A DNA stretch of 28,547 nt from a virus (taxonomy: Duplodnaviria; Caudoviricetes). The notes beneath the pieces are model-generated. The model did no database searches and was not told the origin of the DNA. It saw only the letters and a list, made by a program, of their open reading frames with translations. Positions 1-28,547 of the stretch are shown here, one piece after another. Position numbers and translations under genes: made by a program. Location: the IMG/VR virus record IMGVR_UViG_3300021134_000023, positions 1-28,547 of that record. The stretch is one strand, 5' to 3'. Every line of letters begins with the position of its first letter. Within the stretch, counting starts at the first letter, position 1.

Positions 1-261
1 TTCTGCACCGCTATGGTGCTATGGATTCTCTCTGCTGGTTTCGGCATTGACCCTGCACCATTCTTTAGACTTAACCTAGTTCTTTCTATGGTGGCTGGTC
101 TACAAGGATCAGTGCTACTTATCTCAGCTAAACGAGCTGACCGTTTATCTGACGAGCTGCAAAAGTTTGACACTGAGCACTCAATCAAAGATTACAACTT
201 AGACCTAGAGACACACGCTCTGGTTCAAGAGATTCACAAACTATTAAAGGACGACAAATGA
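1..261 (+). CDS. DUF1003-like membrane protein (probably 5'-truncated by the window edge)
   Basis: Frame is open from base 1. 'IDPAPFFRLNLVLSMVAGLQGSVLLISAKR' resembles the DUF1003 pattern FDPYPFILLNLxLSxxAAxQAPxILMSQNR. Confidence 0.7.
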   Translation, partial: FCTAMVLWILSAGFGIDPAPFFRLNLVLSMVAGLQGSVLLISAKRADRLSDELQKFDTEHSIKDYNLDLETHALVQEIHKLLKDDK

Positions 262-593
262 AGATAGCACTACTCGCAGCCTTATCGCTTGGCGTTGCCA
301 ACGTATTCTCTGTGCTTATGGTTCAGGCTGAAGCTCGTGGTCGACCACACGTAGCAGGCATGACCGAAGTGGGATACTGGCTTGCCAACATTTTCTGCAT
401 TAAGACAGCAGTTAGTCACTTCACTTGGCAGTTGGTTTGTTTTTGTCTTGTTTCTGCGTACATCAGTACTTATTTCGCAACTCACCATGGCCATCAGAAC
501 ATCGAGGATGTTACTGATGTTCGACAAGATAATGAATTGAACTCTTTAGAAGAACGTGTAGAGGTGTTGGAGGCGAAAGATGAACCCAGGTGA
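258..593 (+). CDS. Small multi-pass membrane protein with a C-terminal coiled coil
   Basis: About 3 hydrophobic segments and an acidic tail. ATGA overlap with the upstream gene. Confidence 0.65.
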   Translation: MKIALLAALSLGVANVFSVLMVQAEARGRPHVAGMTEVGYWLANIFCIKTAVSHFTWQLVCFCLVSAYISTYFATHHGHQNIEDVTDVRQDNELNSLEERVEVLEAKDEPR

Positions 594-1074
594 CTTGGTA
601 TTTTGTTCAACCAAAGGAATTATCGGTAAGAGTATCCGATGGGCGCAACACTTCATGCCCGACTCAGAGTACTCAAAGTGGAATCACGTTGCCGTTCTGG
701 ATCGATTTGTGGATGGCAAGTGGTACCTCATCCAAGCCCAGCCGAAAGGTATCTCCGACAATCTAACTCTTGAGCAATCTGCTTTTGGAGGGACGTACGA
801 GGTAGTGGAACTACCGAGCACGGTAGATAGAGAACGAGTACTTAAGTTTGCTCGCTCTCAGGTGGGGCTGAAATACAGTTATCTTAGCATACTTTCATGT
901 GCCCTTGATAACTTTCTTCCCGACGCCATTTGTCTACGTAAATCCCGTACCTGGATCTGCTCTGGCCTAGTGGCTGGCGCTTTGTGGTATGGGGGGTTTC
1001 CCAAAGCAATGGAATGGCCTGACCTTTACTCGATTACTCCTGCCGAAGTTGCTGGAGCTTGTACAAATAAATAG
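580..1074 (+). CDS. Permuted papain-like NlpC/P60 (YiiX/YaeF, C92-type) amidase
   Basis: N-terminal 'PGDLVF', His in 'WNHVAV', 'ARSQVGLKY', Cys in 'WICSGLVA', terminal 'ITPAEV'. His precedes Cys, as in the permuted family. Confidence 0.85.
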   Translation: MNPGDLVFCSTKGIIGKSIRWAQHFMPDSEYSKWNHVAVLDRFVDGKWYLIQAQPKGISDNLTLEQSAFGGTYEVVELPSTVDRERVLKFARSQVGLKYSYLSILSCALDNFLPDAICLRKSRTWICSGLVAGALWYGGFPKAMEWPDLYSITPAEVAGACTNK

Positions 1075-1103
1075 TTGCTTGTGCCTAACTTGTGTGTTAG
1101 ACT
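1075..1103 (+). promoter_or_regulatory. Putative sigma70/SigA promoter
   Basis: TTGCTT-17 nt-TAGACT with TGn extended -10. AAGGAG RBS downstream before TTG 1138. Confidence 0.5.
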
Positions 1104-1137
1104 CCCTGATGGGCGGAACTAACCAAGGAGCGGCACC

Positions 1138-1977
1138 TTGCAGAAACCAACAACACACGTAATTATTCCTGATACTCAGGCGAAAGCTGGAGTACCAACA
1201 GACCACCTGAAATGGATTGGTCAGTACATTGTAGACGAGTTCCACGATGAACCAATTAAAATTATTCACCTAGGCGACCATGCCGACATGCCTTCTCTTT
1301 CGATGTACGACAAGGGGAAGAAGGCGATGGAGGGTCGTCGCTACAAGCAGGACATAGAAGCAGCTAATGAAGCATGGCGAATCCTTAACCAAGCCCTTAC
1401 CGACTTCAACAAGAATCGTCGTAAGACCAGGCACGCAAAATGGAACCCTGAGAGGTACATCCTTCTCGGCAACCACGAAGATCGAATCAACCGTGCTGTC
1501 TCGATGGATGCACAACTTGAAGGAGTTGTTACCACAGACCACCTCGATTACGAACGAAGCGGATGGAAAGTAACTCCATACCTGCAAATTTTGTGGCTGG
1601 ATGGTGTCGCATACAGCCACTATTTCTACAACCCCATGACAGGCAAGCCCCTAGGAGGCAACGTTGAAGCGAGACTTAAATCCGTTGGCCATAGTTTCAC
1701 GATGGGCCACCAACAAACGCTTGCGTACGGGCTTAGATTCGTCGCTGGCAAGAGCCAACATGGGCTTGTCGCGGGCGCGTGTTATCTCCATGATGAGGAC
1801 TATAAAGGCCCGCAGGGGAACGCCCACTGGCGAGGAATAGTAGTTAAGCACGAAGTGCGTGAGGGTTCATACGACCCCATGTTTGTCAGCTTGGATTACC
1901 TGTGCCGTCGCTATGAAAAGATGCCACTTGTGCAATTCATGAAGAAGAAATACCCAAACGTAGAGTATTCGTTCTAA
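1138..1977 (+). CDS. Calcineurin-like metallophosphoesterase
   Basis: Motifs 'IIPDTQ', 'HLGDHAD', 'LGNHEDR', 'YSH', 'MGHQQ'. TTG start with AAGGAG RBS. Confidence 0.85.
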   Translation: MQKPTTHVIIPDTQAKAGVPTDHLKWIGQYIVDEFHDEPIKIIHLGDHADMPSLSMYDKGKKAMEGRRYKQDIEAANEAWRILNQALTDFNKNRRKTRHAKWNPERYILLGNHEDRINRAVSMDAQLEGVVTTDHLDYERSGWKVTPYLQILWLDGVAYSHYFYNPMTGKPLGGNVEARLKSVGHSFTMGHQQTLAYGLRFVAGKSQHGLVAGACYLHDEDYKGPQGNAHWRGIVVKHEVREGSYDPMFVSLDYLCRRYEKMPLVQFMKKKYPNVEYSF

Positions 1978-2189
1978 TGAGTTGGTCTTGGATACTTGCC
2001 ATTGTTGGTTCCTTCGGTCTGTTTACCGTTGGTTCCAAGTTGCGTTGGGGTTGGTTTGTTCTTATTGTTAACGAGTGCCTTTGGGTAATCTATGCTGTAC
2101 AGACAAAACAATACGGTTTTATTCTGTACAGTTTCTTGTACGTCATTATGTACATTCGTGCTATCCTGAACTGGCATGACAATGATTAG
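1977..2189 (+). CDS. Small 3-TM PnuC/SemiSWEET-like membrane protein
   Basis: Three hydrophobic helices with 'RWGW...NECLWVIYA...QYGF', typical of short phage PnuC-like proteins. TAATG coupling. Confidence 0.55.
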   Translation: MSWSWILAIVGSFGLFTVGSKLRWGWFVLIVNECLWVIYAVQTKQYGFILYSFLYVIMYIRAILNWHDND

Positions 2190-3405
2190 CGTATTCACGC
2201 CAAGCCACGACCCCAAGTACCTTGATCAGTGCTACCGTTCTCTGAACGAGCAGACTAATACTAACTGGGAATGGATTGTTCTTCTTAACGGCGATGCCGA
2301 GTGGGAACCACCAAAGGACGCACGAGTTACGGTCTATTGGTCTGTCCACAAGGGCGTTGGCGCTCTTAAGCGTGAGTGCATGGACTATTGCAGGGGTGAC
2401 ATTCTCCTTGAGCTAGACCACGATGACATACTTCTGCCTACTGCTTTAATGGACGTGGAGTACGTATTTGACAACATGCCAGAGGTGGGCTTTGTTTACT
2501 CTGATACCGCTCAGATTCTTGAGGACGGTAAGCCAGACGACTCCGAGTTTGACCCAGCCCACGGTTGGAAATACTACGTAGAGGACGGGTACAAGGGAGC
2601 TCTATCCTTTGAGCCGTACCCCCACAACCTCTCCTACATTTGGTACGCACCCAACCACCTACGTGCCTTTCGCAGGGCCGTATACGACCAAATAGGGGGC
2701 TATAACGCCAATCTAGAGGTACTGGACGACCAGGACTTGATGGCTCGTATGTACCAAGCAACCAAGTTCTACCACATTCCTGAGATTCTGTACTTGCAAC
2801 GTGTGCACCCTGACAACACTCAGACAGTAAGAAATTCCGAAATTCAGACTGGCACCGTGGAGTTGTACCACCAGACCGTAGAGCGTAACGCTGTGGCTTG
2901 GGCTAAGCATGAGGGCCTGCTCGCCCTTGACCTAGGCGCACACCATAACAAGGCTGAAGGGTTCCTAGGCGTTGACCTACGCCCTGGTCCTGGCGTCGAC
3001 TACGTTGGCAACATCTTTGACATGGACATTGCTGACAACAGCGTTGGAGTGATCCGTGCGCACGATTTTATGGAGCACTTGCCTGACAAGGTGGCGTTTA
3101 TGGAGTGGTGCTACGACAAGTTAGCTCACGGTGGCATGCTTCTGTCTATGACCCCAAGTAGCGATGGACGTGGTGCTTTTCAAGACCCAACGCACATTGC
3201 CTTTTGGAACGAAAACTCGTTCTGGTATCACACCGACAAGCAATACTCGGACTTTATTGATGGCCGTGTACGTTTCCAAGTGTCCTGCTTACGCAGTTTT
3301 TTCCCTAGCAAGTGGCACCACGACAACCACATTCCCTACGTGCAAGCAAACCTTATTGCCGTTAAGGGTGTAACCCATGACTTTGGCGGTCATTTAAAGA
3401 TTTGA
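2176..3405 (+). CDS. Glycosyltransferase family 2 fused to a class I SAM-dependent methyltransferase
   Basis: N-terminal GT-A ('ISVFTPSH', 'EWIVL', DxD in 'LDHDD', 'IGGYN', 'DDQDL'). C-terminal MTase ('ALDLGA', 'GVDL', 'HDFMEHL', 'LAHGG', 'DPTH'). Confidence 0.85.
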   Translation: MTMISVFTPSHDPKYLDQCYRSLNEQTNTNWEWIVLLNGDAEWEPPKDARVTVYWSVHKGVGALKRECMDYCRGDILLELDHDDILLPTALMDVEYVFDNMPEVGFVYSDTAQILEDGKPDDSEFDPAHGWKYYVEDGYKGALSFEPYPHNLSYIWYAPNHLRAFRRAVYDQIGGYNANLEVLDDQDLMARMYQATKFYHIPEILYLQRVHPDNTQTVRNSEIQTGTVELYHQTVERNAVAWAKHEGLLALDLGAHHNKAEGFLGVDLRPGPGVDYVGNIFDMDIADNSVGVIRAHDFMEHLPDKVAFMEWCYDKLAHGGMLLSMTPSSDGRGAFQDPTHIAFWNENSFWYHTDKQYSDFIDGRVRFQVSCLRSFFPSKWHHDNHIPYVQANLIAVKGVTHDFGGHLKI

Positions 3406-3430
3406 CACAGCTCCGGTAATTTGCTATCTT
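3402..3430 (+). promoter_or_regulatory. Strong sigma70/SigA promoter of the recombination/replication block
   Basis: TTGACA-17 nt-TATCTT with TGn extension. AGGAAGGAG RBS before ATG 3455. Confidence 0.75.
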
Positions 3431-3454
3431 GGTTGGACTCTAGGAAGGAGTTGT

Positions 3455-4336
3455 ATGAATCAAGTATCGAACCCGGTAATTACCTCACTACTTGTTGAGG
3501 AATTACATGTTAAAAGTTTAATTCCTAAGCCAACGGCTATGGGCACACCGCTTCGCTACTCGTCTGCATTTTCATGTGGTCGTCAGCAAGGTTATGCGGC
3601 ACTTGACGTTGATCCAACGGAACCAATGGACACTGCAGGAGCTTGGGCTACAGGTCTAGGAACCATTGTGCACGAAGCGTTACAAGACGCTATTAGTCGT
3701 AGGTTTCCCTCTGCTCAGTTTGAAGTCCCATCTATGATAGGAGATTTCCTATCAGGCTCGTGTGACGCACTTATTGACATCTATGACGTTGGCACCAACT
3801 ACGGTGGCACTCACGTTCTTTACGAACTAAAGACCATGGGTACGTACGGCTTTGACAAGCAGGTTGGTTGGAACCGTCTGCGTGGAACCGTATCAGCACC
3901 ACAGGGCGCCTCTGCTAAAGCCGTTGCACAGGCTGGCATGAACGCCATAGGCATTGAGTTGGGTAACCCCGACATTCGCATTGAAACTTTGGTCATGGGT
4001 AGCATTGGCTTTGAAGCCTTGTCCATTAACAAGGCAAACAACATGGGTGTCTCTGGTGTTAATCGTTTCTTAGCCGAGTTCGAGGTACCACGCTCTGAGT
4101 GGGAACCACTTGCTCAGGGTGAGATACGTAGAATGGAAGGTTTTGCTTTTACCATTGACACAGGGTTCTTGCCTGAGCGTTGGGCGCAGGACGATGACAA
4201 CAAGTTCATGAAGCTCGATCCTAACGGACGTGCATGGCAATGCGACTACTGTTCTTACCGCTCACTATGCCAAGACGACGGCGATGGAGTAATCAAGATT
4301 TCTAATAGTGCTTTAACTAAGAGAAAGGCCAAATAA
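3455..4336 (+). CDS. Cas4-like PD-(D/E)XK exonuclease with predicted [4Fe-4S] cysteines
   Basis: N-terminal Cys ('FSCGRQ'), 'GTIVH', 'SGSCDAL', 'YELKT', C-terminal 'CDYCSYRSLC' (CxxC-x5-C). Lies next to ERF. Confidence 0.8.
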   Translation: MNQVSNPVITSLLVEELHVKSLIPKPTAMGTPLRYSSAFSCGRQQGYAALDVDPTEPMDTAGAWATGLGTIVHEALQDAISRRFPSAQFEVPSMIGDFLSGSCDALIDIYDVGTNYGGTHVLYELKTMGTYGFDKQVGWNRLRGTVSAPQGASAKAVAQAGMNAIGIELGNPDIRIETLVMGSIGFEALSINKANNMGVSGVNRFLAEFEVPRSEWEPLAQGEIRRMEGFAFTIDTGFLPERWAQDDDNKFMKLDPNGRAWQCDYCSYRSLCQDDGDGVIKISNSALTKRKAK

Positions 4337-4551
4337 TGAAGTCACCTACGGTAACCATTACAGGCAAAGAAGTAACCATGAAGTTGTTTCCTGACCAAAC
4401 GGACGGGGACAGTTGGGCAGTTGTATTAAAAGAGGGCGACGAATCAGTATTCCTAGCCCACGTAAGAAACTATGAGGCGTGCCTTGAAACCATGGAAACA
4501 ATCATGGTGTCATTTGCGGCTCTTGGTTATAAGTTAGACTCAGAGTTCTAA
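4336..4551 (+). CDS. Hypothetical protein
   Basis: TAATG coupling to the exonuclease. Fills the gap before ERF. Confidence 0.65.
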   Translation: MKSPTVTITGKEVTMKLFPDQTDGDSWAVVLKEGDESVFLAHVRNYEACLETMETIMVSFAALGYKLDSEF

Positions 4552-4561
4552 GGAGAACATT

Positions 4562-5137
4562 ATGCAAAGTCCAGAGATAAACGAATTAGCAAGCGCATTG
4601 GTATCAGCTCAGGCTGAGTTCAGTGCAGTACCGAAGGGGTCAACCAACCCTTTCTTTAAGAGCAAGTATGCAGGTCTGCCAGAGGTTGTGTCACACACAG
4701 CACCCGTGCTAGCGAAGCATGGTCTTGCAGTCAGTCAGTTCATCACTCACGCAGAAGATGGCACCGACTCACTACTTACCTATCTGCTCCACAAATCAGG
4801 TCAATTCATTGCCTACTCAATGATTCTGCACTTGCCTAAGTCAGACCCACAGGGTCAGGGTAGTGCGGTGACGTACGCTCGCAGGTACTCATACATGAGC
4901 GTGCTAGGTCTAGTAGCAGACGAAGATGACGATGGCAACAAAGCTTCACAGCCTAAGTCAGCACCAAAAGTCAAGGAACCAACAGCACTAGACAACATGC
5001 GTGATCTTTTGTCTAAGAAGTTTGAAGCACCAGCAGACAGAAAGAAGTATGTTGAAGGTCTTATGGGTCGTGAGTTGAAGTCGCTTAACGACTTGTCATC
5101 GGCCGAGATTGCTGGAGTTATTCTAGAGCTTTCATGA
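4562..5137 (+). CDS. erf: ERF-family single-strand annealing recombinase
   Basis: 'NPFFKSKYAGL' and 'DPQGQGSAVTYARRYSY...GL..DEDDDG' ERF signature. AAGGAG RBS. Confidence 0.92.
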   Translation: MQSPEINELASALVSAQAEFSAVPKGSTNPFFKSKYAGLPEVVSHTAPVLAKHGLAVSQFITHAEDGTDSLLTYLLHKSGQFIAYSMILHLPKSDPQGQGSAVTYARRYSYMSVLGLVADEDDDGNKASQPKSAPKVKEPTALDNMRDLLSKKFEAPADRKKYVEGLMGRELKSLNDLSSAEIAGVILELS

Positions 5138-5283
5138 AGTACTGTAAGCATGATTGGCGTATCAACATAAGTGCACAGGCTCCAATAGTCCTGTGTCACT
5201 TGTGTGGTGCGTCATTCAAGCCACAGCCACAACAACTGCCCTATCGTGGCATAGTGCCAGAAAAGTTTAAGGTGGAACAATGA
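5134..5283 (+). CDS. Small zinc-ribbon-like protein (49 aa, not in the ORF track)
   Basis: MKYCKHDW...LCHLCGASF. ATGA overlaps at both ends. Confidence 0.65.
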   Translation: MKYCKHDWRINISAQAPIVLCHLCGASFKPQPQQLPYRGIVPEKFKVEQ

Positions 5284-5753
5284 CAGTTATCATCGGTTAC
5301 ACAAACGGTAAAAACTACGCCATAGGTGGAGACTCAGGCGCCTTTGATGAAGGTGGCTTGTACCAGTTGTCGGGTGAACCGAAGGTTTGGAAAGCTGGCG
5401 ATGCTTTGATCGGTGGTTCGGGCAGTTTCCGAATTATTGAACTTGCTCGCAAGTCTGGACTTACTGACCCGTACGCTCTGCGTAATCATCTTGTTGAAGC
5501 GAACCCCGGTGGTGAGTGGAACTTGTTAATGGTTACAAAGAAAGCTTTATTTGAGATTTCAGACGATTTTTCTGTTATTAAATTTAAGGAGAACTATGCT
5601 TCTATCGGTGCTGGTAATAGTGTCGCTACTGGTGCTATCGGGGTTCTGGCTGAACAACGAGTAGAACCTGATGTAGCAATTCGTGTAGCATTGAAAGTCA
5701 CGGTGCGTCACTGCAACATGGCGATGCAACCGTTCACAGTTATCAAGATCTAA
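5280..5753 (+). CDS. HslV/proteasome beta-subunit-like Ntn hydrolase
   Basis: Met-Thr start (Thr1 nucleophile), 'IGGDS', 'PKVW', 'IGGSGS', 'ASIGAG'. Confidence 0.8.
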   Translation: MTVIIGYTNGKNYAIGGDSGAFDEGGLYQLSGEPKVWKAGDALIGGSGSFRIIELARKSGLTDPYALRNHLVEANPGGEWNLLMVTKKALFEISDDFSVIKFKENYASIGAGNSVATGAIGVLAEQRVEPDVAIRVALKVTVRHCNMAMQPFTVIKI

Positions 5754-5761
5754 GGAGGGTC

Positions 5762-5896
5762 ATGAGGAAGTGGGTATGTCCAAAGTGTTTGTTGCTTATC
5801 GAAGCACGAGCAGAAGAAGTATTACACCGTTGCCCTAGCAACAAGAGCAAGATAACGCAATTTGAGGAGAAGGAACCAAATGCACAACGAGATTGA
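5762..5896 (+). CDS. Small Cys/His zinc-binding protein (44 aa, not in the ORF track)
   Basis: MRKWVCPKC...LHRCP. Strong AAGGAGGG RBS. Confidence 0.6.
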   Translation: MRKWVCPKCLLLIEARAEEVLHRCPSNKSKITQFEEKEPNAQRD

Positions 5897-6047
5897 ATTA
5901 AATTACCTGAGAGAACGAAACGAAGTTCTGCTTGGTCGAGTCGAAGAATACATGATGGAGATACGTGACCTGCGAATTGCAGTTCGTGAGCTAGAGATAA
6001 CTCTCTCTCGCATGAACCATCCATCGTTTAAGGATGAAAATGATTAG
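5880..6047 (+). CDS. Small coiled-coil protein
   Basis: ATG 5880 preceded by GAAGGA. Heptad Leu pattern. Confidence 0.6.
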   Translation: MHNEIELNYLRERNEVLLGRVEEYMMEIRDLRIAVRELEITLSRMNHPSFKDEND

Positions 6048-6435
6048 GTCGACACTTGCAGTTGGTGCAATACTTATGTCACTTAATGTATTTCAAAGTA
6101 CGCCTGTGCAAGATGTAGCACAGCCTAAATTGGTAGAGACGGCGATGCCCACCCCCCCGTTGCTGTCTCTGCCATTACACGCACAGAAACAATTTGCTTG
6201 CATTGCATACCGTGAGAGTCGTGGCAAGGTAGTCGATACCAATGTGGTATCAGGTGCTCAAGGTATGTTTCAGTTCATGCCTGAGATTTGGCAGTACGCT
6301 CGTCAGAACATTAAGGGCTTACCTGCTACACCAAACGAAGCAGACGTGTATCAACAACAAGCAGTAGCAGTATTTTATTACAATAGAAATCATGGGTTGT
6401 ACCCGGAATGGACAGATGGTTGTGAGCGAATTTAG
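6034..6435 (+). CDS. Secreted Rpf-like/lytic transglycosylase (lysozyme fold)
   Basis: N-terminal signal-like segment. Catalytic 'CIAYRESRG', 'GAQGMFQF', 'QQQAVA', C-terminal 'WTDGC', matching the Rpf/transglycosylase layout. Confidence 0.75.
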   Translation: MKMIRSTLAVGAILMSLNVFQSTPVQDVAQPKLVETAMPTPPLLSLPLHAQKQFACIAYRESRGKVVDTNVVSGAQGMFQFMPEIWQYARQNIKGLPATPNEADVYQQQAVAVFYYNRNHGLYPEWTDGCERI

Positions 6436-6715
6436 CAACATACTTAAAGAGATTCAGTCTATGCATGACAAGAAGCAAGCTGACTATGGTAAGACAAACG
6501 ATCCGTTTGCGAACGTGCGAGCGAGCGAAGATTTTGGTATTCCAGGTTGGGTTGGTTGCATGACACGTGCCACGGACAAACTTAAACGACTTCAAGCAGC
6601 AGCACGAGGACAAAACCTTGTCAACGAGTCGATAGAAGATTCATTGCTTGATCTTGCTACGTACACCATCATCGCACTCTGTTTGTTTAGGGAGACTAAT
6701 GGCACAGGAAATTGA
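6416..6715 (+). CDS. DUF1599 / nucleotide-modification-associated domain 1 protein
   Basis: 'KKQADYG...DPFAN...R..DKLKRL...ESIEDSLLDLATY'. Start could be ATG 6416 or GTG 6422. Confidence 0.75.
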   Translation: MVVSEFSNILKEIQSMHDKKQADYGKTNDPFANVRASEDFGIPGWVGCMTRATDKLKRLQAAARGQNLVNESIEDSLLDLATYTIIALCLFRETNGTGN

Positions 6716-7214
6716 TTACAAACAAGTTTTATGTTATTTAGTTGACGATGGATTTGTTACGCTTGATCAGGCAAAAGAGGCAGTTAAAAAGTACAAAGCT
6801 CTGAACAAAGGTGTGGTTAGATCACAAAGCTGGATTAAGGCTAGTGAGTTGTTGAAGCATTTGCAAAAGGCGATGGTTGCTAACAACAGGAAGCCATGTC
6901 GAACTAATGAGTCTGCGATTAGTTGCATTGAAAAGATGTTGCGCATTGACAAGTTAACCGTCGAGCAGATTACATCGATGATTGATTGGTCGCAAGGTCA
7001 TGATTTTTGGAGCACAGTTGTTTTGTCACCTGAGAAGCTTCGAAAGAATTACGAACAGATGAACGCACAGCGAGCACGTGATACCAAAGTTGTACCCGTG
7101 ATAGTTAATCGTCAACCTAATCGTGATTGGAAAAAAGAATTAGAACGCCGTAAAGAAGAATCAATACCAATGCCAGCAGACTTTAAGTCTGTATTAAGGA
7201 GAAGTGCAAAATGA
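6699..7214 (+). CDS. Replication protein resembling the C-terminal domain of lambda O
   Basis: 'IEKMLRIDK...IDWSQGHDFWSTVVLSPEKLRKNYEQM' parallels the lambda O C-terminus (W...DNFWSGNVLSPAKLRDKW). GGGAG RBS before ATG 6699. Confidence 0.7.
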   Translation: MAQEIDYKQVLCYLVDDGFVTLDQAKEAVKKYKALNKGVVRSQSWIKASELLKHLQKAMVANNRKPCRTNESAISCIEKMLRIDKLTVEQITSMIDWSQGHDFWSTVVLSPEKLRKNYEQMNAQRARDTKVVPVIVNRQPNRDWKKELERRKEESIPMPADFKSVLRRSAK

Positions 7215-7375
7215 TTGACCAAGAATTTGTAAACGCATTACAGAACCAACTGTTGATGGTGCTGGATTCTTTTTCGAAGGTTGGTGTCAGCGATGAGACT
7301 ATCCGTGAAGCAGTCGATTACTATTTGAAAGTTCTTGAAGCGGCAAAGGAAGAAGAAGATGACAACACTAATTAA
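7211..7375 (+). CDS. Small acidic hypothetical protein (54 aa)
   Basis: ATGA overlap and AAGGAG RBS. MIDQEFVNALQ...EEEDDNTN. Confidence 0.6.
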   Translation: MIDQEFVNALQNQLLMVLDSFSKVGVSDETIREAVDYYLKVLEAAKEEEDDNTN

Positions 7376-7457
7376 CATACTGGTTGACGTATTTTTAGTA
7401 GGTGCTATTGCATTATTTTTGTTTGTTTTATTTGGTATTTTTGGTGCGTGGAAATGA
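7359..7457 (+). CDS. 32-aa single-pass membrane peptide
   Basis: MTTLINILVDVFLVGAIALFLFVLFGIFGAWK. Ends in an ATGA overlap. Confidence 0.55.
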   Translation: MTTLINILVDVFLVGAIALFLFVLFGIFGAWK

Positions 7458-7522
7458 CAACAACATCATTCGTAATAATTCTTGTCTGTATTTGGACTCT
7501 TACATGGATGGCTATTAAATAA
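7454..7522 (+). CDS. 22-aa hydrophobic peptide
   Basis: MTTTSFVIILVCIWTLTWMAIK. Coupled by ATGA upstream and TAATG downstream. Confidence 0.5.
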   Translation: MTTTSFVIILVCIWTLTWMAIK

Positions 7523-7863
7523 TGACAACGCCACAGAAAGCTAAAGGCAGTCAGTGGGAGCGTGACGTAGCCAAGTACTTTAACGAGAACGGCTACCCAC
7601 AGGTCGAGCGTAGATACGGTGCTGGCAACACGGTAGACAAAGGTGATCTAAATGGGTTTGCTCACGCCATCATCATTGAGTGCAAGAACGTAGGCAAGAT
7701 AACTCTCGCTTCTATCATGGATGAAACCGAAGCAGAAAAGAACAACGCCAAAGCCGACATTGGCTTGGCGGTTATCAAGCGACGTAACACAAGTGCTGGC
7801 CGTGCGTATGCAGTTGTGACCTTGGAAGACATGGTTAAACTGTTGCAAATGGCTGGTTATTAG
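7522..7863 (+). CDS. Holliday junction resolvase (Hjc-like PD-(D/E)XK)
   Basis: 'KAKGSQWERDVA', 'DKGDL', 'IIECKN'. Confidence 0.85.
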   Translation: MTTPQKAKGSQWERDVAKYFNENGYPQVERRYGAGNTVDKGDLNGFAHAIIIECKNVGKITLASIMDETEAEKNNAKADIGLAVIKRRNTSAGRAYAVVTLEDMVKLLQMAGY

Positions 7864-7871
7864 TGTAGAAT
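7843..7871 (+). promoter_or_regulatory. Putative promoter for ssb-whiB
   Basis: TTGCAA-17 nt-TAGAAT. Confidence 0.6.
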
Positions 7872-7910
7872 TACAAGGCAGTATTAACGAGACAGAAAGT
7901 ATAGATAGAA

Positions 7911-8282
7911 ATGAGTACGACCATCATAGGACGTTTAGTAGCAGACCCGGACATTAAGTTTACCAACGCAGGCAATGCAGTTGTTAACTTTTCCGTAGCA
8001 GTAAATAGAAAGCGTGGAGAAGAAGAGTACGTTTCGTATTTCGATTGCTCAGCTTGGGGAACATTGGCTCAGGGAATTGCTGACTCACTACACAAGGGCG
8101 ACCGAGTTATCGTGAACGGCACATTGAACCAAGACCGTTATGAAAAAGATGGCAAGACCATCTCCAAGACTGTGATCAACGCAGAAGCAGTAGGTCCTGA
8201 ACTGAGATTCGCAACGGCACAGGTTTCATCTTTGCCATTCGGTTCTAAGAAGAAGGAAGAAACACCAGAAGAAGCGTTTTAA
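7911..8282 (+). CDS. ssb: Single-stranded DNA-binding protein
   Basis: 'IIGRLVADP', 'FSVAVNR', 'KGDRVIVNG', 'VGPELRFATA', acidic-Phe C-terminus. Confidence 0.95.
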   Translation: MSTTIIGRLVADPDIKFTNAGNAVVNFSVAVNRKRGEEEYVSYFDCSAWGTLAQGIADSLHKGDRVIVNGTLNQDRYEKDGKTISKTVINAEAVGPELRFATAQVSSLPFGSKKKEETPEEAF

Positions 8283-8680
8283 TGACTGACTGGGGGAGCG
8301 CTCACTGTATAGGAAAGACTAAGGTTTTCTTCAGTGACCGCTCCTCCAAGATTCAAGAAGCAAAAAAGATTTGCGAGTATTGTCCAATAAAATTTGATTG
8401 CCTACGGTGGGCATTAGTCCACCAAGAAGCTTGGGGAGTTTGGGGTGGGCTATCCTACCAAGAACTCCGTATAGTCGCCGTAACGCAAGGATACAAGCCT
8501 CCTAGTCGCTCCCAGTCACACGAGGTAGAGCATGGCACAGACAGAGGATGGGCATGGCACAGACGCCAAAAGATGAAAGATCCCACTCATGAGGCATGTC
8601 AGCCATGTATTGATGCCTACAACGCTAGCACTCGTATTCGTGTGGCTCGTTATCGTAAAAAAATAAGAAAGATAACTTGA
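8282..8680 (+). CDS. whiB: WhiB-family Fe-S transcription factor with a C-terminal His/Cys extension
   Basis: Four Cys (C...CxxC-x5-C) and 'WGVWGGLS'. Confidence 0.92.
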   Translation: MTDWGSAHCIGKTKVFFSDRSSKIQEAKKICEYCPIKFDCLRWALVHQEAWGVWGGLSYQELRIVAVTQGYKPPSRSQSHEVEHGTDRGWAWHRRQKMKDPTHEACQPCIDAYNASTRIRVARYRKKIRKIT

Positions 8681-8706
8681 CAGTAGCCCTACCGTAGGTG
8701 TAGTGT
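8677..8706 (+). promoter_or_regulatory. Putative promoter
   Basis: TTGACA-18 nt-TAGTGT. AAGGAGGG RBS before ATG 8734. Confidence 0.55.
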
Positions 8707-8733
8707 AGTGATACACCAATTAAGGAGGGTGAA

Positions 8734-8907
8734 ATGAATGAAATTAAGACATTTGGAGCAGACAATTCAGAGGTGCTTTGGTTCTCTGAAATAACTGAGG
8801 ATTTTATAGCTAGCGCTAATTTAAGTCCAGAAGAACAAGCATCATTTTTTGAGCAACTTAACGACGCAGTTATGGAAGTTTGTGACATTTGGGGGGTCGG
8901 GCTATGA
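8734..8907 (+). CDS. Small acidic hypothetical protein (57 aa, not in the ORF track)
   Basis: Strong RBS. MNEIKTFGAD...DIWGVGL. ATGA overlap with the next gene. Confidence 0.65.
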   Translation: MNEIKTFGADNSEVLWFSEITEDFIASANLSPEEQASFFEQLNDAVMEVCDIWGVGL

Positions 8908-9113
8908 GTTGGGAAAAGTATTCTTATACGTGTGACCCTGATCACTGCGACGCTTCGGTTGAGATTACGACTAAGTTGCCTATTGTTAAGCCTGAGTGCT
9001 TTTCATGCGGTAGGTTGATGAACCTTATTACTGTCAAAAATAGTGAACCTGTTATTGGTTCTGTAGAAGATTATTTGGCTTATCTTAAGGCATCGGGGGA
9101 GACAGGTATCTAA
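8904..9113 (+). CDS. Zinc-ribbon protein
   Basis: 'YSYTCDPDHC...ECFSCGRLM'. ATG 8904 is coupled to the upstream stop. Confidence 0.65.
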   Translation: MSWEKYSYTCDPDHCDASVEITTKLPIVKPECFSCGRLMNLITVKNSEPVIGSVEDYLAYLKASGETGI

Positions 9114-9376
9114 TGCTCAAGTTTGAATGGAAAGAACCGCCAATGCCGAAGGAGCAACCTAGCGACTACCGTGCCATTGCTAAAATGCTTGTTGAGAACC
9201 CTTATCAATGGGCTTTGATCCGTGTTACAAAGAACCACAGACCTTTGCCTTATTGCTTTGAAGGGGTCAGCTTTGAAAGACGTTATCGTAAAATTGATGC
9301 ACACACCTACGAAGCGTATGCTAGATTTGTAGGTGGAGATTTTCGTGGGTCATCGACCCCTGAGTCGGTCAAGTAG
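9113..9376 (+). CDS. Hypothetical phage protein
   Basis: TAATG coupling. 'AIAKMLVENPYQWA...YARFVG' resembles small actinophage proteins. Confidence 0.6.
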   Translation: MLKFEWKEPPMPKEQPSDYRAIAKMLVENPYQWALIRVTKNHRPLPYCFEGVSFERRYRKIDAHTYEAYARFVGGDFRGSSTPESVK

Positions 9377-9402
9377 ATTCCCCTTCGTCTACTGTGACCT
9401 TT

Positions 9403-9461
9403 GCCCTTGCGGGGAGTTGTCCCTCTAACTCCAATTCCCCGCAGGGGCTCCCTTATTTTTT
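9403..9461 (+). terminator. Intrinsic terminator ending the rightward block
   Basis: 17-bp stem GCCCTTGCGGGGAGTTG/CAATTCCCCGCAGGGGC followed by TCCCTTATTTTTT. Confidence 0.65.
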
Positions 9462-9466
9462 GATAA

Positions 9467-9540
9467 GCTCGGTTACGGAGTAATCAGTCCGCCTTGAATC
9501 GTGGGCGCGGTTACGGAGTAATCAGTCAGCCGTGACGTGC
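9467..9540. repeat. Tandem imperfect duplication (38/36 bp) with an identical 20-bp core CGGTTACGGAGTAATCAGTC
   Basis: Core copies at 9470-9489 and 9508-9527. Confidence 0.9.
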
Positions 9541-9554
9541 CGCAGGCACGACTG

Positions 9555-9595
9555 AAAAAAAAGCCCCCAGGTGGGTGTGAACCCACCTGAGAGCC
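9555..9595 (-). terminator. Intrinsic terminator of the minus-strand operon
   Basis: CAGGTGGGT/ACCCACCTG stem followed by T8 on the minus strand. Confidence 0.85.
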
Positions 9596-9619
9596 AGTTT
9601 TTATTAGTTACCTATAATG

Positions 9620-9814
9620 TCATTCGAACCATTTGTAAATCATGTAACTCAGAGCGCAAGTTACTGCGATCCAGATCATGATTGCGAATGGGTCGGATGT
9701 ACCTCGGTTGATTTCCCAGTTGCCCGTCCACTTATAGTGGATTTTAAGGGCAACTAGGTAACCTGTAACAACCGAGGCTAGGTGGAGCAACCAGAACTTT
9801 AGATTATTTCCCAT
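9620..9814 (-). CDS. Small 2-TM membrane protein
   Basis: GGAGG RBS and two hydrophobic segments. Last gene of the minus-strand operon. Confidence 0.65.
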   Translation of the reverse strand: MGNNLKFWLLHLASVVTGYLVALKIHYKWTGNWEINRGTSDPFAIMIWIAVTCALSYMIYKWFE

Positions 9815-10632
9815 AGTAGGTTATCCTCCATTTCTTTTGCTGTTTTCTTGCTAATGGTGGTTGAGCCGTAGCACAAGCAGTTAGCGTCTGCTTGGTCACA
9901 TTCTTGACACCAGTAGCAGTCGAAACAGAAGTCCTCAATTACTGGCACATACGATTTGCACGCTTTATTTACACAAGGCAGACTGCGGTCACTGTCAAAC
10001 ATTGCGTACTCGCTAGCCGATGGCTTGGTGTACGTGTAACCGAACGTGCTTTGTAGGTAAGACCTGTTAGAGAACCACAGGTTAGGTCGTTCCTTGTGCC
10101 AATGCCCAAGTCCTTCGCCCAAGATGAGTAGTGGAACCTCAAGCGTGGTCGATAGGATAACAACCTTAGAGCCGTTGCCTTCAACGAAACCTTCTGCAAT
10201 GTCAAAGATGTCTTGATCAGCAAGGGCGTGAACGCCACCGAGCTTGGGCAAGAAATCTTCAGCGAAGATACGTGAGTCACTTCGTGGGTCAGTCTTGGCA
10301 ATGCTGATGGGCAAAATACCGTTGTGAATCATGACAGAATCAGAGTCATCTTGGATGTTAAACGGGTGGCAACCATAAAGATTGACAGCACCATGCGTAG
10401 CGATTCGAGCATGAAAGGCATGACACATAATGTCGTCGCCGTAATGCTTGATGAACGATAGGTAACTGTCGATTGCTTCTTTGGCAACCATGGTCTTGAA
10501 CATTTCAAGTTTGCGACCATCTGGTGTCTGAATGACGAAAGCCCAACCAAATCCGTCTGGATTAGCCTGACAAGATTGCTCAAGTTCCTTACGAGTTGGG
10601 TACTGGTTAAATCCACAAATTGCAATACACAT
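9799..10632 (-). CDS. Class II (Ntn) glutamine amidotransferase
   Basis: Starting at the second Met gives Cys1 (MCIAI). 'NPDGFG', 'HARIATHG', 'HPF', 'HNG', 'SDSR'. Cys-rich C-terminus. Confidence 0.88.
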   Translation of the reverse strand: MCIAICGFNQYPTRKELEQSCQANPDGFGWAFVIQTPDGRKLEMFKTMVAKEAIDSYLSFIKHYGDDIMCHAFHARIATHGAVNLYGCHPFNIQDDSDSVMIHNGILPISIAKTDPRSDSRIFAEDFLPKLGGVHALADQDIFDIAEGFVEGNGSKVVILSTTLEVPLLILGEGLGHWHKERPNLWFSNRSYLQSTFGYTYTKPSASEYAMFDSDRSLPCVNKACKSYVPVIEDFCFDCYWCQECDQADANCLCYGSTTISKKTAKEMEDNLLWEII

Positions 10633-10634
10633 AA

Positions 10635-11831
10635 TCACACCTCCTGTGGTGTTGTAAAGTTGGCACCATCGAGAACACGACGGGCATTAGGGTAAGACCA
10701 AGCGTCGAGTGTCTGAGCGTACGTGAAGAAATTCAACGCGCCGTTCATGACATCATGGCTTGTAAGTTTTGATGTATATAGTCGAGCTGACTCCACAAAT
10801 TCGAGGTCAGCAAGCACACGGCCGAAACGTAAAGATGGTTTCCATATACGTATTTCGATAGTGTGCTCTGGACTCAAATTGATAGCGTCAAAGTGATTGC
10901 TATCATAGTTGTTTTTAGCCAACTTGACTGCGTTGCCTTGCAGACGGTCGAACCTAGCGTAGTTAGATTCACGCCCTGCAACACGTTGCCAGTCGTAAGC
11001 ATTGCGACTGAATAACATGTTGAACACAGCCATGTGGAACTCACTCTTAAATGAGTTCTTGCTGACGTGAATATGTAGTCCACAAGTCTTAGTATTCCAA
11101 GACCTCGCACCCATCTCACCAAGCTTGTCGAGAATGGTTTGAAAGTCGCTAGACAATTCTTTCCATGATTCGAGTGTGCGTGGGTGTGAGACAATCTCGA
11201 ACCCATTAGACAACGATCCATCGTATTTGAGATAGAAATTCTCTTCGTCCTCGTCCCACTCATGGAACGTGTCCGACAGCCCAGCAGTAGAAACACTGCC
11301 ACGGTTTTCTATCTCAAGTTCAATGCCCATGTATGGCACAGACGAGTGAACAGACCTGAAGTCGTCCTCGCCTGTGTCGTGAAAGATGGGCGTTGGTTTG
11401 TAACTGTAGTCATGAATGACACGTGAGCGTGGGTCGCACTCAGTGCAACGGCCACCACGCCATTCATCACAGTTATCACACCAGGTGAAGCGGTTCTCAC
11501 AACATTCATCACAGTAAGCGTCGCCCTGAACAAATGTGTAGTCCCAGTCGTCTGAACACCAACGCTTATCGCACTCCTCACAAAAGTAGGAGTCGTTCAA
11601 CATACAGTCACGACACCATTCTTTTGGATCCTCAACCTGCTGGGTGAACGTGCTGACACGTCCATTAGGCAGGGTGTAGGTTATGGTGTCATGCTTGGAT
11701 TGCATAACCGTATAACGGTTTGAAATTGGTGTTCCACCACCAGAGCGTGGGGTACGCACTAGTTTGTATTCCTCACAATGTTCACATAGGAATGTGGATT
11801 CATTGGGTACAGCCTCTAACTCTGTAGTCAT
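10635..11831 (-). CDS. Phage amidoligase (COOH-NH2 ligase) with N-terminal CxxC repeats
   Basis: 'MGIELEIE', 'KYDGSL..GFEIVSHP', 'TCGLHIHVS', 'TIEIRIW'. Several CxxC pairs at the N-terminus. AGAAAGG RBS. Confidence 0.88.
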   Translation of the reverse strand: MTTELEAVPNESTFLCEHCEEYKLVRTPRSGGGTPISNRYTVMQSKHDTITYTLPNGRVSTFTQQVEDPKEWCRDCMLNDSYFCEECDKRWCSDDWDYTFVQGDAYCDECCENRFTWCDNCDEWRGGRCTECDPRSRVIHDYSYKPTPIFHDTGEDDFRSVHSSVPYMGIELEIENRGSVSTAGLSDTFHEWDEDEENFYLKYDGSLSNGFEIVSHPRTLESWKELSSDFQTILDKLGEMGARSWNTKTCGLHIHVSKNSFKSEFHMAVFNMLFSRNAYDWQRVAGRESNYARFDRLQGNAVKLAKNNYDSNHFDAINLSPEHTIEIRIWKPSLRFGRVLADLEFVESARLYTSKLTSHDVMNGALNFFTYAQTLDAWSYPNARRVLDGANFTTPQEV

Positions 11832-12796
11832 GATGACCTTTCTGTCATGTAGCCCTCTGCTACAACTGACAGTTTATCCGAAACCAGGGCAAAACATAGG
11901 ACGAGCTACTGCACGGCCATGTTTTAATGAGGCCTTGGTCTAAGTCTTTGAAATACATGCCCTTTGCATGGATTTCTTAGACTTGAGACTTGCCGTTCGA
12001 GTTTGTCAAGACCTGGCACAGGTTACCCTGGAATCTTTGATTACACCTGGTGAGATTTTTATAAAAATTGTTGCTGTTGACAATTATTATAAAATATCGA
12101 GACAGGCGCTGGGACAAAGCCCTGATGATGTTGCTTGTCAACATCACAGTAGTTTGGGTCAGCTTTGGGGTTCTTTACAAGGCGAGACACCCTGTAGGAT
12201 TCGTGAAAATCAATGGACATGGTTTGCGTGGCATTGATTTTCGAGCGACTGTCAGTAGTAGTAGTATTATTGGTCCCAGTATCGTCGGGGCCGAAGCGGG
12301 TTTTCCGCGAGGTTTAATAGAGATAGAATCGCCGAGGCTTGGTATAAGGCATTTATTGTTCACCCGCAGATAAATGCATACCAAACGCAGGCGATCAGGC
12401 TTATGCTTAGTAGATGGCCTGTATCAGACAAGCAACCAAGACCGCTGTTGGTCTTGGCTTCGGATTGCTTGGCTGGACAATGGGAGCTTGCTACTTATAA
12501 GTAATGCTCATCAATCCTAATCCCTAATCCCTTCACTTTCATTCCATTCCCCTTGCGTTGGGTGGTTTAGTACTATAATGCAGGCCAAATCCCTCAAGGT
12601 TTGACCGGGTATCTGCCGAGGGGGTATCTAATTTATCGTTAGTTATCTAGGAAATCGTGAACTGTCATTCTCTCCAAACGATCTTGGGGCACACTTCGGC
12701 CGGGGAATGGCAGGGTAGAGAATGACGTGCTTTTTCTCTCAAAAGATTACTTCAAAAGTACTTGCTTTTAGTTACAAGTTGCCCCGCATCACCAAC

Positions 12797-13048
12797 CACA
12801 AAAAAGCTTAGAAATGCTTGTGAGCTTTGTGGGACATCCAACCCGTCATGGACACGAGGCTCGTCTGTGGCAGAGTTCTATTGCCTCGACAGTTCATCAA
12901 GTAGCTAGGCTAAAAGTGCGTGTCCGACCGAATCCCGCTCTAACCGGGTAACTCCGGCGAGTATCTTACGTACAGGGCATTTACATGCATGGCAGTAAGA
13001 CTCACACTCCGGGGCGACTTTCACGCACGACCACTCTCGTTGGTGGTA
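12797..13048 (-). ncRNA. Candidate large structured non-coding RNA (3' end uncertain)
   Basis: Downstream of a leftward promoter, no credible ORF, nested stems, and a GUAA tetraloop only on the minus strand. Confidence 0.45.
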
Positions 13049-13053
13049 TACCA

Positions 13054-13082
13054 ATACTACACCCTCATAGCTCTCAATGCAA
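13054..13082 (-). promoter_or_regulatory. Leftward sigma70/SigA promoter
   Basis: Minus strand TTGCAT-17 nt-TAGTAT. Confidence 0.6.
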
Positions 13083-13104
13083 CCTTTGTCGTAACATTTT
13101 TTAC

Positions 13105-13133
13105 TTGACAGGTGTATGGTGTGTGTATAGAAT
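13105..13133 (+). promoter_or_regulatory. Near-consensus rightward promoter
   Basis: TTGACA-17 nt-TAGAAT. Confidence 0.8.
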
Positions 13134-13139
13134 GTGTAC

Positions 13140-13219
13140 GTAGGAAAATCCTACCGCAGTACTGGACTTCCGAATCCAACACTGGCACTAAGCCCCCCAC
13201 CCGAAACTGGGGGGTTTTG
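13140..13219 (+). ncRNA. Candidate ~80-nt small RNA (two hairpins plus terminator)
   Basis: Starts 7 nt after the -10 box. GTAGGA/TCCTAC hairpin, CAGT..TGGA/TCCA..ACTG hairpin, then AGCCCCCCA/TGGGGGGTT stem with a T run. Confidence 0.55.
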
Positions 13220-13234
13220 TGCTATCCTGGGTAT

Positions 13235-13351
13235 ATGTGTTCAACTTGCGGCTGCGGCCGACCTAAAGACAAGCACGGGGAAAAGACCATCGCCGCTGCA
13301 AATAAGAAGTACGCTCCCAAGCCAAAGGCTAAGGCTCGTAAAAAGAAGTAA
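13235..13351 (+). CDS. 38-aa basic peptide with an N-terminal CxxCGC motif, probably leaderless
   Basis: MCSTCGCGRPK...KARKKK. TGnTATCCT -10 (13223-13228) ends 7 nt before the ATG. Confidence 0.6.
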   Translation: MCSTCGCGRPKDKHGEKTIAAANKKYAPKPKAKARKKK

Positions 13352-13494
13352 TGAAAAAAAAGCGGGATAGTACTGACCTCTCTACTTGGCTTTTTAATCC
13401 CAAGTACAGGCGCAGGGTCAGACGCAAGCGTCGTGGTGTAACTATCACGGTTGGCGGCCAGCCCTTCGAAGCATGGGTAAAATCCCAGTCGTAG
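13351..13494 (+). CDS. 47-aa arginine-rich peptide (not in the ORF track)
   Basis: MKKKRDSTDLSTWLFNPKYRRRVRRKRRGVTITVGGQPFEAWVKSQS. TAATG coupling. Confidence 0.5.
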   Translation: MKKKRDSTDLSTWLFNPKYRRRVRRKRRGVTITVGGQPFEAWVKSQS

Positions 13495-13572
13495 TGCAGG
13501 CTTTGCACCTTGGTGCTCAAAAATTAAAATATTTTTTTAGCGCCCCCCATGTGTTCATGCTATGCTTTTTGT

Positions 13573-13830
13573 ATGAAGAAAAACATTGCACCACACGTCA
13601 CATCACTGCTCACTGGAGCAGGAGCTGTGCTAGCCATTATCCACCCAGGCTTTAAGATCCCTGCAGGAGTTGAGGGTCTTATTGCTTCCCTATGCATATT
13701 GTCAACGACTTTTGTCCAGTCTTTGCACTTGGTCAAAAAAAGTAATCTTGACACAAACATTGCCCTTGCTAACCACTTGGTTAACCAGGCAGTTGCAAAC
13801 ATTAAAACCGATACAGCTACACCTGCGTAA
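13573..13830 (+). CDS. 2-TM membrane protein (holin-like), probably leaderless
   Basis: TGnTATGCT -10 (13561-13566) ends 7 nt before ATG 13573. Two hydrophobic helices. Confidence 0.55.
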   Translation: MKKNIAPHVTSLLTGAGAVLAIIHPGFKIPAGVEGLIASLCILSTTFVQSLHLVKKSNLDTNIALANHLVNQAVANIKTDTATPA

Positions 13831-14078
13831 TGAGCAGCGATGCTCTTGAGATTTCTCTTAAGGAATGGTTAGAAGCTAACCTTCCTAAGTTTCTCAACGG
13901 CATCAATGCTGAGTTTTTAGAAGACAACGAATGGGTTATGCCCGTCATTGAGGATTACGTCTTGGTGGTCGCAGTTAAAGACCTCCAGGACGACCTCGGT
14001 GGTTTCTTTACGTTAGGTGATTCAAACGCTAACGGTTATAGAATTAGGGGATTACTTCACGACGCTTTGTACCGATAA
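13830..14078 (+). CDS. Acidic hypothetical protein upstream of terminase
   Basis: TAATG coupling. Abuts the terminase start. Confidence 0.7.
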   Translation: MSSDALEISLKEWLEANLPKFLNGINAEFLEDNEWVMPVIEDYVLVVAVKDLQDDLGGFFTLGDSNANGYRIRGLLHDALYR

Positions 14079-15998
14079 ATGGCTGTAACACCAGTACAAC
14101 GTAAAAAATATTTTGAAGCACGCACGGCAGGATTCTCTATTGCCGAAAGTGCTCGCAAGGCTAAGTTCTCAGAAGCTACTGCTTACCGTGTAGAAAAGGC
14201 TGCTCAGAATCTACGTGCCGACGAAGGCATTGACAGTTCCGCTAGCAATTACCGTGAACTTAAAAAGGAAGCCAAACTACAAGGCCCTATTGCGTATGAC
14301 AATTTGTCAGACGAAGCAAAGCTTGCTCTTGAAGATTTTGGTTATTTCCGTGAACGTTACTTTGGTCGTGTGTCTACTCCGTGGCAGGAAGAAGCAGGTG
14401 TAGCCCTTGTAGGTTTGCTTGAGTCAGATCAAAAAGAATACGTGGTTATGAACATGCCACCTGGTTCTGGTAAGACCACGCTACTTCACGACATAACATG
14501 CTGGGTTATTTGCCGTAACAGATCAACTCGTTTGTTGACTGGTAGTGCAACTATGTCCCTCGCTAAACGAAACCTCATGCGTGTTCGACGTTCATTAGAA
14601 CGTGTGATTCCAGAACAAGCAGATGAAATGCTTAAAGCTCGTGGCCAAGCTATGGATGCTGTAACTACAATGGCGCACGACTTCGGAAGATTCAAACCAC
14701 TTGAAAAAGAACTGTGGACTAATGAAGCTTTTATTGTTATGCAACCAGAGGAGTCTGGTGCTATTAGTGAAAAGGAGCCAACCCTAAGTGCCTATGGTAT
14801 GGATAGTGGTTTCATCGGAGGACGCTTCGATGGCTGTTTCTGGGACGACCTTGTGGACCCTCGCAAGGTACGCTCTTCAGAACAACGAGAAGCAATGGAA
14901 GACTGGTACCAAGACGTTGCAGAAACTCGACTTGAACCTGCAGGTATGCTTGCTCTTATTGGTCAGCGCTTGGCTCCTGACGACCTTTATCGCTTTGCTC
15001 TAGACATGGTGCAACCTCTGGAAGAAGAGGACGAAGATGCCATGGACAAGTTGAGTGAAGAAGAAACGGCATTGCTTCGACGTGACAAGAAATACAAACA
15101 CCTAAAATACAAGGCACACTATGAAGAAAAATGTACACCAGATAATCACAAACGTTCGGCTGTTGCTTACCCCGAAGGTTGTCTCTTGGACCCACGCCGT
15201 CTCGGATGGCGAGACATTTCTAACCTTATGTCCAACCGAGGAGAACGCTTTGATGTTGTATACCAGCAGGAAGACCTGGCTTTAGACGAAGTATTGGTTC
15301 AGAACGAATGGGTTTACGGACACGGCAACAGCCCAGGGTGCATTGACCATGACCGAGATCGATGGGAATTGCCCCCAGGCATTATGGCTAGCGATTGTCT
15401 AGTAGTTGCCACGGCAGACCCTTCTCCAACCAATTACTGGTCTATCCAGTGTTGGATTTACCACCCTGAGTCTCAACAGCGATTCCTTATGGACTTGATT
15501 AGGGCCAAAATGGAAGCTCCGCAGTTCCTCGAATACAATTACAACGAAGGGGAATTTACTGGGGTTATGGAAGATTGGCAGCGTTTATCTATTTCTTTAG
15601 GCTTCCCAATTCAAGTTTGGATTGTTGAACAAAACGCAGCTCAGCGATTTATGTTGCAGTATGACCATTTCAAAAGATGGCGCCAACTGCGTGGTGTAGA
15701 GATTATTCCTCACAATACAACCTCCAATAAATCGGACGCTGAATACGGTGTTACGACGATTTCTCAACATTGGAAGTTTGGTCGTGTACGATTGATGGGT
15801 AAGGGGGAAGGCAAAGTTCGCTCGATGAAACTTATCGACGAGGTGACCCGATACCCCCATGGACGTACCGACGACTGTGTTATGGCGGAATGGTTCTTTG
15901 AATGGAACCTTCCTAACCTTTACATGCCCGTTACAAAAATAGTAAAAGCATGGCGACCAAATTGGGTTAGAAATACCCAACTAGCAAACTTGAGGTAA
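14079..15998 (+). CDS. terL: Terminase large subunit with an N-terminal helix-turn-helix
   Basis: Walker A 'MPPGSGKT', Walker B 'CFWDD', RNase H-fold 'TADPS', 'VEQNAAQ', 'TDDCVMA'. N-terminal 'GFSIAESARKAKFSEATAYR' HTH. Confidence 0.92.
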   Translation: MAVTPVQRKKYFEARTAGFSIAESARKAKFSEATAYRVEKAAQNLRADEGIDSSASNYRELKKEAKLQGPIAYDNLSDEAKLALEDFGYFRERYFGRVSTPWQEEAGVALVGLLESDQKEYVVMNMPPGSGKTTLLHDITCWVICRNRSTRLLTGSATMSLAKRNLMRVRRSLERVIPEQADEMLKARGQAMDAVTTMAHDFGRFKPLEKELWTNEAFIVMQPEESGAISEKEPTLSAYGMDSGFIGGRFDGCFWDDLVDPRKVRSSEQREAMEDWYQDVAETRLEPAGMLALIGQRLAPDDLYRFALDMVQPLEEEDEDAMDKLSEEETALLRRDKKYKHLKYKAHYEEKCTPDNHKRSAVAYPEGCLLDPRRLGWRDISNLMSNRGERFDVVYQQEDLALDEVLVQNEWVYGHGNSPGCIDHDRDRWELPPGIMASDCLVVATADPSPTNYWSIQCWIYHPESQQRFLMDLIRAKMEAPQFLEYNYNEGEFTGVMEDWQRLSISLGFPIQVWIVEQNAAQRFMLQYDHFKRWRQLRGVEIIPHNTTSNKSDAEYGVTTISQHWKFGRVRLMGKGEGKVRSMKLIDEVTRYPHGRTDDCVMAEWFFEWNLPNLYMPVTKIVKAWRPNWVRNTQLANLR

Positions 15999-16001
15999 TC
16001 A

Positions 16002-17894
16002 ATGGCCCTTTCCCCTGATAACGATAAGGCCGCAGGTCAGATCGTAACCATGTACCAGGAGCGCCGCATGAGCCGCAGCGGAATGTTCCGACGCATGCAG
16101 GAAGTACGTGATCACTACAACGGTGACGTAATTGTACCACTACCAGAACTAGACGAGGCAGAAAAGCCCGCTATTCCAAACCTTATCGCTCAGGGTATCG
16201 ACCAATTCGCTATGCGAGTTGCTTCTACCCTACCCAACATTAGTTACCCAGCATTACGCCCTGGTATTCAGGCTTCAGAAAACAAAGCTATGGACCGCAA
16301 GCGTGCTAACTGGGGTTGGTGGGAAATGAACAAGATGGGCACCAAGGTTCGCCGTCGTGCTCGTCACCTTACCGCTTATGGTATGTCCGCAGTATCACTT
16401 TCTCCAGTGTCTCTTGACCCACAGGATAAGCGTCAGATTCCTTTCTGGCGTGTGCGTAACCCTCTTGCCACATTCCCAGCACCAATGGTTGATCCAGACA
16501 ACATGGAACCAGTTGACTGTATCTTTGCGGACCGTCGCCCACTTGGGTGGATGAAAGACAACTATCCAGCACAGATGCGTGCTTTGTATAAGGGTGACAA
16601 GTCAGACACTGACCTATTTGAAATTCTTGAGTATTTAGACGCTGATGAAACAGTGCTTCTTGCTGTTGGTGCAGAAAAGCCAAAGCAAACACCATTCTCG
16701 CAAGACACTGCTAAAAGTGTAGCCTCGCACATTATTCTTGAGCGTATTCCCAACCGTTCAGAGATTTGCCCTGTTGTTATTTCAGGTCGCATTACTCTTG
16801 ACCGTTTGCAGGGTCAGTTTGACCAAATGCTTGGTATGTACCAGCGTGAAGCTAAGTTGGACGCACTTAACACTATTGCTGTGTTCCGTGGTGTGTTCCC
16901 TGACGAATGGGTGGTATCACCTGCCAACGCTGCAACGTCGCCACGTATTGTGCAAGAAGCAGACGGTAAGCAGGGTATCCGAGGAATCTTGGATAAAGGA
17001 CAGATTCAGATTGTTCACCCACAGCAGACACAAGACGTACAGATTTCTCTTAGCAACTTAGAACGTTCACAGCGTCTTACTGCTGGAATCCCTGCAGAGT
17101 TTGGTGGAGAGTCACCTTCTAACATTCGTACGGGACGACGTGGACAAGATGTTATGTCTGCCACTGTTGACATGCCACTTCAGGAATACCAGGAAATTCT
17201 GGCTAACTCTATGGAACTTGAAAACCTACGTGCTGTACGCATTATGAAGTCATACTACGGCTCAAAGCCATCTATGTTTTTTATGGGATCAGACGGTAAG
17301 GTAGAACACCCTGACTACACACCAGACACAACATTTGAAACAACTTTCAGCAACGTTAGTTACCCAATGCCAGGAACCGACATTAACTCAATGACAGTTT
17401 CTATTGGTCAGCTTGTTGGTACAGGAATTATGTCTACTGAGACTGCTCGTATTCTTTCACCAGCTATCAAAGACCCACAGATTGAAGAAGACCGTGTGGT
17501 TCTTGAAGGACTTCGCAAATCACTTCTTACTGGTCTTGAACAGCAAGCAGCGCAGGGACAACTTGACCCATCAATTATTGCTCGCATTGCTAAACTAAAA
17601 GCACAGAGTCACATGACTCTAGAAGATGCAGTTGATAAGATTCACCAAGAGATGCAAGAAGAGCAAGCGGCTAAAGCACAACAGCAACAGCAGCAACCAC
17701 AACCTGGTCAAGCACCTGGTCCTGAAATGCAACCTGGTATGGGAGTTTCAGCAGAAAACCCAGTACAGGGAGCAGCGCCAGCCGGTAAGCCAAGTTTGCA
17801 AGATTTGCTTGGACAGCTTGGTGGCGGTGGAGCACCACCAGCGCCAGGAGCACCAGTCGCACAGGCACCAGCACCAGCACCAGCAGGAGTTTAA
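16002..17894 (+). CDS. Portal protein
   Basis: 630 aa directly after terL, helical, with a Gln/Pro-rich low-complexity C-terminus typical of podovirus-type portals. Confidence 0.8.
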   Translation: MALSPDNDKAAGQIVTMYQERRMSRSGMFRRMQEVRDHYNGDVIVPLPELDEAEKPAIPNLIAQGIDQFAMRVASTLPNISYPALRPGIQASENKAMDRKRANWGWWEMNKMGTKVRRRARHLTAYGMSAVSLSPVSLDPQDKRQIPFWRVRNPLATFPAPMVDPDNMEPVDCIFADRRPLGWMKDNYPAQMRALYKGDKSDTDLFEILEYLDADETVLLAVGAEKPKQTPFSQDTAKSVASHIILERIPNRSEICPVVISGRITLDRLQGQFDQMLGMYQREAKLDALNTIAVFRGVFPDEWVVSPANAATSPRIVQEADGKQGIRGILDKGQIQIVHPQQTQDVQISLSNLERSQRLTAGIPAEFGGESPSNIRTGRRGQDVMSATVDMPLQEYQEILANSMELENLRAVRIMKSYYGSKPSMFFMGSDGKVEHPDYTPDTTFETTFSNVSYPMPGTDINSMTVSIGQLVGTGIMSTETARILSPAIKDPQIEEDRVVLEGLRKSLLTGLEQQAAQGQLDPSIIARIAKLKAQSHMTLEDAVDKIHQEMQEEQAAKAQQQQQQPQPGQAPGPEMQPGMGVSAENPVQGAAPAGKPSLQDLLGQLGGGGAPPAPGAPVAQAPAPAPAGV

Positions 17895-17897
17895 TAA

Positions 17898-18332
17898 ATG
17901 CCAAGAACAGGTAGAGGCGGAACACGCCAAGGAGCAGAAGGTACTGCGTATTCAAACCGCACAGACCTTAACGTACCTAAGATGACGGTTCCGGGACAAG
18001 AGTACGGAATGGCTGGACAGCAGATGCAAGCACAAAGTGCTGTGCCAATGGGATCTACACCCATGCCACAGATGGCGGCACCTGCGCCTGCACCACAAGC
18101 ACAGTCAGTACCAATGCCAGGCTCACTTCCTCACCTTGAGGCAACACAGCGTCCTAACGAACCTGTCACGGCTGGACTTCCTTTTGGGCCTGGACCTGGA
18201 CCTGAAGTTTTGGCTAATCAAGCCGCCCCTAATTCTCCAGTGGGCGCAACCTTTGATGCATTATCAAAGATGCCTAACGTTCCTTCTTCTGTTTCTGCCA
18301 TTGCCGAAGCCTCTCGCCTTCTTGGACTTTAA
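17898..18332 (+). CDS. Pro/Gln-rich post-portal protein
   Basis: 'TQRPNEPVTAGLPFGPGPGPE' segment, which I recognise from genes following the portal in similar phages. Confidence 0.7.
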   Translation: MPRTGRGGTRQGAEGTAYSNRTDLNVPKMTVPGQEYGMAGQQMQAQSAVPMGSTPMPQMAAPAPAPQAQSVPMPGSLPHLEATQRPNEPVTAGLPFGPGPGPEVLANQAAPNSPVGATFDALSKMPNVPSSVSAIAEASRLLGL

Positions 18333-21300
18333 TGGCTGGACAAACATCGTTTCCTAATCCGCAGGATAATAACCCTGCAGACTTGCAAGCACACTTAGCG
18401 TACAAAGCAAGTGATACCGGACGTTTAGCGGACATGGTTAGTGCTAACCCAAAGTTGAATTCTGATCCAGCCGCTGCACATGCAATGTTGCAAGTACCAG
18501 GCATTGATGGTCACACTGCTGGAATGGCAACAAAGTTTATGACACTGTACGCTAATGCTCACAAGGGCATTGGCGAAGCTGTTGGAGGTTCAGGTAATAA
18601 TCCTGCCAAAACAAAAGCCGGTGGATTTTTTGCCAATGCATTTGGTGGCCTTGAAAGGGCATGGAACTGGTTTGCCAACGAAGGCGTAAACGATGGAAGT
18701 TACAGTAACCCACTTGGTTCTGTTTTACAAACAGCATCACAAGCCGCAACTGGAATAACACATGGTGTAACCAATTGGTTTGAAAATTTCCATTTAGGTC
18801 CACAAACTACTTTTCAAGTTCCAGAAGGTGCTGACCCTGCAACATGGCAACCACCATCTCCTGCACAAAATATTAAAAACGATTTAAGTGCTGTAGTTGG
18901 AGCTTCATCTGGTCTTGCTAATTGGGTAAACAATACAAAAAACAGAACTTTAACAACTACTGCTGAAGTATTAACAGGTGGGCAGGTGGGTGCAAGCCAA
19001 ACGCAAGGACCTTTGGCGAACCTATTACCTGGTTGGACTTGGGGTAAAGGAAATGTAGCCAACCTTGACGACGCTTATCACTCTGCCGCAAACGCCATTG
19101 TGGGCGTAGGCAATTCATTAAATCCTTTTGAAACATATAACAACATGGCGCACTTTGCAGCTTTTTACGAATCGCTTGCAAAACGTCGTGGTGCTAGTTA
19201 CGCATTAAGTTATCTTCTTCCATACTTGGCAATTGCCATGGTGACACACAGTGTCATTATGGGCCCAGCTGCTGCAGAAGCCGCAGACCTTGCCGCTTCC
19301 GCAACTGCAGAAGGTGCAACAATAACGCCAGAAGAAAAAGCTTTGATCGAAGAAGCCCAGGGTAAAGAAAAAACTACTTCTATGACAATGGAGCAGACTG
19401 CATCTGGTGCAATTCCAAAAATGGACATTCCAGAATCTGCTATTCGTGGATCAACGGAAGAAGCCGCAGCTAAGGCTGAACAAGTCGCTGCAGATTCAGC
19501 ACAGCAAGCAGCACGTGGTAAAAGTTTTCAATTTGCTAGTGACGTAGCAGGAATTGTAACTAAGCCGCTAAAGCCGTTTATGTCTGTTGCTAACAAACTA
19601 ATGATGCCAGGACAAGACCTGCGTTTGAACATGATGTATTTAACAGCGCACGCTGGTATTAGCCAAGACCCTGAACTAAGTGGTCTTTGGAATCAAACAT
19701 CAAATGGTGTTCCTGTTGACGACCTTGGACGACCAATGGGAAGCGTTGGCAGTGTTATGGCTAACTATCTTGGTCTTGACCATGGTGCGTTTTTTGAAGC
19801 AATTGCTAAACCTATTGATGTTTACGCAAATTACTTTGCCTCTGACCCAATAGGTGCTGTTGGTAGCGTTGTTGGTAAAGCTCTAACATTGGAAGGCCTT
19901 GGCGGTCCGCTAGGCAATTTGTTTGGTGGTATGGGTATTCGCAGTGGCGAAGATGTGTACCGAGTTACTCAACAATATTCACGTGTTGCTCGTGCTTTTC
20001 AATGGATGGCTGACCACAACGCAGCTCAGATCGCAGATCGATTTCGTGGTTTGTTTCCAGGCGAAGAAGGCGCAAAGATTCTTGTAAAACTTGGCGAAGC
20101 TCAATCATTAGGAGAAATACAAGCTATTTGGGCTGACTTGGCCGAAGGTATTGGTTTCTTAAAAAACGAAGCACCGTCTATGACGATGTACGAATTTACC
20201 AAAGCAAAGCTTATGGTTGATGGTTCTTCAATAACCCTTGGTGATGCTATGAACGCAGACATCAAATTTAACCAGCAGATAGAAAACATTGCCAAAGAAG
20301 AAACACCATTCCCTTTCCCAAAGCCAGACAGCACTAATTACATTGTGGGTGAAGGAGAAGTACTAGGACGTATTCGCTCACGCCAAAGGTTTGGTCAATG
20401 GGTTGCTGGGCAACTTCGTCGTGCGGAAGCATACATCAGCGAAGAAACAGGACGTTGGGAAAACTTTACTATTAACCCAGGCAGCAAGAACGCTATCCCT
20501 GCAATTATGGACAGCCTTCTAAAACTTGGTGTACACCGTACAGTTGTGGACACTATCGGTAGTTCGCTACTCACTGCTTCAAAGCAAGAATACGTTAACG
20601 TCGTTCGCTCCGCTTACTACCACGCCATTATGCGTAGAGTAACCGCTGGTATGTCAGAAGCAACTTTTGATTCTGTAAAGGTTGGTCTCGAACAAGACGT
20701 ATTCAAAGAAGTAATGCGTATGACTGGTGCTGATGGCGCTAGTGAAGAAGCAGGTGCAATGGTTCACGGTGAACAAGGTGGCGACCGCTCCCTAACACCA
20801 AAGCCCGGAGGGGCTATTACTAACTCCGCCATTGGAGATACTCAGCTTGGTACACTTCACTTTCCACGCGCACGTGACATGAAGGGTTTTGCTTCACGCT
20901 TGCGAGAATTTGCATTACAACTAACACCTGCAGAAGATCTTGAAGCAAGCGTTGCCGCACGCCTAAGTGTTAAATCACTTGAACAAATTGCTGAATTTCG
21001 CAATGCTGTTCTTGATGGTATTCCAAAAGCACTTGAAGAAGGAATCGAAACTAAAGTTTGGGACGCATCAACTATTGAAATACGTCCAGAAATTACTGAC
21101 TGGAATGCTGAAGCAACCAGGGCAATCACTAATCGCAACAACCTTGTTAAAGAAATTGAAGATAGACAGACATCACTAGATTTTTCTCGTGAAAAATTTC
21201 CTGATGAAATTGCGGCTCTTGAATCATACACAAGCGTATGGGGCAATTTTGCAGGCGGATCGTTTGATGAAGTAAATCAAGTACTCCGTCAAAGCCAATT

Positions 21301-24300
21301 CCTTGAATCAGATATTGCCGACCAATCTGCTGAAACAGCACAAAAAATTCAAAGTCTTATTAAGTCGACTGCTCCGCTTACTGATTCTGTAATGACGTAC
21401 CGAGGTTTGTCCGTTGGGCTTGCAGGTGAGGGTTCTCCTGCAGAAAATTACATCTTGGGCCTAAAAGACCTTAAGCCTGGAGAAACGTTTACTGAAGATG
21501 GATTCTCCTCTACTAGTTTTGACCGAGGCATTGCGCAAAGCTTTACTGAGCGTGGTGGAGAAAAGCTCATGGTTGAAATTGTTAATCAGCCAGGAACACA
21601 AGGTTTGTTTGTTGAAAATGTTTTTAAGCATGAGGTAGACAAAGATTTCCCTACAACAGTAAGTCAAGAAAAAGAATTTATTCTTCCGTTTGGTGCAAAG
21701 TTTAAAGTCTTGGGTGTTGTGCCTTCAGAGGAAACAGTAAATGGTATTCACATTCTTCGTGTTGCACACATACCAGAAGAAGTTGGCGTTAAGGCCGTAT
21801 CTGAAATACCAGAACTTACTAAAATCTCATACGCCACCAAGTCTAGGGAACTTGCTGAGTATACAAGAAATGCAATGTCAATGGGGGAAAAGCTTCCTGG
21901 GGCAATAGACGCTAACAAGTCTTTTGTTCAAGTTTACGACGCCATACGCACACAGGCAGACCACGCACGTGCCGTTAGTGAGCTTTACCGTGAACACCAG
22001 ACTATTCTAAAAGACTTTGACAGAGGCGTTATTAACGCCGATGAGTACAGAGTTTTGTCTGGTCAGCTAGACCACGCATCACCAGACCCATCAATTCGCA
22101 TTACTCAAATGACGCCTGAAAACATGCACACACTTATGGGTGAAAAGCATGCCCTAGATGACGCAATGACCAAATTGACCGTTCGACTTCAAGGTAACGC
22201 CATTGATGAAAAAGCACTTATCCAACACGTTCGTGATTACGAAAAAGCTGTTAATGGTGTTGCAAACATTGATGAAAAAGCAACAGCTGCATTAGCAAAG
22301 AAACTAGGAAAACTACGTGCAGAGAACCCTCGTTACCGTAATACCTTCCAGGCAGCGGTAGACGCAGGTAACTGGTACGTTAGTAAAATCTTTGCACCTA
22401 TGGCTTTGTTCTCCGGTGGTTGGGCAGAGCGTGTAGGTACAAGTGAGTTTATTCTTCTTTGGCTGCGTGGAGGCGCACAGTCCTCATTGAAAGCAAAGGT
22501 GCTTACTTCATACCTCAAGCACGAAGCAGGTGGTGGCGCTCTTAGTTCTGCTGTAGAAGAAAAACTAAATAACTTTTTACAACGTGATCTTTTTAAGGGA
22601 ACATTCCGAGAAATGCTTAAGCGTGATGATTTAGGCTTTGACCAAAAGCTGGCTTCTTCATTTGGACGATTTGTTGCTTCAACTATCCTCGAAGCACGTG
22701 ACATAGCTGGCGGAGTTCTTCACGGTATTGAAGGGAACGTAATCAATTGGGACGCTCGTACCGAACGAATGGTTGAGAACTTCTCCGAAGCAATGTTGGA
22801 TTTTGGACGTAATGGTTTGCCAATGCACGTTCACAGCCAGACTGTTGACATCTTTGACTCTGACATTACAGCGTCTCGTATGGCCTACGGTGATGACGGG
22901 CATGGCAACCAAACTATTAGCAACCGTTACGAAAACAGTTCTTTCCGAGCAGGTAATGCTGGAGACAAGAATTACATAACTGGACTTCGTGGCGCTCTTG
23001 GCCGTCTTTACACAGACAATTTCTTACGCCCTGCAACACAAGATATGCGTGATCTTCTTATTAAATACGGACGTGAGAATTCTACTGACGAACAGTTGAT
23101 GACTAACAGTGAATACAGATTCCTAAGACGAGGCGTCAACACTGTTAAGACAGACACAGAAGCCGAAGCTTTAATGCAAAACATTTCTCGCACAGCTTTT
23201 GAAACAATTGAATCAATGCCTCCTTCTGAACTTGAACGATTTGACCGTCACCTTAATAAGAGCAAGGTAGCTAAGACAGATGAAGAAGTTTACGCTACAT
23301 TAAGCGCAAACGAAAAAACACGTGTCGACCTTATGAACCCACGTCAGCGTCAAATTTTCTACGCACACAAAGACTGGGCAGACAACATTGCTTACCACGT
23401 TTTCCACACAGTTGCCGGTAGAGACGCCACAGGTGCATGGAAGGTTCACGCTCAGCTCGTTGAGCAGGCAGGGACTGGACAAGTTAAAAACGTTGCAGAC
23501 CTAGAGAACGACGTTAAGCGTTTTGCTAAGAGTTCTGAACCACGTGGCATTGCTATGGAAGCTTTGTCAGAAGGTTCAGGTAAGCGTCGTGCTATGGCTG
23601 CTAACTTCTTGACTGAAGTTTCCAACAAGGGACACGCTGCAATCCTTGGTCCAATTGTAAACACTTACGTTCGTGACCACAACTACCTGATGCTTTACGA
23701 CCAAGAAATGGAAAAACTACGTGCCTCTGAAGAAGCAGGCATTATTGATCACGAATCTGCAAAAGCTAAGGCTCATGAAGCAACGACAATTAAAATGTCT
23801 AAGTTTGTCCACAACCCACTTGACAAAACGGTTCTTGAACAGAACATGCGTGTTGTTGCTCCGTTCTACTTTGCGCAAAACCAGGCATGGCGTCGTGCTT
23901 TAAGAATGTTCCGTGACGACCCAGGTGCTTTTGAAAAGTACATGCGTGTTTGCCTTGCTACAACAAACTTTGTTTCCGTTCAAGCTTCTGGTTCTGGCGG
24001 TGGAATTGTTAACGTACCAGGAACCGAGTTCATGGGTGCTTTGGCAGGTCTTGGAACCGGCTTTGGTTCTGACATGCTTGGCAAACTTTCTATGGGTCTT
24101 GCTATTGACCCAGGTTCTGTTTCTTCTATTATTCCCACGGGTAGCGAAGCAGGAATGGGAATTTTGGGTAGCGTGATGCGCCCAGCGGTTGGACCCTTGA
24201 TTTCTTTGCCACTTAAAGAAGCAAGCAATTGGTTTGGTCTTGCTCACGTTCCATTTGCCAACAAAGTTGTTCAAGGTATTCTTGGACCAATCTCAGCTAA

Positions 24301-25531
24301 CAGCACATTGTTTAGTGAACTTGTACCTTCAACCGTTGCTCGTAACACTGTTGACCTTGCTGAAGCAATTCTTAATCAAAACAACTCAAGTTTTGGTTCT
24401 GCCAACATTTATGTTATTAACAACGCTGTAGACAACCTTTCTAAGAAAATCTACGGAGATTACTACAACAAATTAATTAAGGCAGGAATGTCAACATCAC
24501 AGGCTGCTACATACGCCCGTGCCGCTACGGATCAGAAAGTTGCTCAAGACATGAGTGACCCCAAGTTCCGTGATGAGTTTATGCACCAAGCTCACATGGC
24601 TTCTGTATTCCTTTATGCAGTCAAAGCGGTAATTGGATTTGGTGCGCCATTTGCTACAAGCGTTCAACAACAGTTTTCAATGAACCCGCAATTCCAGCAA
24701 CTGCTTAACGAAACCAAAAAAGTTAAGCAACCAGATGGAACGTTCAAAGATGTACCTGTTTACACATTTGAGCAAGCTGCTACTGAATTTGCCAACAGGT
24801 ACCCTAATCACATTTACGACATTGTTTCGCACACAATGAGCAAGGGTTCTTCGTACTCTGAAACAACATCAGCTCTAGATCTATTGCAGAACCACTATTG
24901 GATTGCAAAGCAGTACCCATACGCTGCAGCATACCTAGTCAACCGCAGTACAGCCTATTCACCACAGGCGTACCAGTTGGAGCTTGCTGCTGGGCTTCGT
25001 GCTCGTTACTCACCAGATGAATACTACAACCAACTTCAAATTGCTAACGGTAATGATTTCTATTACAACTGGCTTAAAAAGGAATACCCAACAGAAGTCA
25101 ATGGACAGCCCGTTGGTGGAAATATTGGATACGAAAACTACAAACTTCTTACTAACGCCGCAAAGCAATACGGCCGTCTTGAAAACCCAATTTGGTACGC
25201 ATCGTTTGAAGGTGGAAACAACACGTTCTACAACGAAGGACAAGCCATTCAGCAGATGAAAACAATGTTGGCAGACACCAACGTACCTAATTCTGTTTTT
25301 GGTGGAACGCAAAACCGTACCATGTACCAAGACCTTATTGATGCGTATGACGTTACTGTTGCCGAATACAAGGGTGCCGGTAGTTCAAAGGTGCAAAGCA
25401 TTATTGAACAAGGTTGGTACAACGAAATGACCAAAGCTGCTCAAGCCACGGACGCCAATGGCAACCCGCTTATTGCTCCTGCACTTTCTTACTTCATGAC
25501 ATCGGTTCTTAGAAACCTACCAACTAAATAG
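18332..25531 (+). CDS. Giant (2399 aa) probable internal virion/ejection protein with an embedded ADP-ribosyltransferase domain
   Basis: Uninterrupted 7.2 kb ORF in the head module. VIP2/Alt-type motifs YRG (R1024), STS (1060-1062) and EKE (1113-1115). Confidence 0.8.
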   Translation: MAGQTSFPNPQDNNPADLQAHLAYKASDTGRLADMVSANPKLNSDPAAAHAMLQVPGIDGHTAGMATKFMTLYANAHKGIGEAVGGSGNNPAKTKAGGFFANAFGGLERAWNWFANEGVNDGSYSNPLGSVLQTASQAATGITHGVTNWFENFHLGPQTTFQVPEGADPATWQPPSPAQNIKNDLSAVVGASSGLANWVNNTKNRTLTTTAEVLTGGQVGASQTQGPLANLLPGWTWGKGNVANLDDAYHSAANAIVGVGNSLNPFETYNNMAHFAAFYESLAKRRGASYALSYLLPYLAIAMVTHSVIMGPAAAEAADLAASATAEGATITPEEKALIEEAQGKEKTTSMTMEQTASGAIPKMDIPESAIRGSTEEAAAKAEQVAADSAQQAARGKSFQFASDVAGIVTKPLKPFMSVANKLMMPGQDLRLNMMYLTAHAGISQDPELSGLWNQTSNGVPVDDLGRPMGSVGSVMANYLGLDHGAFFEAIAKPIDVYANYFASDPIGAVGSVVGKALTLEGLGGPLGNLFGGMGIRSGEDVYRVTQQYSRVARAFQWMADHNAAQIADRFRGLFPGEEGAKILVKLGEAQSLGEIQAIWADLAEGIGFLKNEAPSMTMYEFTKAKLMVDGSSITLGDAMNADIKFNQQIENIAKEETPFPFPKPDSTNYIVGEGEVLGRIRSRQRFGQWVAGQLRRAEAYISEETGRWENFTINPGSKNAIPAIMDSLLKLGVHRTVVDTIGSSLLTASKQEYVNVVRSAYYHAIMRRVTAGMSEATFDSVKVGLEQDVFKEVMRMTGADGASEEAGAMVHGEQGGDRSLTPKPGGAITNSAIGDTQLGTLHFPRARDMKGFASRLREFALQLTPAEDLEASVAARLSVKSLEQIAEFRNAVLDGIPKALEEGIETKVWDASTIEIRPEITDWNAEATRAITNRNNLVKEIEDRQTSLDFSREKFPDEIAALESYTSVWGNFAGGSFDEVNQVLRQSQFLESDIADQSAETAQKIQSLIKSTAPLTDSVMTYRGLSVGLAGEGSPAENYILGLKDLKPGETFTEDGFSSTSFDRGIAQSFTERGGEKLMVEIVNQPGTQGLFVENVFKHEVDKDFPTTVSQEKEFILPFGAKFKVLGVVPSEETVNGIHILRVAHIPEEVGVKAVSEIPELTKISYATKSRELAEYTRNAMSMGEKLPGAIDANKSFVQVYDAIRTQADHARAVSELYREHQTILKDFDRGVINADEYRVLSGQLDHASPDPSIRITQMTPENMHTLMGEKHALDDAMTKLTVRLQGNAIDEKALIQHVRDYEKAVNGVANIDEKATAALAKKLGKLRAENPRYRNTFQAAVDAGNWYVSKIFAPMALFSGGWAERVGTSEFILLWLRGGAQSSLKAKVLTSYLKHEAGGGALSSAVEEKLNNFLQRDLFKGTFREMLKRDDLGFDQKLASSFGRFVASTILEARDIAGGVLHGIEGNVINWDARTERMVENFSEAMLDFGRNGLPMHVHSQTVDIFDSDITASRMAYGDDGHGNQTISNRYENSSFRAGNAGDKNYITGLRGALGRLYTDNFLRPATQDMRDLLIKYGRENSTDEQLMTNSEYRFLRRGVNTVKTDTEAEALMQNISRTAFETIESMPPSELERFDRHLNKSKVAKTDEEVYATLSANEKTRVDLMNPRQRQIFYAHKDWADNIAYHVFHTVAGRDATGAWKVHAQLVEQAGTGQVKNVADLENDVKRFAKSSEPRGIAMEALSEGSGKRRAMAANFLTEVSNKGHAAILGPIVNTYVRDHNYLMLYDQEMEKLRASEEAGIIDHESAKAKAHEATTIKMSKFVHNPLDKTVLEQNMRVVAPFYFAQNQAWRRALRMFRDDPGAFEKYMRVCLATTNFVSVQASGSGGGIVNVPGTEFMGALAGLGTGFGSDMLGKLSMGLAIDPGSVSSIIPTGSEAGMGILGSVMRPAVGPLISLPLKEASNWFGLAHVPFANKVVQGILGPISANSTLFSELVPSTVARNTVDLAEAILNQNNSSFGSANIYVINNAVDNLSKKIYGDYYNKLIKAGMSTSQAATYARAATDQKVAQDMSDPKFRDEFMHQAHMASVFLYAVKAVIGFGAPFATSVQQQFSMNPQFQQLLNETKKVKQPDGTFKDVPVYTFEQAATEFANRYPNHIYDIVSHTMSKGSSYSETTSALDLLQNHYWIAKQYPYAAAYLVNRSTAYSPQAYQLELAAGLRARYSPDEYYNQLQIANGNDFYYNWLKKEYPTEVNGQPVGGNIGYENYKLLTNAAKQYGRLENPIWYASFEGGNNTFYNEGQAIQQMKTMLADTNVPNSVFGGTQNRTMYQDLIDAYDVTVAEYKGAGSSKVQSIIEQGWYNEMTKAAQATDANGNPLIAPALSYFMTSVLRNLPTK

Positions 25532-25539
25532 GAATAACT

Positions 25540-26064
25540 ATGACAAACACAATGGACACATCAACAGCGACTCCAGCGGAAGCACCTAAGCCAGCGCCAA
25601 CGCTACAAGACCTGCAGAAGATATCTCACGATTACCACGTGCCAGTCAGTGAGGACACTCTTAACGGAGTTCTTGCTAGCCACGCTGCTAGCGGTGGTGA
25701 TGCCGTTAAGTCATTCACTGATTACGTCAAGACAACCGCTCAGGGACTGTACCCAACGTTTGCACCTCAGATTGCCGCTGGTATTCCCACTGCCTATCTT
25801 CTAGACCCTTACCGTCAAGTTGGCAAGCAAGTGCTTGGAGAACAGTTTGAACCTAACTTCCAGGGTGACCCAAAGATGCGTGTCGCTCTTGAAGGTTCTC
25901 GTGATCCACAAACTGGACGACCAGTACCTATGACATTGAATGAATGGATGATGCACCTTAAATCCGAACCTTCGTTTGGTTGGGCGCAAACACCACAAGG
26001 ACAAGAAGCAATGAATACCGTAAGAACAAAAATTCACGAAGCATTTACGAACGGAGCAATGTAA
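25540..26064 (+). CDS. Probable internal virion protein
   Basis: Position in the structural block, AGGA RBS, TAATG coupling to the next gene. Confidence 0.65.
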   Translation: MTNTMDTSTATPAEAPKPAPTLQDLQKISHDYHVPVSEDTLNGVLASHAASGGDAVKSFTDYVKTTAQGLYPTFAPQIAAGIPTAYLLDPYRQVGKQVLGEQFEPNFQGDPKMRVALEGSRDPQTGRPVPMTLNEWMMHLKSEPSFGWAQTPQGQEAMNTVRTKIHEAFTNGAM

Positions 26065-27683
26065 TGGCTGATGTAACACTTCCACCTGGGTCGTCTGCGT
26101 GGGGTTCTCCTGAACAAATACAACGTGGTCAAATACCCGCAGTTCCAAACTCTCAAGTTTACTATGACCCGGTAACAAACAAAGCTGCATACATTCCGGT
26201 AAATAGTGCTGTTCCAAGCGGCGTTGTTATGGTGCCAAAAAATGCAACTATTGGTTCAAACGGACAATACGTTGTAAATGGCAAACAGGTATCACTTCCT
26301 GCCACATCAACTTCAACGACCACTGATGAAAAAACCGTATCTGCACTTACTGCAGCGGGCATTAACCTATCTGGCCCAAACACTTTAATTGGCCAGCCAT
26401 TTATTCTGCCTAACGCTGAGATACTTAAAGCGGCTGGAGTTTCAGCAAAGGACATTAAGAAATACGCATTACAACCTTTGAACTTACCAACGATGGGACC
26501 AGGAAACTTATCACTTAGTTCTTCTGGTTCTTTGATGGCAGGTATTCTTAACCTTCCTTCATCGATTCAAAAAGTTGTTATGGACAAACTTGGTCTTAAC
26601 AACACCGCTTTAGGTAAAACGCTTGCCGAGCGTGTAAGCGCAATGATGCCGGTTTACAGTTCTGTGGGCGGTCACATTGGTGCAATTACTAATGCACTTC
26701 AAACCCAAGTGGCACAGACTTCTGCTCTTACGCAGTCAGTTGGTACATTAGAAAATTCTATTCAGGCAGGTGACAATGCCGTTCTTCTTGGGGCAAGCGA
26801 ATCTGCCAAGTACAGCGCCGAAGCATCTGCGGACGTTAGCTTGACTACATGGGGCATTGACACACCCGAAATGACTAAGTTGGTTCACAACCTTGCTTCT
26901 GCTGGTATGGTTTCAACAAGCGAAATCCTTGAGAACGTTCGCAATACCAACACCTACAAAGCAGCTTTTCCAGGTCTTGCCGAATACAATTCAAGTCCTG
27001 GTGCTATCCACATGACTGAATCTCAATACCAGACTTACACTCAAACAGTTATGAACACGGCTACTCAATTTGGTGCGCCAATGCCAAGCCAGCAGGAAAT
27101 TGGTAACCTGCTTAAAGGTCACGTTTCAGCCGCTGAATACAACCAGCGTGTCACAGACATCTATTCAGCAGTTTCCAACGCTGACCCAAATGTTAAAAAA
27201 CTATTGGCTCAAGAATACGGTGTTGACCAAAACAACCTTATGGCTTACTTTGCTGACCCTAAGAAGGCATTGCCAGTTATGCAACGTCAGGTGGCTACGG
27301 CAGAGATCCAGGATTACGGTTCAAGGGTAGGTCTAACTGGGCTTACGCAGACAGGTGCTAGTCAGCTCGCAGACATGGCTAAATTGAGTTCTGCGACAGG
27401 CAATAACCCATTGGGTGCAGGAGTATCCCAAATCCAGGGAGCCCTTCTAAACGCTTCTAAGGACATGTCTCTGACCCGTGCTACTCCAGGCCAGAATGTG
27501 CCTACCCTAGATACCAACGTTCTTATTGGTTCACAGGTGGCAGGATTTGCTGGTACAAACCAGGCTGCTGCGGCTCGAACTGTACAGTTGGCAGAGCAGG
27601 CAAAGGCTGCCCCCTTCGAAAGGGGTGGTGGATACGCAGAATCCAACAAGGGAATAACTGGTCTAGGATACGCAACAACGTAA
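26064..27683 (+). CDS. Probable internal virion/ejection protein (Ala/Gln/Thr-rich)
   Basis: ATG 26064 overlaps the upstream TAA. Composition and position fit an ejected protein. Confidence 0.65.
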   Translation: MADVTLPPGSSAWGSPEQIQRGQIPAVPNSQVYYDPVTNKAAYIPVNSAVPSGVVMVPKNATIGSNGQYVVNGKQVSLPATSTSTTTDEKTVSALTAAGINLSGPNTLIGQPFILPNAEILKAAGVSAKDIKKYALQPLNLPTMGPGNLSLSSSGSLMAGILNLPSSIQKVVMDKLGLNNTALGKTLAERVSAMMPVYSSVGGHIGAITNALQTQVAQTSALTQSVGTLENSIQAGDNAVLLGASESAKYSAEASADVSLTTWGIDTPEMTKLVHNLASAGMVSTSEILENVRNTNTYKAAFPGLAEYNSSPGAIHMTESQYQTYTQTVMNTATQFGAPMPSQQEIGNLLKGHVSAAEYNQRVTDIYSAVSNADPNVKKLLAQEYGVDQNNLMAYFADPKKALPVMQRQVATAEIQDYGSRVGLTGLTQTGASQLADMAKLSSATGNNPLGAGVSQIQGALLNASKDMSLTRATPGQNVPTLDTNVLIGSQVAGFAGTNQAAAARTVQLAEQAKAAPFERGGGYAESNKGITGLGYATT

Positions 27684-27698
27684 CATTTGAAAAGCGAA

Positions 27699-27853
27699 TG
27701 ATACAATTTGCATAGGTAGTTGGCCCTATGTGGCCGTAGGTGAGCTAACTATCGACCCCGCTTGGGAGGGCATGACCCAGGTGCGTACAACAATGCTGAA
27801 AATTAGCCGCTTTATTAACCTCTGGTAAAGTGCGTACCGCAAGGAGCGATTAC
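27699..27853 (+). promoter_or_regulatory. Extended -10 promoter and structured 5' leader of the scaffold/capsid operon
   Basis: TGaTACAAT (27699-27707), then three hairpins and an AAGGAG RBS (27841-27846). Confidence 0.6.
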
Positions 27854-28339
27854 ATGGCATACGATGATGAATTTGACGAAGTTGAAACTGAAGAGCGTCA
27901 ACCGCTAGATCCTAATATTAGGAAGCAGTTGCGTGAAGCAGAAAAGGCTCGTAAGGAACTAGAAACTTTGAAGTCTGAACTAGCCGCTCAACAGCGTGAA
28001 GTTCAGTTTGCAAAGGCTGGTATTCCAGACTCAGGATTAGGTCAACTATTCCGTAAGGCGTATGATGGAGAGGCTTCATTAGAAGCAATCCGTCAGTCGG
28101 CTGAAGAATATGGCATACTCCAGACTGGTGAATCCGAAGCATCATCGAATGATTCTGAACTTGCGGCTCTACGCCGTGCTCAGGGTGCAACTCAGGGAAC
28201 AACTGGTGCAATGCCAGACCCACAGCAGGAGTACCTAACAGCACTTGCAGAGGCTTCAACTCCAGAAGATGTCATGCGAATCGTCGAAGGTAGTACCGGG
28301 CAAAAGCTTGGTATGTATTCTTCACGCGGTGCGTTCTAA
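27854..28339 (+). CDS. Capsid scaffolding protein
   Basis: Acidic N-terminus, coiled coil 'IRKQLREAEKARKELETLK', immediately before the capsid gene. Confidence 0.8.
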   Translation: MAYDDEFDEVETEERQPLDPNIRKQLREAEKARKELETLKSELAAQQREVQFAKAGIPDSGLGQLFRKAYDGEASLEAIRQSAEEYGILQTGESEASSNDSELAALRRAQGATQGTTGAMPDPQQEYLTALAEASTPEDVMRIVEGSTGQKLGMYSSRGAF

Positions 28340-28379
28340 GCCTAAAACTTAAAACCCACTAAACAAAGGAGTCTGCCAA

Positions 28380-28547
28380 ATGGCTGACGCATATACAGGT
28401 CAGAGCACCCTTGATTTCTCAAAGGCCGCTTATGACCGCATGGCATATTTTGCACTACGCCCAGAACTATACTTTGACGCTGCCGCTGACGTTCAGCCTA
28501 CGCACCAGAGCATGCCTGGAGCATCAGTTGCATTTACAATTGTTAAC
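28380..28547 (+). CDS. Major capsid protein, N-terminal part (runs off the window)
   Basis: AAGGAG RBS. MADAYTGQ...AYDRMAYFALRPELYFD...QSMPGASVAFTI resembles N4-gp56-like capsid N-termini. Follows the scaffold. Confidence 0.8.
   Translation, partial: MADAYTGQSTLDFSKAAYDRMAYFALRPELYFDAAADVQPTHQSMPGASVAFTIVN

Follow-up and report, generated by a model that had tools for sequence, protein, structure and literature searches.

A conserved structured RNA of freshwater phages with a tRNA-like 5' half

The 28.5-kb virus record analysed here at its full length (the window) carries on its minus strand the gene of a structured non-coding RNA (Table 1). We are highly confident that this gene exists and that its product has a single conserved fold. 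In our assessment the RNA represents a new family that lies outside every family tested and is a variant on two known kinds, tRNA mimics and large phage RNAs. The PHROGs search of the window identified terL and the portal protein gene (16002–17894), and Pfam recognised WhiB, SSB, ERF and the amidoligase/GATase pair among the encoded proteins; the two ORFs scanned in the region 11832–13548 matched no family in either collection. The best matches of terL among cultured phages are Streptomyces phages (29% identity), and a terL 50% identical to that of the window is contained in an Acidimicrobiaceae bin; together with the presence of WhiB, these similarities suggest an actinobacterial host. Among the sequencing runs containing window DNA, 19 of 20 are labelled freshwater, lake or sediment, and no RNA run is among those listed.

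Table 1. Features of the window, with positions counted from its first nucleotide
Feature	Position	Strand	Basis or remark
DnaD/O-like C-terminal domain protein	6648–7214	+	no 10-mer repeats in the gene
Amidoligase and class II glutamine amidotransferase (GATase) pair	9799–11831	-	Pfam
Fixed-spacing DNA element	12600–12676	.	likely terminus, packaging (pac) or origin site
Structured non-coding RNA, ~266 nt	12782–13047	-	conservation; 3' end placed by conservation
3' domain: P9 (3 bp, loop GGGUUGGAU), variable P10 hairpin, tail UUGGUGAUGCGGGG	12782–12847	-	common to all three subtypes
P5 domain: P5 around variable P6, optional P7/P8	12850–12925	-	two-sided change in 5/7 P5 pairs
AGUUA linker and P4 hairpin with invariant GUUAGAG loop	12934–12953	-	D-arm-like sequence, folded as P4
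P3: acceptor-like P3a, internal loop, P3b, variable extension	12954–13012	-	P3a 100%, P3b 94% paired
P2: 3-bp hairpin with T-loop-type loop U-G-N-R-A-G-U (T-arm-like)	13014–13026	-	100% paired
P1: hairpin, 5 bp, 8-nt loop	13030–13047	-	ACCAC/GTGGT, 13047–13043/13034–13030; two-sided change in 3/5 pairs
-10 hexamer TAGTAT	13054–13059	-	sequence; conserved in homologues; predicted start ~13047
-35-like hexamer TTGCAT, weak (3 of 6)	13077–13082	-	sequence
Motif GTTACG, possible activator site	13090–13095	-	loose pattern in 31/37 upstream regions
Divergent small RNA, 84 nt	13140–13223	+	own promoter 13105–13133; terminator-like hairpin; z = -5.49
Terminase large subunit (terL)	14079–15998	+	phrog_38, E 5e-51; anchor for finding relatives

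With terL as the anchor, 80 loci were collected, 58 of which match the region 12916–13050 on the same strand and the same side, and conservation among them has two maxima, one over the RNA itself and one over the DNA element of Table 1. Two exact-pattern scans gave 56 viral and 48 metagenome loci; the former are nearly all contigs already collected via terL, and 47 of the latter match the profile strongly, the remaining one (L158) being a short chance match. The alignment comprises 37 sequences of <95% identity (mean 52%) chosen from 60 distinct full-length copies.

Folding of the single sequence is uninformative for the window RNA (z = -1.33, with 22 of 200 shuffles folding equally well, and z from -0.2 to -1.1 for sub-domains folded singly), and it is the homologues that decide. 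Across the 37 of them, 8 helices with 33 pairs have 95.2% of cells paired and two-sided change in 23 of the 33 pairs; none of 500 shuffles matched this fold, slid controls reached 32–46%, and RNAalifold by itself recovers P1, P2, P3a, P4, P7 and P8. In a terL tree that includes 32 of the 37 sequences, two-sided changes recur in P2 (10 changes of the middle pair, which is G-C in 22 homologues and C-G in 15), P4 (5 and 8) and P5 (7), counts that recombination could inflate. P4 is 100% paired with two-sided change in 3 of 4 pairs, P5 consists of GGACACG/CGTGTCC (12925–12919/12856–12850), and the distal P3 helix is missing in three sequences (L032, L037, L228). Such strong covariation bears out the view, reached earlier from the window's letters and its ORF list (the sequence-only reading), of a large structured RNA, for which covariation had been named as one of the checks. 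All strings quoted in that reading are present where it placed them; its 5' ACCAC/GTGGT hairpin is P1, and its CCGG/CCGG pairing was upheld as 13012–13009/12957–12954.

Beyond these helices, P9 was recovered at its homologous site in 32 of the 33 sequences that were parsed, in four fully compensated forms (4 of the 37 sequences were omitted and L037 was mis-parsed); since the parser required a loop beginning with GG, the parse is no evidence for that loop feature. A candidate pseudoknot may join 12929–12927 with 12860–12858, one pair of which changes from G-C to A-U in L032 and, by eye, likewise in L076 and in type II. The exhaustive scan of 6328 free column pairs identified only a P6 base pair, the pair 13013/12952 (changed in 2 sequences, probably by one event) and four further pairs with two two-sided cells each. 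The four GG tracts of the 3' domain might form a two-tier G-quadruplex, and the P9 loop might pair with the tail, both as leads only. Leads of the same rank are a possible resemblance of the P4 loop to a loop of RNase P and of P2 to the T-loops of riboswitches and group II introns.

The sequence-only reading had further proposed that the RNA alternates between two mutually exclusive folds. The long-range helix on which one of them depended (13028–13022/12922–12916) shows two-sided change in none of its 7 pairs, its central pair is unpaired in 22 of 37 homologues, and 500 of 500 shuffles are equally good in terms of cells paired. The pairing proposed as its competitor proved to be the conserved helix P5 and not an alternative fold. 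Thus, there is one conserved fold, and the idea of a switch loses its partner helix. The TCTTAC/GTAAGA stem, the GNRA hairpin and the CCACAAA/TTTGTGG stem (12832–12826/12802–12796) can indeed be drawn in the window, but each occurs in only 3 of 37 homologues, within variable extensions, the first two in that of P3. A second candidate switch, between the 3' tail and the C-run at P2/P3, was rejected (cognate -11.04 vs permuted -10.96 kcal/mol, p = 0.38, 33 sequences). A two-state riboswitch or leader for the leftward genes is therefore extremely unlikely: both helices are drawable in the window sequence and the long-range one belongs to its predicted minimum-energy fold, but this helix lacks covariation, the tail/C-run candidate gave the p value just quoted, and the downstream genes lie ~1 kb away. 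The amidoligase/GATase pair is inverted in L192, L199, L203, L232, L035 and L070 and absent in others, and such variation in presence and orientation of the genes past the DNA element argues against a leader role. Neither two conserved alternative pairings nor a consistent gene directly downstream, as expected of a riboswitch or attenuator, was found.

Transcription probably begins at ~13047. The leftward TTGCAT-17-TAGTAT promoter of the sequence-only reading holds in its orientation and in its -10 box, a TAnnnT sequence being placed 4–8 nt ahead of P1 in 34 of 37 homologues, but its -35 hexamer is weak and scores at least 4 of 6 in only 15 of 37. With its -35 matching 3 of 6, the promoter at 13082–13054 was not listed by the promoter scan of the window, which returned 4 sites where 5.1 were expected. 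In 2 of 4 runs the match of relatives' DNA contigs ends at 13048. The terminator scan of the window found no terminator 3' of the RNA. The lower end of the previously delimited span (12797–13082) truncates the conserved tail at 12795–12782. Homologues of type I, to which the window RNA belongs, are ~200–275 nt long; P3 tolerates indels of any length, and the longest ORF may have as few as 20 or as many as 73 codons, which shows the element to be non-coding. The region has no ORF of conserved length; a conserved ORF had been named in the sequence-only reading as one finding that would refute the RNA.

No Rfam family matches the window, and none matches over the RNA in 30 homologous loci (E<=1), in agreement with the claim that the family is undescribed. 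A literature search for such RNAs and for phage tRNA mimics, with most subscription journals outside its coverage, found no description of this one. Fremin et al. 2023 (PMC10690425) predicted, according to the available part of the article, 8495 short structures (29–151 nt) from IMG/VR; in four of its supplements neither the motifs nor the contigs of the RNA family were found, and a fragment of the RNA may be among those structures. The earlier suggestion of a ribozyme fared poorly, as no known ribozyme model matches the RNA; in the region 11700–13700 there was no match at E<=10 to RNase P RNA, group I/II introns or known self-cleaving ribozymes. The many invariant unpaired bases, the candidate pseudoknot and the hammerheads found elsewhere in two relatives would suit a new ribozyme, self-processing or trans-cleaving, but P7/P8 and distal P3 are optional and no flanking exons or conserved cut site were seen, and we regard this possibility as highly unlikely.

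The 5' half of the RNA begins with P1, continues with a hairpin that has a T-loop and with an acceptor-like stem closed by a loop, and ends in a segment resembling a D arm; this is the serial order of a tRNA opened between its D and anticodon arms, i.e. circularly permuted. In a test devised after the resemblance had been noticed, the 37 sequences, which are related to one another, agree with tRNA at a mean of 18.1 of the 21 hallmark positions. The unconstrained count is near chance (18.2 vs 17.0 in shuffles); if T-stem and acceptor pairing is required in the tRNA register, shuffles reach 14.2 +/- 1.2, only 2 of 555 attain 18, and the constrained score of the window (17) is reached by 4 of 300. 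A model built without tRNA input had as its two best host-genome matches tandem tRNA-Arg/tRNA-His junctions. The same class of tandem-tRNA false positives is described for YrlA covariance models in the available part of Chen et al. 2014 (PMC4201824). We consider it probable that the 5' half descended from a tRNA.

The present fold, however, is not a tRNA. The elbow bases are not kept (U55 in 2/37, C56 in 5/37, R15 in 13/37), the tertiary pairs 18-55, 19-56 and 15-48 are not maintained, and the RNA has no CCA end. A tRNA D stem was rejected, as this alternative shows no two-sided change and is excluded by the covarying P4; so was a 5-bp T stem, in which pairs 49-65 and 50-64 are broken in 27/37 and 36/37 sequences, leaving a stem of 3 bp. 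ARAGORN, run on the window and on 47 flanking loci, identified no tRNA, and with the broken T stem and the 8-nt P1 loop this dismisses a tRNA or permuted tRNA gene. A one- or two-piece tmRNA was dismissed as well (nothing from ARAGORN or Rfam, no ORF of conserved length).

The closest parallel in architecture that we considered is provided by the YrlA Y RNAs, in which, according to the available part of PMC4201824, an upstream hairpin, a T arm, a loop-closed acceptor-like stem and a D-arm-like segment follow one another. On that partial account the RNA shares with them the serial order, with T, acceptor-like and D segments all present, as well as occurrence in actinophages and a covariance model that cross-reacts with tandem tRNAs; it differs by having P4 in place of the D stem, an extra 150-nt 3' domain, and elbow and Levitt pairs that are not kept. 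The same source, as far as available, places YrlA genes within ~4 kb of Ro60 (TROVE) and a GNCGAAN0-1G motif near their 5' end. Ro60 (TROVE, PF05731) was found in none of 14 related virus records, in none of one bacterial genome bin and in none of 28 window ORFs, and the motif occurs anywhere in only 2 of 37 sequences, that of the window not among them. Lacking the Ro60 gene, the Ro60 motif and the elbow pairs, the RNA is not a Y RNA. The Rfam model RF02565, which is YrlB and not YrlA, gave no match in 5 records.

The RNA occurs in 53 of 53 loci, near-duplicates included, whose terL is at least 65% identical to that of the window and which reach the downstream DNA element (50 with type I, 3 with type II). 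At 57–61% terL identity, 5 of 11 loci carry a diverged type III and 6, two of them near-identical and all with absences also read by eye, keep the DNA element without the RNA; a locus at 50% identity lacks the RNA too. Type II retains the 3' domain as well as P4 and the P5 junction, and the covariance model detected it (L080, E 4e-7). Type III has the same place, orientation, P5-like junction and 3' motif (stem, GGGUGGAU loop, stem, hairpin, UUGGUGA, G-run) and no recognisable tRNA-like half; its homology, with a cross-match of only E 0.04, appears to rest mainly on the 3' domain. A scan of viral contigs for the 3' motif gave 18 matches, 9 of which are this lineage; the other 9, without terL or DNA element, were read as chance. 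Neither the RNA nor the DNA element was matched beyond chance in cultured phages, and two partly overlapping samples of 151 host genomes gave only 3 weak matches, two of them tandem tRNAs. Across 14 records, no gene family was shared by every RNA-bearing record while missing from every one that lacks the RNA; the nearest was a holin-like ORF (9/10 vs 0/4), whose distribution follows the clade. The type III central module was also seen in a different structured RNA (L351 2479–2539 and L357, on 61- and 149-kb contigs; E 1e-6), behind a promoter-like site of another phage with no terL match within the locus.

The DNA element toward which the RNA points, away from terL, is represented by ~33 distinct copies; its spacing is fixed, and inspection by eye revealed no covarying stems. 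It is kept down to ~50–57% terL identity, a leftward promoter-like site precedes it in every case, and both persist, by eye, in relatives without the RNA; where the RNA is present, the distance from it to the element is 83–325 nt (45 loci). In Beephvirinae (Streptomyces phages), according to the available part of PMC9753666, the terminal repeats are 253 bp long and terL begins at 624, by analogy with which the DNA element may mark the genome terminus. DNA contigs run across the element, and GC-skew turning points are not consistently placed at it. A 20-nt stretch with 17 matches to its 3' part was noticed by eye in phage FlowerPower (L295 ~8930; near 44930), close to the right end and oriented oppositely with respect to terL, which may be chance.

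This location suggests a role in cis during genome maturation, in which the nascent transcript would hold or pause the polymerase at the terminal element for terminase, as in T7, or the RNA would serve as a prohead or terminase scaffold. The pRNA of phi29 is likewise the structured product of a gene near a genome end, and a host-type promoter directs its transcription outward, all of which would apply to our RNA; here, in contrast, the terminase is of TerL type, Rfam gives no match, and the RNA is missing from some relatives that have the same terL. A pRNA of the phi29 type would be expected to be an essential part of the packaging motor in all members of its family; the RNA is found in 53/53 near relatives and is lacking in 6/11 distant ones. 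We know of no conserved folded RNA in the concatemer-junction transcript of T7. For T7, the available part of PMC3276506 describes a polymerase that pauses at the concatemer junction and engages terminase, which sets a precedent for such a role, and the T7/T3 arrangement resembles the present one in that a promoter fires toward a conserved element near a terminal repeat, the latter predicted in our case; it differs in that Pfam named no phage RNA polymerase here. The fixed place and orientation in all near relatives, the persistence (by eye) of promoter-like site and element where the RNA is lacking, and the terminal repeats and terL position of the nearest cultured relatives (Beephvirinae, as available in PMC9753666) all speak for a packaging role. 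Against it stand the loss of the RNA in distant relatives that keep the same terL and element, the variable spacing, and a terminus deduced from a phage of 29% terL identity at a site that DNA contigs cross. In our assessment it is somewhat unlikely, and the strongest rival to the decoy proposed below.

The element could instead be an origin, at which the G-rich 3' end of the RNA would hybridise with the template and prime host-dependent replication as a primer or R-loop RNA. Among 109 ORFs of three genomes, Pfam recognised neither a DNA polymerase nor a primase or helicase, the RNA tail is G-rich, and the DnaD/O-like protein is encoded in 8 of 8 type I records, its gene being devoid of 10-mer repeats; but this co-occurrence follows the clade, some relatives lack the RNA, and the GC skew gives no consistent support for an origin at the element. 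A ColE1-type primer has a fixed geometry between transcript and origin. The spacing of 83–325 nt weakens a primer of this type, the element as an origin being itself putative; the sequence-only reading had suggested a replication primer RNA, and we deem a priming role unlikely.

An ornate RNA-only assembly, forming multimers that sequester or carry other molecules, is suggested by the many short helices, T-loop modules and conserved unpaired loops of this phage-encoded RNA. ROOL and GOLLD, in the available part of bioRxiv 10.1101/2024.12.08.627333, are likewise phage-encoded, highly structured and of unknown function, and GOLLD combines a conserved 3' with a variable 5' region, as does our RNA; ROOL was non-essential in one strain. 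They are, however, ~600–800+ nt long as compared to ~200–360 nt, so that the RNA is under half their size, it has no match to them in Rfam, and they reside in tRNA islands, the RNA beside a predicted genome end. As no tRNA was called by ARAGORN in the 47 flanking loci and no self-complementary loops were noted, we judge such an assembly decidedly unlikely.

The small RNA divergent from the large one consists of a hairpin, a short conserved core and a terminator-like hairpin, and its slot is occupied in relatives by several otherwise unrelated versions that share the core; by eye it is missing from many relatives with the large RNA, and thus appears to be an optional neighbour and not a part of it. 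Antisense pairing with 12933–12926 was rejected, as the 8-nt complement of the window is accompanied by no co-change in relatives. The joint system of large RNA, small RNA and peptide that had been envisaged is not borne out, given the patchy small RNA and a core that does not co-change with the complementary stretch. A peptide of 37 aa (13238–13351, +), rich in Cys and Lys and starting with CxxCGCG, is conserved among many relatives and has no match in Pfam or PHROGs; just downstream of its gene in L070 a tRNA-like sequence, uncalled by ARAGORN, was seen by eye. The 2399-aa protein encoded at 18332–25531 (+) contains an ADP-ribosyltransferase domain (PF03496, residues 974–1133) and is probably a virion protein that is injected and acts on the bacterial host. 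Type II hammerhead ribozymes lie between leftward early genes in two relatives (L092 497–558, -; L334 14419–14480, +), one with the large RNA and one without. The RNA-bearing genome G003 (L320 13024–14923; L321 1080–1155) encodes an RNA ligase, RtcB and tRNA-His, likely a tRNA-repair set.

Our preferred interpretation, to which we assign a probability of about 0.35, is that the RNA is an immediate-early, tRNA-derived decoy acting in trans on a host tRNA-handling factor. Host RNA polymerase would make it from the genome-end region right after infection; the tRNA-derived 5' half would give a compact arm, with the T-loop of P2 docking on the P4 loop, and the G-rich loops of the 3' domain would offer a binding surface, so that the RNA would bind and divert, e.g., a tRNA-cleaving defence or stress protein. 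If the RNA adjoins the physical genome end, then, with no terminator found 3' of it, transcription would run off or cross the terminus. Action in trans is supported by a downstream amidoligase/GATase pair that may lie in either orientation or be absent, and the 6 of 11 loci at 57–61% terL identity that keep the DNA element alone indicate that the RNA is not essential everywhere. The constrained hallmark scores and the tandem-tRNA matches support the decoy, and the tRNA-repair set of G003 hints at tRNA-damage pressure in the lineage. On the other hand, the elbow bases are lost, P4 excludes the D stem, the T stem has 3 bp, CCA is lacking, and the unconstrained hallmark count hardly exceeds that of shuffles. 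Also against the decoy are type III, which lacks the tRNA-like half and leaves the 3' domain as the common part, the presence in 53/53 loci at one fixed place, which resembles a cis-linked core element more than the patchy small RNA does, and RtcB, which the Pfam scans of 3 genomes (that of G003 covering a part) revealed in only 1. T-box riboswitches, as described in the available part of PMC12990946, also combine T-loop modules with a G-rich loop carrying UGG, and in our RNA the UGG of that loop could pair with the CCA end of a tRNA; the RNA lacks a specifier loop, an antiterminator and a downstream gene, and UGG is absent from the loop in L024, L027 and L174. Only tentatively, and with some doubt, do we offer the broader picture of a new class of phage RNA, a Ro60-independent permuted tRNA with a G-rich effector domain, fired from the genome end at entry, that would either disable a host tRNA-dependent defence or stress pathway or hand the terminus to terminase.

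Structured bacterial and phage RNAs of >200 nt are few, and most turned out to be ribozymes, RNP cores or ornate assemblies. The present conserved RNA gene of ~270 bases is carried by a group of freshwater phages. With its unusually clean covariation, its natural deletion variants (short P3, no P7/P8) and three subtypes, which indicate a minimal 3' core, the family is ready for synthesis and probing. Should the decoy interpretation be correct, phages would here counter tRNA-targeting immunity with an RNA, and the YrlA-type permuted tRNA fold would have a second use that does not depend on Ro60; if instead the packaging role is true, RNA-assisted packaging would extend beyond phi29 to TerL phages.
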